DNA from: a virus
Lineage: Duplodnaviria > Caudoviricetes
Reading direction: 5' to 3' (one strand)
Length of the DNA: 64,000 nt
Virus record (IMG/VR): IMGVR_UViG_3300010356_000998
Coordinates: 44,743-108,742 of that record
Position numbers and translations under genes: made by a program. Below, piece after piece: positions 1 through 64,000 of the stretch. The notes beneath the pieces are model-generated. The model was given only the letters and a program-made list of their open reading frames with translations, ran no database searches and was not told where the DNA came from. Every line of letters starts with the position of its first letter. The stretch's first letter is position 1.

Positions 1-401
1 TTTGGAATAGTGTAATTAACAACACCTGTAGAATTCTCTGTAACATATAAGATAATACCTGTTAGTATACCAATCGTTGTTAAGTTTTTACTTTTTTTAA
101 ATTTTTTATTGCTTTTATTTAAAAATACACTTAAATTTCCTAAGTGTTTTTTACCGCAACAAGTATAATCAGGATACATATCATAAGATATTGCTAGTTC
201 TTCATCTTTTCTGAATACAAATCGTTTTAAATCAGCTGGTAAACGAATATTGTTACTATACCATATTTCAAATTCTTCAAAAGGTTGAGTTAATTCATTA
301 TTAATCAAATAATCTTGTATAAGATTAAATACTACACTATTTTTAGTTAAATAGTTAATATCTTTATTTAAAATAAATAATGAATCTTTTATTAAAGCCA
401 T
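1..401 (-). CDS. hypothetical protein (runs off window edge)
   Basis: Manual translation from ATG at 401 (MALIKDSLFILNK...) stays open to position 1; starts 3 nt after the helicase stop. Confidence 0.7.
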   Translation of the reverse strand, partial: MALIKDSLFILNKDINYLTKNSVVFNLIQDYLINNELTQPFEEFEIWYSNNIRLPADLKRFVFRKDEELAISYDMYPDYTCCGKKHLGNLSVFLNKSNKKFKKSKNLTTIGILTGIILYVTENSTGVVNYTIP

Positions 402-403
402 TT

Positions 404-1360
404 TTACAATTCTTTAAAAAATGAGACAGCTCCGTCAAAATATACAGCTAATTCTTTTTGTCCAGTAGATTCTCTACCACCCATTATATTAAGAATTCGT
501 AAATTATTTTTATAATTATTTACATTAATCCCTTCATAAGTAGATAGTTTTGCCATTTCTGGACTAAATATACCAAAGCCAATATCAATATCTCTTTGAG
601 TATCTTTTGAATCTGCTAAACCATTAAAAGATGGTAATAAATCATTCATTTTTCTAGCTTCAAAAGATTCTTTTTCATTAGCTTGTTGCTGTACTATGAC
701 GGGATTGATTTTATATAAATTTCTTGCTTTAACAAATGTAGAAGCAGATGTTTCATCAATAGCTTGTTTTAATGTTTGTCCTCTTCTTGGAATAATTAAT
801 GATGCGTGATCTAAAATCAACATCGTTATTTTTTCAGAATTAGGATTTACTTTTTTACTTAATTCTACCGTAAAATTAGCTATTTCATCTACACTTCTAA
901 ATCTGTCATAATAGTTTACTCTTTCTAAATATTTTTCAAAAAATGGTTCATATTTTACAATAGCTTCGTATACTTCGGGTTCTAAAGATTTTTTAGTTGA
1001 TCTAATATCTTCAGGAGATACTCTAATCATACCTTTAGAATCAATAAATAGGAAGTGACACATTGCTTGAATCATTTTTTGCTGACTGGTCATTTCTAAA
1101 GATAAATAATGAACTTCAACATCTAAATCTGATTCTGTATCCATACAAAACTTAACAGGATTGTATACATACATGAAATCAGTAAATTGAGATTTACCTC
1201 TTTTTGGAGATGCTGATACCATTTCATATTTACCTTTTTCAATACCTGTGTAATATTGTTCTAATTTTGGAAAAGGACACGGAATAGCATTAAATTTACC
1301 AGACTCTCTTCTAAGTTTTCTTCTTTCAATATTTTTTAATGTTTCTTTAAATAAACTCAC
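404..1360 (-). CDS. DnaB-like replicative helicase (SF4, RecA fold)
   Basis: Walker A-like ASPKRGKS, SLEM motif, Walker B ILDH, GLADSKDTQRDID motif; located in the replication block. Confidence 0.8.
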   Translation of the reverse strand: MSLFKETLKNIERRKLRRESGKFNAIPCPFPKLEQYYTGIEKGKYEMVSASPKRGKSQFTDFMYVYNPVKFCMDTESDLDVEVHYLSLEMTSQQKMIQAMCHFLFIDSKGMIRVSPEDIRSTKKSLEPEVYEAIVKYEPFFEKYLERVNYYDRFRSVDEIANFTVELSKKVNPNSEKITMLILDHASLIIPRRGQTLKQAIDETSASTFVKARNLYKINPVIVQQQANEKESFEARKMNDLLPSFNGLADSKDTQRDIDIGFGIFSPEMAKLSTYEGINVNNYKNNLRILNIMGGRESTGQKELAVYFDGAVSFFKEL

Positions 1361-1920
1361 AACAAATTAGATTCTTGACTTATCAATCGCAATTCTTCTA
1401 ATATTGTGTAAAGTTTAGATTCTTCTCCGTTATTAGTAGTTCTAAAAATAAAATTTTCAGCACTGGTAATATATTTCATTTCAGTATGGTTAATATAATA
1501 ATGAGCAGCTTGTAATATTTCATCAAAAGTATACCCATATTCAAGAATAAATCTTATAATATACGCTATACAAGTTTTTCTATTACCCATATTACCTATT
1601 CTAAAACCTTTAAATAAAGTTCTATATTCATCTATTCTATTCTTAACAATTTCTTCTATAGAATTTAATTCTTCAAAAGTTTTAAATTTACCTGAAACTA
1701 CTTCACCATTTTCTAAAATAGGAACTTTTAATATAAACTTGTTCTTTATGTAATCTCTTTCTATAATACAATCTCTTGTTAACTTGGATATTATTGAATC
1801 TTCTATAGGAAATTCCCAATCAATATTATTAGCTAATTTTATTAGAAACAATAAAGCATGGTTTTTTTCTATATTTGATTCAAAGCAATTATTCAAGTAC
1901 AACAGCAAACTTTGATTCAT
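1357..1920 (-). CDS. hypothetical protein, possible replication initiation or helicase-loader factor
   Basis: 187 aa ORF with 4-nt overlap to the helicase; function inferred from position only. Confidence 0.55.
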   Translation of the reverse strand: MNQSLLLYLNNCFESNIEKNHALLFLIKLANNIDWEFPIEDSIISKLTRDCIIERDYIKNKFILKVPILENGEVVSGKFKTFEELNSIEEIVKNRIDEYRTLFKGFRIGNMGNRKTCIAYIIRFILEYGYTFDEILQAAHYYINHTEMKYITSAENFIFRTTNNGEESKLYTILEELRLISQESNLL

Positions 1921-2581
1921 TTGTTTTTTCTTTTTCTAAAATCGCATTACATATTGTAACTTTTACATGAGAATTTCTTTTTTCAGTTTTAAAATAATAC
2001 CCTAATTCATCAACAGTTGAAGAACAGTAAACATTATAACTAAAATAAACATTTTCAGTAAACCCATCTTTTTCAACAGGGGTTAATGTATTTCCTACAT
2101 ATTTTAACATCGCTTTAAGCACGTCTAAAATCTTATGATTAGCCAATTCTCTATTAATTTTTAGTCTCAATGATGAATCTATGTTATAAACTCTCCTAAC
2201 TACAGTTGAACACATTAAAGATTTAATTTGAAATCTTGTGAATAATTCTGACATTGCGTTTATTAGTATATCATAATTAGCAAATTGTTTATTGTAACTA
2301 TTTGCAAATAAACCAATATCTAATAAACTCCTATTAGTATTAAGTGTAATTCCTGCTCTACCTGCATTAACAAACCTTTTATATCTAAAAGAATATCTTT
2401 TAGTTGTATAGATAGTATTCAATATTAATATTGACATTATAAACATACCTGGATGTTTTAATTCGTTTAAAAACTTTTCAACATCTTCTGGAAGGTTATC
2501 AAAAACAAGTTTAGTTAACGAAAATAGTCTATCATGCTCATCAGGATGAATAGGGTTAGTATATTTAATTTTTCCGTACAT
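1889..2581 (-). CDS. hypothetical protein
   Basis: 230 aa ORF overlapping both neighbours. Confidence 0.65.
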   Translation of the reverse strand: MYGKIKYTNPIHPDEHDRLFSLTKLVFDNLPEDVEKFLNELKHPGMFIMSILILNTIYTTKRYSFRYKRFVNAGRAGITLNTNRSLLDIGLFANSYNKQFANYDILINAMSELFTRFQIKSLMCSTVVRRVYNIDSSLRLKINRELANHKILDVLKAMLKYVGNTLTPVEKDGFTENVYFSYNVYCSSTVDELGYYFKTEKRNSHVKVTICNAILEKEKTNESKFAVVLE

Positions 2582-3773
2582 AATTTTTTATAAAATCTTG
2601 CATTGTATTATAAGTTTTAAATTTTAAACCAGTGGCTTCTATAATTTTGTTTAACCAAGTTTCTTCTTGAGTACCTCTTGTACAAAATATAATTACATTA
2701 CCTTTTTCTGGTCTATTTCTTAATCTACCTACTCTTTGAATAAAATCTTTTTCTACTCCATAGTAAGAATGAAGTATTACAGTATCTAAATTATCAAGAT
2801 TAATTCCTTGCTTTAACATTTTAAAAGAACCTATTACGTTAATTTTACCTTCATTAAAATCTTTAATGATTTGTAAATTAACATCTTTAATTCTTTTACT
2901 AGATACTGTTGGGCATATTTTAACTAATTCTGTAATACTATTAGCAAATACAATAGTTCTTTTTAAATCTATTGCTTTTAATAGAGATATTACAGATTCT
3001 GTTTTAGAAGGTAAATTATATAATATTTCATTACGTTTTCTCATCCAGTATTGTTTTAAAAAATCTGAATCAGAAAACATACATTTTATAAATCTTTGAT
3101 GACAATAAGAATAATAATCTTTTTCAGTTTGATAAAAAGTTTTTTTAACACCTGTTGTTTTATCTTTATAATCAACGGGTATTATTTTCTTTTTATCATC
3201 TAGTTCTGTAATTATTACACTTATTTCAAGTTCTCTGGCAGTTTTATCTTCCTGTCCTTGTTTAATATTGTAAGAAAAACATATAGGCGCTATTTTATTT
3301 AATAATGTTATTTTAGTTATTTCTTCACCATCTATTTCAAAAGTACTTTTTTTATCTATTGTAGCAGATAAGCCGATCAAATGATTAAATTTGTTATTTT
3401 CGTAATATTTGAAATATTGAGGTGTTAATGAATCATGTATTTCATCAGCAACTACCATATCATAAAAAGTACTTATCCATTTATAAGCACTTTGATAACA
3501 TGCAAACGTTACTGAATGATTTGCTAAAATATCATAATTAAATACTTCTTTAAACTTAGCTATATCTTTTCTAATATCTAATTCTCTTAAATTAGTTTCA
3601 GCTAAAAATAAAATAGATTTTGGCTTTAGTTCTTTTATCATCATTAATGAAATAAAAGTTTTACCAATACCTGTAATAGCTTCTATAGTACCTCTTACAT
3701 TACCATTAATTTTACTATTTAACAGTGATTGAACTGCCTTATTTTGTATATCATTTCTGTCAATACTAATCAA
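2565..3773 (-). CDS. superfamily 2 (DExH) helicase
   Basis: TGIGKT (motif I), DEIH (II), SAT (III), QRVGR (VI). Confidence 0.9.
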   Translation of the reverse strand: MISIDRNDIQNKAVQSLLNSKINGNVRGTIEAITGIGKTFISLMMIKELKPKSILFLAETNLRELDIRKDIAKFKEVFNYDILANHSVTFACYQSAYKWISTFYDMVVADEIHDSLTPQYFKYYENNKFNHLIGLSATIDKKSTFEIDGEEITKITLLNKIAPICFSYNIKQGQEDKTARELEISVIITELDDKKKIIPVDYKDKTTGVKKTFYQTEKDYYSYCHQRFIKCMFSDSDFLKQYWMRKRNEILYNLPSKTESVISLLKAIDLKRTIVFANSITELVKICPTVSSKRIKDVNLQIIKDFNEGKINVIGSFKMLKQGINLDNLDTVILHSYYGVEKDFIQRVGRLRNRPEKGNVIIFCTRGTQEETWLNKIIEATGLKFKTYNTMQDFIKNYVRKN

Positions 3774-4011
3774 TGTTTTTTATTACTCCAATAACGATCG
3801 CACGTTTGTGAAGTGGCAACTTAATATGTTGCGTTTCATTATTATCATTAAATCTTTTTACATTGACTAACGTAACATGATGTTTCATTGCAGGAATTCC
3901 TACATTTTCTTCCCAAAATACAAGAGGTAGATCTTTTAAATCTACCCCTTGATTTTTAATATCTGTCAGTAATTTAAGTAATTCTTCAGCTGTAACCATA
4001 GTTATCCACAT
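3766..4011 (-). CDS. hypothetical protein
   Basis: 81 aa ORF overlapping the RNR end and the helicase start. Confidence 0.55.
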   Translation of the reverse strand: MWITMVTAEELLKLLTDIKNQGVDLKDLPLVFWEENVGIPAMKHHVTLVNVKRFNDNNETQHIKLPLHKRAIVIGVIKNID

Positions 4012-4659
4012 TTAGATGATCCACATTCTTTACATACAGCACACCCTTCTTCAAATACAACCGATTTAGATCCACAGTCTAAGCATGATACTGTACTGTT
4101 TGTTCCATCAGGAATATATGCTTTAAGTGTTCTTGCTATAGCTTTTGTAAATGAATGTAACTCACCATCGGTTTTTTGTAATTGCTCAACAATAAAGCGT
4201 ATTTCTGCGCCATGTCGTAAAGCAGTTGAAATAAGTCTGGTAATAGCTTCTTGTTCATCAGTCATCATATAAGCTAATTGATGATATTTACTATTATCAA
4301 TTATTACGTTATATTTTCCTTTACTTTTTTTAGAAATAATACCTTTACTATAACCTTCTAATATAAGTTCTGGTACAGCAAATACTTCGTAAGGCTTGTT
4401 ATCTAATAAACCAACAATAACTGTAAAACCATTACCCTTTACTTTTAAGTGTTTAATATCACATTCTAAATCAATAGGTCTTTTAGGTGCGTTTCTTTGT
4501 TCAAAAGTATTATTTTTAGTAGTATCTGTTACTAAAACACCTGTCCTACTACCATCTCTATATACAGTAACTCCTTTAAGATTTGCATCAAAAGCAGTCA
4601 TATATATAATATCTACTTCTTCAGTAGAAATTTCATTTGGTAGATTAATTGTACTACTT
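4002..4659 (-). CDS. nrdJ: class II (B12-dependent) ribonucleotide reductase, exon 3
   Basis: After splicing reads (HS)ISSTINLP...KGVTVYRDGSR; C-terminal CxxC...CxxCGSSKCG zinc-ribbon tail typical of NrdJ. Confidence 0.9.
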
Positions 4660-4735
4660 CATATTTGTCTCATATTTCTATGAGTATGGACTATATCATA
4701 TTCCTTAATAAAGGAACTCGGACGCTGATACGGTA

Positions 4736-5566
4736 TTACTCATCACGCTTGATGAACCCGTTAGTCTCTGCACCTTCACTACAAGATCGTGTAGTGCTTG
4801 GCTCAATGTTAGCATGATTATTTGCTATTTCTCTGCATAGTTGTAAAAAGTCACTATTAGTCATATTGTTTTTCATTGTATTAACTCTTTTTGTGACCCA
4901 CTGGACATTATCTTTAACATACCCTTTATCGGAATTTATTCTATCTAAAGAACACGTGTGCTTTACTCTATCTTCTTTATTATTAAATTTTGTATTCATT
5001 AATAATTCTCTTTGTGTATAAGCACATTTACCATTTTGATTATTCCACAATTCTTCCAAATATTCTGGTGTAAGATCAAATTCAAAACCTCTTAATTTAG
5101 CGTTTCTCTCAATAACTTTAAAATAAGTTAATGAAAGATTATTAGTTAACATTGTATTTCTTTTAGGTTTTTTTAAATTAGTATTAAAACAGTTATTACA
5201 ATAAGAAAGTCCTTCCCCTTTACATTTTCTAGTTAATGTGGTATGACCTGTTCTGTAAATATGGCCACAATCACATTGTACTTTATAAATAGTATTTCCT
5301 TTTTGAAGACCTTCACATTTCAATACTGTTAAATTTTGTACTTTGAATCCGTCAAAATAAGTTTTTTTGTCTTTCCATCGCAATTTTCCAGAACACGAAC
5401 GACATGATTTTGAAAACCCGTTTCGATTAATATAATGTTTTCCAAAAATATATTCTTTATCACAAGTACATTTTAATACAAAATGATCTCTACCATTTTC
5501 TTTAAATGGTTCTGATACAACTGTCCAGTTGTTTACTTTACTTCCAATTTCTAAATTTCTTTGCAT
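4736..5566 (-). CDS. intron-encoded HNH homing endonuclease
   Basis: CAY...SLDRINSDKGYVKDNVQWVTKRVNTMK HNH-type motif; two N-terminal Cys-rich repeats; C-terminus runs through the Q and R elements of the intron. Confidence 0.88.
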   Translation of the reverse strand: MQRNLEIGSKVNNWTVVSEPFKENGRDHFVLKCTCDKEYIFGKHYINRNGFSKSCRSCSGKLRWKDKKTYFDGFKVQNLTVLKCEGLQKGNTIYKVQCDCGHIYRTGHTTLTRKCKGEGLSYCNNCFNTNLKKPKRNTMLTNNLSLTYFKVIERNAKLRGFEFDLTPEYLEELWNNQNGKCAYTQRELLMNTKFNNKEDRVKHTCSLDRINSDKGYVKDNVQWVTKRVNTMKNNMTNSDFLQLCREIANNHANIEPSTTRSCSEGAETNGFIKRDE

Positions 5567-5587
5567 ATTTTATGTATTTTTATTACA

Positions 5588-5595
5588 CAAAGATA
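5588..5595 (-). promoter_or_regulatory. Bacteroidota -7 promoter element (TAnnTTTG) inside intron 2
   Basis: TATCTTTG about 21 nt upstream of the HNH start codon. Confidence 0.55.
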
Positions 5596-5698
5596 ATTAA
5601 AAATTGATTACTTCAACAGATAACTTACATTTAATTTTAGCCTTCTTTGAATTCATCCGATTTTCGATACACATTACTGTGTAAAGGCACAAGTTTTT

Positions 5699-6665
5699 AT
5701 GCTGTGAGTAGTATATTTTTGAATAATAGATTGAATAAATACTCTATTTTGCCAGTTAATATCATTAGCTATTGAACCATACCAAGGAGACATTTTAAAA
5801 CGTGCTTCTAATTCAGACTTTGGCATCATTTCTATAGAATACGATAATGGATCTGGAGCAGTTTTATTAATTTGAATTTGAAGCCAATCTTTAAATTTAG
5901 GATGAAGTACAGGATATTCCATCCAGTTATCTCCATTTTGATCTGTAAAATCTACTCTAACACCTGTTTCACCCGGATTAACTTTTTTACGACGCATGTA
6001 ATATGGTGCAAATAAAGGTTCTAATCCAGAAGTTGTTTGTGTTAAAATACTTACAGAACCAGTTGGAGCTACTGTAGACCATGATACATTACGACGTCCC
6101 CATTTTATCATTTTTAAAACTTTAAAATAAAAGTTTTCTACTAAAAATTGATAAAATTCATTACGTCCACTAATAATATCACCATCTATTTTAAATTCAC
6201 TTTCAGCATCCCAATCTTTAAATGAACCCCTTAATATAGATAAATCAATACTACAATCTAGTTCTCCTGACATTTTAGTTTGCATCACTCTTTCAATAGT
6301 TTCCATAGCTTCTTTAGAATCATATTTTAATCCTAAAGCTGCTAACATATCACCTAAAGCAGTGAAACCACTACCCGTTCTTCTAGAACTTTCAGCAATA
6401 TATCTTATATTTTGCCAAAGTTCTAATTCAGTACGTTTAACTGAATCATTTTCAGGATCTTGATTGATTTTATCGATAATTCTATCAATGTGTTCTAATT
6501 CAAGATCAATTAAATTATCAGCTAATCGTTGTTGTTCATACGCCATTTTATAAAGACTTTCGTAATCTATTTGAGCATCTTTAGTAAATGGGTTCTTTAC
6601 AAAGGAATAAAAATTAAGTGCTAATAAACGACAAGCATCATAAGCACTCATGAAAATTTCTCCAC
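5699..6665 (-). CDS. nrdJ: class II ribonucleotide reductase, exon 2
   Basis: (C)GEIFMSAYDACRL, RRTGSG, RRNVSWSTVAPTGSVS, TSGLEP motifs. Confidence 0.92.
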
Positions 6666-6673
6666 CTTTTTAT

Positions 6674-7405
6674 CTACACTTTATTAATCATGTTTTTAAA
6701 TTCATTATAATAATCTTTTTCTGTCCACAATTCATTCTTTTTAATTTTTTTAATGTTAGTACCATTATAATAAAAAATACCTTCTTGTGCAGGATACGAA
6801 CAAATACACCTTATTGAAGAATTGTTAATACGACTTTTAAATTCTTCAACTGTAATTAATTTAGGAAAGGTATCAATTGCAGTTTTTCCATAGTAATTAT
6901 TCAAAAAACAATGATTAACATTTACTTTTTCAATATCTAACATTAAATTATGACAAAATAAAAATACTTGTAAAGAATCTTCGTTTTTAAATAAATCTTT
7001 TTCTATTAATTCTAAAAATAAATTGTATACATCAAAATATGAATCATCAGAGTTATCATTAGTATGTTTAGGACTTACAAAATAACCTTCATAAGCAAAT
7101 CTAATAAACATACCTAATAAAGTTAATTCAATAATTTTTGAATCGTTTTTTACATGTACTTCTATTCTTTCACAATCTTTATTATCAATAATTTCAGTTA
7201 TACAATCTATGAAATTAGATTTAATAATATTTAAATATTTCATAAATTTATCATAATTTTCTATTTTAACATATTCTATTATAATTGCTACAGGATCTGC
7301 AGAAGGAACAGTATAATCATGAGCAAACGAATGAAAACAAGCTTCGTTGGTATGTGTGTTAATTTCGCCTTTTACTTTTTTAATAAAACTTGAATTGTAT
7401 GACAT
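6674..7405 (-). CDS. intron-encoded hypothetical protein in the P9 loop, no endonuclease motif seen
   Basis: 243 aa from ATG 7405 (alternative start 7456 overlaps the S element); no HNH, GIY-YIG or LAGLIDADG motif recognised. Confidence 0.75.
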   Translation of the reverse strand: MSYNSSFIKKVKGEINTHTNEACFHSFAHDYTVPSADPVAIIIEYVKIENYDKFMKYLNIIKSNFIDCITEIIDNKDCERIEVHVKNDSKIIELTLLGMFIRFAYEGYFVSPKHTNDNSDDSYFDVYNLFLELIEKDLFKNEDSLQVFLFCHNLMLDIEKVNVNHCFLNNYYGKTAIDTFPKLITVEEFKSRINNSSIRCICSYPAQEGIFYYNGTNIKKIKKNELWTEKDYYNEFKNMINKV

Positions 7406-7442
7406 AATAACATGATTTGAGTTATTTGTAGTTTGGACTGTA

Positions 7443-7811
7443 TCATAAACTTGCATTAAGTTTTTCCTTGTCAGTCTCTCGCGGCTTATTGATTAAATTG
7501 TCTATGATTTCTTTTAAGATAGCTTTTTCGTCAATGTTAAAGCTATTAGTTAATGTAAGTATTCTATTTAGTTTATTTAACAATTTATATTCAATCTGTC
7601 CGACGGGATTGACCTCTCCAGGTGTTTCCCCGTTAGCCTTATTCAGACCCTCAATTTTTTGAGATTCGGAATTTTTGTTAAATGGATTATCTTGATATAC
7701 AATATTTTCAAGTTTCGTAAGTCTATCATAAAGTTCTTGTATTTGTTTTTGAAAGAGTTTTTCATTTCTGTCAATTCTTTCAAATTGTTTAATATTAAAT
7801 TGTTGACTCAT
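7443..7811 (-). CDS. ORF overprinting the intron 1 catalytic core (helical/coiled-coil-like)
   Basis: 122 aa open frame spanning the P, Q and R elements and ending in S; coding status unproven. Confidence 0.5.
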   Translation of the reverse strand: MSQQFNIKQFERIDRNEKLFQKQIQELYDRLTKLENIVYQDNPFNKNSESQKIEGLNKANGETPGEVNPVGQIEYKLLNKLNRILTLTNSFNIDEKAILKEIIDNLINKPRETDKEKLNASL

Positions 7812-7864
7812 AATCTATTTAACTTTCCATAAGTATCACTACTTACAGCCGCATGGTATGTTTT

Positions 7865-8744
7865 ACGGATTTGTGGTTACCCCTTTGTATTTTGGATAAA
7901 CTGTATCAGGAGAATAATCCCAGTGTCTATCTACAAATAATATTCCGGGTTCTGCTGTACTATGTGCAGCTTCTATCATCTTATCCCAAAGTTCTCGTGC
8001 TTTTATTTCTTTAGTAATAGATGGATTATCTGAATCGCAAGGCCATCTCAATGTATAATTTGTATTTTGTTTAACAGCTTGCATAAAGTCATCTCTTACC
8101 ATTACTGAAATATTAGCTCCAGTTACTTTAGTTAGATCTTTTTTAATAGTTATAAAATGTTCAACATCAGGATGTCGAACGTCTATGCTTAACATTAAAG
8201 CACCTCTACGGCCATTTTGTGCTACTTCTCTTGTACTATTAGAAAATCTCTCCATAAAACTAACTGCTCCTGTAGAAGTACCAGCAGCATTAGTTACAGG
8301 TGTATTATTTGGTCTCAATGTAGAAATATCAAGACCTACACCACCTCTTCTTTTCATTAACTGAACTAATTGCTCGTCTTTTTGAAGAATACCTCCATAA
8401 GAATCTTCAGGTTGCCCTACCACAAAACAGTTACTTAAAGATCCTATTTTTTTAGAACCTAGCATTGACATTATAGATCCTTGTGGTACAACATACTTAA
8501 AGTGTTTAAACAAATCATAAATACGTTCTTCTGAAAGATATTCTCTTTCTTGTCCATATTTACTTAATTCTGTTCTGTTTTCGGAGTTTTCTTCTTTTTC
8601 TTTGTAATTAGATTCAATTCTAGCAAATTCTTTTGCCATTCTTTTGTGCATGTCATCGGGAGTCGTTTCTCCTTCTTGAGCATACTTTCCTTGCCATACT
8701 GACATGGCTAATTCATCTTGATTAAAGTAATTGGATAATGACAT
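7865..8744 (-). CDS. nrdJ: class II ribonucleotide reductase, exon 1
   Basis: SLSNCFV, RRGGVG, QNGRRGALM, ANISV, EPGILF, TTNP; exons total 880+967+658=2505 nt (834 aa plus stop). Confidence 0.92.
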
Positions 8745-8747
8745 ATA

Positions 8748-10595
8748 TTAAAATAAAGTAGGTTTTTTATCAAATAATGATAATTCTTCTTTTACATTTT
8801 TTATATAAAAATTGTAATTAATATCATAATTTAAAGCATTAGTATCTGTGATAGTATTCAATAGTGTTTGATACCATGCTTTACCTTTGATAGATGGGGC
8901 ATTTAGATATTCACTTCTACCATCGTTATATAACTTTTTAAATACACTACCTTTATTAGAGATAATATATCTAATTGTTTTATGTAATGGTTTTTTATTT
9001 GCGTTCTTATCATATTCGTATAATTCAGCTCCTTGTCTTACTCTAATACCAAAACAAAAATCGAATATATTACTATGTTCTTTAATTGTTTTTTCTATTG
9101 GAGTGTTATATAAAAACCAGTTATAAACAGCTATTCTTTCAATTAATGATGATTTATTTTTATGTAAAGGAATATTTTCTATTTCATAAGCACCTTTACA
9201 TTTAGTTTTACCATTTGTATAAACTGCGATATAGTTATTTACATCTCTAATCATCATTTTTGAATAGTATGCATATTCTAATTGAAGTTTTGTAATAGAT
9301 TCCCATTCTTTACAAATATCATAATACATAGATTCATACTCTTTTTTTAATTTAAGAGTTAAACCATCTGTATTTATTTGAATAAGTGTACTATCTGGAA
9401 TATTCATTAACTTTTCAGCTAACATTGTAAGCATAAGTTGACCATTTATAGTAGTTGTATAAGTATATTTAGGATCATACAACCAACTAGTAGATTCATT
9501 ACTTTTACCGTACACACTATTAGCAGCTTCTTTTAGTCCAGCAATAATAGCTTTATCCCCATCTGGTTTAGCTTTTTCAGCTAATCTTACAGCAACAATA
9601 TCATTATTATAAATAGTAGCAAAATCTTCTCCTAAATGTTCAGGATATAGTTTATTTACTACCGCAATACTTGGATATAGACTTGCTACATCAGCATCTA
9701 TTATAATATAATCATCTTCTGCAGATATAATGATATTTTTTAAACTACCGTGAATACCACCCAATCCATAATCAAATTGAAAATGTTTATAAATAGCGGA
9801 TTTTGAAATAGAACTTTCAGAATTAATATTTAAATTTTTAAAATATTCTAATAATTCATTAAATTCTTTTGATTCAAATTTAATGTAATCAAATATAATG
9901 TCTGATAATTTAATATTACTTCTATAAGTTCTTAAATCTCTTACATTCCATTTATTTAATCCACATTTGTTAGAATATAATTCTAACATTAAATCACTTC
10001 CTATTTTTGAATTACTAGCATTTAAAAAATTTAATTTATATTTTTCTGTCAAGTTAATTCTTAACTCTATTTCTTTTTTATTTTTATTAAATAAACTTTC
10101 AGTAGAATTAACGTCATTAATACAATATTGTATTATTTTATCAGCTTCTTCTCTATTACTAATTGGTTTGAAAAAAGGCATGTCTTCTATGTTAGGCCAA
10201 TCTATCATATACTGACACCATTTTAAACCAACTCTTCTGTTTTTATTATCTAAATGTAATATTTTATAAATGTCAAGATTAAAAATATGAAAATCTTTTA
10301 CTTTATAAGGTTTCCTATCTTGTTCTATTAAATATGTTTGAACAAAATTAAATATTTCTTCAGCTGATTTTTCAATACTCCAAATGTATTCTATAACTTG
10401 AGCATCAAAATCTAAATTATTAAATCCTCGCAATGCTTTTACTTCATTACGTAAAAATGCCCATAGAGGCTCATAATCGTCTCTGTAAGGCGATATCTCA
10501 AACACTCTGTAATCTTCTTCGTCTTTTGCTTTAAATACAGCACAAAAGAAATTAGGTAGTGTTTCGAGGTCATACGTCCAAACTTTTTTAATCAT
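8748..10595 (-). CDS. family B DNA polymerase
   Basis: Exonuclease motifs YDLET and FNNLDFD; polymerase motifs DVASLYPS, KEAANSVYG, NTDG. Confidence 0.92.
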   Translation of the reverse strand: MIKKVWTYDLETLPNFFCAVFKAKDEEDYRVFEISPYRDDYEPLWAFLRNEVKALRGFNNLDFDAQVIEYIWSIEKSAEEIFNFVQTYLIEQDRKPYKVKDFHIFNLDIYKILHLDNKNRRVGLKWCQYMIDWPNIEDMPFFKPISNREEADKIIQYCINDVNSTESLFNKNKKEIELRINLTEKYKLNFLNASNSKIGSDLMLELYSNKCGLNKWNVRDLRTYRSNIKLSDIIFDYIKFESKEFNELLEYFKNLNINSESSISKSAIYKHFQFDYGLGGIHGSLKNIIISAEDDYIIIDADVASLYPSIAVVNKLYPEHLGEDFATIYNNDIVAVRLAEKAKPDGDKAIIAGLKEAANSVYGKSNESTSWLYDPKYTYTTTINGQLMLTMLAEKLMNIPDSTLIQINTDGLTLKLKKEYESMYYDICKEWESITKLQLEYAYYSKMMIRDVNNYIAVYTNGKTKCKGAYEIENIPLHKNKSSLIERIAVYNWFLYNTPIEKTIKEHSNIFDFCFGIRVRQGAELYEYDKNANKKPLHKTIRYIISNKGSVFKKLYNDGRSEYLNAPSIKGKAWYQTLLNTITDTNALNYDINYNFYIKNVKEELSLFDKKPTLF

Positions 10596-11118
10596 TTAAT
10601 AATTCAATGACTTTATGTTTGATCGCACAATTTTTCCAAGCTTTATAAGTTAACCAATCAGGAGTTTCTAATCTTCTTAAATAAAGTTGAACAGCCAGTC
10701 TTAATTCAGCATGTTCAAAGTTATTTAATAAATCAAATTTTTCTTTTAACTTATTAATTTTGGTTTGAAGTTTTCGTTCTTCAGATTTTAAATGCCAATT
10801 AATAGCATCACGATAATTACTAGTAGTGTATGCTTTTATACCATCAGTATGATAATTAGGTGGGTCTTCAATAGGTTTTTCTACATAATCTACAGGATCG
10901 GTAGATCCAACGACTTGTTCATAAGGAACTCTAAATACACCTCTAATTCTCATACCGTCTTCTGTCAAACACTCATAAATTTCTCCAGCATATTCTTCTC
11001 CATTAACAACTTTTTTTTCTATATGTCCTTTCCAACCTCTTAATCCGAGGTATTTCATTTTCTTAACATATTTAGGCTGTCCTTTTTGACTAGCCCATCT
11101 AGAATACAGTAAATCCAT
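10588..11118 (-). CDS. hypothetical protein
   Basis: 176 aa ORF coupled to both neighbours. Confidence 0.65.
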   Translation of the reverse strand: MDLLYSRWASQKGQPKYVKKMKYLGLRGWKGHIEKKVVNGEEYAGEIYECLTEDGMRIRGVFRVPYEQVVGSTDPVDYVEKPIEDPPNYHTDGIKAYTTSNYRDAINWHLKSEERKLQTKINKLKEKFDLLNNFEHAELRLAVQLYLRRLETPDWLTYKAWKNCAIKHKVIELLND

Positions 11119-11717
11119 TAAGTTTTAATCATTTCATATTGATCGATAAAAGTTTGAATTTGATTGTTATTTTTAGCTCGTTTAATTTGAAATTTTAATA
11201 AATCTTCTTTTGTAATAACATTATCTTTATTCAAATCTAAAGCAGCTAAATATTTATTAGTTACTCTACTTAAAATAGTTTTATTGTATCTACTTGGTGC
11301 AAAATGTAATATATGTAAATCTATACTATTTTTAACAGCTGCTAGATATCTTTTATTACAATTTCTTAAATATTTTTCGTAATATAATAGTTGTTCAGAT
11401 AATGTTAAACTATCTAGTTTAGGAATGTTAAGTGCTTGTCTAGTAGCTTCAGTAAGTTGAAACACACCTATTTGACTAGATGCTGTATTTATTCCTTTAC
11501 CATACGCATTCGGTTTTAAATTACTTTCTGCGTAATGTACTATCATACTAGCAATTGCAAACTCGTAAGGATCTATTGTTAATACATCCTGCATTCTTTT
11601 TCCTACTTCTACATAACAATTGAATATACTATTTTCTTCAATTGTAATTTCAGATACTGTTCCAGTTTCTTTTCTTGGAAGAAAAATCATGATTAGAATT
11701 AAAAGTATATGTTTCAT
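11118..11717 (-). CDS. putative lytic transglycosylase (lysozyme-like) with N-terminal hydrophobic anchor
   Basis: AESNLKPNA (catalytic Glu) and GVFQL motifs; C-terminal LDLNKDNVITKED EF-hand-like loop. Confidence 0.65.
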   Translation of the reverse strand: MKHILLILIMIFLPRKETGTVSEITIEENSIFNCYVEVGKRMQDVLTIDPYEFAIASMIVHYAESNLKPNAYGKGINTASSQIGVFQLTEATRQALNIPKLDSLTLSEQLLYYEKYLRNCNKRYLAAVKNSIDLHILHFAPSRYNKTILSRVTNKYLAALDLNKDNVITKEDLLKFQIKRAKNNNQIQTFIDQYEMIKT

Positions 11718-11748
11718 AATAATTATAAATCAATCCATAAAAGGTAAA

Positions 11749-11788
11749 GAAAAAAGGTTTAGACGGGGAATAACCCTATCTAAACCTT
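11749..11788 (-). terminator. intrinsic terminator
   Basis: AAGGTTTAGA/TCTAAACCTT hairpin followed by a T-run on the minus strand. Confidence 0.65.
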
Positions 11789-11793
11789 AATAT

Positions 11794-12255
11794 TTATTTC
11801 TTTTTAGACTGTGTTTTATTCATGATCCAATTTGCAATTTCTTGCAAGTTTGGAATCAATGATTCATTTTTACCTTGAGTAATTTGCTGATCTCCAATAT
11901 GCTCACGAAGAGCATTGGCACCAGCAAAGAAACAGGCGAAAGCTGCGTTGATGTTAGCTCTTGCGAGTCTATTGAGATCAGGTGTGTCTGAAGTAGCTGC
12001 CAGTGCTACTTTTCGACCGAAATTAGTCAATCGAAGTGGTTCTCCATTTTTTAGTTCAAGATAACCGGCTTCTGTCAGATCATTCAAAGCGTTTTCCAAC
12101 AATTCTGAGTGATCTTTTGCACCTTCTCCAAAAATAATGTCATCGCAAAACTTACTTTCTGCTACTTCTTTTTCTTTCGGTTCTTGTGAAAGAAAGAAAG
12201 AAATGAGTAATGCGGTTGAAAACAGGTTTCTTTTTTTTTTAAATGTTTCTGTCAT
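11794..12255 (-). CDS. hypothetical protein, possible winged helix
   Basis: ALNDLTEAGYLE...LRLTNFGRKVA wHTH-like pattern. Confidence 0.55.
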   Translation of the reverse strand: MTETFKKKRNLFSTALLISFFLSQEPKEKEVAESKFCDDIIFGEGAKDHSELLENALNDLTEAGYLELKNGEPLRLTNFGRKVALAATSDTPDLNRLARANINAAFACFFAGANALREHIGDQQITQGKNESLIPNLQEIANWIMNKTQSKKK

Positions 12256-12339
12256 GTTAAGAAATTTAAGTAATAAATAAGAAGCTGGGTTTTGTTTTTG
12301 TTAGTAGCGATACAAAACCAGCAATGAAAAAACGCTAGG

Positions 12340-12425
12340 TACTCCGAGCGAGACTCGAACTCGCAAGAAGCTTACGCCTCCAAGGGATTTTAAGTCCCTC
12401 GTGTATACCATTCCACCACCGGAGC
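12340..12425 (-). tRNA. tRNA-Leu(UAA)
   Basis: Cloverleaf; anticodon arm AGGGA CTTAAAA TCCCT; long variable arm; TTCGAGT T-loop. Confidence 0.92.
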
Positions 12426-12490
12426 GAAAAATGTCAGATTAAAACCTATAATTAGGAAACTTCTTCTGACAAAAGTTTTATTTTTTGTAA

Positions 12491-13015
12491 TTAGTTTACA
12501 TTAAAAGCATCCGCTTCTTCTTCCACTTTTGCTGGAGTAAACGCATCTGCAGCTACAGATCCGTTATGAGTGATAAAAGTGTGCCGTGCTTCAGAAGCAG
12601 GCGTCAAAGAAACTTCACGGTAAATTGGAGACCCGTCTTTCAAAAGAACCTCATTAGTTTGAGGATTGATTTTTGGAGTTGGGTTTTTGCGAGCTGGATT
12701 TGGCGTCAAAGATTCGGTAACCTGCAATTGAAACTCAATCCCAGCTTCAGCTTCAATATTTTCAATTGTGGGCCATTCAGCTTGCGGTTTGTTGCTATAA
12801 TCAGCGTCCGTTGTTCCGAAATATTTCATTGCCTGTTCTTCGCTAAAAGAAACTACAGCGACTGCTTTTGTTTCACCCGTGATGCCTTGCGTAATTGAAA
12901 GAAGCGGATTGCTTGAACCTTTGAAAGTTTGTTGCAGCATCACATTTACTTGGTTTTTGTCAGAATTAGCGTTTGGCCAAATGCGACGTACCTGAACTTT
13001 AGAGAATGGTTTCAT
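12491..13015 (-). CDS. putative single-stranded DNA-binding protein (crAss-like)
   Basis: PKINPQTNEVL..DGSPIYR motif and acidic C-terminal tail. Confidence 0.55.
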   Translation of the reverse strand: MKPFSKVQVRRIWPNANSDKNQVNVMLQQTFKGSSNPLLSITQGITGETKAVAVVSFSEEQAMKYFGTTDADYSNKPQAEWPTIENIEAEAGIEFQLQVTESLTPNPARKNPTPKINPQTNEVLLKDGSPIYREVSLTPASEARHTFITHNGSVAADAFTPAKVEEEADAFNVN

Positions 13016-13058
13016 GTGTGAAAAAGTTGAAATTGTTAAGAGTTATATGGACTGTATT

Positions 13059-13436
13059 CTATTCAGAATCTACAAATCCATATTTTTTGAGTTTTTTTGA
13101 ATTTTCATAGGCGAATTCGACAATAGTTTTATTGTCTTCATAGCCTATTACCCGGAACTTTTCTTGTTTCGGTTTAACAGTTATTCGTTTCTCTTTTTTA
13201 GAAAGAGATTTAATAAACTCTTTTTGATACTCAGCTTTAACATCTTCAGAAATATTTTCTTCTGATATTTTACTGATCAGCATTTGCTGTTTCATCAATT
13301 GAGCTGAATTTTCTTGATACTGTTGTTTAGCGATAGCATCATCATGGTTGTTTAAAAATTTACCATTAAATACTTTCCCAACAGGTTTCAGAAAATTATT
13401 TACTATAAATTTATTATCTTTTCTATATATAATCAT
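13059..13436 (-). CDS. hypothetical protein
   Basis: Start moved to ATG 13436 because the track's upstream extension lies inside tRNA-Tyr. Confidence 0.6.
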   Translation of the reverse strand: MIIYRKDNKFIVNNFLKPVGKVFNGKFLNNHDDAIAKQQYQENSAQLMKQQMLISKISEENISEDVKAEYQKEFIKSLSKKEKRITVKPKQEKFRVIGYEDNKTIVEFAYENSKKLKKYGFVDSE

Positions 13437-13450
13437 AAAATATAATTTAG

Positions 13451-13534
13451 TGCCGGTTGATGGATTCGAACCACCCGAACGATTAAGTACCTGAGTTACA
13501 GTCAGACCCGCGACCATTTACGGAATAAACCGGC
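13451..13534 (-). tRNA. tRNA-Tyr(GUA)
   Basis: GCCGGTT/AACCGGC acceptor stem, CTGTAAC anticodon loop, long variable arm. Confidence 0.88.
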
Positions 13535-13585
13535 ATTAAAATCTTACAGTTTTTACAACTATAAGAATTATTAATTTTGATTAAA

Positions 13586-14155
13586 CTATTTATAAATTCC
13601 TTGTGATAGTACAGTAGGGATGTATGTTACGTACATTTTACAAAATTGAGGATATAATTCTAATAATCCTTTTAATGCTTTTTCAGCATCATATTTTGTT
13701 TCATATACGCCATAATGAGTGATCCAGTTACCATCTTGTAATTGACTTACTAAAAAATCTTTTGGTCTATTTTTAGCTGGAGTTTTTAAATATTCAAATC
13801 TAACAGTCCAACAATTACCATAAGACATTTTTCTAACTTTAGTACCAGTTTCAATAGTATCTACAGATAAAATTTGAATAATGTTGTAACAACCGTCAAG
13901 AATTGCATTAATACGCACTTCTTTAGTTTTTTCTACAATATCATCTTGATTTTCATAATAATGTAATACACCTGTATATTTAGGGTGTTTTGTACTACAA
14001 ATATCTGGTTTGTAGTTTTTAGGAGTTGTGATAGATACGGAATACATTGCTGGACTAGGATTTGAACTAGTTTCAACAATAGGTGGACAATATACTTGAC
14101 TGTAAATATGTACAGTCTGAAGTATTGAAATAAGAATAAAAATAATCTTTTTCAT
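13586..14155 (-). CDS. secreted hypothetical protein, SPOR-like C-terminus
   Basis: Signal peptide MKKIIFILISILQ; GVYETKYDAEKALKGL pattern. Confidence 0.5.
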   Translation of the reverse strand: MKKIIFILISILQTVHIYSQVYCPPIVETSSNPSPAMYSVSITTPKNYKPDICSTKHPKYTGVLHYYENQDDIVEKTKEVRINAILDGCYNIIQILSVDTIETGTKVRKMSYGNCWTVRFEYLKTPAKNRPKDFLVSQLQDGNWITHYGVYETKYDAEKALKGLLELYPQFCKMYVTYIPTVLSQGIYK

Positions 14156-14169
14156 TGTTTAATTTTTAG

Positions 14170-14242
14170 TGATCCCGACAGGGGTCGAACCTGTAGCCTA
14201 CAGATTAGAAATCTGTTGCACTATCCTTTGTGCTACGGGACC
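14170..14242 (-). tRNA. tRNA-Arg(UCU)
   Basis: Cloverleaf; anticodon arm ACAGA TTTCTAA TCTGT. Confidence 0.92.
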
Positions 14243-14249
14243 AGGTTAT

Positions 14250-14399
14250 TTAATGTTTACAACTACCGTCACAATCTGCAACAACTTTACATCGTTTTAC
14301 ACAATGCCAAGTTATTTTTAACAATGGTTTACAAATACATGGAAATTGATGTCCATTAATTGTAACCCAACCAGTATCGTCACAAAGTTTACATTTCAT
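14250..14399 (-). CDS. small Cys-rich putative zinc-binding protein (49 aa, not in ORF track)
   Basis: MKCKLCDDTGW...FPCIC...HCVKRC...DCDGSCKH fills the gap between two tRNAs. Confidence 0.6.
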   Translation of the reverse strand: MKCKLCDDTGWVTINGHQFPCICKPLLKITWHCVKRCKVVADCDGSCKH

Positions 14400-14414
14400 A
14401 TAAATTTATTTTAG

Positions 14415-14487
14415 TGGGCCCAGCAGGACTTGAACCTACAACCCTCAAATTATGAGTTTGGCGCTCTACCGATTGAGCTATGGGCCC
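14415..14487 (-). tRNA. tRNA-CAU, probably Ile2 (lysidine-modified)
   Basis: GGGCCCA/TGGGCCC acceptor stem, CTCATAA loop; body resembles bacterial Ile2 more than Met. Confidence 0.8.
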
Positions 14488-14530
14488 GGTGTTTTAATAC
14501 ACACTTTTAATTGTAATATAATATTTTTGA

Positions 14531-14628
14531 TGACACTAGCAGGAATTTAACCTACCACAACCGCAGAAGAACTAGTATTACGTTGGTTCGCCCACATACA
14601 AATGTAGTGTTCAGGAACATGTAGTGTC
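14531..14628 (-). ncRNA. tRNA-like RNA (acceptor stem and T-arm, non-canonical body)
   Basis: GACACTA/TAGTGTC stem plus discriminator A; GTAGG TTAAATT CCTGC T-arm; no normal D or anticodon arm. Confidence 0.55.
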
Positions 14629-14634
14629 GAGTTT

Positions 14635-14904
14635 TTAATTATAGATAGATTGTAATAATCTACCTAAAATGTGTTTGTTTTTTGGATTCCATCCGTTGAT
14701 TACTCTCATGGTGGAATCAACATATAAATTCGATAATCCACGATGTATTACATGTGGCTTACTTGAATTCATAATGTTATCTATTTGTTGAGTATTTAAT
14801 TCAGGTATTTCAAATTGTACATCAGCAAATGATTTATAAGCCTGTGTACAATCTTCATAATCTGAAATAAATAATTGCGGATGCTGTTCTGGTGATATTA
14901 TCAT
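14635..14904 (-). CDS. hypothetical protein
   Basis: 89 aa ORF with ATGA overlap to the upstream gene. Confidence 0.55.
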   Translation of the reverse strand: MIISPEQHPQLFISDYEDCTQAYKSFADVQFEIPELNTQQIDNIMNSSKPHVIHRGLSNLYVDSTMRVINGWNPKNKHILGRLLQSIYN

Positions 14905-15323
14905 GATGTTACATATTTAACAGCGTTAATGTAATCGTTTTTTAAAGGACTACCTGCATAATATTTCTTAATTCTTTTTATTACTTCTGCAGGATATTCT
15001 CCATGTATACCACTACCATTACATATCCATACTTTTCCTTTATAACCGTAAATGGTTCTTTCTTTATAACCCAAATGTCTAGATACTTTAATTTTGGGTA
15101 CATATACAATTTGGTTATAATTATAAATAATAAGACTAACTAAAACTATAAATACTGGAAAAGCAATTAATGTTTTGAAAAATTCTACTTCTATTGGATA
15201 AGTTTTCTTTTCCGAATTTAATAAAGAAATTGCTGACTCTAAATCTAATGCTAAATTATAATTTAAATAATTGTTAATTAAATTTAGCATAATTAAAATC
15301 ATTAAAAGAATTAAAAGTTCCAT
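14901..15323 (-). CDS. membrane hypothetical protein
   Basis: Two hydrophobic segments; start moved to ATG 15323 because the upstream extension lies in a structured RNA. Confidence 0.55.
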   Translation of the reverse strand: MELLILLMILIMLNLINNYLNYNLALDLESAISLLNSEKKTYPIEVEFFKTLIAFPVFIVLVSLIIYNYNQIVYVPKIKVSRHLGYKERTIYGYKGKVWICNGSGIHGEYPAEVIKRIKKYYAGSPLKNDYINAVKYVTS

Positions 15324-15348
15324 AATTAAATATTTAAGAATGATAAAA

Positions 15349-15477
15349 ATCAAAGAAGAAAAATGATAAAACTGTCTTTGTTGCATACGGGGCTCGAACC
15401 CGTAATTCAAAATCCGAAATTTTTGCGATCAACCAATTGATCTAATGCGAAGTAAGTTTTATCTAACTATCTTTGAT
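15349..15477 (-). ncRNA. Y RNA-like (YrlA-type architecture): long terminal helix capped by a tRNA-like domain
   Basis: ATCAAAGA/TCTTTGAT and GATAAAACT/AGTTTTATC helices enclose a D-arm (GATC/GATC), an anticodon-like arm and a T-arm (ACGGG TTCGAGC CCCGT); lies near the TROVE gene. Confidence 0.7.
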
Positions 15478-15554
15478 TGGTGGCGGGTACGGGACTTGAA
15501 CCCGTGATCTCCAGGTTATGAGCCTGGCGAGATACCAACTTCTACCAACCCGCT
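15478..15554 (-). tRNA. tRNA-Met(CAU), initiator-like, CCA encoded
   Basis: A1:C72 mismatch, CTCATAA loop, ACCA 3' end. Confidence 0.85.
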
Positions 15555-15569
15555 ATTTGTTTCTTCAAA

Positions 15570-15749
15570 TCACTTAATAAGTATGATTATCGCTAATACC
15601 ATCAAACTTGATACGACAGCAACCGTTGAAGTTATCCGTTCATATTTAGGGTGTGGTGTATCTTCAAGATACCTGTAAGTTAGGTTAAGTGCAGTTGCAG
15701 TAAAGGCAACTCCGAACAAAAACATCTCTATACAAAGTATCCAATTCAT
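15570..15749 (-). CDS. small membrane protein (two TM segments)
   Basis: Two hydrophobic helices; start moved to ATG 15749. Confidence 0.5.
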   Translation of the reverse strand: MNWILCIEMFLFGVAFTATALNLTYRYLEDTPHPKYERITSTVAVVSSLMVLAIIILIK

Positions 15750-15980
15750 TTCAAAAAGGGAGTCTTGATCCCTATGCACCCGCATTAGAGGAGTTCACTC
15801 GCTGGTTAATTCCAGATGTGCATCTTAACTCCATCTATCAACAGTTTTACGGTCAAGACTCTTTTTTTACCTGGTCGCCTTTCGACTTAGAGGACTTTGC
15901 CCAGAGTTTTATGGTGAGGTGTCTTTCGACAAGGATGCCATCGTTTTAGCAACCCAACTCCCAGGGACTATAACCATCGG

Positions 15981-16104
15981 TGGGGGAGGCTAGAATCGAA
16001 CTAGCGACAGTCAGCTTTGCAGGCTGATACTCTACCGATGAAACTCTTAAATAACTACCTTTCGGAGAAAATTTAAAGAGTTGTTGTAACTGAGTTACTC
16101 CCCC
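15981..16104 (-). tRNA. tRNA with GCA (Cys) anticodon and a 51-nt D-loop insertion
   Basis: GGGGGAG/CTCCCCC acceptor, ACTC/GAGT D-stem, TCAGC CTGCAAA GCTGA anticodon arm, GCTAG TTCGATT CTAGC T-arm; insert at 16037-16087. Confidence 0.8.
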
Positions 16105-16186
16105 ATTAGTTTTAAAACACTATCCCTGCATACGCACATCCGGGATCAGACGTAGACCAACGCCGTATGTTATAGTGTTTTGTATT

Positions 16187-16540
16187 TTAGGCTACTTGAA
16201 AAGTATTTTGTTTCTTAGCACCTCTTGTGCGTCTTCGATAATTGTGATTCATCTTGAGAATATCACACAATTCTCGACACTTGGTAACAAAGAAATCATT
16301 TCGATCTCTTATGGGTAATCCCTCACTGTCAAATTTCCATTGTGGATCAACCATAGCTTTACCGGCCGCTTTTGTACGACCTGTTTTGCGACAAAATTGA
16401 TCTGCTCCATGACAATAAGACATACCAATTCGAAGTTCGTCGTTAACGAAGATGCCGGCAAATGATGCACGGCTTTTGTACAAACGTTTTTTTCCGCGCT
16501 GTTCGGGCGGATTAACGTGAAAAAACATTAGCTTTTCCAT
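16187..16540 (-). CDS. hypothetical phage protein
   Basis: GMSYCHGADQFCRKTGR motif; start moved out of tRNA-Trp. Confidence 0.6.
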   Translation of the reverse strand: MEKLMFFHVNPPEQRGKKRLYKSRASFAGIFVNDELRIGMSYCHGADQFCRKTGRTKAAGKAMVDPQWKFDSEGLPIRDRNDFFVTKCRELCDILKMNHNYRRRTRGAKKQNTFQVA

Positions 16541-16570
16541 AAATTTGTTTTTAAGTGAAAAAATATTTAG

Positions 16571-16643
16571 CGAATGCGGCAGGATTCGAACCTGCAACCT
16601 TTGGTTTTGGAGACCAATACTCTACCAATTGAGCTACGCAAAC
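16571..16643 (-). tRNA. tRNA-Trp(CCA)
   Basis: TTGGT CTCCAAA ACCAA anticodon arm, G73; two U-U mismatches in the acceptor stem. Confidence 0.82.
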
Positions 16644-16732
16644 GTTTTATTTAAGATAGCCGCCCAGGACAAGTAAACTGAATTACGATCGGTGTTCCTG
16701 CTTCCTTCAGCTATACGGCTAACTTAAATTTG

Positions 16733-16807
16733 ACCTGCTAGAGAGGGCTTGAACTCCTCAACTACTTACTTATAAGGCATATACTTTACCAGTTGAACTA
16801 TATCCGC
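16733..16807 (-). pseudogene. degenerate tRNA-like sequence (UAU loop)
   Basis: GCGGATA TAGTTCAACTGGTA...CTTATAA...GTTCAAG pattern with broken stems. Confidence 0.45.
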
Positions 16808-16939
16808 CAATAGAGGTTTATCATCCTTTGATGACTTAATGGTTGTCACTGCCATTTTTCAGGTATTCTTAAGTAACCCTGTTCCATTTTCCTCTATTGA
16901 CGGAACGACTAGACTCGAATTAAATTACGCAAGCGTTTT

Positions 16940-17128
16940 TTAAGATAATTCTTTATATTTTTCAATTATTCTTATATAGAATAGAATACCACATAAAGCA
17001 TATAAGAATTCTTTTTTTGTTAAATTAGTACCATACTCATCAAGTAAATCATCTATTGACATACCTAAATTTACCAACCATTGTGATACATGAATAATTA
17101 ATAAAAATATTATAAAAAATGTTATCAT
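16940..17128 (-). CDS. small membrane protein
   Basis: Hydrophobic ORF from ATG 17128. Confidence 0.5.
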   Translation of the reverse strand: MITFFIIFLLIIHVSQWLVNLGMSIDDLLDEYGTNLTKKEFLYALCGILFYIRIIEKYKELS

Positions 17129-17140
17129 AATCGAAAAGTT

Positions 17141-17207
17141 AACGGGTAAATGGGGAGAGTTATGTTGTGACACCAAAAAGTCGAAGTAACTCTCCCCTAA
17201 CCACGTT
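17141..17207 (-). ncRNA. minimal Y RNA-like module
   Basis: AACG TGGTTA GGGGAGAGT TACTTC GAC..GTC ACAACATA ACTCTCCCC ATTTACC CGTT; same loops as 15349-15477. Confidence 0.65.
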
Positions 17208-17222
17208 TATATTTTAAAGAAT

Positions 17223-17375
17223 TTACTGTTTGCTAGGTGATGCTATTGTTAAACCTGTGCAAAATGATAATAGTAGCATGAAAATATAAAAATATTCATC
17301 ACTACTACACATTGTAACAATAACACCAATTACTGTAATAACAGTAAATAACAAAGCTTTTTGTTTATATGTCAT
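17223..17375 (-). CDS. small two-TM protein coupled to the TROVE gene (50 aa, not in ORF track)
   Basis: ATGA overlap with the TROVE stop; MTYKQKALLFTVITVIGVIV... Confidence 0.5.
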   Translation of the reverse strand: MTYKQKALLFTVITVIGVIVTMCSSDEYFYIFMLLLSFCTGLTIASPSKQ

Positions 17376-19015
17376 ACAAATTCAATTGATTTAACTGTTT
17401 GAATTATTTCATTTGGATTGAATTCCACATGTTTGATTTGTTCAAACACATGATTTCCATATCCATAGATATAATGTACTTTTGGCCCAACTAATTGAGT
17501 TGTGCCGTAGGCTGCTAAATCAACTGAATACACGTAAGGTCTTCCACACTTTTCTATATAATCCTGATATGCTTTGTAAGTATTACCTACATTACATTCA
17601 TGATCAGAGAAAATGAATACACGATCGTACTTTTTAGTAGAAGCGAGTTTCCAAGCTTCTGCTAAATTAGTTGAGCCCATTTCAGATTTAAATCCAGAAG
17701 CAATTGTAAACACATCATCACTGATTTTATAGTTTACATAATTTGCTTTAGACCCAAATCTAATAATATCCGCATTTGTAGCTTTAGCGATAGTAGCTGC
17801 TAACAAACACGCTTTATCACCAGCGTATGATTTGTAAGTAACTGCATTATTTCGATTGCCGTTCTTTACATAACCATTTAGCATCCACATTGAACCAGAC
17901 TGATCAACAATAACAAGAGTATTACCTGTAAGCAATTCAGCGAAGTTTGGAATACTTTGCTTATAACCTACTGTTAATTCTTGTACAATTCTTCTTGATT
18001 CAGGAGAATTGAATTCATTGTTAATTACTTCAATAGCAATGTCGAAATGATATGGCATTATTTTACCTTGTATAACCTTGTTAGGGTCAGATACAAGAGC
18101 ACATAACATATTTACAGTATCTCTTGTCGGATTTGACAAAAGAATACTACGGATATTGCGCAGTGCTGCCATAATACCAAGACGACCTTCTGACAGCAAC
18201 TGATTCCAGTTTTGCTCTTTAGCTTCTTGTAGAAGTTGTTGAGCTTCTTGCTGGTTAATATTACCTTCACGTACAGCACGAGCAATTTCTTGCCCAGCTT
18301 CACTCTGAGCATTCTCCCATGTATGAGCAGGAATGTTATTTCCTCTCATAATATAGTCAAGTGCTGCAACACTATGTGCTTTTTCTAATGATATTTCTGG
18401 TGTTTTCCAAGGATTAGGATGCACCATATTAGCAACATCACGAATTTGTTTCGTGTATTTGCCAAAATTATACAAATCCAATCCTTCAATCGTCATAGCA
18501 AATCCTTTCTTCATGGAAGCAGGCAGGGATTTGTTATTATTCAATTTATAATATGCCATAATTTCAGACATATCGTCAGTTCTGAAAATAACACCGCCTT
18601 TCTTAGTTTTTTTATTCCAAGCAGAATAAAAATACTTTGCCCATGGTTGACCAGAAATGTATGGAGCAATTGTTACTGCAGCTACATGAGATACAGAACG
18701 TAGACCTTCTCCCAAACAGCGAGAATAAACAATACATTGTGCTGTGAAATATGGATTTTCTTTAGCACATTCGATAACAACAGCTTTCAAATTACGAATC
18801 TGTTGAGATTCTGATTTATAATACTGTTGTTCTAGTTTTAGCGTATTAAGCATAGAAAGTAGTTTTAACCACTTATCCATATTATACGCTGGTGAGCCAC
18901 TGATATTAGTAGCTTTTGGTGGTGCTGCTGTTTGTTTCTTTTTATGTGAAACAAATGAAGCAGTTTGATTCTTACCATCCAACTTTTTTTTGAGTTCGGA
19001 GTTAAATTTTGACAT
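17372..19015 (-). CDS. TROVE-domain / vWA RNA-binding protein (Ro60/Rsr-like)
   Basis: N-terminal TNISGSPAY, HTWE, MAALRNIRSI motifs of TROVE; vWA MIDAS VDQSGSM, GSTN, IFSDHE; C-terminal SVDLAAYG. Confidence 0.85.
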   Translation of the reverse strand: MSKFNSELKKKLDGKNQTASFVSHKKKQTAAPPKATNISGSPAYNMDKWLKLLSMLNTLKLEQQYYKSESQQIRNLKAVVIECAKENPYFTAQCIVYSRCLGEGLRSVSHVAAVTIAPYISGQPWAKYFYSAWNKKTKKGGVIFRTDDMSEIMAYYKLNNNKSLPASMKKGFAMTIEGLDLYNFGKYTKQIRDVANMVHPNPWKTPEISLEKAHSVAALDYIMRGNNIPAHTWENAQSEAGQEIARAVREGNINQQEAQQLLQEAKEQNWNQLLSEGRLGIMAALRNIRSILLSNPTRDTVNMLCALVSDPNKVIQGKIMPYHFDIAIEVINNEFNSPESRRIVQELTVGYKQSIPNFAELLTGNTLVIVDQSGSMWMLNGYVKNGNRNNAVTYKSYAGDKACLLAATIAKATNADIIRFGSKANYVNYKISDDVFTIASGFKSEMGSTNLAEAWKLASTKKYDRVFIFSDHECNVGNTYKAYQDYIEKCGRPYVYSVDLAAYGTTQLVGPKVHYIYGYGNHVFEQIKHVEFNPNEIIQTVKSIEFV

Positions 19016-19019
19016 TTTT

Positions 19020-19214
19020 TTAATTTTCAAGATGAACAATTTTTACTACATCATCTGCATAAAAAACTGTTTGATCATCTTCGTTATAAAAATCTGGTTC
19101 TATAGGAATAATTAAGTCTATTGCAAAATTTTTATCATCGTAATAAAATTTAATTATTCCTGTAAACCAATTTTCATTAATAGTTTTAAAAGCAACAATT
19201 GATCCTTTTTGCAT
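19020..19214 (-). CDS. hypothetical protein
   Basis: Short ORF between tRNA-Thr and the TROVE gene. Confidence 0.5.
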   Translation of the reverse strand: MQKGSIVAFKTINENWFTGIIKFYYDDKNFAIDLIIPIEPDFYNEDDQTVFYADDVVKIVHLEN

Positions 19215-19229
19215 AATAATTTGATTTAG

Positions 19230-19302
19230 AGCCACGTAAAGGATTCGAACCTTTGACCTTCTGATTACAAATCAAGCGCTCTACCAACTGAGCTAACGCG
19301 GC
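19230..19302 (-). tRNA. tRNA-Thr(UGU)
   Basis: Cloverleaf with TTTGTAA anticodon loop. Confidence 0.88.
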
Positions 19303-19534
19303 ATAAAATTGACACCTGGTTACCAACCTACGCAGGGTGTCCTACGCTCTTTATTCCAGAAGAGTAACTGTGATTTAATTATGACGGTAATTAAATGCAT
19401 AAAAACCGACAAGTTTCTCATTAACTATTAAACTTGTAAAAACTACAGACAGCTTATTCTGCAGGACGAGTAATCTCAGGTGACTACCAACCCAATCGTT
19501 TGTTTCATCCAGACCGATTAACTGGAGAGATTGG

Positions 19535-19771
19535 TTAGATCTCATTATCTTTGTCCGTAAAATTAAAAATGGAAATTACTGCATTATCTTTAGTAAATGC
19601 AGTTGCAGCAAGATCACCGTTAGGTTCTCTGCTAAGATCAATATCGTGAGCTCCAGTCTCTTTCAGTTTATTGTGAAGAGCTTTTTCAGCTTCTTCTTTT
19701 GAATCGAAAGCTTCTGGGCTACCAATATCCCCATCTTTAATGGTTGTTTGAAATATTTTTGCCATGATCAT
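19535..19771 (-). CDS. hypothetical protein
   Basis: 78 aa ORF. Confidence 0.55.
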   Translation of the reverse strand: MIMAKIFQTTIKDGDIGSPEAFDSKEEAEKALHNKLKETGAHDIDLSREPNGDLAATAFTKDNAVISIFNFTDKDNEI

Positions 19772-20223
19772 TAATATTTAGTCCACCAGCAAGTATCACA
19801 AGTAGTGTGGTATTTAGTACCTCCGATACCGTTTACGTTAGCTGGTTTATTTTTAATCCAATAATATTTCCTATGGTTTACCAGACCAATATACGGAAAT
19901 TCAATAACAATCATCGGACGATTGTTAGAGAACCCATAAATGATCTCCCATCTGCTCATATTTGTCCAGACAGTCATCTGAACTCCAGGTATCGATTGTT
20001 CGAAACCCAAAATCTCTTCGATAAATAGAACAGATTCTTCTTGTCCACTTACGACGAGTCTGTGTGACTCAAAGTCGAAACCTAGTTGAATAGTATCACC
20101 AGCTTCAATAGACTGATATTCATCAGTTTCTACTGTAGTATTGGCGTTGAAAATGATACTATTTCTTTGAGCAAATAGCATAGAGCTAAATGCCATCAAT
20201 GCGATGAATAAAACGTTCTTCAT
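19771..20223 (-). CDS. secreted hypothetical protein
   Basis: Bacteroidota-type signal peptide ending LFA-Q. Confidence 0.6.
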   Translation of the reverse strand: MKNVLFIALMAFSSMLFAQRNSIIFNANTTVETDEYQSIEAGDTIQLGFDFESHRLVVSGQEESVLFIEEILGFEQSIPGVQMTVWTNMSRWEIIYGFSNNRPMIVIEFPYIGLVNHRKYYWIKNKPANVNGIGGTKYHTTCDTCWWTKY

Positions 20224-20237
20224 ATTTAAATTGTTTG

Positions 20238-20267
20238 AAAAAAACAGAGAGAATCCACCTCTCTGTT
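20238..20267 (-). terminator. intrinsic terminator
   Basis: AACAGAGA/TCTCTGTT hairpin followed by a T-run. Confidence 0.6.
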
Positions 20268-20329
20268 AAGATGCTATTATTGTGATATTTAAAAAAGGAA
20301 CGGATGACGGTGGTTCGTCTAAGGCGGGG

Positions 20330-20671
20330 TTAGTATTGGTTGTGATTGAACTTCCAGGCGCATACTTGAGGATGATAATTCATCCCCCCGATGAGAGCAA
20401 GGAAGTGATCGTTTAACCAAAACTGCAACCGCTTTTGAAATGGATGTTTAAGTTTGATGATGCGTTTACCATCACCACCGTAACTCACTTCATCAGGAAG
20501 TGGTTTTACGGCCATGAAGTTAATTACATCATCGCTCAAATTGTGAAGAGACTGAGTGACTTGTTGGTGGTAATGATGGTTGCCATCGCTTGCGTACAAA
20601 CGACACCCTTTCCGTGCTGGAATCTCAATTACCATGAGACCCCCGGTCAAGGGTTTTGTGGGAGTAGTCAT
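20330..20671 (-). CDS. hypothetical protein
   Basis: 113 aa ORF. Confidence 0.55.
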   Translation of the reverse strand: MTTPTKPLTGGLMVIEIPARKGCRLYASDGNHHYHQQVTQSLHNLSDDVINFMAVKPLPDEVSYGGDGKRIIKLKHPFQKRLQFWLNDHFLALIGGMNYHPQVCAWKFNHNQY

Positions 20672-20676
20672 ATTTT

Positions 20677-20964
20677 TTAATCAGGAATTTCACCACGTAA
20701 CCATGCTTGTTTACGTTCGTGTTCTTGAATAAGCTTTTCTCTTGCTTGTACGTAATCCTCTTTCGGAATTACGTACACATCTTCTCTATTACCCCTGACA
20801 ATATCTTTATCAGGGTTCAAAGATTTAATTTCAGATTTATTAAGCTCTTCTGCTTTAGACAGAGCTTCTTCTCTTCCATTAATTTGACCCAAAAACGTAA
20901 CATCTTCGGGTGGTTCTGGGTTTGTGAGTGTTGTTTTTTCTTTTTTAAAAAGCAGGTGTAACAT
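20677..20964 (-). CDS. hypothetical protein
   Basis: 95 aa ORF. Confidence 0.55.
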   Translation of the reverse strand: MLHLLFKKEKTTLTNPEPPEDVTFLGQINGREEALSKAEELNKSEIKSLNPDKDIVRGNREDVYVIPKEDYVQAREKLIQEHERKQAWLRGEIPD

Positions 20965-21829
20965 ATGATGATGAGTTTGATTTAAGTTTATTTAGGAAAA
21001 CGTACTAAGTCTATTAAACAATTAATGTTTAACTAAATGAGGTTTCCGTTTTCCTAAATTATATAAGAGATAGATTACACTATCATGACCATACTATCTA
21101 GTTTCCCTACAGTATTTAACTACTGCAATCTTTCGCAATAAATCGATTTACACCGTATATGTAATAACATACGTTATTTGGTTGGAGACGATTTATCCTA
21201 CTCGAATATAGCTACTTTGATAGTATGATTGATTTTAAATGTTTGAATAGCCGTGACTATTCACTGCACAATATTAACACAATTTGATCAGAATTGTATT
21301 AATTAGGATTGTGTATCAATTTGGTGGTGCTTTTCACCCTTAATGTGTCTTATTGACTGTTTGACCAAATTACGATATACAAAACGCAAGTATCCAACTT
21401 GCTGCCTTCGATTGAGTACTGGATTTTTATTTTTGAATTTCCTATTGTTTCATTCACCGCTATTCTCCATTTACAATCGTCATTGCAGGATAAGGTGATC
21501 TCCTTCCGCAACTAGTAATTCACAAAATAAACTCAATCTTATCCCATTTAAGGGCTTACATGATCTCTTTCGAGTCAATGTTTTACAGGTTATCAAGCCT
21601 GTATATAAACACATAATTGTAAACAGATGCCTATTTCAAGATCGGCTCCAATGATCCTGGCGAACCACCTTCTTAGCCTCGGCATTATCCTATACAGTTT
21701 ACAATATGTTTGATATTTAATATAATATACATTTTCCGGCAATGTATTTATTCCAACAATTTTTATGACACGGCTTTGTCATTGTCGGATACATAGAAAA
21801 CTTCTATTATATTAATGTTTCTTTGAGAA

Positions 21830-22177
21830 TTAAAATTCTCTTTTCTTATTTATCGCAGCTTTTGACAGCTTTGATAAAACTTGGTTGACAGTCATAGTAA
21901 CTGTCTCAATGGGTTCATTACTAAAAGTAGTTACTTCTACTTTAGATGACCAACTGAGGTTGTTTACATAGCAGAACGTTACAAATTTTCTCCATTCAGT
22001 AGCTGGACTGAATGGAATACGAATGATGTAATGCATAGGTGATGATTTAAGTAATGATGAGATCAGAACTATATGATTATAATTATTCATACAGTCTGAT
22101 CTCATCATCACAAATTTATCTATTAAGTGGGTTTTTAGCCCACAAAGTCTCTGCCTGATCACAAAGTCTGTGAACAC
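21830..22177 (-). CDS. hypothetical protein
   Basis: 115 aa ORF, start uncertain. Confidence 0.4.
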   Translation of the reverse strand: MFTDFVIRQRLCGLKTHLIDKFVMMRSDCMNNYNHIVLISSLLKSSPMHYIIRIPFSPATEWRKFVTFCYVNNLSWSSKVEVTTFSNEPIETVTMTVNQVLSKLSKAAINKKREF

Positions 22178-22532
22178 GCAACCAGTATGCCGGTGTCAAT
22201 GATTGGATTCCGATGCAAACCTTGAATCCAAGTTGTAAGAACCACTTGCTATTGTGGTATTCAATCACAACATTGTTATTGTGATTGTTTTGGATTATTT
22301 CAAAACCAGCCTTTTTGCAAAGACTGATTAATCGTTTAACTGCCGCTATTGATTCACGACACTTTTGTACTTTTTCTCGCACGTCTTCAATAGAAGACGT
22401 ATCAATAGCTTTTTCAAGCTCTTGTACATGAGTGATAAGTTTTAACTTACCGCTCACAATGTCTGAATTTACTGGAAGTGGTCGATCGACCAACTTCTCA
22501 ATTTGTTCTCTTAATGTCATATTTTTTAACAT
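22116..22532 (-). CDS. hypothetical protein
   Basis: 138 aa ORF. Confidence 0.55.
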   Translation of the reverse strand: MLKNMTLREQIEKLVDRPLPVNSDIVSGKLKLITHVQELEKAIDTSSIEDVREKVQKCRESIAAVKRLISLCKKAGFEIIQNNHNNNVVIEYHNSKWFLQLGFKVCIGIQSLTPAYWLRVHRLCDQAETLWAKNPLNR

Positions 22533-22832
22533 TTAAGATGAGTTAAACTATTAAAGGTTAGTTTAAAAAACCTGCTACCTAAAGGGTGAAATAAATTTCA
22601 AATCCTTTAATCATTAGTTATACTCCAACGGGTAACTCCCACAATGAGTTTCACATATACTTGCACTAATACTTGATTGTCAAACTAACATCAAGATATA
22701 AGCCCTGCCTGTGAATGGCGTGATAAGGATTCTCACCTTATAATGAGCGGAGTGTCTGCACCCACTCATACTATTTGTTCTCATCGGTCTAAAGAACTTC
22801 TGTTGCTAGGGTAATAGTTTACCCCCAAACCT

Positions 22833-23429
22833 TCAGAATTTGGATGTCAAAGCTTTAAGATAAGGTGCTGGAGCTTTAAAACTCAGCACGTTATTATAAG
22901 CTAAATATGACAGTTTTTCTAAGTACAAAGTTTCATCTTTCTGTGTATACTCTGTACCTTTAAAAAATGTCATTTTGAAATTATCTACTCCAAATACTGA
23001 AACATGGTTAGCAATTAACATGCCAACCATGAATTTTTTTTGGGTTTTGTAGATATTTCTACACCCGCAGGCCTTGTAATAATCTCTCCGATCATCACAA
23101 GACTCTGCTTTGCTTGAAGTGCCATCAAAATCTGTAAGATCGTCAACTTCCATAAAGAAATTGTCGATAAACATTTTGCTGGCAGAACCTAACTTTTCAG
23201 AAAATGGAATCAAATTTAATTTTGTCCAAACAAAATCAATTTTATCCAGTACTGAAATTTGGGTTCCTTCAAGTCGCTTGAAGGTTTCTAGCTTGGTGTT
23301 AGCAACTTCATCTAACATTCCACCTAAAAAAGTGAAATTTGGTGAAATTACTATGGCCCAAGCCAGATTATTTGAAAAGTGATAATGATAAAATATATTA
23401 CCACTTTTCAAAATAATTTTGGTGATCAT
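22833..23429 (-). CDS. hypothetical protein
   Basis: 198 aa ORF. Confidence 0.6.
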   Translation of the reverse strand: MITKIILKSGNIFYHYHFSNNLAWAIVISPNFTFLGGMLDEVANTKLETFKRLEGTQISVLDKIDFVWTKLNLIPFSEKLGSASKMFIDNFFMEVDDLTDFDGTSSKAESCDDRRDYYKACGCRNIYKTQKKFMVGMLIANHVSVFGVDNFKMTFFKGTEYTQKDETLYLEKLSYLAYNNVLSFKAPAPYLKALTSKF

Positions 23430-24334
23430 TTAAAAAAGTTTCATTTTTTTAAATCCAAAATTAAATGTTAATAATATGTGGGAAACTCTTCCTCATATTT
23501 CATACCTTTGAAAAGTATGAAGTGAGTATCCACATTATAGGAATTATGACAATTTCATTAATGTAGTATAAGATTTTTATAATATTTTAGTTACCTCACT
23601 CATTCGCTTGTATGAAGAGCTTATGAGATAAAGTTAAAATACCATCAATCTTATAGTTTACATTATGACATGCATAATTAAATCTATAGACCCTGTTTAT
23701 ATTCAGTAGGAGTCTTCACTGTACAAGTTTCTTTGCCTTGTATTACTCAAACAGTAAGATGTTAGCTAATCATTTACATTTAAGTGTCAATATGATCATA
23801 AGACACCGAGTAGATTCGTGATCTACACAGACACTACGGTCTGTATCTGACAACTCACCAATAGTTATGAACGTTTATTAGATAAATCTAATACTCCGCT
23901 TGTATGGATAATCCACAACTATTCTTTAAAGGAGTGTAATGCTCCTTTGGCTTCTTTGTTTATAATGATCATTACTATGATCATTACTATCTTACGTCCC
24001 AGATTCGACAGTAAGACCACAATTACTAATGTGGCTTGCTTTAGGATGAGTCAGTTACGCTCAAACATGTGTTTTAACCTATTAACACACAAAGGTCGAA
24101 ATCGATAACTCAAATTTTAATTTAGTTAAAATAAAAACATATTCAGAGATGAGTTAGTCTCTTAGGTGTGTTTATCACCATTTACCTTTATTAATAACAG
24201 TTATCAGTTGTTATTAATACCACAGAACGCTTGAATGACTAAATCCTACTGTGGAAATATTAGTCAGCGCTAAACTAAGGATTTTAGTTTAGATTTACTT
24301 TTTTTACCAGAAGTATAACTGGTGAAGACTATCT

Positions 24335-24706
24335 TTACAGATAATCTTCAAGTGGGCGTCGACCCAATCGGGTCAACACCGCGTTAATCTGCTCGGTAGT
24401 GGCTTCTTGAGTCAGGTCAGTCGGCCAATATTGGGCGACTGTTTCGTAGTTGAAGCCCAGCAGGGATTGGATCTCCCAGATTGGCCATAGTTTACTAGAA
24501 GGAGCGTCAGAAGGAGCTTCGACCGTCTCCATTTTTTCTTCTGCAGCTGGAACGTTCGATGGATAGAGCTTGTTCAGCTCTTCCATTTCGGCCTCGATGG
24601 CCTTTTTGAGCTCTTCAGCAGCACTGGTAGCGTTTTTAGCCGCTTCCTCTGCGGCCTGAACTGCCTCTTTCCATTTCTGGTTGAGGCTTTTGATTCTCTT
24701 GTTCAT
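24335..24706 (-). CDS. hypothetical coiled-coil protein
   Basis: Ala/Glu-rich helix; GC-rich codon usage; start at ATG 24706. Confidence 0.6.
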   Translation of the reverse strand: MNKRIKSLNQKWKEAVQAAEEAAKNATSAAEELKKAIEAEMEELNKLYPSNVPAAEEKMETVEAPSDAPSSKLWPIWEIQSLLGFNYETVAQYWPTDLTQEATTEQINAVLTRLGRRPLEDYL

Positions 24707-24747
24707 AAAATAGATTTCAAATTCTCCCTGCACGGAGATTTTAAAAA

Positions 24748-25065
24748 TTAGACCAGATACCAATATAATAACAGTGCAGTGTTATCAATGATATCTGGCC
24801 AGTTTTTTTCTACGAATGTGCCGCTTATCCAACTACCATTGTAGGTGTCACCATCCATTATTACTTTGGATGGGAACAGAATAATGGTGTACTCATTTTC
24901 AATCACGCTACTGTCTGCAGCAACGTAATTGAATTTGAGTGGCTTGTGAGACTCTATCGCTGATTCCACATTGATAGTGGTTTCAGCGTTTTGATAATAC
25001 GAAGCACCTATAAAGATGCTCGCAATTATCAAAACTGATACGAAAATTGTGATAAAAAGTTTCAT
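24748..25065 (-). CDS. membrane-anchored hypothetical protein
   Basis: N-terminal TM segment. Confidence 0.55.
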   Translation of the reverse strand: MKLFITIFVSVLIIASIFIGASYYQNAETTINVESAIESHKPLKFNYVAADSSVIENEYTIILFPSKVIMDGDTYNGSWISGTFVEKNWPDIIDNTALLLYWYLV

Positions 25066-25698
25066 GTTGTTAACAGTTGTAATGAAAAATTTTTGTTATA
25101 CATAATATAACAAAAAAGTCATGCCAAAAACCTTTCGGTAAAAACAGCATGTAAAGATGATTAAAGGTCTATTCCCCAACCAAATCCATCATAACTCACT
25201 GATTTACAACGATTTACAACGCTCAAGGCGAATACGTATCAGTGGATGGAGCCCGTAACTGGGCAGTGTGGAAACACCTAATCATCTTTGTTTGAAAAAC
25301 CATATTTTAAGGGAAGAAGTCATCGCATTTCTGCTCGTTCTTATCGAGTGTATTAACCTTCTGCTACTTATTGAGCATTGGTTTATACGAATCTATCCCT
25401 TATATATCTTAAAACCAGATAGTGACATCATCGCAGCCCAGTGATAAATCGAATGGGTTATTCTGCTCCGTCATGAAGATGAATTCAATTACCTATATTA
25501 TATAGGTGTATTCATCAAACATCTTTACTATCTGGTTATCTAAACAAACCAGGTTGGATTTTAAATGTGGTTTACTCCACTTTACCCCAATAGATGAAAC
25601 TATTGAGTTTACTACTTTCAACCCGGTTTGTGACTGATTTAATTGAGCTTGGACAAAGGCTGTGGCCCCACACCCCGCAGAGTGTGAGACCACCACCA

Positions 25699-25989
25699 TC
25701 ACCAGGCCATGTTCTTCAGGCTTTCGAAGGTCTCTTGGACCTTGCTAACAGCCTGGGCACTCTCGGCCATACCCTCCATTCGATAGAAGGTCGCGCCGTT
25801 ATACTCGTCCTCGACGAGCTTAACGACACCATTCAGGGTCAGGGCGCCGCACTTCCAAGAGTACTGAACGCCGTTTACAGTTTGGGTGTGCCGGTACGAG
25901 CCAGCAATCACCTCTTTCGTGTTAAAGTCCCGCACGACCCCGCCAACGGAGCCGATGCATGGGACAAGGATAACATCTCCCTTTGCCAT
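25699..25989 (-). CDS. hypothetical protein, first gene of the leftward arm
   Basis: 96 aa, markedly GC-rich, co-oriented with the arm. Confidence 0.6.
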   Translation of the reverse strand: MAKGDVILVPCIGSVGGVVRDFNTKEVIAGSYRHTQTVNGVQYSWKCGALTLNGVVKLVEDEYNGATFYRMEGMAESAQAVSKVQETFESLKNMAW

Positions 25990-26000
25990 GATAACAGATT

Positions 26001-26148
26001 TTCACGACAGGGGGAATTCCCTGCCGTAAAAGTTAGTGGGGGGTGGGGGCTGGGATACCCTATCAAATAAGCTGTCTCCTCAAAAAACTTTATAAATAAA
26101 AGGGGGGAGGGGTACTTTTATTTCAAAAAAAGACCGGGTGGGGTACTT
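26001..26148. other. divergence point with hairpin and G-tracts (possible terminus, origin or control region)
   Basis: Gene orientation flips here; G6/G5/G3 and G6/G4 runs; GGGGTACTT occurs twice. Confidence 0.5.
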
Positions 26149-26247
26149 ACAAAAAATATTTTAAAAATCATTTTGCGAAAAATAATATAAAATGACACAA
26201 TTTGCAAAAAACACTAAAATAAAAAAATAAAATAATTATTTTTTCCT

Positions 26248-26255
26248 TATCTTTG
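26248..26255 (+). promoter_or_regulatory. Bacteroidota -7 promoter element
   Basis: TATCTTTG at the start of the rightward arm; similar sites at 26703, 37085, 52532 and 54738. Confidence 0.55.
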
Positions 26256-26747
26256 TACCGTAACATGAATAACATAGGTATTCATATCACCCGATTGCAA
26301 CTCATCACCATGAGAGAACTAGGATCTGGGTCAGACGTTGGATAGGTAGGACGCTGATGAAAAAAGCAGCAACATAGTCCGAGGGTTTCTCCGACAGTTA
26401 CGAAAATGGCTTAAATGTATAAGCTTGTAGTTGAGATAGAACGAGAGGGTGCCGATAACAGTAGGCGCGGTTCTGATGACCAATTTACCGAAAAGGAAAA
26501 ACATCAGGTTCTATCGGGGTTTTAAAATGCACTGGCTACATGGAAGATTTAAGCTAAACGACCGGCACGATAAGATCGACAGTTGGTCAAACGGTAAACG
26601 TCAAGTTAATCCGATAGGGAGAGGTATATCTAAAAATAAAGATTCTTCTTTTACATCAGGGATAATATTTAAAGATAATGTTTAAAGTAATCGGGGGTGT
26701 TGTATCTTTGTGTTAAATTAACCTAACGAGTATAAAAACAATAATTA

Positions 26748-27107
26748 ATGGGTATAAAATTTAAAATAATCGTTAAAAGAAGTTCGATTAATAAATTGAA
26801 CGATCTTATTTATAAAAGAAAAGTATTAGTATTTTTAATTAATGGAGAAGAATATTGTATAATGCAAACAGATAATTATAATGATGAAGATGGGTTTAAT
26901 ACATCAATTCATATATGGCCTAGATGCTGGGGTTATGATGGTTATAAAGATGGTCACAGCATGTATATAGTTAATGTAACTAATGATATACTATTAAGCT
27001 ATTCTGAATATTTAATTGATGTTCTAAATAAACTTAAAGAAAGATCTTTAATTGATTTATCAGTTATTGAAATAAATGAAAATGACACAACATCAGAAGA
27101 TACTTAA
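26748..27107 (+). CDS. hypothetical protein
   Basis: 119 aa ORF downstream of TATCTTTG at 26703. Confidence 0.55.
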   Translation: MGIKFKIIVKRSSINKLNDLIYKRKVLVFLINGEEYCIMQTDNYNDEDGFNTSIHIWPRCWGYDGYKDGHSMYIVNVTNDILLSYSEYLIDVLNKLKERSLIDLSVIEINENDTTSEDT

Positions 27108-27393
27108 TTATATAGGTTTGATCAGAGAATCACATTCTAGTATGGTTAATATTTTTACAAAAGGAAGTTGTTTCAATTTCTATTTGATTTTAAAACAAAT
27201 GTATCCGCAAGCAATACCTTATTATAATATGGATCATGTGATTACTAATATCGATGGTAAATATTATGATATTACTGGAGAGGTGAAGAATATATCAGGT
27301 TATTATAAAGGATTAACAAATCATTTTATAAAACGTAAACAATCACAAATTATAAAACAATTATTAAAGTATGAGTATAAGAATGAAAGCTAG
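27076..27393 (+). CDS. hypothetical protein with Cys-His-Asp (papain/transglutaminase-like) pattern
   Basis: FTKGSC...DHV...YYDITG. Confidence 0.55.
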   Translation: MKMTQHQKILNYIGLIRESHSSMVNIFTKGSCFNFYLILKQMYPQAIPYYNMDHVITNIDGKYYDITGEVKNISGYYKGLTNHFIKRKQSQIIKQLLKYEYKNES

Positions 27394-27570
27394 AGGTAAA
27401 GGTGGTAAACCAAGTATAACTTGGGGTAGAAAAGCATCTAAAAAATTACACACATCAGAATTTAAACCTACTAATAATAGTAACAAAAATTACACTAAAC
27501 ATGTTCTTATAAGTTTACTACTATTTGTTAGTATTATACTTGGGTTTATATTATTTAAAAAATAAACAAT

Positions 27571-27957
27571 ATGGAATTAAATATCTTAAACAAGAGGTTA
27601 AATGTAGATTCAGATACGTTTCATGAAAAATCTGAATTTGAATTTTGGAATATTTATTTTCAACTTCTTAATTTAAGAAACCCTGTTTTAACTGATAAAG
27701 ATTGTAGTATAATGGCTTCTATATTAACAGAACCATTAGAAGAGAATGTTATTAATATGAAAAGAATTGAAGAAGTAACAAAAACAAGTGCTACAAATTT
27801 ATATGCTAAATTTAAGCAATTGTGTGAAAAGGGCTTTTTAATTAAGAATGAAGAAGGGTATTTATTAAATCCTGCATTAATAGGTTTTCAAAAATATATT
27901 AAGAAAACGACAAACAAAAGAATTAAATTTACAATACCTTTAGAGATATGTCAATAA
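27571..27957 (+). CDS. winged-helix DNA-binding protein
   Basis: LYAKFKQLCEKGFLIK...YLLNP pattern. Confidence 0.6.
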   Translation: MELNILNKRLNVDSDTFHEKSEFEFWNIYFQLLNLRNPVLTDKDCSIMASILTEPLEENVINMKRIEEVTKTSATNLYAKFKQLCEKGFLIKNEEGYLLNPALIGFQKYIKKTTNKRIKFTIPLEICQ

Positions 27958-28139
27958 TTGAAACTATACTAGAATGTCAATCTGACTATTATAAAAGACA
28001 TAATCGAGCGGTATCTTTGTTAATGTTAAATAAGGATACTTATAGAAAGTTGTTAATGGAATTAGAAAAAAGTCATATAAGTAATTTACACGGTATGCAG
28101 ATTATTTTAAATTCTAAGAAAAATTTAGAATTAATATGA
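27948..28139 (+). CDS. hypothetical protein
   Basis: 63 aa, coupled to both neighbours. Confidence 0.5.
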   Translation: MSIIETILECQSDYYKRHNRAVSLLMLNKDTYRKLLMELEKSHISNLHGMQIILNSKKNLELI

Positions 28140-28486
28140 CGTCTAAAATAATAGAAAAGATCTCAAAAGAAAGAAAATTACCACCTGAACAAGTTAAAAT
28201 GGTAATTGATAGTTTATATGATGGGTTAAGATATTACTTAACCAACCCTTTAGAAACCAAAGATGGTATTATATTACATAACTTTTTATCTTTTTATATT
28301 GATGAAAAAAAAGTAAATAAGTATGTAGAAAGATTAAAATTAAAACAATTTAAAAACCCACCTAGATCTGAAGAAAGTCAATTAGAATTTTATGACGATC
28401 TTTTAAAAGTAAAGAAAAAATATGAAAGACAAAAGAAACAGCCAGTATTCAATCAACAATTTGGTACAAGAACACCGCAAGAATGA
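28136..28486 (+). CDS. HU/IHF-like DNA-binding protein
   Basis: IIEKISKE..LP..QV..VID..GIILHNFLSF matches the HU N-terminal pattern. Confidence 0.55.
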   Translation: MTSKIIEKISKERKLPPEQVKMVIDSLYDGLRYYLTNPLETKDGIILHNFLSFYIDEKKVNKYVERLKLKQFKNPPRSEESQLEFYDDLLKVKKKYERQKKQPVFNQQFGTRTPQE

Positions 28487-29018
28487 TTTAGTAAAAAGAA
28501 GAAGTACATCTGCTAATTTTACAGATGATGATATTCCTGAAATAAGTCAGGAAGAATTAGCGGCTATTTATGAATATAATAGTTCATTAGCTAATATTGA
28601 TTCAGAATATGCTTCCGTACAACCAATGTCTAAGGTTTTAGTAAGAGTGTTTTTATTAGAACCTCATAAAACAGAAAATGGACTTTTAGAACCTCATACT
28701 CAGTTATTACCTGTTCCTACTAATAGTGGTTATGGTTCGGTTATGCAAATAGAATCACCATTTCCTTATTCAAATAAAGCAATTGTAATAGCAACTCCTC
28801 CTACATTTTCTATGATTAAAGTTGGAGATATTGTACAATTAGAAAGTAATCCAGTTAAACCAATTGTTACTGGTTCTGGTGCTAACGCTAGTGTACATGT
28901 ACCTTATGCTTATATGCATCCTTCCGCAAATACAATTGAAATTCCCACATCCTGTACTAATAAACATTATGGTTATTTGTTAATTCCTTTTCATGAAATA
29001 GCAACTAAAATAGCATAA
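28422..29018 (+). CDS. GroES-like co-chaperonin, extended
   Basis: QPMSKVLVR..KTENGLL, KAIVIA, IKVGDIV, YLLIPFHEIA mirror GroES strands. Confidence 0.55.
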   Translation: MKDKRNSQYSINNLVQEHRKNDLVKRRSTSANFTDDDIPEISQEELAAIYEYNSSLANIDSEYASVQPMSKVLVRVFLLEPHKTENGLLEPHTQLLPVPTNSGYGSVMQIESPFPYSNKAIVIATPPTFSMIKVGDIVQLESNPVKPIVTGSGANASVHVPYAYMHPSANTIEIPTSCTNKHYGYLLIPFHEIATKIA

Positions 29019-29386
29019 TGATGAAATACTATACACCTACTGAAGATGAATTTTTTAACGGGTTTGAGTATATTGAAAATGAAATAACAAAGGTATACCA
29101 TAATCGAATACTTGGTATTGAAAATTTAAAAATTAAATATTTAGATGTAGAAGATATTTTAAAATTAGGTTTTACATTAGAAGAAAATAAAGATGGTGTT
29201 TATAAATTTAATAAAATGTTCTTTGGAGAATCTCCATCATTTTATGAATTGATTTTTAAATTAGAAGATCGTACATTAACATTAAATGAAGTAAATCAGT
29301 TTAAAACTACAAATTTATTTTTAAATTTTCATTTAAAAAACATTAGCGAATTAAAATGGATTCTCAATAGATATGGGATTCTCTGA
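29018..29386 (+). CDS. hypothetical protein
   Basis: 122 aa ORF. Confidence 0.6.
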   Translation: MMKYYTPTEDEFFNGFEYIENEITKVYHNRILGIENLKIKYLDVEDILKLGFTLEENKDGVYKFNKMFFGESPSFYELIFKLEDRTLTLNEVNQFKTTNLFLNFHLKNISELKWILNRYGIL

Positions 29387-29618
29387 AACAAAAATAAAAA
29401 AACCAGCATTAATGGGTTCTACTCTTAAACATACTTTTATATACAATGGTGATAAAAAAATTGTTAGAGTAAACCCATTATGCGATTGTGTAAAATCTAA
29501 TATAAACCATCCTAATTATACTTTTTGGTTTAAAGTTAAAAGTAATTCTAATAAAATTATTGTAATTACTTATAATGATGAATCTAAAGAGTTTTTAGAA
29601 TTACAAGCAATAACATGA
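29373..29618 (+). CDS. small Ig-like hypothetical protein
   Basis: Beta-rich sequence with a PLCDC motif. Confidence 0.45.
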   Translation: MGFSETKIKKPALMGSTLKHTFIYNGDKKIVRVNPLCDCVKSNINHPNYTFWFKVKSNSNKIIVITYNDESKEFLELQAIT

Positions 29619-30046
29619 GATTAAATAACTATTTCGATTTAAGAGAATTTATACCTCCTCAAATATATAATCAATTTGGAGAAAGATCTTTACAATTTTT
29701 AGATCCTAAAATAATAACTTTAGCTACAGCGTATAGAGAATTTTTTCAATTACCTGTAGTTATTAACAACTGGCATTTAGGTAAAGGATTTTCATATAGA
29801 GGTTATCGTCCACCTAGAGTTAACGTTGGTGGTGAATATTCTCAACATAAGTTTGGAAGAGCTTTTGATTGTAACATTGGAAAAATGAATGAGTTGCAGA
29901 TGTTTAATGCAGTAAAAGAAAACTTTGAATATTTTAAACAGTTTGGATTAACCACTTTAGAAGATTATAGATTTACAGATGGTTGGTTACATTCAGATGT
30001 TAGATTTACAAATAAAGATGAACTTTTAATTGTAAAACCATTATGA
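29615..30046 (+). CDS. peptidase M15 family endolysin
   Basis: GYR...SQHKFGRAFD...WLHSD zinc-peptidase motifs. Confidence 0.85.
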   Translation: MRLNNYFDLREFIPPQIYNQFGERSLQFLDPKIITLATAYREFFQLPVVINNWHLGKGFSYRGYRPPRVNVGGEYSQHKFGRAFDCNIGKMNELQMFNAVKENFEYFKQFGLTTLEDYRFTDGWLHSDVRFTNKDELLIVKPL

Positions 30047-30661
30047 TTGAATTATAATAAAATGAATAGTTTTATAAATATAAAAAAAGAATTAAAACCA
30101 GATGAAAACTTTTGGGAGCTTAATCCACATTTAAGATTTGTAAATCCTTTTTCAAAATTATATTCAGAAGACGAATCTAAAAATAAAATTGATTCTTCAA
30201 AAACAATGTGGTGTATATTTTATTTATCAGAACCTGATGAAGATATAAATCTTTATTACAGATTATCTGAAGATGAAATATATGAAGTTTGCAAAAGTTT
30301 TCATCCTAAGTTTTCAATAGAAGATGAAGTTGTTTTAGAATGTATATCAGTTTATCCTGAAATTTGTTTAACTGTAATAGAAAGACTTTTAAAAACAACT
30401 AAAGATCTTTTTAAGAAAAGAAATAAATTTTTAAAAGAAGCAGATTATAATTTTGAAACAATGACTGCTATTGATAATGCTATAGCAAAGACTCCTAAAA
30501 TGGAAGAAGATTTTGATAAAATAGTTCAGAAATATACTGAAAGTAAGAAAACTGAAATACAGTTATATGGAGGTAGAAAATTAACAGCTAGAGAAAAGAA
30601 AACGATTAGAACTATAAATAATGATACAGACTTTAGAGCCCTTGAAGGCGACATTGATTAG
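30047..30661 (+). CDS. hypothetical protein, possible terminase small subunit
   Basis: Helical protein directly upstream of TerL; function from position only. Confidence 0.45.
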   Translation: MNYNKMNSFINIKKELKPDENFWELNPHLRFVNPFSKLYSEDESKNKIDSSKTMWCIFYLSEPDEDINLYYRLSEDEIYEVCKSFHPKFSIEDEVVLECISVYPEICLTVIERLLKTTKDLFKKRNKFLKEADYNFETMTAIDNAIAKTPKMEEDFDKIVQKYTESKKTEIQLYGGRKLTAREKKTIRTINNDTDFRALEGDID

Positions 30662-32984
30662 AATTGAAAATATAAAAACATGGTTGGTTAATGTACCTAA
30701 ATTACATCCTGATTCTGAAAGATTTAGTAAGTTATGGTCTTTATACACTAAGTATAGTATTGAAGGACTTTGGGGATATGATAATGGTGGATGGAGATAT
30801 ATGCCAGGTACTTTATTTTTCTATGGTAATTTCTTTTCAATTCTAGACATAGATCGTAAACAAAAAGTAAGACGATACGTCAGACCAACTATTAGAGATA
30901 TTGATTGGATGTTACATTATGCTTATTTAGAAGCTCAGGGTTTTTCTGGTTGGTCAAACGATGATGAATATACGTCTAATTATGATGTATTAAACTGCAA
31001 ATCTGTATCTGATACTACAGATCCTGATTTAATTAGTTCAAAAGGTACTCTTAAAAAGTTTATACATCCCAGAGATAATATTAAAAAGTTGCATGATGAA
31101 AATAAAGGAGTTCCTTTATATGCAAACGCTACTAAAAATCTTATGGTTTTTGGTTCAAGAGGTGGTGGTAAATCATTCTCTTTTGCTGGTATAGCAGCGC
31201 ATCATGTAACTTTTGATGGATTAAAATATTTTACTCAAGAAGATTTTGATAATCCTCCTACTATTGAAGTATGTATTGGTTCTGGTGGTACAGAAAAATC
31301 ATCTGAATTGTGTACAAAAATAGAAGATGGTTTAAAACAGTTTGGTACTAATAATGAATTAGGTGTTTGGGGAAGAGCTGATAAAGGAGATGATGATTAT
31401 ACACCTAATCCTTTTTATAGGGATTGGGAAGGTTCTATAGCAGTTGGTAATAAAAAGAATCCTTTTAGATATGAATATTCTGCTAAAATAAACGATCGTT
31501 GGATTAAAGGTTTAGGTACTAAAACTAAATTAGTTCACGTAAACTATTCTGATAAAAAACAAGGAGGTGAAGCTGCAGCGGCTGGTGGTCGTTATGTTTT
31601 ACATCTTTATGAAGAAGTAGGTTTAATGGCTAATATAGTAGACGCTTGGTTTTCAAATGTTGGTACTGTAACAGATCCTGATGGTAAACAATTTGGTGTA
31701 CAAGTTGCAATAGGCACTTCTGGTAATATTGATTTGGTGCAACAATCTAAAAAAATATTTACAAATCCAAATGATTATAATTGTTTAGAGTATGACGATC
31801 TTTGGGAAAATAGTGGTAAGATAGGTTTCTTTTTACCAGCGTATTTAACCAACTCTAAATTTAAAGATGAGAATGGAAATACAGATATAGATGCTGCTTT
31901 ACAGTTTTATATGAATCGTAGATTAGAAGCAGCTAAATCAACAGATCCTGAATCATTGCGAAATGAGAAAATGAATTATCCTATTATTCCATCAGATATG
32001 TGGATATCTTCTAAAGGATATTACTTTCCTATAATGGAATTAATGGATAGAGAAAAAAACTTAGTAAAAAAATCAACTTATCGTAATATAGGACAAGCTA
32101 CTAAATTTACTTGGGATTCTAATTATCCTAGAGGTGTTAGGTCAGATTTAGATTTAGAAGCTGAACCTTTTTACGAATTTCCTTATAATAGAAGTGTTTC
32201 TAAATTAGATGGTGCTATAATGATTTATCAAAATCCAGAAGAAATTGATGGAGAGATTCCAGACGATATGTATTTCTTTGTATTAGATCCTTATGTAGCA
32301 GATAATATAGATGAAGGAGAATCTTTAGGTGCTTTTTATGGATTTGTAAATCCTAAATATGGTTCTAAATATAATGGTGGTACAATGGTGTGTTCTTATA
32401 TAGGAAAACATCCCAATGGGAAAGATTCTTTTTATGAGAATATAGAAAAAATTATAGCTTATTATGGTAATTGTTCAAGAAGTTTATGGTATGAATCTAA
32501 CCGAGGTGATTCTGTTAGAGGTTATTTTTTAATGAAAAATAAATTAAATTTATTAGCTTTAGAACCTTTAAGAGAACGTGGTAATAATATATATGAAAGA
32601 AAAGTTATAAAATTTGGTATTCCTGTAAATAGTCAGGAAGATAAATTACAAATGATAACAGATGCTTCTGAATATTTATTACAAGAAATTACATACAATA
32701 ATGAAACATTAAGAGTTATTGAAACAATACCTGATATATTTTTAATTCGTCAAATGATGAATTTTGAAATTAAAAAACATAAAAACTTTGACGCGGTGTC
32801 AGCATTCATATTAGCTCCTTTTGTTATGAAAGAATTGAGACACAAAGAAAAAACAGAATTGGAAAAAAAGACAAGACATAACCCACTATCCTTTTTATCA
32901 GTAAATCCAAATGTATTTGATTTAGATGATACTAGGAATAGATTACTAAAATTTAAATATGCAACACAAGACTCAGATAATTGA
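30621..32984 (+). CDS. terminase large subunit
   Basis: Walker A GSRGGGKS, Walker B LYEEVG, GTSG coupling motif, nuclease motifs LDPY, YESN, NFDAV. Confidence 0.88.
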   Translation: MIQTLEPLKATLIRIENIKTWLVNVPKLHPDSERFSKLWSLYTKYSIEGLWGYDNGGWRYMPGTLFFYGNFFSILDIDRKQKVRRYVRPTIRDIDWMLHYAYLEAQGFSGWSNDDEYTSNYDVLNCKSVSDTTDPDLISSKGTLKKFIHPRDNIKKLHDENKGVPLYANATKNLMVFGSRGGGKSFSFAGIAAHHVTFDGLKYFTQEDFDNPPTIEVCIGSGGTEKSSELCTKIEDGLKQFGTNNELGVWGRADKGDDDYTPNPFYRDWEGSIAVGNKKNPFRYEYSAKINDRWIKGLGTKTKLVHVNYSDKKQGGEAAAAGGRYVLHLYEEVGLMANIVDAWFSNVGTVTDPDGKQFGVQVAIGTSGNIDLVQQSKKIFTNPNDYNCLEYDDLWENSGKIGFFLPAYLTNSKFKDENGNTDIDAALQFYMNRRLEAAKSTDPESLRNEKMNYPIIPSDMWISSKGYYFPIMELMDREKNLVKKSTYRNIGQATKFTWDSNYPRGVRSDLDLEAEPFYEFPYNRSVSKLDGAIMIYQNPEEIDGEIPDDMYFFVLDPYVADNIDEGESLGAFYGFVNPKYGSKYNGGTMVCSYIGKHPNGKDSFYENIEKIIAYYGNCSRSLWYESNRGDSVRGYFLMKNKLNLLALEPLRERGNNIYERKVIKFGIPVNSQEDKLQMITDASEYLLQEITYNNETLRVIETIPDIFLIRQMMNFEIKKHKNFDAVSAFILAPFVMKELRHKEKTELEKKTRHNPLSFLSVNPNVFDLDDTRNRLLKFKYATQDSDN

Positions 32985-34416
32985 TGACAGTTTACAAAAT
33001 GTTATCGAAGGATTAAATACAGCAGCTGATATAATCATATCTACGATGGGAGGTTCTGGACAAAATGTTATAATAAGTAAACCAGATATGGAATCTCCAG
33101 AAAATTCAATAAACTTTACTAAAGATGGTGTATCCGTAGCAAAAAGTATAAAATTAAAAGATCCTGTAAAAAATATAGGGGCTTCTTTATTAATTAATGC
33201 AGCTGATAAAACAGTTAAAGAATGTGGTGATGGTACTACATCTACTGCATTGTTTATTAAAACATTATTAAATTCTAATCATGTTTCTTTAATTCAGGAT
33301 AAGAATGAATTTATTGATGATTTAGAATTATTTTTAGAACAATTGGAAAGTATTTTAAAAGAACAATCTAAGAAAGTAGAGTCTATTGATGATATTTATA
33401 AGATTGCTATAACTTCATGCAAGTCTCCTAAAATAGCAAATTTAATAAAAGAGATTTATATTAAAACAGGATTTAATGCAGATATTGCTTTAGAATTATC
33501 TAGAACTTCAGATACTACTTATTATGAATTAATTGAAGGATTGAGTTTTGAATCTGGTATGGTTAGTACACTGTTTGCAAATCAAGATAATAATACTTGT
33601 ATTTTAGAAAATGCAATTGTATTAATTGAAAAAGAATTAATTAACTCAGCACAACCATTTCATGAAATTTTAGATGAATGTTTAGCTCAAGATAAAGCTA
33701 TATTAATTATGGCTCCTCAGTTTGGGGATGCTTTTGTAAGATTTGCTGTACATAATAAAATTCAAAAAGGTTTAAAAATATGTTTAGTTAATATTCCTGG
33801 ATATGGTGTTTTTCAAAAAGAAAATATTAAAGATATATTAACGTTTACTACAGATAATGAAGTAAATAAAGTTGTAATTACTCAACAAAATTTTACATTA
33901 TATAATAAACCGTATTCTGATAAAATTAACAAACGAGTTGCTCAATTACAAAAACTTGCGGACAATGCTGTTGAAGATTATGAAGAACAAGATTTTAAAA
34001 ATAGAATAACTAGACTTCAACAGACGGGTGCTGTAATTTATGTAGGCGGTGTTACAGAAAAAAATGCAAAAGAAGAATTTGATAGAATTGAAGATGCGTT
34101 AGGTGCTGTAAAATCTGCGTTACGTTTAGGTTATGTTAGAGGAGCTGGTGTGGAACTAATTCAAATAATTCCTTTATTTAAAAATAGTAGAATATTTCCT
34201 TTAATAAAAGAATTATTATCAAAACCACATAAGCAAATTTTACAAAATGCTAATATAACACGAGAAGTAAAAACGGACATTCCGTTTAATGTAAGAACTA
34301 AGACTTATGATGAAACTATTATTGATCCTACAGATGTGATATTAAATTCACTAAAGAATTCAGTATCATTATTTAAACTTTTAATTAACACATCTTTTAT
34401 TATTCATAATGAATAA
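32959..34416 (+). CDS. groEL: GroEL-like chaperonin
   Basis: TKDGVSVAKSI, GDGTTS, DRIEDALGAVKSA, IIDP motifs; lacks the GGM tail. Confidence 0.88.
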   Translation: MQHKTQIIDDSLQNVIEGLNTAADIIISTMGGSGQNVIISKPDMESPENSINFTKDGVSVAKSIKLKDPVKNIGASLLINAADKTVKECGDGTTSTALFIKTLLNSNHVSLIQDKNEFIDDLELFLEQLESILKEQSKKVESIDDIYKIAITSCKSPKIANLIKEIYIKTGFNADIALELSRTSDTTYYELIEGLSFESGMVSTLFANQDNNTCILENAIVLIEKELINSAQPFHEILDECLAQDKAILIMAPQFGDAFVRFAVHNKIQKGLKICLVNIPGYGVFQKENIKDILTFTTDNEVNKVVITQQNFTLYNKPYSDKINKRVAQLQKLADNAVEDYEEQDFKNRITRLQQTGAVIYVGGVTEKNAKEEFDRIEDALGAVKSALRLGYVRGAGVELIQIIPLFKNSRIFPLIKELLSKPHKQILQNANITREVKTDIPFNVRTKTYDETIIDPTDVILNSLKNSVSLFKLLINTSFIIHNE

Positions 34417-37006
34417 ACAAGAAATAAAAAGTCCAGTTTTTTCGTTAAAAGTGTCGGAAAAACATAAACACGAAAATGACAATCAATGGTATAAGGATTA
34501 CATGAATTATGTAATACCTTCAGAAGCATCTTCTGTTGAAGATTATGATATGATGTTAAATTGTTATAAAATTGCAAATAATGATTTATCTGGTTTTAAA
34601 GATAAGATCAAAGAATTTTGTAATCCTCTTGGTGAAGACGTTGGTCAAATAAATGAAGAACTAGTTCCTTATCCAGAATTATATAATAAGATATCTGCAT
34701 TAAAAGGAGAAATGTTAAAAAGAGGTGATGATTTTAGAATTGTATTATTAACTGCAAAAGCTATACAAGATAAAAATGAAGCATTGTTTCAAAAAATAAA
34801 AATGTCAGTAGACGAAAAATTAGCAATTTTTCTGGAAAAACAAAAAGCTCAAATGCAGCAAATGAAACCAGAAGAAGCTGAAGAATATATAAAGTCTATA
34901 AGAACTCAATTAGAACCTGAAGATTTGTTAGCAAAAACATGGCAATCTGAACAAGAGATATTTGCAGACAAAGCTATAAAGTATTGTTATTACGATCAAG
35001 ATATTAAAACTAAAAAATTAGAGACATTTGAAGATGTTATTAATGTTGATAGATGTTTTATATTTTCTGGATGGAGATTTGGTAAACCAATTTTACAAAT
35101 AAGAAACCCTTTGTTTTCTATTTATCACAAAGCTCCTAATGAAAGATATATTCACAAAGGTGATTATTTTGCTTACAAGCAAGCAATTACTCCTGCAGAT
35201 GTATTTAATAATTATGATTTAACTGATGATGAAATTCAAAAACTAGGTTTGAATACATATAGTGCTACAGTTGCTGATAAAAGACATGCATTAGGTAAAA
35301 ATTCAAAACCAATTTTTGATAAGACTAATCAAGAATTAATGATGGCGGCTGATAAGACTTTAGTTCATGATAAAATGAAAGGGTTACATCAAACTTCTGC
35401 CAGAACATTACATAGACAATCTGATTTAATTTGGGAAACTCATTTTGAATTTAAGGCATATAAGGAATTAATATTTCTATCTTATATTGATGAATATAAC
35501 AAAGAAGTTGTAACAATAATGCCTTCTTCATTTTCTGATCAAATTCCAGATACAGCTGTTAAAGAATCTTTTATTAATAGGTATGGTCAAAAATCTACAA
35601 GATATGTTTGGGTTGATGAACTTACCGGTACTGAATATAAAACAGAAAATATATGGATACCTAGAAAATATGAAATTGTTAGATTAGGTAATAATGTATA
35701 TCCTATTTGTAGAGAAGTACCTAATCAACATACAAATATAGATGATCCTTTTGGTTCATTTGAACTTTCTACAAAAAGGATATTATTTTCAGCTCGTAAT
35801 GCAAAATCAGTATCTTTACTTCAAAGAGCTTTACCTTATTACTTTCAATATATTTTTATAAAACATATTCAAAATAAAGAACTATCTAAATACATAGGTT
35901 CTAATTTAGATATGGATGTTGATCAGATACCTGATGATTTAGGTAAAGATTTTATGGGTAATGATATTAGAGATAAATTCTTAACTTGGTTTTTATATTT
36001 AAAGAAAACTGGTATTAATTTTTATTCAGGTAGTCAAACTTCTTTAGGTGGATTACCCCCTGCAACAAGATCTCCTGGATCTAAAGGTATCACATTTGAT
36101 AATGCTATGAATATTTATAATCTACAACAACTTGTAGAACTTATAAAAAGAGAAATAGGCATGTCAATGGGGATTTCTCCACAGAGAGAATCTATGTTTG
36201 CACAAAATTCAAATGTAACAGATAATCAACAAGCAATTACTCAATCTTATAATATTACAGAACCTTATTATTATTTACATAATGAACTTTGGAAAGCTGC
36301 TATAAATGATTGGTTGACTAACTTTATAACATATTGTAGAAATATATTTTTAGCAAATCCTCAACTTAAAGAACATACGTTACATTATGTAATGCCTAAT
36401 GGTATGGAGGATTTACTTAGAGTTACTCCTGAAACATTAAACCACATGTCAATTGGATTATATGTTTCAAACTCTGGACAAAATCAAAAATATATTGATA
36501 CAATGTTTAATTATGGTTTGTCATTTGCTCAGAATGGTGGACAAGGTATGGAATCAATGTCTACATTAATTATGGCATTGGTTTCAGGAGCGTCTCCTCA
36601 AGAAATACACAAGTTAATTTTAATTGAACAAGATAAACAAGCTAAAAGACAAGAGCAACTTGAAAAAATGAGATTAGAATCTCAAGAAAAACAAGTCAAA
36701 TTGCAAGTTGAATCCAGAGAAGATGTACAAGCTCACGAAATAGAAAAGATTGTTGTAAAAGCTGTAGAAGATAGAAAGACAGCTCTTCTAGTTAATCAAT
36801 CACAGGTTGAAGAAGATGTTGATAACGATGGTGATGTAGATATGGTAGATATTGCAAAATTGAATATTGAACGAGAAAAGTTAAATCTTTCCAAAAGAGA
36901 GCAGGTTAGAAAAGAAAAGTTAGATGAAACTAATAAAGAACTTGCCGAAGAAAAATTAAAAATAGATCGTAAAAAAGCAAGTCAACCAAAAACAGCAAAA
37001 AAATAA
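34409..37006 (+). CDS. portal protein
   Basis: 865 aa, located after TerL and before the capsid; GISPQR motif and C-terminal coiled coil as in crAss-like portals. Confidence 0.75.
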   Translation: MNKQEIKSPVFSLKVSEKHKHENDNQWYKDYMNYVIPSEASSVEDYDMMLNCYKIANNDLSGFKDKIKEFCNPLGEDVGQINEELVPYPELYNKISALKGEMLKRGDDFRIVLLTAKAIQDKNEALFQKIKMSVDEKLAIFLEKQKAQMQQMKPEEAEEYIKSIRTQLEPEDLLAKTWQSEQEIFADKAIKYCYYDQDIKTKKLETFEDVINVDRCFIFSGWRFGKPILQIRNPLFSIYHKAPNERYIHKGDYFAYKQAITPADVFNNYDLTDDEIQKLGLNTYSATVADKRHALGKNSKPIFDKTNQELMMAADKTLVHDKMKGLHQTSARTLHRQSDLIWETHFEFKAYKELIFLSYIDEYNKEVVTIMPSSFSDQIPDTAVKESFINRYGQKSTRYVWVDELTGTEYKTENIWIPRKYEIVRLGNNVYPICREVPNQHTNIDDPFGSFELSTKRILFSARNAKSVSLLQRALPYYFQYIFIKHIQNKELSKYIGSNLDMDVDQIPDDLGKDFMGNDIRDKFLTWFLYLKKTGINFYSGSQTSLGGLPPATRSPGSKGITFDNAMNIYNLQQLVELIKREIGMSMGISPQRESMFAQNSNVTDNQQAITQSYNITEPYYYLHNELWKAAINDWLTNFITYCRNIFLANPQLKEHTLHYVMPNGMEDLLRVTPETLNHMSIGLYVSNSGQNQKYIDTMFNYGLSFAQNGGQGMESMSTLIMALVSGASPQEIHKLILIEQDKQAKRQEQLEKMRLESQEKQVKLQVESREDVQAHEIEKIVVKAVEDRKTALLVNQSQVEEDVDNDGDVDMVDIAKLNIEREKLNLSKREQVRKEKLDETNKELAEEKLKIDRKKASQPKTAKK

Positions 37007-37093
37007 TTTTGCATAAAATATTATAAAATGATGCAATTTACATTAAATTGTATAATTAAAAATAAAATAAATAAAAAACCTACGTAATTTTGT

Positions 37094-38077
37094 ATGGAAA
37101 ATAACACAATTCCAGAATTTGATTTAGAGCTTGATGATAAGATAGTAATTGATCTTCCTTTAGAAGACGATGATAATATAGCTAATGATTCTAAAGATAC
37201 ATCTGAAATAGATACTGGTTCTGAAGAAACTTCTCAAACAGTAGAGCAAAGTGAAACAGCTAAAATAATTTTTGAACAATTAGTAGAAGAAAATATATTA
37301 TCTGAAGATTCAGAGTTTGATGGTAGCTGGGAAGGTTTGCGAAAAAATGTATCAGAACTTCCTCAAAGAATTTTAAACTCCTTAGTAGAAACTAGAAACG
37401 ATGTTAGTAAAGATGTACTTCGTTATATATTTACATCAGATAATATTACTAAAGATGAGATGTTAAATTTTATAAAAACTAATTTAGAAGAATCCGTTGA
37501 AACAGAATTGCAATTAGAAACAATGGATGATGCTAGAGAGTTTTTGGAAAATGTTTATAAAAATAAAGGTTTGAAACCAAAAGCTATTGAAGCCACTTTA
37601 GCAGCTTTAGAAGAAGATGAGAGTTTACTTGAAGAAGCTAGAGAAGAATTAGAAAAGCAAAAATTAAACGCTAAACCAAAAACTGAAAAATTAATAGCTG
37701 AAAAAGAACAACAAGAGTATGAAGAAAAACAACGCAGAATTGAATATACAAACTCTGTTATATCAGCTTTAGAAGATACTGGTTGGAAAAAAACAAAAAT
37801 TGATACTATTAAACAAAAAATAGCTAATAATGAAATTAATCCTACATTAGTAGAAATTTTTAGAAACCCTAAAGCATTAGTTAAAATGGTTGATTTTATA
37901 AGTTATTACAAAAATGGAGACATTGATTACGATAAGTTTATAAATACAATTGAAACACCTAAAGCTAAAGATTTTAAAACAAGATTAGAAACATCTATTA
38001 GTTCACCAACTACTTCTAGTAGATCAAATTTAAAAAATCCTGAAGAGGAGCTTAATAATTTAAAAGCAATAATTTAA
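37094..38077 (+). CDS. putative scaffolding protein
   Basis: Acidic helical protein between portal and major capsid. Confidence 0.5.
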   Translation: MENNTIPEFDLELDDKIVIDLPLEDDDNIANDSKDTSEIDTGSEETSQTVEQSETAKIIFEQLVEENILSEDSEFDGSWEGLRKNVSELPQRILNSLVETRNDVSKDVLRYIFTSDNITKDEMLNFIKTNLEESVETELQLETMDDAREFLENVYKNKGLKPKAIEATLAALEEDESLLEEAREELEKQKLNAKPKTEKLIAEKEQQEYEEKQRRIEYTNSVISALEDTGWKKTKIDTIKQKIANNEINPTLVEIFRNPKALVKMVDFISYYKNGDIDYDKFINTIETPKAKDFKTRLETSISSPTTSSRSNLKNPEEELNNLKAII

Positions 38078-38086
38078 TAAAATTTT

Positions 38087-39691
38087 ATGAGTAGAAAAAC
38101 AGCATTACAAACTGTTGAACGTCATGCATGGGGTGGGTCATATTTTGATTCACTTACTCACGCTGCAATGTTCAAACGCTATCAACCATTTAACTTCGGT
38201 GTTCGTACATCTCAGTTATTTTCTTCTAAACTTGGTAGCCATTTAGTAAACAAAAAATTTACTTACATGACATCTGCCAAAAAGAACGTTTATGTTCTTC
38301 CTGGTGGAACTGATGATTATCAGTGGTTCCTTATGGGTGACGCTGATGTAGATTTCCGTATTACGGAACTTTTAGTAGCTAGCGATGCTACTCCGGGTAA
38401 AGGTAATCTCCCATTTAAAATTGCTGCTGACCGTGATTGGCTTCATGAACCAGCTGTAATTAAACTTGAAGGTTCTAACTTGCCTCTTTTAAGAATCATA
38501 GGTCATCCTGTACAACGTTCTGTAAACTCTTGGGAGTATGAAGTAGAACTGCAAACTGGTGATCCTAATGCATGGATTCCTGTTGAATATCTGATGCCTG
38601 GTCGTAGATTCATGCGTGTATCTACATTAGTATCTGATGAACTTAATACAAAATACGCTCCTGATCAGTATGGTGAGATGTTTAAACTTCAGTCTTGGGT
38701 AGCTAACTATGCTAATAAAGCTGAATTTACTGATAAATTCATTCGTACTGAAATAGCTTGTCGTAAAGAAGGAAGAGCTCTTCCAAGTAATGCAGGCTAT
38801 TCTGTAGGTGGTGCAATGTATTCTGAAGGCGCTGTAAGTACGGGATATGTATATCAACAAGAGTTCCAATCTAACGATAAAACCACTATTGAAAAAGGTG
38901 TGTTTATTTCTAAGATTGAAGCGCGCTTGCTTGATCGTACAGAAATGGACCGTGAGATGGCTATGGAATTTGGTCAATTGCAAAAAACAGTAGATCGTGA
39001 ATCCGGTAGAGTTATTAAAGCTGCTCCAGGATGGAGACAAATCGTTAGAGATGGTCACTATAAAGAGCATAATGGTACATTGACTCTTAGTGAGATTTAT
39101 GAATACTTGCAACAAATTTTCATTACTCGTAAATCATTTACTGATCGTCATATTATGATTGCTTCTGGTGAAGCAGGTATCGAATTTTTGAGCAGACTTA
39201 TTGCTTCTGAAGCTAGTCAGTTCCAATACATTGATACGTTGTTTACTACTAAGCGTACTGATCCACAAGGTTACCACCCCAATGAGCTTGAATATGGTGC
39301 TCAGTTTACCAAAATCAAGATGACAAACGGTGTAATTGTAGAGATCGTATATGATCCAATTAAAGATGATCGTAAACTTTTCCCTGAGTTAGCTCCTGGT
39401 ACTAATCGTACTATTGAGTCTTATGCAATGGATATCTTTGACTTCGGTGTAACTGAACAAAAAGCTAACGATGCTGCTCGTGATGAAAATATTACAATGG
39501 TTATGCAAGATGGTGTAGAGTCTTACTTTACTGTAAGTAACGTTTATGACTTTAATACTGGAGCTATCAAGGATGGTAGCAACGCATACGCTAATAATAA
39601 AGAACTCGGTATTTACCGTGAATTGTCTGGTTCTCTTTGTGTTTGGGACGTAACTCGTGTCGGACGTATTGAATATGTACCTGTACAATAA
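38087..39691 (+). CDS. major capsid protein
   Basis: 534 aa; codon bias of a highly expressed gene; synteny; followed by a terminator. Confidence 0.78.
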   Translation: MSRKTALQTVERHAWGGSYFDSLTHAAMFKRYQPFNFGVRTSQLFSSKLGSHLVNKKFTYMTSAKKNVYVLPGGTDDYQWFLMGDADVDFRITELLVASDATPGKGNLPFKIAADRDWLHEPAVIKLEGSNLPLLRIIGHPVQRSVNSWEYEVELQTGDPNAWIPVEYLMPGRRFMRVSTLVSDELNTKYAPDQYGEMFKLQSWVANYANKAEFTDKFIRTEIACRKEGRALPSNAGYSVGGAMYSEGAVSTGYVYQQEFQSNDKTTIEKGVFISKIEARLLDRTEMDREMAMEFGQLQKTVDRESGRVIKAAPGWRQIVRDGHYKEHNGTLTLSEIYEYLQQIFITRKSFTDRHIMIASGEAGIEFLSRLIASEASQFQYIDTLFTTKRTDPQGYHPNELEYGAQFTKIKMTNGVIVEIVYDPIKDDRKLFPELAPGTNRTIESYAMDIFDFGVTEQKANDAARDENITMVMQDGVESYFTVSNVYDFNTGAIKDGSNAYANNKELGIYRELSGSLCVWDVTRVGRIEYVPVQ

Positions 39692-39705
39692 TAACTAATT
39701 TTAAT

Positions 39706-39745
39706 CCCGGTAGTCCCTGAAGAAATTCAAACTACCGGGTTTTTT
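39706..39745 (+). terminator. intrinsic terminator
   Basis: CCCGGTAGT/ACTACCGGG hairpin plus T6. Confidence 0.8.
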
Positions 39746-39747
39746 AA

Positions 39748-40905
39748 ATGCAAGAAAAGCAAACTGATATGAAAAATCAAAAAACAACCATCTACGTAAA
39801 TCCGATTAATCGGATGTCTGCACAAGGTAGACACAAACAAAGTTTCACTATTCAACAAAAAACAGGTGAATTTGTACCCACAGTGGGTATGCAAAAAAAT
39901 AAAGAATTTGGTGTTCCTTCAGAATATAGTTTTAGAGCTAATGTTTCTACAAATAAGTTAATTACAGGTTTAGATAAAATGGTACAAAATCCATATAAAG
40001 ATCTTGAACCACATTTAATTGTAGAACAAAACGGTCTTTCTCAAGATTGGGTAAAACATCTTGAATATATTGTAAAACAAGACCAAATAAAATTGCAAAC
40101 TCAGTATGAGATTATAGATAATGTTCCCTATAATCATTATACTAATGAAATAACTGGATCAATGTTTTCTTCAAACTGGAAAGCAAATCTAGAAAAACCA
40201 AGAAACTTTTTAGAAAGTTTTAAAATTATTTTATACGATAGACCTAATGAATTTTCTGATGATACACCTAGAGGTAGGTTGTCAATTATGTTAATAAAAA
40301 ATCATCCTAAGATTGCAGCAAATAAAACTATGGCTAATGCTGCTGTGCATGATTGGTATATTTCAGAAGAGAATGAGGCGGCTATTGAAAAACTTAAAAA
40401 GAGAGATATTATAGAAGATGCTGTATGGAAATGGGGTAATCTTAAACAAAAAACTACGCCTTATATTGTATATCAAGTAGCTAGTCTTTTGAAAAATAAT
40501 GATGGTAATCCTATTGTAAAAGGTAAAATGAATGATATAACAGTTAGAAATCAAATCTCAGATTTTATTAATGATTCTACAACTTATCAATTAGATAATA
40601 TAGAAAAGTTCAATAAACTTTATAATATGGTTACCAGTGATAAAGAAAGTAGACAAAGATTCGAGTCTATGTATCTTGTTCAGCAAGCTATTAATCTTAA
40701 TATTATAGGTGTAAGAGATGGTTTTTATGTATGGCATTCTAAATCTTCTCAAGATAATATATATAAGCATACTACTTATGATGCTTTAGTAAGTACTATT
40801 CAAAGAGAATTTCTTAATTATAATCCAACTGAAACCGATATTTCTAACTGGTATAAAGATCTTTTAGAAGAAGTTAAAAATAAAGGTGGTTGGGTTGAAA
40901 ACTAA
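39748..40905 (+). CDS. conserved late hypothetical protein
   Basis: 385 aa, directly after the major capsid gene. Confidence 0.6.
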   Translation: MQEKQTDMKNQKTTIYVNPINRMSAQGRHKQSFTIQQKTGEFVPTVGMQKNKEFGVPSEYSFRANVSTNKLITGLDKMVQNPYKDLEPHLIVEQNGLSQDWVKHLEYIVKQDQIKLQTQYEIIDNVPYNHYTNEITGSMFSSNWKANLEKPRNFLESFKIILYDRPNEFSDDTPRGRLSIMLIKNHPKIAANKTMANAAVHDWYISEENEAAIEKLKKRDIIEDAVWKWGNLKQKTTPYIVYQVASLLKNNDGNPIVKGKMNDITVRNQISDFINDSTTYQLDNIEKFNKLYNMVTSDKESRQRFESMYLVQQAINLNIIGVRDGFYVWHSKSSQDNIYKHTTYDALVSTIQREFLNYNPTETDISNWYKDLLEEVKNKGGWVEN

Positions 40906-40910
40906 AAACT

Positions 40911-41654
40911 ATGAATATTCAAAGAATGCATTCCGAAGTAAAACTTCGGTATAATAAACTCAATTCAAATAACAAACCAGATTTACCTAAACAATTTATA
41001 GATGATTATTTAAATAATGCTCAAGATGAGTTTATAAGAATTTGTTATGCTGGTAATAACACAAAGAAATTTAAAATAGGTTTTGAAGTAACTCAGCAAA
41101 GAATTGATTTATTATCGTCTATTGTAATCCCAGAAGAAACTGTTTCATCTGTTTCGTTATTTAAACCAAATGTGTATAAAATAGAATTAAATGATCTAAC
41201 ACATCCATATAGACATTTAATTAGATTATATGCAAACACTTCTTGTGGAAAGATAGAATGTATTCCTGTTAAACATGAAGATATTGATCCTTATTTAAGA
41301 AATGAAAACACAAAACCTTCAGCGATTTGGAGACGTTGTTTATATGTTGTAGCTAGTGATGGCTCAAACAATCCTTGTTTGTATTTATATACAGGAGGAG
41401 AATTTACAATAACTAGTGTAACACTTAGTTATATTAAAGAACCTAAAAAAGTATTTTTTGGAGGGTATAACACTTTAGAGTTTATAAATGGTGATGCTAC
41501 TGCTCCTAGTACAGTAACCCCTGCTATTAATACAGAGTTGCCACAAACTTCTCATGATTTTATAGTAGATATTGCAGTACAACTTATTAGCCGTTCTTTA
41601 GAAGATATAAATCAGCTTCAAATAACTGAAGATAAAATTACAAGAACAATTTAA
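40911..41654 (+). CDS. tail ring / head-tail adaptor protein
   Basis: IDDYLNNAQ...YIKEP...ELP..H..IVDIAV pattern. Confidence 0.65.
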   Translation: MNIQRMHSEVKLRYNKLNSNNKPDLPKQFIDDYLNNAQDEFIRICYAGNNTKKFKIGFEVTQQRIDLLSSIVIPEETVSSVSLFKPNVYKIELNDLTHPYRHLIRLYANTSCGKIECIPVKHEDIDPYLRNENTKPSAIWRRCLYVVASDGSNNPCLYLYTGGEFTITSVTLSYIKEPKKVFFGGYNTLEFINGDATAPSTVTPAINTELPQTSHDFIVDIAVQLISRSLEDINQLQITEDKITRTI

Positions 41655-41661
41655 TTTAATT

Positions 41662-43347
41662 ATGTCAAAAAGAACAAACAAACTTTCAGTACCAGTTATT
41701 GAAGTAGCTACTGGTGATCAGGTGCTTGCTTCCGGTACTCTTACTAGTTCTACTAGTGATTTAAACATTAACAACGGTCAAATTGGAGTATTATCTTGGG
41801 ACTTTAATGGAACTAAACCATTGGGTACTTTTATAGATTCTACTGACAATGCTACCGATGTAAGTGCTATTAAAATTCTTGTAGGCACTCCTAAATCTTC
41901 TGCATCTCATTTAGCTGATTTGTGGGAGGTTGGTGATAAAGCTTACGTAGAAAGCGGTGTTATTAGAGCCGGTCAAATTAGAAGCGTAGCTGTAGAAAAA
42001 GCTCGTTTTGCAAAATGGGGTGGTGTAGCCGCGACAAATTTCCCAACTCCAGCTGATGATGTAGAATATAAAGCATATATTAGATTGCTTTCTGTTAGAA
42101 AAGATAGAGATTATGGTAAAAATAACGATGTGCTTTCTGTAGTAGTTCCCGCTACTGATTTTACCGGTTTAGCTATTACTAGCCCTAAAGATTATGTTAT
42201 CAAACAAATGGTTGATAAAATTAATCGTTATAGTGCTATAGTTAATCAAAACGGAAATCAAGCTAAAGGTAATAAAGAAGTTGTAGCAATGGCTGTTAGA
42301 TCTACTGGATTTACTGCTGGTGCTGCTACAGCTACTGTTAATGCTGGTGCAGTTACTGCAGTTACTGTGGGTACAGCTGGTACAGGTTATGAAGTAGCTC
42401 CTACTATTAGTTTTACTGGTGGTGGCGGAAATGGTGCAACAGCTGTAGCTACAATTAACGCTGCTGGTGCTATTACTGCAATTACTGTAACTAACGGTGG
42501 TACTGGGTATGCTACAGCACCTACGGTTGTAATATCTGGTGGTGGTGTAACTACTATTGGTACAATTGCTGTAGGTACTTCTGTTCCATTCCAAACTATT
42601 AATGGTGTTACAACAAGTATCACTGCTGATGAAGCTTTCATCACTGCTCTAGCTGAATTAGTTAATTCTAATGCAGATTTGACAGGAACATCTGTAATAG
42701 TAGTTACTAATGCTGCAACTGCTGGTCAAGGTACAAAATCTGACGGTCTTATTGTATTAGGTCTTCCTGCTACAGAAGCTGCTTATTTTGATAATATTGA
42801 ACAAGTTCAAACAACTGCTGAAGTAAGTTTTGGTGGCGGATTTGAATCTGTTTCTACCAGACCTACAGTAACAAAAATGTGGGCTGAGGAAGGTACTGGT
42901 CAAGGATCTAAATGGATTATTAATTCATTTGACAGATATTTACTGACAGTACACACTAAACAAAATCATCCACACGGTGAATGGTTTAAAACAGGTAAAG
43001 ATTATATTGATGCTGATAAATTGTATACCAGCTATTCTATCGATTTTTACGATACTGAAGATGCTTTGAATACACAAATCACATCTCCTAAAAATGTTAC
43101 TATATTGTTTCCTTGCGAAAAAAGTTCTGCTTTTACCGTTAATGTAAATAATGTTGTAACTAGGTTAGCTGCTGGAAACACTCCAATTACAATGCTTACA
43201 AGTGACGGCGCAGGCACAGGAACTGCTTCTGCAAATACTGTATCTGATGTTAATGATATCTTGGATGCTTGGTTGGAATCTGCCAGAGCGATCAAACCTT
43301 TTGATTTAATTGGTGAGGCTGTTGTAGGTGGGCCTTACTTGTCTTAA
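41662..43347 (+). CDS. abundant virion structural protein (auxiliary capsid-like) with inserted repeat module
   Basis: Ala/Thr/Gly-rich; followed by a terminator; tandem GTGY..APT repeats. Confidence 0.55.
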   Translation: MSKRTNKLSVPVIEVATGDQVLASGTLTSSTSDLNINNGQIGVLSWDFNGTKPLGTFIDSTDNATDVSAIKILVGTPKSSASHLADLWEVGDKAYVESGVIRAGQIRSVAVEKARFAKWGGVAATNFPTPADDVEYKAYIRLLSVRKDRDYGKNNDVLSVVVPATDFTGLAITSPKDYVIKQMVDKINRYSAIVNQNGNQAKGNKEVVAMAVRSTGFTAGAATATVNAGAVTAVTVGTAGTGYEVAPTISFTGGGGNGATAVATINAAGAITAITVTNGGTGYATAPTVVISGGGVTTIGTIAVGTSVPFQTINGVTTSITADEAFITALAELVNSNADLTGTSVIVVTNAATAGQGTKSDGLIVLGLPATEAAYFDNIEQVQTTAEVSFGGGFESVSTRPTVTKMWAEEGTGQGSKWIINSFDRYLLTVHTKQNHPHGEWFKTGKDYIDADKLYTSYSIDFYDTEDALNTQITSPKNVTILFPCEKSSAFTVNVNNVVTRLAAGNTPITMLTSDGAGTGTASANTVSDVNDILDAWLESARAIKPFDLIGEAVVGGPYLS

Positions 43348-43363
43348 TTCCTTATTTTTTATT

Positions 43364-43399
43364 AGGGGGCTTATGTTGCATTACGTAAGTCCCCTTTTT
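43364..43399 (+). terminator. intrinsic terminator
   Basis: AGGGGGCTTATG/CGTAAGTCCCCT hairpin plus T-run. Confidence 0.75.
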
Positions 43400-43410
43400 C
43401 ATTTATACCG

Positions 43411-45978
43411 ATGGGAAAATACGATAAATATAAAAAAATAATATTATCTGCTAATCTGATAAAAACTATGATAACTACTTCAATACCGGGTAGTTATGGC
43501 CAGCTTACTACAGCTGGGCCTGGTAATGAAGGTGTTGATTTAGCAGAATGGATTAATGAAAAAATAGATGAAGGTGTTATTATTTCGCCATCTACCCCAT
43601 CAGCAACTAACTTGTCTTTTATAAGAGATTCTACTTCAGTAACTGTTCAATCTGATACAGGGACTGATGCTGTTCTTCCTATAGCAACTCCTACACTTGC
43701 TGGTGTAATGTCAGCATCTGATAAAACAAATCTTAGTAGTTTAATTGTATTAAGTGGTGTTCCGGCAGGATCGTCTCATTTGAATACATTTACCGGAACT
43801 ATAATTCCTGATAATTCTTCTATCAAAGAGGCTCTACAAGCTTTAGAAACAGAACTTGAAAACGCATCTGATGGAAATGGTATTTATTCAGGATCAGGGA
43901 CAATTCCTACCACAACCGTAGCTACAGTTACTGATAGATTTAGTATTGACATACCTGTTACAAGTGGCATATTTGAAGTAGGTGATTATAATAATGTTGT
44001 TACAAACGGCAATCATTTTATAAGACTTCAAACAGATTATGGCATAGAGATGGGAAGATCTGCTGGATTTTTCCCTAGATTTGAAATGAATCCTTTTAAA
44101 ACTGAATTTTACGGACCTGCTGAATTTGGATTTGATGTTTTTCATTTTAATCTTACTCAACCGGGTTATTTAAATACAGAAAAAATTAAATTTAATATTG
44201 GTAGTTCTAATGGAAATTTCCAAGGTTTAGTTTATTCAAATGATTTTTCTGCAAATTTCGTAGCTAACTCTTTAATAACTAAACAATATTTAGAAGATCA
44301 ACTAACAGCTCTTCCACATAATGACCTAACAGGTTTACAAGGAGGTATTGCTGGAGAATATTATCATTTAACTAAAGCACAACATGATACTCTTTTCTTA
44401 ACAGCTCCACCTAATTCATTAGTAGGATCAGATAATGGAGGTAGTATCAAAGCTTTAGGAGTAGCTGGTTCTATAACATTTTCAGGAACTAATATTCAAT
44501 TAGTAAATGATAATGTATCTCCCGGTAATAATAAATATTATGGTACTGATGCTAGTGGTGTAAAAGGATTTCATGATATTACTTTATTAGGGGTATCTTC
44601 AGTTTCTGTTACAGATTCTTCCGATATTGATTTTACAGTAACCAATCCTACAACTACACCGAATATTACAGGAGTATTAACTTCAACAGGAGTTATTGCA
44701 GGTAGTTATGGTAGTAGTTCAGCAGTTCCTATATATACAGTTGATTCAAAAGGTAGATTAACTTCAGCTGGAAATACAAGTATTTCTATATCAAGTTCTT
44801 CAGTTGTTGATTTTAATGAATCTGTTGACGATCGTGTTAATACTTTATTAGTTGCTGGAACAGGTATTACTTTAAATTATGATGATACAGCTAATACATT
44901 AACTATAGCAAGTTCTGGTACAGTTAGTGGAACAGGTACTGCTAATTATGTAGCATATTGGAATAGTTCTTCTAGTTTAACTGGAGATATTGATTTTCAA
45001 TTTGATGGTACTTATTTAACCTTAGGAACTCCTACACCAGCTTCTTTAAGTAGATTTACTACAAAAGGAACTGGTTCTACAGTTTCTACATTTGGTTGGA
45101 CTCATCAAAATTTAGCTGGAAATAATGTTTTTCAAGTAGCTGATAACGGCGCTGTAACAATAGGAGCTTTAGGAGATGTATATATACATCCTGATCAGAT
45201 GAATATATCTGCTGGAGGTACGTATGTTATTTCTAAATCTGGTGGTGATTTAGGTCTTTATTCAGATACTACTGTAGTTGTTGAAGGTGGTGGGATTGCA
45301 ACAACAACCCCGTCATTTAAATCTGTAGCTACGAGATCTAGTAATATAGGAACTTTAATTAACGCACAGATTCAGGGAACTTTTAATATGGTAGCTGGAT
45401 CTAACCGTTACTCAGATCTTTATATTGACACACAAGTAAATCAGTCTGGTGGTACGTCTCCAATTAGATCTATTTACATTAATCCAACTCTTACTGCAGC
45501 TACTAATTATGCAGGTATAGAGATAAATGCTCCTGGACATCATGCATTGAGAACAACAGCCGGTAAGGTTAGATTTGATCTTGGGTCTGATGCTGTAGGG
45601 GATATTTACTATAGAGATGCTAATGGTGATTTAGCAAGGTTACCTATTGGTGGGCCCACTGAAGTATTAGGTTCTGATGGCACAATACCGGCATGGACCA
45701 CTACCGCTGGTTCATTACCGGGAGGTACTGCCGGCTCTTTCTTACTTTACTCAGGCGGATCTTGGGTATCAGGAACTTACCTTAGAGAAATACAAACAGG
45801 CATGACAGGAACTAATGTTACTCTAGCTAGTACTCCATTAGTAGATACTCCTGTACAAATTTATAAAAATGGTTTATTACAAAACGTTGGTGATGATTAT
45901 ACTATAGTAGGTACTACACTTACTATGGTTATCGCACTTGTAACTACAGATAAGATAACCGCAATTTATTATATTTAA
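43411..45978 (+). CDS. tail or head fibre protein
   Basis: 855 aa Ser/Thr/Gly-rich; AGVMSASDK, HNDLTGLQGG, VDSKGRLT fibre motifs. Confidence 0.7.
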   Translation: MGKYDKYKKIILSANLIKTMITTSIPGSYGQLTTAGPGNEGVDLAEWINEKIDEGVIISPSTPSATNLSFIRDSTSVTVQSDTGTDAVLPIATPTLAGVMSASDKTNLSSLIVLSGVPAGSSHLNTFTGTIIPDNSSIKEALQALETELENASDGNGIYSGSGTIPTTTVATVTDRFSIDIPVTSGIFEVGDYNNVVTNGNHFIRLQTDYGIEMGRSAGFFPRFEMNPFKTEFYGPAEFGFDVFHFNLTQPGYLNTEKIKFNIGSSNGNFQGLVYSNDFSANFVANSLITKQYLEDQLTALPHNDLTGLQGGIAGEYYHLTKAQHDTLFLTAPPNSLVGSDNGGSIKALGVAGSITFSGTNIQLVNDNVSPGNNKYYGTDASGVKGFHDITLLGVSSVSVTDSSDIDFTVTNPTTTPNITGVLTSTGVIAGSYGSSSAVPIYTVDSKGRLTSAGNTSISISSSSVVDFNESVDDRVNTLLVAGTGITLNYDDTANTLTIASSGTVSGTGTANYVAYWNSSSSLTGDIDFQFDGTYLTLGTPTPASLSRFTTKGTGSTVSTFGWTHQNLAGNNVFQVADNGAVTIGALGDVYIHPDQMNISAGGTYVISKSGGDLGLYSDTTVVVEGGGIATTTPSFKSVATRSSNIGTLINAQIQGTFNMVAGSNRYSDLYIDTQVNQSGGTSPIRSIYINPTLTAATNYAGIEINAPGHHALRTTAGKVRFDLGSDAVGDIYYRDANGDLARLPIGGPTEVLGSDGTIPAWTTTAGSLPGGTAGSFLLYSGGSWVSGTYLREIQTGMTGTNVTLASTPLVDTPVQIYKNGLLQNVGDDYTIVGTTLTMVIALVTTDKITAIYYI

Positions 45979-45985
45979 TTAACAA

Positions 45986-48193
45986 ATGGCAATTTCAAGA
46001 ATTAATTTAGCAAAACAGCTCGCTAAATCTAGCACAATAGGTTCTATATTAGCAACCAATGGAGATAATGAGCTACAATACGTAGCCCCACCAACATCAA
46101 ATGTGTTATGGGGGTATGATCATGGAGAACTAGGTACTGTATATGTCAATATAGGTACAAACCTATCTTATGATGCTGTTAGTAATACATTAAGCGCATC
46201 CGCCGGTGCAGGTGGATATTCTGATGTTTTAAATGATGGTAGTGGTTTTACCAATTCAAACACAAATACCAAATTAAATTTTGTAGGATCTGCTTTACAG
46301 GCTTCCGATGGTGGTTCTGGAGAAACAGATATTACAATTGCAACTATTCTTAATACCATCGCTACTGATGGAGCTGTTACATTGTCAACATCTGTTACAG
46401 GAATACTTCCTGTAGGAAATGGGGGTACAGGAGCTAATTCTTTAACTGGTATTTTACAAGGTAATGGTGCATCTCCTGTAACCGCAATTACTGACTCTTC
46501 AACTGTTGGTCAAGTTCTCAGAGTAACTGGGGCTTCTACCTACGGATGGGGAGCTTTGGATTTAGCTGATGCCGATGCTGTAACCGGTATTTTATCTATT
46601 ACAAATGGAGGTACTGGTTCAGCTACTCAAAACTTTGTAGATTTATCTACTAACCAAAATTCTATTGGTGGCGATAAAACATTCACTGGAAATACAACTT
46701 TTTCTAATAATGTTGTAATTAATGGATCTCCATCTGCAAGCAATCATGCTGCTACTAAAGGATATGTAGATGATTTGCTTCATGGTCTTTCTTGGAAAGA
46801 TTCTGTTGACGTAGCTACCACTGCAAACATTACTCTTTCTGGCGAACAAACAATTGATGATGTATTAACATCTTCTTCTCGTGTGCTTGTTAAGAATCAA
46901 AATACTCCGGCTCAAAACGGTATTTATGTAACCGCTGCAGGAGCTTGGACCCGTGCTACAGATATGAATGCCTGGTCAGAAGTACCGGCTGCTGCAGTAT
47001 TTGTAGAAGCTGGTACGACACAGGCAGATACGGCTTGGGTTTGTACTTCCAACGATGGAGGAACTTTAGATACTACAGATATCACTTTCGTTAAGTTTAG
47101 TTCTGCATCTGGAGTGATTGATGGTTCAGGTACAGCTAATAGATTGACATGGTGGTCTGACACTGATACAGTTACCGCAGCAGCATCTTCTTACACAGAT
47201 GGTTCAGTGTTCGCATTAGGTACTACTTCGGCAGCTGCGTCTACAATCCTTACTACTAAAGGTACTGGTACAGGTTCTTCTACTTATGGTATACTTCACC
47301 AAACTTCAGGTGGTATTCAGGCATTTAGAGTAGCCGATGATGGAACATTACAAATAGGTACTGGAACTGATTTTCTACAAATCACTAAAGGGAAAATAAG
47401 TAGAACTTCGGAAATGCAAATAGCTCCATCACTAGCTACTTCTTCCATTCATCTTTTTAATGATGTAGCTGCTACTAATCCTGTAACTGAAGTGGTTAAA
47501 ATTTTTACTTCAGCTAGATCTTATACATCAGGTAATCAAATAGATTTATCTATAGGTTCTAATTATATACCAACAAGCGGTACTGGTACAATAACAGCAA
47601 TCAACATAGCAAATAGTATTAATCAGACAGGTGGTGCAAGTGGTATTACTAGAGGTATTCATATTAATCCTACTTTAACAGCAGCTGCCGATTATAGAGC
47701 TTTAGAGATTACAACTAACGCTTCTCAATATTCTATTTGGTCTACTGCGGGCAAAATTCGTTTTGATCTAGGATCAGATGCTACTGGTGATCTATATACT
47801 CGCGCATCTGGTGGCGAACTAGCAAGAATTGCAGCTGGTACTTCTGGATATGTACTTACATCTAATGGTGCAGGTGCGGCTCCTACTTATCAAGCTCTCC
47901 CAGCAACAGGTACTACTGTAACTAGAGCTTATATTATTGGATCAACCGCTGGTACTTTCGATCTTGATGCAAATACTGGTGTAGTAAAAGATCGCAATGG
48001 TAACAACGTAGCGTTTACTATTCCGACAGCTACTGACCAATTCTTTGTTTATCTTAATGGTCAATTATTACAGCAGGGTGGAACTGGTAACAATAGAGAT
48101 TACACTGTGGATACAGCAACTCATATTCTTACGCTGTCCGATAGTAGAACACTTGTTGCAACAGATGAATTAGTAGTAGTCAAATTTAGTTAA
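45986..48193 (+). CDS. tail fibre protein
   Basis: LPVGNGGTG repeats, HAATKGYVD, RVLVKNQ..QNGIY motifs. Confidence 0.72.
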   Translation: MAISRINLAKQLAKSSTIGSILATNGDNELQYVAPPTSNVLWGYDHGELGTVYVNIGTNLSYDAVSNTLSASAGAGGYSDVLNDGSGFTNSNTNTKLNFVGSALQASDGGSGETDITIATILNTIATDGAVTLSTSVTGILPVGNGGTGANSLTGILQGNGASPVTAITDSSTVGQVLRVTGASTYGWGALDLADADAVTGILSITNGGTGSATQNFVDLSTNQNSIGGDKTFTGNTTFSNNVVINGSPSASNHAATKGYVDDLLHGLSWKDSVDVATTANITLSGEQTIDDVLTSSSRVLVKNQNTPAQNGIYVTAAGAWTRATDMNAWSEVPAAAVFVEAGTTQADTAWVCTSNDGGTLDTTDITFVKFSSASGVIDGSGTANRLTWWSDTDTVTAAASSYTDGSVFALGTTSAAASTILTTKGTGTGSSTYGILHQTSGGIQAFRVADDGTLQIGTGTDFLQITKGKISRTSEMQIAPSLATSSIHLFNDVAATNPVTEVVKIFTSARSYTSGNQIDLSIGSNYIPTSGTGTITAINIANSINQTGGASGITRGIHINPTLTAAADYRALEITTNASQYSIWSTAGKIRFDLGSDATGDLYTRASGGELARIAAGTSGYVLTSNGAGAAPTYQALPATGTTVTRAYIIGSTAGTFDLDANTGVVKDRNGNNVAFTIPTATDQFFVYLNGQLLQQGGTGNNRDYTVDTATHILTLSDSRTLVATDELVVVKFS

Positions 48194-48213
48194 TAATTTA
48201 TAACTCGATCGAT

Positions 48214-48244
48214 GTGGGTGGTTGTTAACTAAATAATCACCCAC
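48214..48244 (+). terminator. hairpin, possible terminator
   Basis: GTGGGTG/CACCCAC inverted repeat. Confidence 0.5.
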
Positions 48245-48270
48245 TTAATTTATAAAATAAAAAACTAAAT

Positions 48271-50331
48271 ATGGCACAATCAAAATTAAGTCCTAGTCAA
48301 TTCACAAGTGGAAGATTGTCTGCCGATGTAGTCTTTACATTACAGGACTCTTCTTCTACTTTTCAAATAGATTATAGTACAGGTGGTCAACCAGCACTGT
48401 ATATACAAGAAAACGTTGCTAGCGGAATTTCGCTGCAAAATATAGATGGAACAGAACTATTAGGTGTTGATGATAATGGTATTACTTTTAGTAATAACGG
48501 AGCAGAGGTAATGCGTATAGAGGATAGAAACTTTCGTATGTTTGATTTAGATAAATCACACTATCTAAATTTAAAAGCTCCAGATACTATTACAACCAAC
48601 TTTACTTTAATTCTTCCAGATAATGATGGGGCTGCGGGACAGTATTTAAAAACTGATGGCTCTGGTGTTCTTTCTTGGGACACACCAGCAGGAGGAGGAT
48701 CTTCTTCAGGAGCGGCTGGAGCAGTTCAGTATTCTGATGGTTCCGGAGGATTTTCTGCTGAAGAAGCTAATTTCTTCTATGATTCTACTAAGAATCAGTT
48801 ACTATTAGCTAACAGTACAACTGGTAACTATCAATTAGAAATCGATTCTGATTTTGGAGGTATTCAAATATCACCAGTAACTACTGGATTATCTGGAGCT
48901 CTCAACGCAATTAATGTTACCGGTAGTGCTACTGGAAGTATGAATATAAATATTAGTAATACTAATACAGGATCTTCGGCAAACTCAAGATTACAGCTTT
49001 CTACAGCGGCTGCTGGGGGGGATCCTTTTACTAGTTTTAGCGTTGGAGATATTACTTATGTTGTAGGCACAGACAATTCAGATAATGATACTTTTAGGAT
49101 TGGTATAGGAACTAATCCTTCCTCAATGACGTCAAGCTCTATTAATATTAGAGGTAATAAAATAGGCGTATCTGGACAAACATCTCCTACAGCCGCGCTG
49201 CATTTACCAGCAGGGACAGCTTCTGCAGAATCAGCTCCGCTTAAATTTACTACTGGTACAGCTCTTACTACACCTGAAGATGGTGCTTTAGAGTACCACG
49301 GGTCTCATTTGTATTTTACAATTGGTTCTACCAGATATCAATTAGATCAACAAGCTGCTTCTATTTCAGATGGCGATAAAGGAGATATAACAGTATCATC
49401 AGGAGGCACGGTGTGGACTATTGATAATTTAGCTGTTACAGACGCTAAGATTAATGACGTTAGTGTTTCTAAATTAACTTCTGGTACTGTAGCGTCTACT
49501 TTAAGTTTAACATCCACAGCAAGCTCTAATATTAATTTAAAATATAATTCTGGAGTAAATGGTTTACAACTTAGCGATGGGCTCGGTCAAATAGTGTTAT
49601 CAAGCCCAGATGGAAATAAACAAGTAAATGCTAGTAATACATCCGTATCTATAATAGACGGTACAGCTAGTTGGGAATACGTTGGGGGAGTGATGCGTAT
49701 TTACGATTCCGATTCTACGCATTATATAGGTTTTCAAACTCCAGCCACAGGATCTTTAACAACTAGTTATACGTTAACATTTCCTACAACAGATGGTAAT
49801 GCTAACCAAGTTTTAACTACTGACGGTTCTGGTGTTCTTAGTTGGACTACACCCGCTACTGGAGATGTTGTAGGTCCAGGATCATCAGTTAATGATCGTA
49901 TTGTATTATTTGACGGCATTACTGGTAAATTAATAAAAGATGGAGGTAAAACTCTACCTGCTGGTTCAGTTGTAGGCACTTCTGATTCTCAAACACTAAC
50001 AGCTAAACGTATTGATCCTAGAGTAACATCTAATGCATCAGTAGCTTCACCGACGCCTGACGTAAGTACAACAGATATATACATACTTACTGCTCAAGCA
50101 GCAACAGCAAGTTTCCAAGTACCAACAGGCACACCAGTTCAAGGTACTAGATTATTAATAAGAATAAAAGATAACGGTACAACTAGAACATTAAATTGGG
50201 ATGCTATTTATCGTGGTATAGGAGTAAGTTTGCCATCAGCTACTGTAGCTTCTAAAACATTGTATTTAGGTTTTATATACAATTCTACTGATACTAAATG
50301 GGATTTAATAGCTTTAGCAGAACAAGCATAA
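48271..50331 (+). CDS. tail fibre protein
   Basis: Two TDGSGVLSW modules; DGDKGDITV; QTLTAKRI. Confidence 0.7.
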   Translation: MAQSKLSPSQFTSGRLSADVVFTLQDSSSTFQIDYSTGGQPALYIQENVASGISLQNIDGTELLGVDDNGITFSNNGAEVMRIEDRNFRMFDLDKSHYLNLKAPDTITTNFTLILPDNDGAAGQYLKTDGSGVLSWDTPAGGGSSSGAAGAVQYSDGSGGFSAEEANFFYDSTKNQLLLANSTTGNYQLEIDSDFGGIQISPVTTGLSGALNAINVTGSATGSMNINISNTNTGSSANSRLQLSTAAAGGDPFTSFSVGDITYVVGTDNSDNDTFRIGIGTNPSSMTSSSINIRGNKIGVSGQTSPTAALHLPAGTASAESAPLKFTTGTALTTPEDGALEYHGSHLYFTIGSTRYQLDQQAASISDGDKGDITVSSGGTVWTIDNLAVTDAKINDVSVSKLTSGTVASTLSLTSTASSNINLKYNSGVNGLQLSDGLGQIVLSSPDGNKQVNASNTSVSIIDGTASWEYVGGVMRIYDSDSTHYIGFQTPATGSLTTSYTLTFPTTDGNANQVLTTDGSGVLSWTTPATGDVVGPGSSVNDRIVLFDGITGKLIKDGGKTLPAGSVVGTSDSQTLTAKRIDPRVTSNASVASPTPDVSTTDIYILTAQAATASFQVPTGTPVQGTRLLIRIKDNGTTRTLNWDAIYRGIGVSLPSATVASKTLYLGFIYNSTDTKWDLIALAEQA

Positions 50332-50332
50332 T

Positions 50333-51037
50333 ATGGTACAACTATTTGAATCTAACGCAAGTTGGGTGGTTCCAAAAGGCTGCACTTCTGTTTATGTGGA
50401 AGTTTACGGAGCCGGAGGCGGCGGCGGCGGTGTAGAAGGAAATCCAGCTGCAGGAGGAGGAGGTGGGGGAGGGGCTTATGCTGCTTCTTTACTAACAGTT
50501 ACACCTGGGGATACTTATACTATTAACATAGGTGCTGGAGGTGCCGGCGGTTCTGCCCTTACTTCATGGAATGGTAATACTGGTGGAGCATCTTTTTTTA
50601 ACGGGCCGGGTGGTTTAGTTAGAGCTGCCGGTGGTCAAGGTGGTGTCGGTGCTATAGCAAACAATAGTTCTGGTGCTGGTGGAGCTGGTGGAAATACAGG
50701 TTCTGGAGATATTATTAATGCCGGTGGAAATGGAGCTAATGGATTACATGCCTCAGCCCCCGCTGGTGGCGGAGGTGGGGGCGGTATAACTGCTGGTGGA
50801 GCTGGCGGTAACCCAACTGGAGGAACTGGTGGAGATGGTTTAGGTGGAAATGGAGCCAATGGAGTAAATAATGCTACTGGGGCGGCTGCTGAAGCTACTT
50901 ATGGAAACTACGGCGGTGGCGGCGGAGGTTCTAGAGCAAATCTTAACGATACTAATAGAGCAGGGGGAGCTGGTAGACAAGGAGCCATCAGGCTTACATG
51001 GAATCAGTATGATTTTTTACCATTTATAAAAGATTAA
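50333..51037 (+). CDS. glycine-rich fibre-associated protein
   Basis: WVVPKG..V.VEVYGAGGGGG glycine-rich domain. Confidence 0.7.
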   Translation: MVQLFESNASWVVPKGCTSVYVEVYGAGGGGGGVEGNPAAGGGGGGGAYAASLLTVTPGDTYTINIGAGGAGGSALTSWNGNTGGASFFNGPGGLVRAAGGQGGVGAIANNSSGAGGAGGNTGSGDIINAGGNGANGLHASAPAGGGGGGGITAGGAGGNPTGGTGGDGLGGNGANGVNNATGAAAEATYGNYGGGGGGSRANLNDTNRAGGAGRQGAIRLTWNQYDFLPFIKD

Positions 51038-51040
51038 AAT

Positions 51041-51460
51041 ATGTGGACTACAAAAATAACAAGTGTACTAAAAAATAAATTAACGTTAGATTATACCGTA
51101 GAGTTTTATAAAGACGGTATACTAAGAGAAACTTTTGTATTTAAAAATGTGTCAAAACCAGAGTCTATAAAAAGATTGATATACGATCAATTAAACCAGT
51201 ATAAAAAACTAGATGAAACTCCTATTGAAACAGGAGATGTAGATCTAACTGTGTTTGACCCTAAAGATCCGGAAGAAGTAGTTCTTACTCCAGAGCAAAT
51301 TGCATATAATGATTATGTAACAAAGTTTCATACTTTTCGTAAGCTTAGATTAGCTATAGAACTTGGGCTCATTACTGATACAAATCAAAGGTATGAAAAT
51401 CTTTTAAAGTATCTAAAGACAAACTTTGATCCAAATCTCCATTTGGATTTATTAAATTAA
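51041..51460 (+). CDS. hypothetical protein
   Basis: 139 aa ORF. Confidence 0.6.
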   Translation: MWTTKITSVLKNKLTLDYTVEFYKDGILRETFVFKNVSKPESIKRLIYDQLNQYKKLDETPIETGDVDLTVFDPKDPEEVVLTPEQIAYNDYVTKFHTFRKLRLAIELGLITDTNQRYENLLKYLKTNFDPNLHLDLLN

Positions 51461-51466
51461 TCTAGT

Positions 51467-52516
51467 ATGGCATATCTACAATATAGAGAGATAACCATAG
51501 ACCATTTAGAAGTACCTAACACAGACCAGACAGATTTCCCAGTATTAATTTCAGGAACCTACAGTTACTTGGCAACAATAGCTAATGGTGGTAAGGTAAA
51601 TAGCAGTAACGGATACGATATTGCTTTTTATGCAGACTCTGGTTTAACTGATCAACTTTCGCATGAAGTAGAGAGTTATAATGCTACTACAGGAGAAGTA
51701 ATTTTTTGGGTAAAAGTTCCTACTGTTTCTCACTCTGTAGATACCACTATTTATCTTGCATATGGTAATGTAGACATAAGTACATCTCAAGAAAACATAA
51801 ATGATGTATGGTCAAATAACTTTAGAGAAGTTTTTCATATAAAAGATGGTACAACTTTAATAATAGAAGATTCTACATCATTAGGTAATGATCCAGGAAG
51901 TGTAGCAAGTTTATCAGCTGTCAATGCCAAAATAGGCGGTGGTGCTTCTAGTGGGGTTAATTCGATAGCAAATGGATTTAGTAGTAATCTTTCACCATCT
52001 GGAAATAGTAGAACAATAACCGCATGGGTAAAAAGAGATAATTCTACAAGAGGAGGTATTATTAGTACAAGACCTGCAAACGGAACTCAAGGTTGGGTAT
52101 TTACAATTAACTTTGGTAATGTAGCGGGACGGATTACATACTTTAATACAGGGGGTGCAATAGTAAATATAACTAGTAGCTTGGCTCGAGATACTTGGGG
52201 TTACGTTACGGCTACTTGGGATGGTACTGAAGCTGAGGTATTTTTAAATGGAACTTCATTAGGGACAGCGACTGGTAATTCAGATAATGCTTCTGGTATA
52301 AATGGGCAAATATTTTGCGAGACTACTTTTGGAGGAGTTCAACATCCCTTAAGAGGAGATCTGGATGAAGTAAGGATAGCTCACACTATTAGAAGTTCTG
52401 ACTGGTTAACAACAGAATATAATAATCAAAACAATCCGTCAAAATTTTACAGAATCGGTGCAGAAATACCGATAAGTGTGGCTGAAACTAACTTTATGTT
52501 TTGGTTTACATTTTAA
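51467..52516 (+). CDS. DUF2341 + LamG/ConA-like lectin domain protein
   Basis: TDFPVLI, GYDIAF, WVKVP, IYLAYGN; TITAWVK...GDLDEVRI. Confidence 0.75.
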   Translation: MAYLQYREITIDHLEVPNTDQTDFPVLISGTYSYLATIANGGKVNSSNGYDIAFYADSGLTDQLSHEVESYNATTGEVIFWVKVPTVSHSVDTTIYLAYGNVDISTSQENINDVWSNNFREVFHIKDGTTLIIEDSTSLGNDPGSVASLSAVNAKIGGGASSGVNSIANGFSSNLSPSGNSRTITAWVKRDNSTRGGIISTRPANGTQGWVFTINFGNVAGRITYFNTGGAIVNITSSLARDTWGYVTATWDGTEAEVFLNGTSLGTATGNSDNASGINGQIFCETTFGGVQHPLRGDLDEVRIAHTIRSSDWLTTEYNNQNNPSKFYRIGAEIPISVAETNFMFWFTF

Positions 52517-52569
52517 TAATCATTAATCAATTATCTTTGTAAAGATAAGGACAAAACCTTAGAATATAT

Positions 52570-52863
52570 ATGAAACCTACAGAAATTAATTTAACACTTT
52601 CAGTAGTCAATGTATTAAAAACATTCGACACAGAGTTAAAACAATTAAATGAGAAAATGAATAATCTTAGAATTAAAGCTAATGATTTACTTATTGGTAT
52701 AGCATTAAATAATAATATTGATTTAGAAAATAATAAAATGACATTAGCTCCAGATTATTCAAAATTAATATTCGAACCAGTTAATAAACAAGAAGAAGAA
52801 ACTACTGAAGACAAACTTAAAAAAGTAAAACCAAAGGCTACGAAAAGAGCTCTATCTGAATGA
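52570..52863 (+). CDS. hypothetical protein
   Basis: 97 aa ORF after a TATCTTTG element. Confidence 0.55.
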   Translation: MKPTEINLTLSVVNVLKTFDTELKQLNEKMNNLRIKANDLLIGIALNNNIDLENNKMTLAPDYSKLIFEPVNKQEEETTEDKLKKVKPKATKRALSE

Positions 52864-52878
52864 TGGGGCTCTTTTTTT
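52843..52878 (+). terminator. intrinsic terminator
   Basis: GAGCTCT/GGGGCTC hairpin plus T7. Confidence 0.65.
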
Positions 52879-52911
52879 AATACCCCTCTAAAACTTAAAG
52901 TTTGTTATATT

Positions 52912-53427
52912 ATGGAAAACACGCTCGATATGCTCAAATCTTATTTATTTTCTTTATTCACAACTTTAAAAAATTCTTTTATTTCTGCAGCTAGTGTATT
53001 TACTGCTTTCGTAGCTCCCATAGGGGATTTACTATTTTTTGTATGCTTCTTAATATTGATTGATTTTATAACAGGCGTTACTGCAGCTAAATATAAAGGT
53101 GAAATAAGAACTTCTGGTAAAATGATAAAGTCAGCTTATAAAATGTTTTTTTATACTTCATTATTAATGGTTATGCATTCTTTCGACCATTTTGTTGAAA
53201 TGAATTTTAAACCTAATTTACTTAATGTAATAGTAGGAGATGAAGGTGTAGAAACAGTAAATCAATTTAAATTCTTAGCTGCTTTAGCATTTTTATTAAT
53301 TGTTAGAGAACTTAAATCAATAGATGAAAATTGGAATTTTATTTTTGGATGGAGTTTTATTAATCATGCCAGTGTTATATATGATAAAGTGATAAACATA
53401 ATTACATTAATAAAATCAAAAAAATGA
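52912..53427 (+). CDS. phage holin
   Basis: LILIDFITGV...S.KM..S..K...ELKSIDEN pattern; several TM segments. Confidence 0.75.
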   Translation: MENTLDMLKSYLFSLFTTLKNSFISAASVFTAFVAPIGDLLFFVCFLILIDFITGVTAAKYKGEIRTSGKMIKSAYKMFFYTSLLMVMHSFDHFVEMNFKPNLLNVIVGDEGVETVNQFKFLAALAFLLIVRELKSIDENWNFIFGWSFINHASVIYDKVINIITLIKSKK

Positions 53428-53942
53428 AAAATTTTGCAATTAAAATTTTACTCAATGCTTTAGCATTATTTTCAGAAATTGTTATTTCTAGAATTAATGT
53501 AGAATGGGTTAAAAAAACTTTAGATCTTACTATTAAAAGATTAAAGTTGTTTGGAGAAGCACTTACTGACAATGATCCTAATGATAAAGATCAAATAGAA
53601 TTGATCGCAAAACAAACATTAATGTCAGAAGAATTTCAAGCTCTTGAAAAACATATTACTTTAGAAATAGTAAAACAAATACCAAATGAAAAATTAGGTA
53701 ATCTTTTATTACAAACTGATGATCTTAGATTAAGATTCTTTGCTTTACTTGGGGATGAAAATCCTGAAAATAAAGAACAAATAAAAGATATGTTTGAACA
53801 ATTTATCAAATCAGAAGAGTTTGATACTGTTGTAATTAATCTTACAGAATTACTTGTTGAAAAATACGCTAAAAATGAAGCTGCTAAACAATTCATTATA
53901 GCTATGGTTACAAGTCTGGTAAATTCAGACGATAACAATTAA
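53424..53942 (+). CDS. hypothetical protein with an internal duplication
   Basis: LFGEALTDNDPNDKDQI repeated as FFALLGDENPENKEQI. Confidence 0.6.
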   Translation: MKNFAIKILLNALALFSEIVISRINVEWVKKTLDLTIKRLKLFGEALTDNDPNDKDQIELIAKQTLMSEEFQALEKHITLEIVKQIPNEKLGNLLLQTDDLRLRFFALLGDENPENKEQIKDMFEQFIKSEEFDTVVINLTELLVEKYAKNEAAKQFIIAMVTSLVNSDDNN

Positions 53943-53971
53943 TATAAATAAGCATGGGTTAGAAATAGCTC

Positions 53972-54511
53972 ATGCTTATTTTTAATATTTTTATTATGCA
54001 ATTAACAATATCTCAAGATTATACAGATATTACTTTTACCCACAGTGTTTTAAAACAAGGAGATGTTTCTACTCTTTCTTTAAGATATAAAAAAAATTGT
54101 GGAACTTTACAAACAGTTAACGTTACTTCTAAAATAGGAACTATAATAGATGCTACAACCAGTATAACTTTAAATGTTTCAGATATAATATCTGGGAAAA
54201 CAATATTTGATGATGGGGTTTATTATTTTGAACTTATAGTCGGTGGTCCAGATGTTCCACCAGATAATGTTCCTGGTACTTATTTTTTAAAAGGATGTAT
54301 TTATATAGGGACTACGAGTAGATGTAAAGCATTATGTCTTTATGAAACATCTGAAAATGAATTATTGCTTTATTTAATTAAAGCATTAGATTTAGTAAAT
54401 GATTGTGATGAATGTGATTGTTCAACACAATGCGAACTGTACGATTATTTAATAACATTATTAACCACAAAAACAACAGACAATGTGTATAAATCCTGCG
54501 GATGTGACTGA
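53972..54511 (+). CDS. Cys-rich putative virion protein
   Basis: C-terminal CDECDC...CGCD. Confidence 0.55.
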   Translation: MLIFNIFIMQLTISQDYTDITFTHSVLKQGDVSTLSLRYKKNCGTLQTVNVTSKIGTIIDATTSITLNVSDIISGKTIFDDGVYYFELIVGGPDVPPDNVPGTYFLKGCIYIGTTSRCKALCLYETSENELLLYLIKALDLVNDCDECDCSTQCELYDYLITLLTTKTTDNVYKSCGCD

Positions 54512-54725
54512 AGTTAAATGTTTGTTTTACAATGAAGTATTATCTCAAATACAATCTAACACATACGGTATAGAATGTGGAGACGATCCGTTATCTACCG
54601 CTAGGAAACTATATAATCATATAATCTTTCAATGTTATTCTAATGATTATATTAGAAATTTAGTTTTAGATAATGATCTTGAATTATGTGAAAGAGATAC
54701 TTATGTTGAAGGATTATTAGAGTAA
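54483..54725 (+). CDS. hypothetical protein
   Basis: 80 aa ORF. Confidence 0.5.
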   Translation: MCINPADVTEVKCLFYNEVLSQIQSNTYGIECGDDPLSTARKLYNHIIFQCYSNDYIRNLVLDNDLELCERDTYVEGLLE

Positions 54726-54761
54726 TCATCTAAATCGTACCTTTGCATAAATAATAACATT

Positions 54762-55667
54762 ATGCAAAAAGATTTAATTAAACATTTAACAGAAAAAGGA
54801 AAAACTCATGACTGGAGAAAACTTGCTGATATGTATGGTATATTATCTGATTTACCTGATACTTATCAAACTAGAAAGAAAAAATGTGATTATGTAAGAA
54901 GATTGTATTACAAATTACAAAAAGAAAAACCAGTCACAACTTCTCAAAATTCTTCTCTTATTGAAGAGTTTAAAACTTTTATAAGATACAATAAACCAGT
55001 AAAAAATTATAAAAGTTATGATAACGGAAATCCTGAAAATATACTGGTTATTGGAGACACTCATATTCCTTACCACGATCCTAATTATTTAGAGTTCTGT
55101 ATAGGTCTTCAAAAGAAATGGGATTGTGGTAAAATAATACACATCGGAGATATTTTAGATTTTCAGTCTACTACTTATCACACACCTCATCCCGATGGTC
55201 TTTCCCCTTATTATGAACTTGAAATTTCAAAATTAGAAATTGAAAACTGGAAAAAAGCTTTTCCAAACATGACAGTTATTATGGGTAATCATGATAGAAG
55301 AATATCCAGAAAGTTATTTGATAGTCAAATAAGTTCTCAATGGCAATTTTCACTTAAACAAATTTTAAATGTTGATTGGGATTTTGTTGTTGATTATGAA
55401 TATAATAATATTTACTTTTGTCATGGAGAGGGTACAACAGCTAGAGTTACTGCTTTACAAAAGCAATTATCTGTTGTACAAGGACATAGGCATAGTGAAA
55501 GTTATATAGATTATCCTGCAAAAAATTTATTTGCTGTTCAATGTCCGATTGGTATTGATAGAAAAGCATTAGCTTTTGAGTATGCTAGAACGGATACTAA
55601 AGAATGGCTTTTAGGAGCAACTGTAATATTAAATTCTAAAACACCTATAATTGAAAAAATGTCATGA
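54762..55667 (+). CDS. calcineurin-like metallophosphoesterase
   Basis: GDTH, GDILD, GNHD, HG, GHRH motifs. Confidence 0.88.
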   Translation: MQKDLIKHLTEKGKTHDWRKLADMYGILSDLPDTYQTRKKKCDYVRRLYYKLQKEKPVTTSQNSSLIEEFKTFIRYNKPVKNYKSYDNGNPENILVIGDTHIPYHDPNYLEFCIGLQKKWDCGKIIHIGDILDFQSTTYHTPHPDGLSPYYELEISKLEIENWKKAFPNMTVIMGNHDRRISRKLFDSQISSQWQFSLKQILNVDWDFVVDYEYNNIYFCHGEGTTARVTALQKQLSVVQGHRHSESYIDYPAKNLFAVQCPIGIDRKALAFEYARTDTKEWLLGATVILNSKTPIIEKMS

Positions 55668-56545
55668 TATTAGATTTTTATAAGAACTTTCAAAACATAC
55701 AATATATTGATGATTCTCACCTGTATTATGATTCTGATACGGGTGAGAGTCTAATTTCAGTAACTACTTTATTAAAGAAATTAAAACCTCCTTTTGAATC
55801 TATATTTTGGGCTTGTTATACTTCTTTAAAAAGAAGTGGCTTTGAGAATATTAGACCTATGAAACCATATAAAATAATGATAGATGGAGCCATCTATGAT
55901 ATAGATGATATTAAATTATGGGATCTTTCTTTTACATACAAAGATGTATTAAAAGAGTGGGATATTAAATCAAAAATAGGATCTACATTAGGGACGTTTT
56001 TACATAATAGTATTGAAAATAAAATACATAGAAAAGAGCTAAGTCAACCTATACCATTGTTTGTTAGTAGTTTACCTGCTTTGGAAGCTGTTAAATATAT
56101 GAATACTAGAAACACATTAGGTGTATTAGCTAATGATTTTTATAATACAATGATAGATAGATATGTTCCTTTATTATCTGAATTTGTTATAGGAGACGCT
56201 GATTTAAAAATAGCTGGTACATTTGATCTAATTGTATTAGATAAAGAAACCAATAAAATTGAATTATGGGATTTTAAAACAGATAAGGAAATAAAGACTC
56301 AATCAGATTATGGAAATAAAATAAAATATTTTGACGTAGATGATTGTGAATTAAACAAATATAGTTTACAATTAGGTATATATAAATATTTAATAGAAAG
56401 AAATACTAAAATAAATATATCTAAATGTAAGATTATTCATTTTTCTTCTAAAGCTCAAACATATACTGTTTATGATACTTTAGATTATCATGATAAAATA
56501 AAAGAATTTTTTGAAGATGACAACAATAAATCAATATATCTCTGA
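55664..56545 (+). CDS. PD-(D/E)XK exonuclease (RecB/Cas4-like)
   Basis: SVTT, GTFLH, AGTFD, WDFKT, YSLQLGIY motifs. Confidence 0.82.
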   Translation: MILDFYKNFQNIQYIDDSHLYYDSDTGESLISVTTLLKKLKPPFESIFWACYTSLKRSGFENIRPMKPYKIMIDGAIYDIDDIKLWDLSFTYKDVLKEWDIKSKIGSTLGTFLHNSIENKIHRKELSQPIPLFVSSLPALEAVKYMNTRNTLGVLANDFYNTMIDRYVPLLSEFVIGDADLKIAGTFDLIVLDKETNKIELWDFKTDKEIKTQSDYGNKIKYFDVDDCELNKYSLQLGIYKYLIERNTKINISKCKIIHFSSKAQTYTVYDTLDYHDKIKEFFEDDNNKSIYL

Positions 56546-57197
56546 TTTAAGAGCATTGATTAAAGAATCCGGTAGAAGTGAAGACATCTACACGGATTCT
56601 TTTTTATATTCACTTTTAAATGGTGCAAGAACTGCAATATTAGAACAAGAAGCTAATAAATTAAGTTTTACTTCTGAATGGGACTGGTTAAGTTTTCCAG
56701 TAAAATTAATAAAAACAAAATCTCACCTTGTAGGTTGTGTAGAAGTTGGGTGCGATGTATTACGATCTGAATACAAACTACCAAGAGTATTAGCGTCAAA
56801 CATAAAAGATTTATTTAGAGTAACTACATTTGATTATTCTAAAATTACAATAGGTACTGAACAAGATTATCAAAATAGTAAATATGATGATATTAAATCT
56901 AAAGAACCTTTTGTATCTATTATCAATGGTTATTTAGTTGTTTGGAATAGACCTACTTGGAAATGGGTATTAGTTAGTGCTATTTGGGAAGATGTGTTAG
57001 ACTGGATGACAATACCGCATTGTGATGAAGATGGAGAATACACAACTAGTCCTTGTTTTGATATGTTAAACTCTGATTTTAAAATTAGTGAAAAATTAAA
57101 ATTAGCAACTTATCAAATGGTTTTAGATAAATTAGGAATGACTTTAAATAAAATTAAAGATATGACTAATGATGCTAATTCTCAAATACACGCATGA
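56511..57197 (+). CDS. putative tail ring protein
   Basis: Synteny in the tail block; N-terminal helix pattern. Confidence 0.5.
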   Translation: MKMTTINQYISDLRALIKESGRSEDIYTDSFLYSLLNGARTAILEQEANKLSFTSEWDWLSFPVKLIKTKSHLVGCVEVGCDVLRSEYKLPRVLASNIKDLFRVTTFDYSKITIGTEQDYQNSKYDDIKSKEPFVSIINGYLVVWNRPTWKWVLVSAIWEDVLDWMTIPHCDEDGEYTTSPCFDMLNSDFKISEKLKLATYQMVLDKLGMTLNKIKDMTNDANSQIHA

Positions 57198-57673
57198 AAA
57201 GAAATAAGACAATAACTGAAAAAGATATTTATTATTTTTATCCCTACAAAAAAAATCCAATCAATAGTATAGGTGTACCGCAACCTTATGTTAAGAAAAA
57301 AGATGTATCGGATCATCAATATTCTTTAACGTATGATCAATGGTTAGATATTGTAAAAGAATATTTAATACTTGTTAGAGAAGAATTATACGCTGGTAAA
57401 TCATATAGATTTCCTAAATTATTAGGTGCTGTTCAATTTAAAAAATATAAAGTTTATAGAAGAATTGATTGGGGAGAAACTATTAAAAAACAAGAAAAAG
57501 TGTACTTTAAAGACACGGATCGAATAATTGTAAAATGGGATCGTTCTACAAGCAATTCTAGTTTTAAATTTAAAAATCATTGGAAGATAAGAATGACATT
57601 TGGATTTAGACAAGAGTTAGCTAAAAAAATATTTGAAGATTCTACTTATATTTATAATATAATGGACATATAA
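57194..57673 (+). CDS. HU/IHF-like protein
   Basis: GKSYRFPKLLGAVQFKK...IDWGET pattern. Confidence 0.5.
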   Translation: MKRNKTITEKDIYYFYPYKKNPINSIGVPQPYVKKKDVSDHQYSLTYDQWLDIVKEYLILVREELYAGKSYRFPKLLGAVQFKKYKVYRRIDWGETIKKQEKVYFKDTDRIIVKWDRSTSNSSFKFKNHWKIRMTFGFRQELAKKIFEDSTYIYNIMDI

Positions 57674-58480
57674 ATGAACTATGTTTCTATAAAATCAGCT
57701 TTAAGATTTATACCAAGACCTTTGTTTAATCAATCTTCTGAACATGATTTTTTATCATGGATGTTAGATGGTTATAGACAATTAGATTTACCTGTTACTG
57801 TAGAAAATCATGTTAAGATATTTGAAATTGTTGATGGGAAATTAGAACTTCCTCAAGAATTAAAAGAAATAAATTCTATAAAGTATTTAGATAAAGAGCC
57901 TACACAAGATGATATTTATTCTTTACAGGCTTGTATATGTGAACCAGAATCTAATGCTAATACTGAAGATACAAATAACCCTTGTCAATATACTTTAGCA
58001 TATAGACAATTTTTAAATTCTCCTTATTATAAGAATAATTATTTACCTCTTCTATATAAAGGTAATGGAGATCTTTTATGTACAGATTGTGTAAATAAAA
58101 CCGTAAGATGTAATAATTATTTTACTATCAATAAAGATCGTATTTTACATACAAATATTCAAAAAGGATATTTATGTATAGATTATAGTAGAGAAATGAA
58201 ATCTGATAAAGGAGATTTTTTAATAGTAGATTTAACTGAAATAAAACAGTTTTTAGCTTACTATGCTATAGCTAAACACTGGGAAGAAAGAGCTATGATA
58301 AAAGAACAATCTGCAATGAATATGTATCAAGACGCTTTAACTAAAGCTGAAATATACTTGAAAAAATGTAGAGGTATATTAATAATGAGAGGTATAAGTC
58401 CTCATGATATTTCTGCTGCTCAATACGATGGTTATCAACATTATTTAAAACTACCTGAGAAATATGTCTATTCTAGATAA
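57674..58480 (+). CDS. putative tail ring protein
   Basis: Directly upstream of the muzzle-like gene; MNYVSI..., LELP. Confidence 0.5.
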   Translation: MNYVSIKSALRFIPRPLFNQSSEHDFLSWMLDGYRQLDLPVTVENHVKIFEIVDGKLELPQELKEINSIKYLDKEPTQDDIYSLQACICEPESNANTEDTNNPCQYTLAYRQFLNSPYYKNNYLPLLYKGNGDLLCTDCVNKTVRCNNYFTINKDRILHTNIQKGYLCIDYSREMKSDKGDFLIVDLTEIKQFLAYYAIAKHWEERAMIKEQSAMNMYQDALTKAEIYLKKCRGILIMRGISPHDISAAQYDGYQHYLKLPEKYVYSR

Positions 58481-61400
58481 AAATTCATTAACCCAATTAC
58501 AGAACGGGTTAAATAAAGATATGAATATGCAAAAGCAAGGTGATGTTACATTTGCTTTAAATGCTATTAGAGACGCTCATGATGGAGGTAAGTACGATTA
58601 TCAATCAGAACCAGGAAATGAATTAGTAGAATCAATACCTAGTGGTTTTACTTTTATGGGAGCTATTAATGGTAATAATAATAATGTATATATATTTGCT
58701 ACAAATCAAGATCTTAACTTAGGTACTATTGGAATATTTAAAGAAGGTAAATATAATGAAGTTGTAAGAACTTCTTTTACTTGGGATGTAAACTATCCTA
58801 TTACTGGAGAGTTTAGAGTTAGGAACGGTTGTGAAAATATTATATATTGGTGTAATGGTGATACTTGGGATGGGTATTTTAATTTTGATAGACCAGAGTT
58901 ATTTAAAGATGAATTTGGTAACTGGGTATTGAATAAATTTAAATTAGTTCCTGATGTATCACCTCCTAAAATAGATTTAAAATCTGTAAATGATTCCGGT
59001 GGTTCTTTACCTTTAGGATCTTATTACTTCCAAATTGAGATTTTAGATACTACTTTAAACTCATTATATAAAACAGATTTATCACCTCAAACAATTATAT
59101 ATGATGATTCTTTTGGGGAATCTTATAATAAAATTGACGGTGGTTTAAACATTGCACAATTTACTGAAGAAATAGGTGGAGTACCTATTACATCAAAATC
59201 TATTACATTAACTATTTCAAATTTAGATACACAATTTGCTTATTTAAGATTAAATGTAGCAAGAGAAATAGCATCTAATCAAACCATTGATGCACACGCT
59301 GTAGCTGAATTAATACCTATCAGTAACGAAACAGTTGAGTTTACATATACCGGATATGATCCATCTAAGGGAGATTATCCTTTAGACTATTCTCAAATGT
59401 TAGTTGATAATATAAAATACGATACTGCTTATGTAATGGAACAAGTACAAGGCAGATTACTTAGAGCTAATTTAAAAAGTGATGATAGAGATTATTCTAA
59501 TTATCAAAAATATGCTTCTAAGATAATTACAAAATGGGTCGCTAAAGAAGTAGAAGTTAATAATGTAAATAGTGTAGGTGATCCTAAAAATCCTAAAACA
59601 TATTGGTCTTGTACTTCATTTCAAGGTGATGAAATTTATGCTGTTGGTATTAGATATCTTCATAGTAATGGGTTATGGTCTCCAGTATTTCATATACCAG
59701 GTAGATCGTCTGTTGCAAATGATACTAAATTACTTACTGTAGTAGCTGATTCTACTAACCCAATTAATTCAAATCAAGTTTGGGAATCTGATGTAAAACA
59801 TTTAGATTTACAAATTGGAGATACAATTGAACATTGGAAGGTATTTAATACAGCGTCTATAACTGATTCTCAAACTACAGTACACCCATATACGTATGAA
59901 GGTTTAATGGGATATTACGAAACAGATAATAATTATCCTGAAATTAGAAGTTGTGATAATGAATTAATTTGGGGTAAGGATTTTAATGATATTGATATTA
60001 CAGAAACTACAAAAATAAGACATCATAGATTTCCAGATAGACGACTTGTTTCACATTTTTCAAGTCATAAAAATATAGGTGAAGATAAGCTTATAGAGGT
60101 AGCTAGACCATTTGGTATTAAATTTGATAATTTAGAATATCCTTCTTCTGATGTAGTAGGTCATCAATTTTGCTATGTAAAAAGAAGTGAAACAAACAAA
60201 ACGGTTTTAGATAGTGGATGGTTTACAAAAGAATACGATAATCGTAAAATAACATCTGTTGATGCGGAGGGAGTTTCTCTTTCTTATATAGAAAATTCTG
60301 TTAGTGCAAATAATGGAACAGATTGGATGAAGTTTGGAACTTATGGTAGATTTACCAGTAGTAATATTCTTTATGATAATAAATTATTTAGACCTGATTA
60401 TTTAAAGTTTAATAGAGCTTTTGAATTTACAAATACCATTACAAAAAATATATTTTTAGATGATGTAGCTGGTATAAATATTTTTGGCATTTACTATAAT
60501 CATTTAGAATATAAAACAAGTGTTATACAATCTAGACAAAATTATAAGGTAGAAAATCAATTATTAAATCCTGCCAAAAGCGTAACGTTAACTGGTTTCC
60601 CTGTAAAAGTAGGATCTGTAGAAAGTGTTTCTCCAGATAGTGTAATAGAAGTAAAATCAGTTTTACAGAATTTATCAGATTTTTTAGGAATTGCTACTAA
60701 TACAAAAATTCAAAATTCATACATATATAAAAAAATTGAAATAAAACCATATGGAGATTTATTTAATTTAAATTATAGTTACATTAATTATAATTATGTT
60801 AATTTATCAGATGTCAATGAGTTTTATAATGGTGATATTTTAATTACTTTATCAAATTGCACAAGAGTTTTAGATTGGATGAGTCAAGATGGTTCTTTAA
60901 GAGTATTGGCTCACACAAGATATGAAGAACAATCTATAAACAGTGCGTTAAGACATGGTGGTAGTATTAATAACCAATATTATAAAGTAGATGCAAATCC
61001 TGATTGGGCTTTAGGTAAGTTTTTTGAAAGATCGGCTGATGGAAAATATACATTATTAGCAGATAATAAATATGAATATTATGCCTATAATAAAGATTAT
61101 AATAAAAATTCAATTGAACAATTTAAAACTGTAATCCCAATAACCTATAATTATTGTTCAGATTGTTTAGGAGAATTTACAAATAAAATTATATTTAGTC
61201 CAAAATCATTTGATGAAGAATCTTTTGATTTATATAGAGTTAATTTAGTAAATGATTCTATAACAATACCTGCACATAGAGGATCTATAACAGGTTTAAA
61301 GTATCAAAATAATTTATTGCTAGTTCATACTGAAAATAGTTTGTTTATATTACAACCTAATCCTCAATCGTTGAATACAGATGTAAGTCAAGTATATTTA

Positions 61401-62615
61401 ACCACAGGCGGGTTTCTTAGTTTACCACCATCTGAAATAATACAAGATGATATTGGATATGCTGGCATGCAGTCAAAACAACACTGTTGCGAAACACCTA
61501 ATGGACACGCTTGGTGTGATCAGAAAAGAGGTCAAGTATTTTTGTTTAATGTTAAGTTAGAAGAATTATCTCACGAAAATAGTGGGATGTCTCAATGGTT
61601 TAAACAAGAACTTCCTTCAGCTATGTTACAGTCGTATTATGATGTAATGGAAAGTGATTATCCGAATACAAGTACTTATGATTTTGTCAATAATGGTGTT
61701 GGTTTAATAATGTATTATGATCCTAGATTTAAAAGGTTAATCATATCTAAAAAAGATTATAAACCTGTTAATTTTTCAGCTAACGATAATGATATTTTAG
61801 GTAATGTATATCATGTACCTAATGAAAATAAATGGTATTATATTGCTACAGAATCTTTAAACATACCTGTTTACTTTTATGATACTATAGCTTTTGAAAA
61901 CAAGTCATGGACAATATCTTATTCTTTTAATACTGGTAATTTTACATCTTGGCATTCCTATAGACCAATGGCTGCTTTTTCTGACAGTTATAATTATTAT
62001 ACTTTATCAGTATCTGATTTCAGCTTAAATAGAATATGGAGACATAAACATATAGGTAATTATCAAAAGTATTATAATGTAAAATATGATTTTGTAATTG
62101 AATGGATGACTTATGATTCATCAACAGATGTTTTTTCATCTATATATTACAATGCTTATACAATGCAGTGGGATGAGCTGAATAAACAGTGGTTAGTTCC
62201 CACCAATGATAATGATGTTACTTTTAATAGAGGTATAGTTTATAACCATGAACAAAGTTCTGGTTTATTCAACTTAACCTTAGTAAATCAACAATTGAAT
62301 CCATACTCTTCATTAAATACTTCTAACTTAAATAAAACAGTTATTAAAACAGATAATACTTACAAAATATCTGGTATATATGATTTATTAGTAACTCGAC
62401 CAGCTTTTACATCTGCTTGGGCAAACGTTAGCGGATATCCTGGATACATAGATCAAGTTCCTAGAGCTGCTGGTTATAACTTTAATTTAAGCGCTTATGA
62501 AGTAGGTAATATAAAAGATAAACATGTATATTGTAGATTATTTTATAAACCTGCTCAGGATTATAAAAAGGTAGTACATTTAATTCAAACAAATGAAATG
62601 CGTTCAATACGATGA
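58464..62615 (+). CDS. tail muzzle / stabilisation protein
   Basis: 1383 aa; GLNKD..ALNA N-terminus, IRHHRFPD, SWTISYS..SWHSY motifs of crAss-like tail stabilisation proteins. Confidence 0.7.
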   Translation: MSILDKNSLTQLQNGLNKDMNMQKQGDVTFALNAIRDAHDGGKYDYQSEPGNELVESIPSGFTFMGAINGNNNNVYIFATNQDLNLGTIGIFKEGKYNEVVRTSFTWDVNYPITGEFRVRNGCENIIYWCNGDTWDGYFNFDRPELFKDEFGNWVLNKFKLVPDVSPPKIDLKSVNDSGGSLPLGSYYFQIEILDTTLNSLYKTDLSPQTIIYDDSFGESYNKIDGGLNIAQFTEEIGGVPITSKSITLTISNLDTQFAYLRLNVAREIASNQTIDAHAVAELIPISNETVEFTYTGYDPSKGDYPLDYSQMLVDNIKYDTAYVMEQVQGRLLRANLKSDDRDYSNYQKYASKIITKWVAKEVEVNNVNSVGDPKNPKTYWSCTSFQGDEIYAVGIRYLHSNGLWSPVFHIPGRSSVANDTKLLTVVADSTNPINSNQVWESDVKHLDLQIGDTIEHWKVFNTASITDSQTTVHPYTYEGLMGYYETDNNYPEIRSCDNELIWGKDFNDIDITETTKIRHHRFPDRRLVSHFSSHKNIGEDKLIEVARPFGIKFDNLEYPSSDVVGHQFCYVKRSETNKTVLDSGWFTKEYDNRKITSVDAEGVSLSYIENSVSANNGTDWMKFGTYGRFTSSNILYDNKLFRPDYLKFNRAFEFTNTITKNIFLDDVAGINIFGIYYNHLEYKTSVIQSRQNYKVENQLLNPAKSVTLTGFPVKVGSVESVSPDSVIEVKSVLQNLSDFLGIATNTKIQNSYIYKKIEIKPYGDLFNLNYSYINYNYVNLSDVNEFYNGDILITLSNCTRVLDWMSQDGSLRVLAHTRYEEQSINSALRHGGSINNQYYKVDANPDWALGKFFERSADGKYTLLADNKYEYYAYNKDYNKNSIEQFKTVIPITYNYCSDCLGEFTNKIIFSPKSFDEESFDLYRVNLVNDSITIPAHRGSITGLKYQNNLLLVHTENSLFILQPNPQSLNTDVSQVYLTTGGFLSLPPSEIIQDDIGYAGMQSKQHCCETPNGHAWCDQKRGQVFLFNVKLEELSHENSGMSQWFKQELPSAMLQSYYDVMESDYPNTSTYDFVNNGVGLIMYYDPRFKRLIISKKDYKPVNFSANDNDILGNVYHVPNENKWYYIATESLNIPVYFYDTIAFENKSWTISYSFNTGNFTSWHSYRPMAAFSDSYNYYTLSVSDFSLNRIWRHKHIGNYQKYYNVKYDFVIEWMTYDSSTDVFSSIYYNAYTMQWDELNKQWLVPTNDNDVTFNRGIVYNHEQSSGLFNLTLVNQQLNPYSSLNTSNLNKTVIKTDNTYKISGIYDLLVTRPAFTSAWANVSGYPGYIDQVPRAAGYNFNLSAYEVGNIKDKHVYCRLFYKPAQDYKKVVHLIQTNEMRSIR

Positions 62616-64000
62616 AAAATAAAAATTATAATTTAGGTGGACCTTTAGACCCACCCGTTAAAACTTTAAACAGACCTTATAAAAAAAGAGAACCTTATTA
62701 TATAAATGTAAATAAACCGTTAATGGAATACCATCCTCCAAAATTTATTGATCCGATGAATGTATATGAGGGATTTAACGAAAGTGTTAATAAACAAGCA
62801 ATAGCTAACTTAACACCTTTACCAACAGATACAAGTGTTAAATCTAGATCCACAAATAGATTTAGAGAAAGAGCTTTAGGTGGTTTAACTACAAATGAAT
62901 CTAATTTAATTGAAGCACTTATTAAAAATTTAGATAAACCTACAGCTAGCTTTAGTAATCAACTTAGTATGGGGGGTAAACCACCAAAATATTATTTAGA
63001 TTATAATAAATCTACTGACCCTAATATTTTAAAGAAAGCACAATTAGAATTACAAAAAGCTGGGTTATATAAAGGAAATATAGATGGTAAATATGGACCA
63101 ATGACTGAACAAGCTATTTCAGAATATAACTTACAATCTAATGGAGAATCTATATCTCAAAGTATGGAACTTCTTGGTAATAATTGGAATAGAGTTCGTA
63201 AAGTTGTATCAGATAAACAAAATAAAAATATTCAAAAATTAGACGGTATAACATTTGATTCTAATACAAGTAGACCGTCAGCCGACGGAACTCACATGAT
63301 TGTTAAAGATGAAAGAACTGGAAAAGATTACGGTGTACGTAGAAGAAAATCAGATGGTTCTTATAGTTGGTATGGTAAACAAGACCCTAATGTTATAGAT
63401 GATGCAAATCGTCATTTTATGGAAAATAATTCAAAAAGTCAGGATAATAAAATGTTAATTGCTCATAGCATGGGTGGGCAAATATTATCTTCGTTAGCTG
63501 GATTAGTGCCTGGAGTTGGTGGTGTGTTATCTACTGCGGTTAATGTAATAGATCAACAAATTGATAAAAGTAATCCTGCTACACCAGAAGTACCCAAAAC
63601 ACAGTTGAATACAAACATATACGGTCAAATGGCTCATGGTGGAATGATTACTAAAAACTTTAAACAGTATAATACTGGTAGTCATGCTTCAGGAAATGAT
63701 TTAGCTGTAAACGCTAAAGGTAATCCAGCTCAAGGGAATAATGTAGTAACTGTTCAAAATAAAGAAAATGCTTACACAAATACAAAAGGAGAATCCTATG
63801 TATTTTCAGATGTTTTAGTAAATCCATTAACAGGTAATCATTTTAATAAAGACGCTGCTAAAATTAATAAAAAATATTCTAAAGCTGATTCTTATAAAGA
63901 AGAACAAAATGCTTTAGAATTTTCTATGAATAGATTATCTATGTTAAATGAGATTGTAAAACCTAAAGAACAATCTACACAATTATTTAATGGTGGTCCT
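62612..64000 (+). CDS. putative virion cargo protein with peptidoglycan-binding domain (runs off window edge, not in ORF track)
   Basis: Frame from ATG 62612 reaches the window end; QLELQKAGLYKGNIDGKYGPMTEQAI PG-binding motif; repeated xxGG motifs. Confidence 0.7.
   Translation, partial: MKNKNYNLGGPLDPPVKTLNRPYKKREPYYINVNKPLMEYHPPKFIDPMNVYEGFNESVNKQAIANLTPLPTDTSVKSRSTNRFRERALGGLTTNESNLIEALIKNLDKPTASFSNQLSMGGKPPKYYLDYNKSTDPNILKKAQLELQKAGLYKGNIDGKYGPMTEQAISEYNLQSNGESISQSMELLGNNWNRVRKVVSDKQNKNIQKLDGITFDSNTSRPSADGTHMIVKDERTGKDYGVRRRKSDGSYSWYGKQDPNVIDDANRHFMENNSKSQDNKMLIAHSMGGQILSSLAGLVPGVGGVLSTAVNVIDQQIDKSNPATPEVPKTQLNTNIYGQMAHGGMITKNFKQYNTGSHASGNDLAVNAKGNPAQGNNVVTVQNKENAYTNTKGESYVFSDVLVNPLTGNHFNKDAAKINKKYSKADSYKEEQNALEFSMNRLSMLNEIVKPKEQSTQLFNGGP

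What the first reader, a model, noticed from the sequence alone, without database searches (positions are those of the whole stretch)
15981..16104. tRNA(GCA) with a circularly permuted Y-RNA-like module grafted into its D-loop
Seen in sequence: all four tRNA stems are perfect. A 51-nt insert (ACAAC AACTCTTTAA ATTTTCT CC GAAA GG TAGTTA TTTAAGAGTT TCATC) sits between AGTT and GGTA. Removing 16037-16087 leaves an exact 73-nt tRNA with the canonical D-loop AGTTGGTA. The insert is the neighbouring module with its open end closed by a GAAA tetraloop, so the tRNA itself becomes the payload. The discriminator is A, whereas U73 is the established CysRS identity element, so charging with Cys is doubtful. 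Inference: this is either a stable tRNA-Y RNA chimera tethered to Ro, or a new type of protein-dependent tRNA intron.
Basis: partly seen in the sequence, partly recalled or inferred. Interest (0 to 1): 0.9.

Follow-up and report, generated by a model that had tools for sequence, protein, structure and literature searches.

The report
tRNA-shaped Y RNA, phage Ro60
This phage gene encodes a complete tRNA shape carrying, in its D-loop, a loop-closed copy of the arm found in the small RNAs beside the phage's Ro60 gene; it belongs to a conserved, phage-only RNA family that I did not find described.

Summary
On the minus strand, 16104->15981 is a 124-nt RNA with four perfect tRNA stems, anticodon GCA, A73 and a 51-nt hairpin between D-loop positions 17 and 18. 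Deleting it in silico gives an ARAGORN tRNA-Cys. The insert is a GNRA-capped circular permutation of the module in the two ordinary Y-like RNAs beside the phage's Ro60 gene.

It is not a one-off. A covariance model finds 48 copies (40 distinct) in Ro60-encoding phages, with covariation in the acceptor, cap, anticodon-like and T helices.
- 21 of 31 IMG/VR records found by RNA pattern alone encode Ro60, against 0 of 29 control records.
- Only 2 of the pattern's 78 matches in about 185,000 prokaryotic species genomes were confirmed, and one is probably a mis-binned jumbo phage.
- The insert's motifs are the most conserved part, the anticodon triplets vary widely, and half of the bodies fail as tRNAs without the insert.

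I read it as a retained Ro60-docking arm on a tRNA mimic, not an intron. Ro60 binding, expression, end processing and charging are untested, because no RNA runs were available.

This scan has noted sister designs on other DNA, including one other D-loop case. I found no paper describing this topology.

The parts
15981..16104 (-). Whole 124-nt tRNA-shaped RNA (G1 at 16104, discriminator A73 at 15981; CC follows at 15980-15979)
   Evidence: Sequence; MFE cloverleaf plus hairpin; covariance model R1 93.3 bits, E 3e-19
16098..16104 (-). Acceptor stem 5' strand GGGGGAG; pairs with 15982-15988
   Evidence: 7/7 pairs. Acceptor helix 99.6% paired in 40 distinct homologues, with changes on both sides at 6 of 7 pairs
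16092..16095 (-). D stem 5' strand ACUC; pairs with GAGU at 16029-16032. U8 A9 lie at 16097-16096 and D-loop AGUU at 16088-16091
   Evidence: An equivalent 4-bp D stem (GUUU/AAAC) occurs in many homologues
16037..16087 (-). 51-nt insert = capped, circularly permuted Y-type module. Order: ACAAC linker (16083-16087), stem strand AACUCUUUAA (16073-16082), loop AUUUUCU (16066-16072), cap CC-GAAA-GG (16058-16065), loop UAGUUA (16052-16057), return strand UUUAAGAGUU (16042-16051), UCAUC (16037-16041)
   Evidence: The same elements occur in ordinary modules. Cap helix 95.8% paired, CG<->UA 20:20. Stem sequences differ between homologues and stay complementary
16029..16036 (-). GGUA (G18 G19 U20 A21) and D stem 3' strand GAGU
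   Evidence: A GG after the module co-occurs with a canonical T loop in the family, 27/30 against 0/9
16011..16027 (-). Anticodon arm UCAGC-CUGCAAA-GCUGA; GCA at 16018-16020
   Evidence: The helix covaries in the family, while the triplet varies
15989..16005 (-). T arm GCUAG-UUCGAUU-CUAGC
   Evidence: T helix 98.8% paired with compensatory changes
15982..15988 (-). Acceptor stem 3' strand CUCCCCC
17372..19039 (-). Phage Ro60 (TROVE + vWA) gene, same strand, ending 1.27 kb upstream of the RNA
   Evidence: PF05731 23.6 bits. PHROG 850, E 6e-35. 50-63% identity to proteins that sources name 60 kDa SS-A/Ro. Profile hits PDB 9KOP/9L5Y and 1YVP
17141..17207 (-). Ordinary hairpin-type module directly after Ro60: stem, UGGUUA, 11-bp stem, CUUCGA loop, return strand, AUUUACC, stem
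   Evidence: Fold -27.8 kcal/mol, z -4.9. 94.6% identical to L002
15349..15477 (-). Ordinary open-ended module whose payload is the tRNA-like domain that ARAGORN calls tRNA-Arg(UCG)

Best explanation
The locus encodes a stable, unspliced small RNA of about 124 nt. It is a tRNA-shaped Y RNA.

Shown:
- It has a fully canonical cloverleaf with every residue needed for the L-shape: U8, A14, G15:C48, G18 G19, and the T loop.
- Between D-loop positions 17 and 18 it carries a 51-nt arm. The arm is the clade's Y-RNA module with its normally open terminal stem closed by a GNRA tetraloop.
- It is one member of a conserved family confined to Ro60-encoding phages.

Inferred:
- It is transcribed with the Ro60/tRNA array, on the same strand and 1.27 kb downstream of Ro60.
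- Its ends are made as for the neighbouring tRNAs: RNase P at G1, then 3' trimming and CCA completion after A73-CC.
- The arm projects from the tRNA elbow and docks the phage Ro60.
- The free acceptor and anticodon ends act as a tRNA mimic. This mimic would tether Ro60, and whatever Ro60 recruits, such as host PNPase, to a tRNA-recognising factor, or would titrate that factor.
- This copy is probably not a Cys-decoding tRNA.
For: Anatomy.

Module identity:
- The ordinary modules read stem1-UAGU(U/A)A-stem2-UUACUUCG-payload-A/C-rich linker-stem2'-AUUUUCU-stem1'. They occur at 17141-17207 and 15349-15477, and next to Ro60 in 15 of 55 related loci even under a strict regex.
- The insert has the same elements in permuted order.

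Family:
- Model R1 finds 48 copies, 40 distinct, at 58-115 bits.
- 86.5% of cells are paired against 66.6% in shuffles. 23 of 27 pairs change on both sides. None of 500 shuffles reaches any measure, and slid controls give 40-52%.
- Caps are GNRA or UUCG tetraloops on covarying 2-4 bp stems.

Ro60 link:
- In Ro60-anchored loci, all strong hits lie on the Ro60 strand within 3.3 kb.
- 21 of 31 IMG/VR records found by RNA pattern alone encode Ro60, including 6 of 6 that are at least 90% complete. None of 29 records with non-family pattern matches does.
- Only 2 of 78 pattern matches in about 185,000 prokaryotic species genomes are family members.

Retention rather than splicing:
- 17 of the 22 invariant alignment columns lie in the insert, although the search pattern enforced part of this.
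- Anticodon triplets vary over at least 11 identities.
- 19 of 39 bodies are not tRNAs after deletion of the module.
- One subfamily has lost the T loop and the GG together.
- A sister form places the same capped module at the anticodon-arm position (L124/L128).

Precedent: YrlA RNAs are Ro60-bound tRNA mimics encoded within 4 kb of Ro60 on the same strand, and M. smegmatis YrlA is cut by RNase P and receives CCA (PMC4201824).
Against: - There are no expression data. No RNA run holds the sequence, so the size of the mature RNA is unknown.
- Ro60 binding is inferred from co-occurrence only.
- The module lacks the published GNCGAAN0-1G / GGUCCGA motif in strict form. The window copy has UCAUCGGUA, and Rfam YrlA does not match.
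- This copy keeps a flawless tRNA body, which is also what an intron-bearing tRNA gene would show.
- Family retrieval used a pattern drawn from the insert, so the insert's conservation is partly ascertained. Members found independently through Ro60 loci (L055, L025, L041, L061) deviate at a few of those positions.
- The covariation controls are not phylogeny-aware.
Confidence: 0.72

Rival explanations
1. It is an intron-bearing tRNA-Cys gene. The 51-nt hairpin is removed by an unknown, possibly Ro60-assisted, endonuclease and ligase to give a 73-nt tRNA.
For: Exact removal of 16037-16087 restores a canonical D-loop AGUUGGUA, and ARAGORN then calls tRNA-Cys(GCA). 20 of 39 family bodies likewise pass ARAGORN after deletion. 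L016:7470-7540 is a 71-nt insert-less tRNA with the same D stem and T arm at the syntenic place.
Against: The insert's motifs are the most conserved part of the family, while the 'exons' drift. 19 of 39 bodies are not tRNAs without it. No bulge-helix-bulge can be drawn at the junctions, since both flanks are 9-nt single strands. At 51 nt it is far too small for a group I intron, and Rfam gives no intron hit. The phage has no RtcB. The A73 of this copy contradicts Cys identity (established knowledge: U73 is the major CysRS determinant).
Confidence: 0.07
2. It is a working, aminoacylated tRNA that keeps the arm. In this reading the arm is a Ro60 handle on a decoder or on a bait for host tRNA-targeting nucleases, rather than the mark of a pure mimic.
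For: All L-shape tertiary residues are kept, and the anticodon loop has 7 nt with U33 and A37. Most members have U at loop position 2 and a purine at position 6. CCA is encoded in about a third of members, and C74 in all. Some discriminators fit the triplet: GUC with G73, UUC with G73, CAU/GAU/UAU with A73. D-loop position 17 is a naturally length-variable, solvent-facing site (established tRNA structure).
Against: For this copy, A73 conflicts with GCA. The 'Ser' and 'His' members lack the long variable arm and G-1 that their bacterial synthetases use (established identity rules). Most members have A8 instead of U8. A bulky arm at the elbow should clash with elbow-binding partners such as the ribosome and the RNase P specificity domain (inference).
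Confidence: 0.12
3. The arm binds a partner other than Ro60, for example the conserved basic 117-aa protein encoded at 16187-16540, and Ro60 linkage is only genomic neighbourhood.
For: The 117-aa ORF sits between Ro60 and the RNA in all ten close relatives examined and is highly conserved. The module does not carry the canonical Ro60 motif in strict form (PMC4201824).
Against: The family extends to distant Ro60 phages, including jumbo phages of 173-430 kb, where the association tested was with Ro60 itself. Whether the small ORF travels with the RNA there was not tested. The ORF has no recognisable RNA-binding fold.
Confidence: 0.06
4. It is a dead tRNA gene disrupted by a mobile palindromic element or by recombination with a neighbouring Y RNA gene.
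For: The identity is mismatched (GCA with A73). The same module occurs three times within 2 kb, which offers recombination substrates.
Against: All four stems and all tertiary residues are intact. 40 distinct homologues show compensatory changes. The sequence is identical in three runs. There is one permuted copy per locus at a conserved position, not scattered copies.
Confidence: 0.03

Closest known systems
YrlA (Y RNA-like A; Rfam RF02553; Chen et al. 2014, PMC4201824; structure preprint 10.1101/312249)
   Same: A small RNA encoded within a few kb of Ro60 on the same strand, in bacteria and phages. It combines a protein-docking stem with a tRNA-like domain that keeps the D/T elbow interactions, and it probably evolved from tRNA.
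   Different: In YrlA the 5' and 3' ends form the docking stem, the acceptor stem is closed by a loop, the T arm precedes the D arm, and there is no anticodon arm. Here the order is that of a normal tRNA, with open acceptor ends, A73(-CC) and a full anticodon arm, and the docking module is loop-closed and leaves from the D-loop. The loop motifs (UAGUNA, UUCU, UUAC[AU]UCG) differ from GNCGAAN0-1G. The Rfam model does not match.
[quoted passage not shown]
   Same: A Y RNA with a 7-bp acceptor stem that is treated as a tRNA by RNase P and the CCA-adding enzyme, giving an open acceptor end.
   Different: There the open end arises by cutting a closed loop, leaving two base-paired pieces. Here the open end is encoded as such and the RNA is one chain.
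Thermus phage phiLo Ro60 with Yrl1/Yrl2 (PMC12135203)
   Same: A phage-encoded Ro60 with phage-encoded partner RNAs next to the gene. Binding and a RYPER-like complex with host PNPase were shown in vitro. The window's Ro60 profile hits its structure 9KOP.
   Different: Yrl1 and Yrl2 are ordinary stem-bulge-stem Y RNAs with a CGAA motif. They have no tRNA body and no capped module.
Archaeal tRNA introns at non-canonical positions, and permuted tRNA genes of red algae
   Same: They interrupt or rearrange tRNA genes, and some archaeal introns sit in the D-loop region (my own knowledge).
   Different: Those depend on bulge-helix-bulge motifs and a splicing endonuclease and are removed. No such motif is present here, the setting is a bacteriophage, and the comparative pattern argues for retention.
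Sister designs noted earlier in this scan (AI notes, unpublished)
   Same: Loop-closed Ro60-type hairpins grafted onto normally ordered tRNA bodies beside viral Ro60 genes. One note (e1-5627641) describes a 51-base hairpin in the D-loop of a tRNA-Val gene.
   Different: Most of those carry the arm at the anticodon-arm position or between the T arm and the acceptor. The motif set UAGUNA/UUCU/UUAC[AU]UCG and the family defined here were not compared with them.

Membership tests
YrlA (RF02553) | Encoded within about 4 kb of Ro60 on the same strand | tested here: met
   The RNA starts 1.27 kb downstream of the Ro60 stop, on the same strand. All strong homologues lie within 3.3 kb on the Ro60 strand.
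YrlA (RF02553) | tRNA-like domain with D and T arms able to form the elbow | tested here: met
   G18 G19, UUCGAUU T loop, G15:C48, U8, A14 are present. GG and T loop co-occur in the family.
YrlA (RF02553) | 5' and 3' ends pair to form the Ro60-binding stem; acceptor-like stem closed by a loop; T arm 5' of D arm | tested here: not met
   The ends lie in an open 7-bp acceptor stem, the module is closed by GAAA, and the arms are in normal tRNA order.
YrlA (RF02553) | GNCGAAN0-1G motif in the 5' strand | tested here: not met
   The window copy has UUUCAUCGGUA. The family consensus is UUAC[AU]UCG[GAC], and only some ordinary modules read CUUCGAA.
YrlA (RF02553) | Score at or above the Rfam gathering threshold (69 bits) | tested here: not met
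   No YrlA match at 15981-16104 even at E <= 10.
Y RNA in the functional sense (Ro60-bound partner RNA) | Physical association with Ro60 | not testable with these tools
   Only genomic association could be tested: 21/31 against 0/29 records.
tRNA (RF00005) | Cloverleaf with four arms and conserved tertiary residues | tested here: met
   ARAGORN calls tRNA-Cys(GCA) after deletion of the insert.
tRNA (RF00005) | D-loop of normal size (about 7-11 nt), recognised by tRNA finders as it stands | tested here: not met
   The D-loop is 59 nt. ARAGORN finds nothing. Rfam gives only a partial, mis-registered 33.4-bit hit.
tRNA-Cys | U73 discriminator, the major CysRS identity element (established knowledge) | tested here: not met
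   Position 73 is A (15981).
Group I tRNA intron | P1-P9 catalytic core, usually more than 200 nt, normally in the anticodon loop | tested here: not met
   51 nt, in the D-loop, with no Intron_gpI match.
Bulge-helix-bulge (archaeal-type) intron | Two 3-nt bulges separated by a 4-bp helix at the exon-intron junctions | tested here: not met
   Both junctions lie in 9-nt unpaired stretches of the MFE and centroid folds. No 4-bp helix joins them by eye.

The most novel reading that the evidence does not exclude
These RNAs may be genuine CCA-ended tRNAs, chargeable in at least some members, that carry Ro60 as cargo at the elbow. In that case phages would couple the Ro60 RNA-surveillance ring directly to the tRNA pool. 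Examples: as bait or a sensor for host anticodon nucleases and other tRNA-targeting defences, or to bring Ro60 (and PNPase) to synthetases, EF-Tu or ribosomes. The varied anticodons would then reflect which host tRNA each phage needs to imitate.
Probability: 0.2. Interest if true: 0.9.

Novelty: new variant of a known kind. Interest (0 to 1): 0.7.

Why it matters
The role of the tRNA-like half of bacterial Y RNAs has been open since 2014, and no effector that binds it is known. This family offers a natural experiment. The same presumed Ro60-docking arm is attached to a complete, normally wired tRNA with free acceptor and anticodon ends, at the elbow. The elbow is the very surface proposed to bind the YrlA effector. 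If the arm is retained, it shows which tRNA surfaces must stay free, and it gives a compact construct for pull-downs and cryo-EM with Ro60.

The finding also matters for annotation. tRNA finders either miss these genes, or, for the ordinary modules, call their payloads tRNAs, as with 'tRNA-Arg(UCG)' at 15379-15451. The restriction of the family to phages, including jumbo phages, suggests a role in infection rather than housekeeping.

Tried and rejected
- Close relatives by DNA: a megablast of 12000-20000 against GenBank phages gave no match.
- An exact tRNA-plus-gap pattern in IMG/VR gave no match.
- A single-protein Ro60 scan of IMG/VR found nothing. It worked only with an alignment.
- Exact core-motif scans of IMG/VR and of JGI metagenomes returned only chance matches inside coding sequence.
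- No RNA holder was listed among public runs, so expression could not be examined. Contigs of run X4 stop inside the insert, which says nothing.
- RtcB (PF01139) is absent from the 99%-complete phage record. The host was not examined.
- Rfam at E <= 10 has no family for the insert or for the ordinary modules.
- The sigma-70 promoter and intrinsic terminator scan of 15300-17500 gave no more than shuffles do.
- The small ORF 16187-16540 has no Pfam or PHROG family. Its AF2 model has pLDDT 79. Foldseek against the PDB gave nothing at E <= 0.001.
- 'Relatives' cannot be drawn for a virus record.
- A single-sequence search of the PDB with Ro60 was blank. The profile search worked.
- I first read L002, L003 and L020 as showing that homologues lack a D stem. 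One search corrected this, because many members have GUUU/AAAC.
- The module's main stem, helix 2, scores only 65% paired, because the model alignment is out of register between subfamilies. A register-free check shows 6-7 of 7 pairs in almost all members, but its shuffle control is weak in this AT-rich sequence (6.5 against 5.7).
- The resemblance of CCGAAAGGUAGU to the 5' end of human Y RNAs (recalled from memory) is rejected as coincidence, because relatives read GCAA or GUAA there, as expected of a GNRA cap.

Full report
**Setting**

The window is the right-hand 64 kb of a 108.7-kb IMG/VR phage record judged 99% complete. The finding lies in a minus-strand array of tRNA genes and small ORFs.

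The array surrounds a 555-aa gene at 17372-19039. Several results identify this gene as a Ro60 homologue:
- Pfam TROVE, 23.6 bits.
- PHROG 850 'RNA-binding protein', E 6e-35.
- 50-63% identity to hundreds of proteins, several of which their sources name 60 kDa SS-A/Ro.
- A profile of the clade hits the solved Ro60 of Thermus phage phiLo (9KOP/9L5Y, E 2e-6) and Xenopus Ro60 (1YVP, E 1e-5).

**The observation**

- acceptor GGGGGAG/CUCCCCC
- U8 A9
- D stem ACUC/GAGU
- D-loop AGUU ... GGUA, interrupted by 51 nt (16087-16037)
- A26
- anticodon arm UCAGC-CUGCAAA-GCUGA
- variable loop CUGUC
- T arm GCUAG-UUCGAUU-CUAGC
- A73, followed by CC

How tRNA finders and folding treat it:
- ARAGORN does not find it.
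- Rfam's tRNA model gives only a partial 33.4-bit match.
- The minimum-energy fold is the cloverleaf with a long hairpin in the D-loop (z = -3.5).
- With the 51 nt deleted in a script, ARAGORN calls a tRNA-Cys(GCA).

Logan contigs of three activated-sludge runs carry the identical sequence across 15800-16300. Two may be the source sample and one is independent. An assembly artefact is therefore unlikely.

**What the insert is**

The window holds two RNAs of an 'ordinary' design, at 17141-17207 and 15349-15477. Their order is:
1. a terminal stem
2. U(A/G)GUUA
3. an 8-11 bp stem
4. UUACUUCG
5. a payload
6. an A/C-rich linker
7. the return strand
8. AUUU(U/A)C(U/C)
9. the terminal stem's return

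The payload of the second RNA is what ARAGORN and Rfam call tRNA-Arg(UCG) at 15379-15451.

Even a strict regular expression finds this design next to Ro60 in 15 of 55 related loci. The stems differ in sequence and the loops are conserved.

The insert reads ACAAC, return strand, AUUUUCU, CC-GAAA-GG, UAGUUA, stem strand, UCAUC. This is the same module written from its 3' half to its 5' half, with the open terminal stem replaced by a 2-bp stem and a GAAA tetraloop.

**Relatives**

I first fetched contigs that encode the closest Ro60 homologues.
- L002, L003, L020 and L071 carry the same capped module inside a tRNA-like scaffold, at the same place downstream of a conserved 117-aa ORF.
- L016 has, at that place, a 71-nt tRNA without the module that shares the window's D stem and T arm.
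- L004, L019 and others have an ordinary open-ended module there.

An alignment-based Ro60 scan of IMG/VR gave 47 more loci. A degenerate pattern of the capped module gave 89 IMG/VR matches.

From 31 sequences I built covariance model R1 with a hand-written structure. It finds 48 copies, 40 of them distinct, at 58-115 bits. The window copy scores 93.3 bits.

**Covariation**

Counts on the model alignment:

| Measure | Observed | Control |
|---|---|---|
| Cells forming standard pairs | 86.5% | 66.6% in shuffles; 40-52% when partners are slid |
| Pairs with changes on both sides | 23 of 27 | none of 500 shuffles reaches this |
| Acceptor helix paired | 99.6% | - |
| Cap helix paired | 95.8% (CG and UA at 20:20) | - |
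| T helix paired | 98.8% | - |

None of 500 shuffles reaches any of the measures. The anticodon-like helix also covaries.

The main stem of the module scores only 65%. The alignment shows this is a register problem between subfamilies. A register-free check finds 6-7 of 7 pairs in nearly all members, with at least ten different stem sequences between a conserved ACU/AGU base. Its shuffle control is weak in this AT-rich context.

Caps are GNRA or UUCG tetraloops on covarying stems.

Two caveats apply. The alignment is fitted to the model, and the controls ignore phylogeny.

**Family anatomy**

The family consensus runs:
- a 7-bp acceptor, GGGG(G/A)AG or GGCGAG(A/G)
- two unpaired bases, mostly AA (UA in the window)
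- often a 4-bp D stem, GUUU/AAAC in many members
- an A-rich stretch
- the capped module
- UUAC(A/U)UCG
- GG(U)A
- a 5-bp stem with a 7-nt loop, U at position 2 and mostly A at position 6
- a short variable loop
- a canonical T arm
- N73, mostly A, always followed by C and in about a third of members by CCA

The GG after the module co-occurs with a canonical T loop in 27 of 30 members, against 0 of 9 members that lack one (Fisher p = 1e-6, not corrected for relatedness). This is what an elbow contact predicts.

The window copy is the most canonical member, with U8, A14, G15:C48 and a G+C-rich D stem.

A sister form in 364-kb phages keeps a complete D arm and puts the capped module where the anticodon arm would be (L124/L128).

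**Link to Ro60**

- In the Ro60-anchored loci, every strong hit is on the Ro60 strand and within 3.3 kb of the gene. This is the criterion Chen et al. used for YrlA (PMC4201824).
- Of 31 IMG/VR records found through the RNA pattern alone and confirmed by the model, 21 encode Ro60, including all 6 that are at least 90% complete. The ten without Ro60 are estimated 2-39% complete.
- Of 29 IMG/VR records that matched the same pattern but not the model, none encodes Ro60.
- In one genome each of about 185,000 prokaryotic species, the pattern matched 78 times, but only two matches are family members. One sits on a 410,106-bp contig of the same length as an IMG/VR jumbo-phage record.

The family is therefore essentially phage-borne and tied to Ro60.

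**Retained arm or intron?**

The comparative pattern favours retention:
- 17 of the 22 invariant columns in the first alignment fall inside the insert. My search pattern enforced part of this. Members found only through Ro60 loci still keep most of these positions.
- The anticodon triplets are free to vary: GCA, GAU, UAU, CAU, UGA, GUG, GUA, GAA, UGG, GUC, UUC, CCU and others.
- When the module is deleted in silico, 20 of 39 bodies pass ARAGORN and 19 do not.
- The 'Ser' and 'His' bodies lack the long variable arm and G-1 that their bacterial synthetases use (established identity rules).
- The window copy pairs GCA with A73, although U73 is the main CysRS determinant (established knowledge).
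- No bulge-helix-bulge can be drawn at the junctions. The insert is far too small for a group I intron and Rfam sees none. The phage has no RtcB.

I cannot exclude splicing without RNA data, and no RNA run was listed.

**How it most likely works**

Shown:
- the fold potential
- the module's identity with the neighbouring Y-type RNAs
- the conserved family
- its confinement to Ro60 phages

Inferred from the YrlA precedent (PMC4201824; 10.1101/312249) and from the phiLo Ro60-Yrl-PNPase work (PMC12135203):
- The RNA is made from the Ro60/tRNA array and trimmed like a tRNA.
- It folds into an L-shape.
- It presents the arm from D-loop position 17/18, a naturally variable, outward-facing spot at the elbow.
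- Ro60 docks on that arm.
- The free acceptor and anticodon ends mimic a tRNA for some tRNA-recognising factor.

Which residues Ro60 would touch is open. The conserved UUAC(A/U)UCG(R) follows the 5'-type strand of the stem and in ordinary modules often reads CUUCGAA. This recalls the GNCGAA/CGAA motif but does not match it strictly.

**Comparison and novelty**

The closest known family is YrlA. The function class and genomic setting are the same. The wiring is the reverse, with open acceptor and closed docking stem. The exit point (the D-loop) and the motifs differ, and the Rfam model does not match, so I do not file it as YrlA.

Full-text searches for Y RNA, Ro60, YrlA, TROVE, phage and permutation found no description of this topology. 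The library lacks most subscription papers.

Earlier notes of this scan, which are AI notes that I did not verify, report sister designs beside viral Ro60 genes on other DNA. One is a 51-base D-loop hairpin in a tRNA-Val gene. The class is therefore recurrent within the scan.

I rate it a new variant of a known kind, with interest 0.7. The anatomy and the Ro60 link are solid and give a direct handle on an open question. Expression, binding and function remain untested.

Noticed in passing
window 15349-15477 (-): The 'tRNA-Arg(UCG)' that ARAGORN and Rfam call at 15379-15451 is the payload of an ordinary open-ended Y-type module (stem, UAGUUA, stem, UUACUUC ... UUUUCU, stem). The module starts right after tRNA-Met, so this is probably not a free tRNA.
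   Followed up: partly
window 17141-17207 (-): A hairpin-type Y-like RNA lies directly after the Ro60 stop (fold z = -4.9). It is 94.6% identical to L002:9652-9724, and equivalents follow Ro60 in L003, L016, L019 and L020.
   Followed up: partly
window 16187-16540 (-): A conserved basic 117-aa protein (FHVNPP ... DQFCRKTGR motif) sits between Ro60 and the chimera in all ten close relatives. It has no Pfam or PHROG family. Its AF2 model has pLDDT 79, and the PDB fold search gave no match at E <= 0.001.
   Followed up: partly
window 16108-16186 (-): A 79-nt nested stem-loop (10-bp outer stem, z = -2.6) lies between the small ORF and G1 of the chimera. Unrelated hairpins occupy the same spot in L002, L016 and L071. 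It could be a processing or termination signal.
   Followed up: no
window 15560-15980 (-) and 16690-16935 (-): These are G+C-richer intergenic stretches with many short GAAA-capped helices and tRNA-like fragments. There is no Rfam match at E <= 10 and no DNA similarity in the relatives fetched.
   Followed up: no
L124:8735-8875 and L128 (364-kb phage records): This is a sister design with a complete D arm (UAGCUCAGUUGGUAGAGC), open acceptor and T arm, and the same capped module where the anticodon arm would be. A second family copy lies at L128:3720-3856.
   Followed up: partly
L016:949-1089 and L016:246-280: A related Ro60 phage contig carries a Hatchet ribozyme match (57.7 bits, threshold 51) and a DUF805b RNA match (38.1 bits, threshold 35.6) a few kb upstream of Ro60.
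   Followed up: no
L213 (ONIZ01000001.1, 410,106 bp): A contig filed under a MAG named 'uncultured Firmicutes bacterium RUG343' has the same length as IMG/VR record UViG_2799112330_000002 and carries the family RNA. It is probably a jumbo phage binned as a bacterium.
   Followed up: no
G000:C1:38667-40942 (outside the window): ARAGORN in intron mode proposes a tRNA-Trp(CCA) with a 2195-nt intron. I did not examine it, and it is probably spurious.
   Followed up: no
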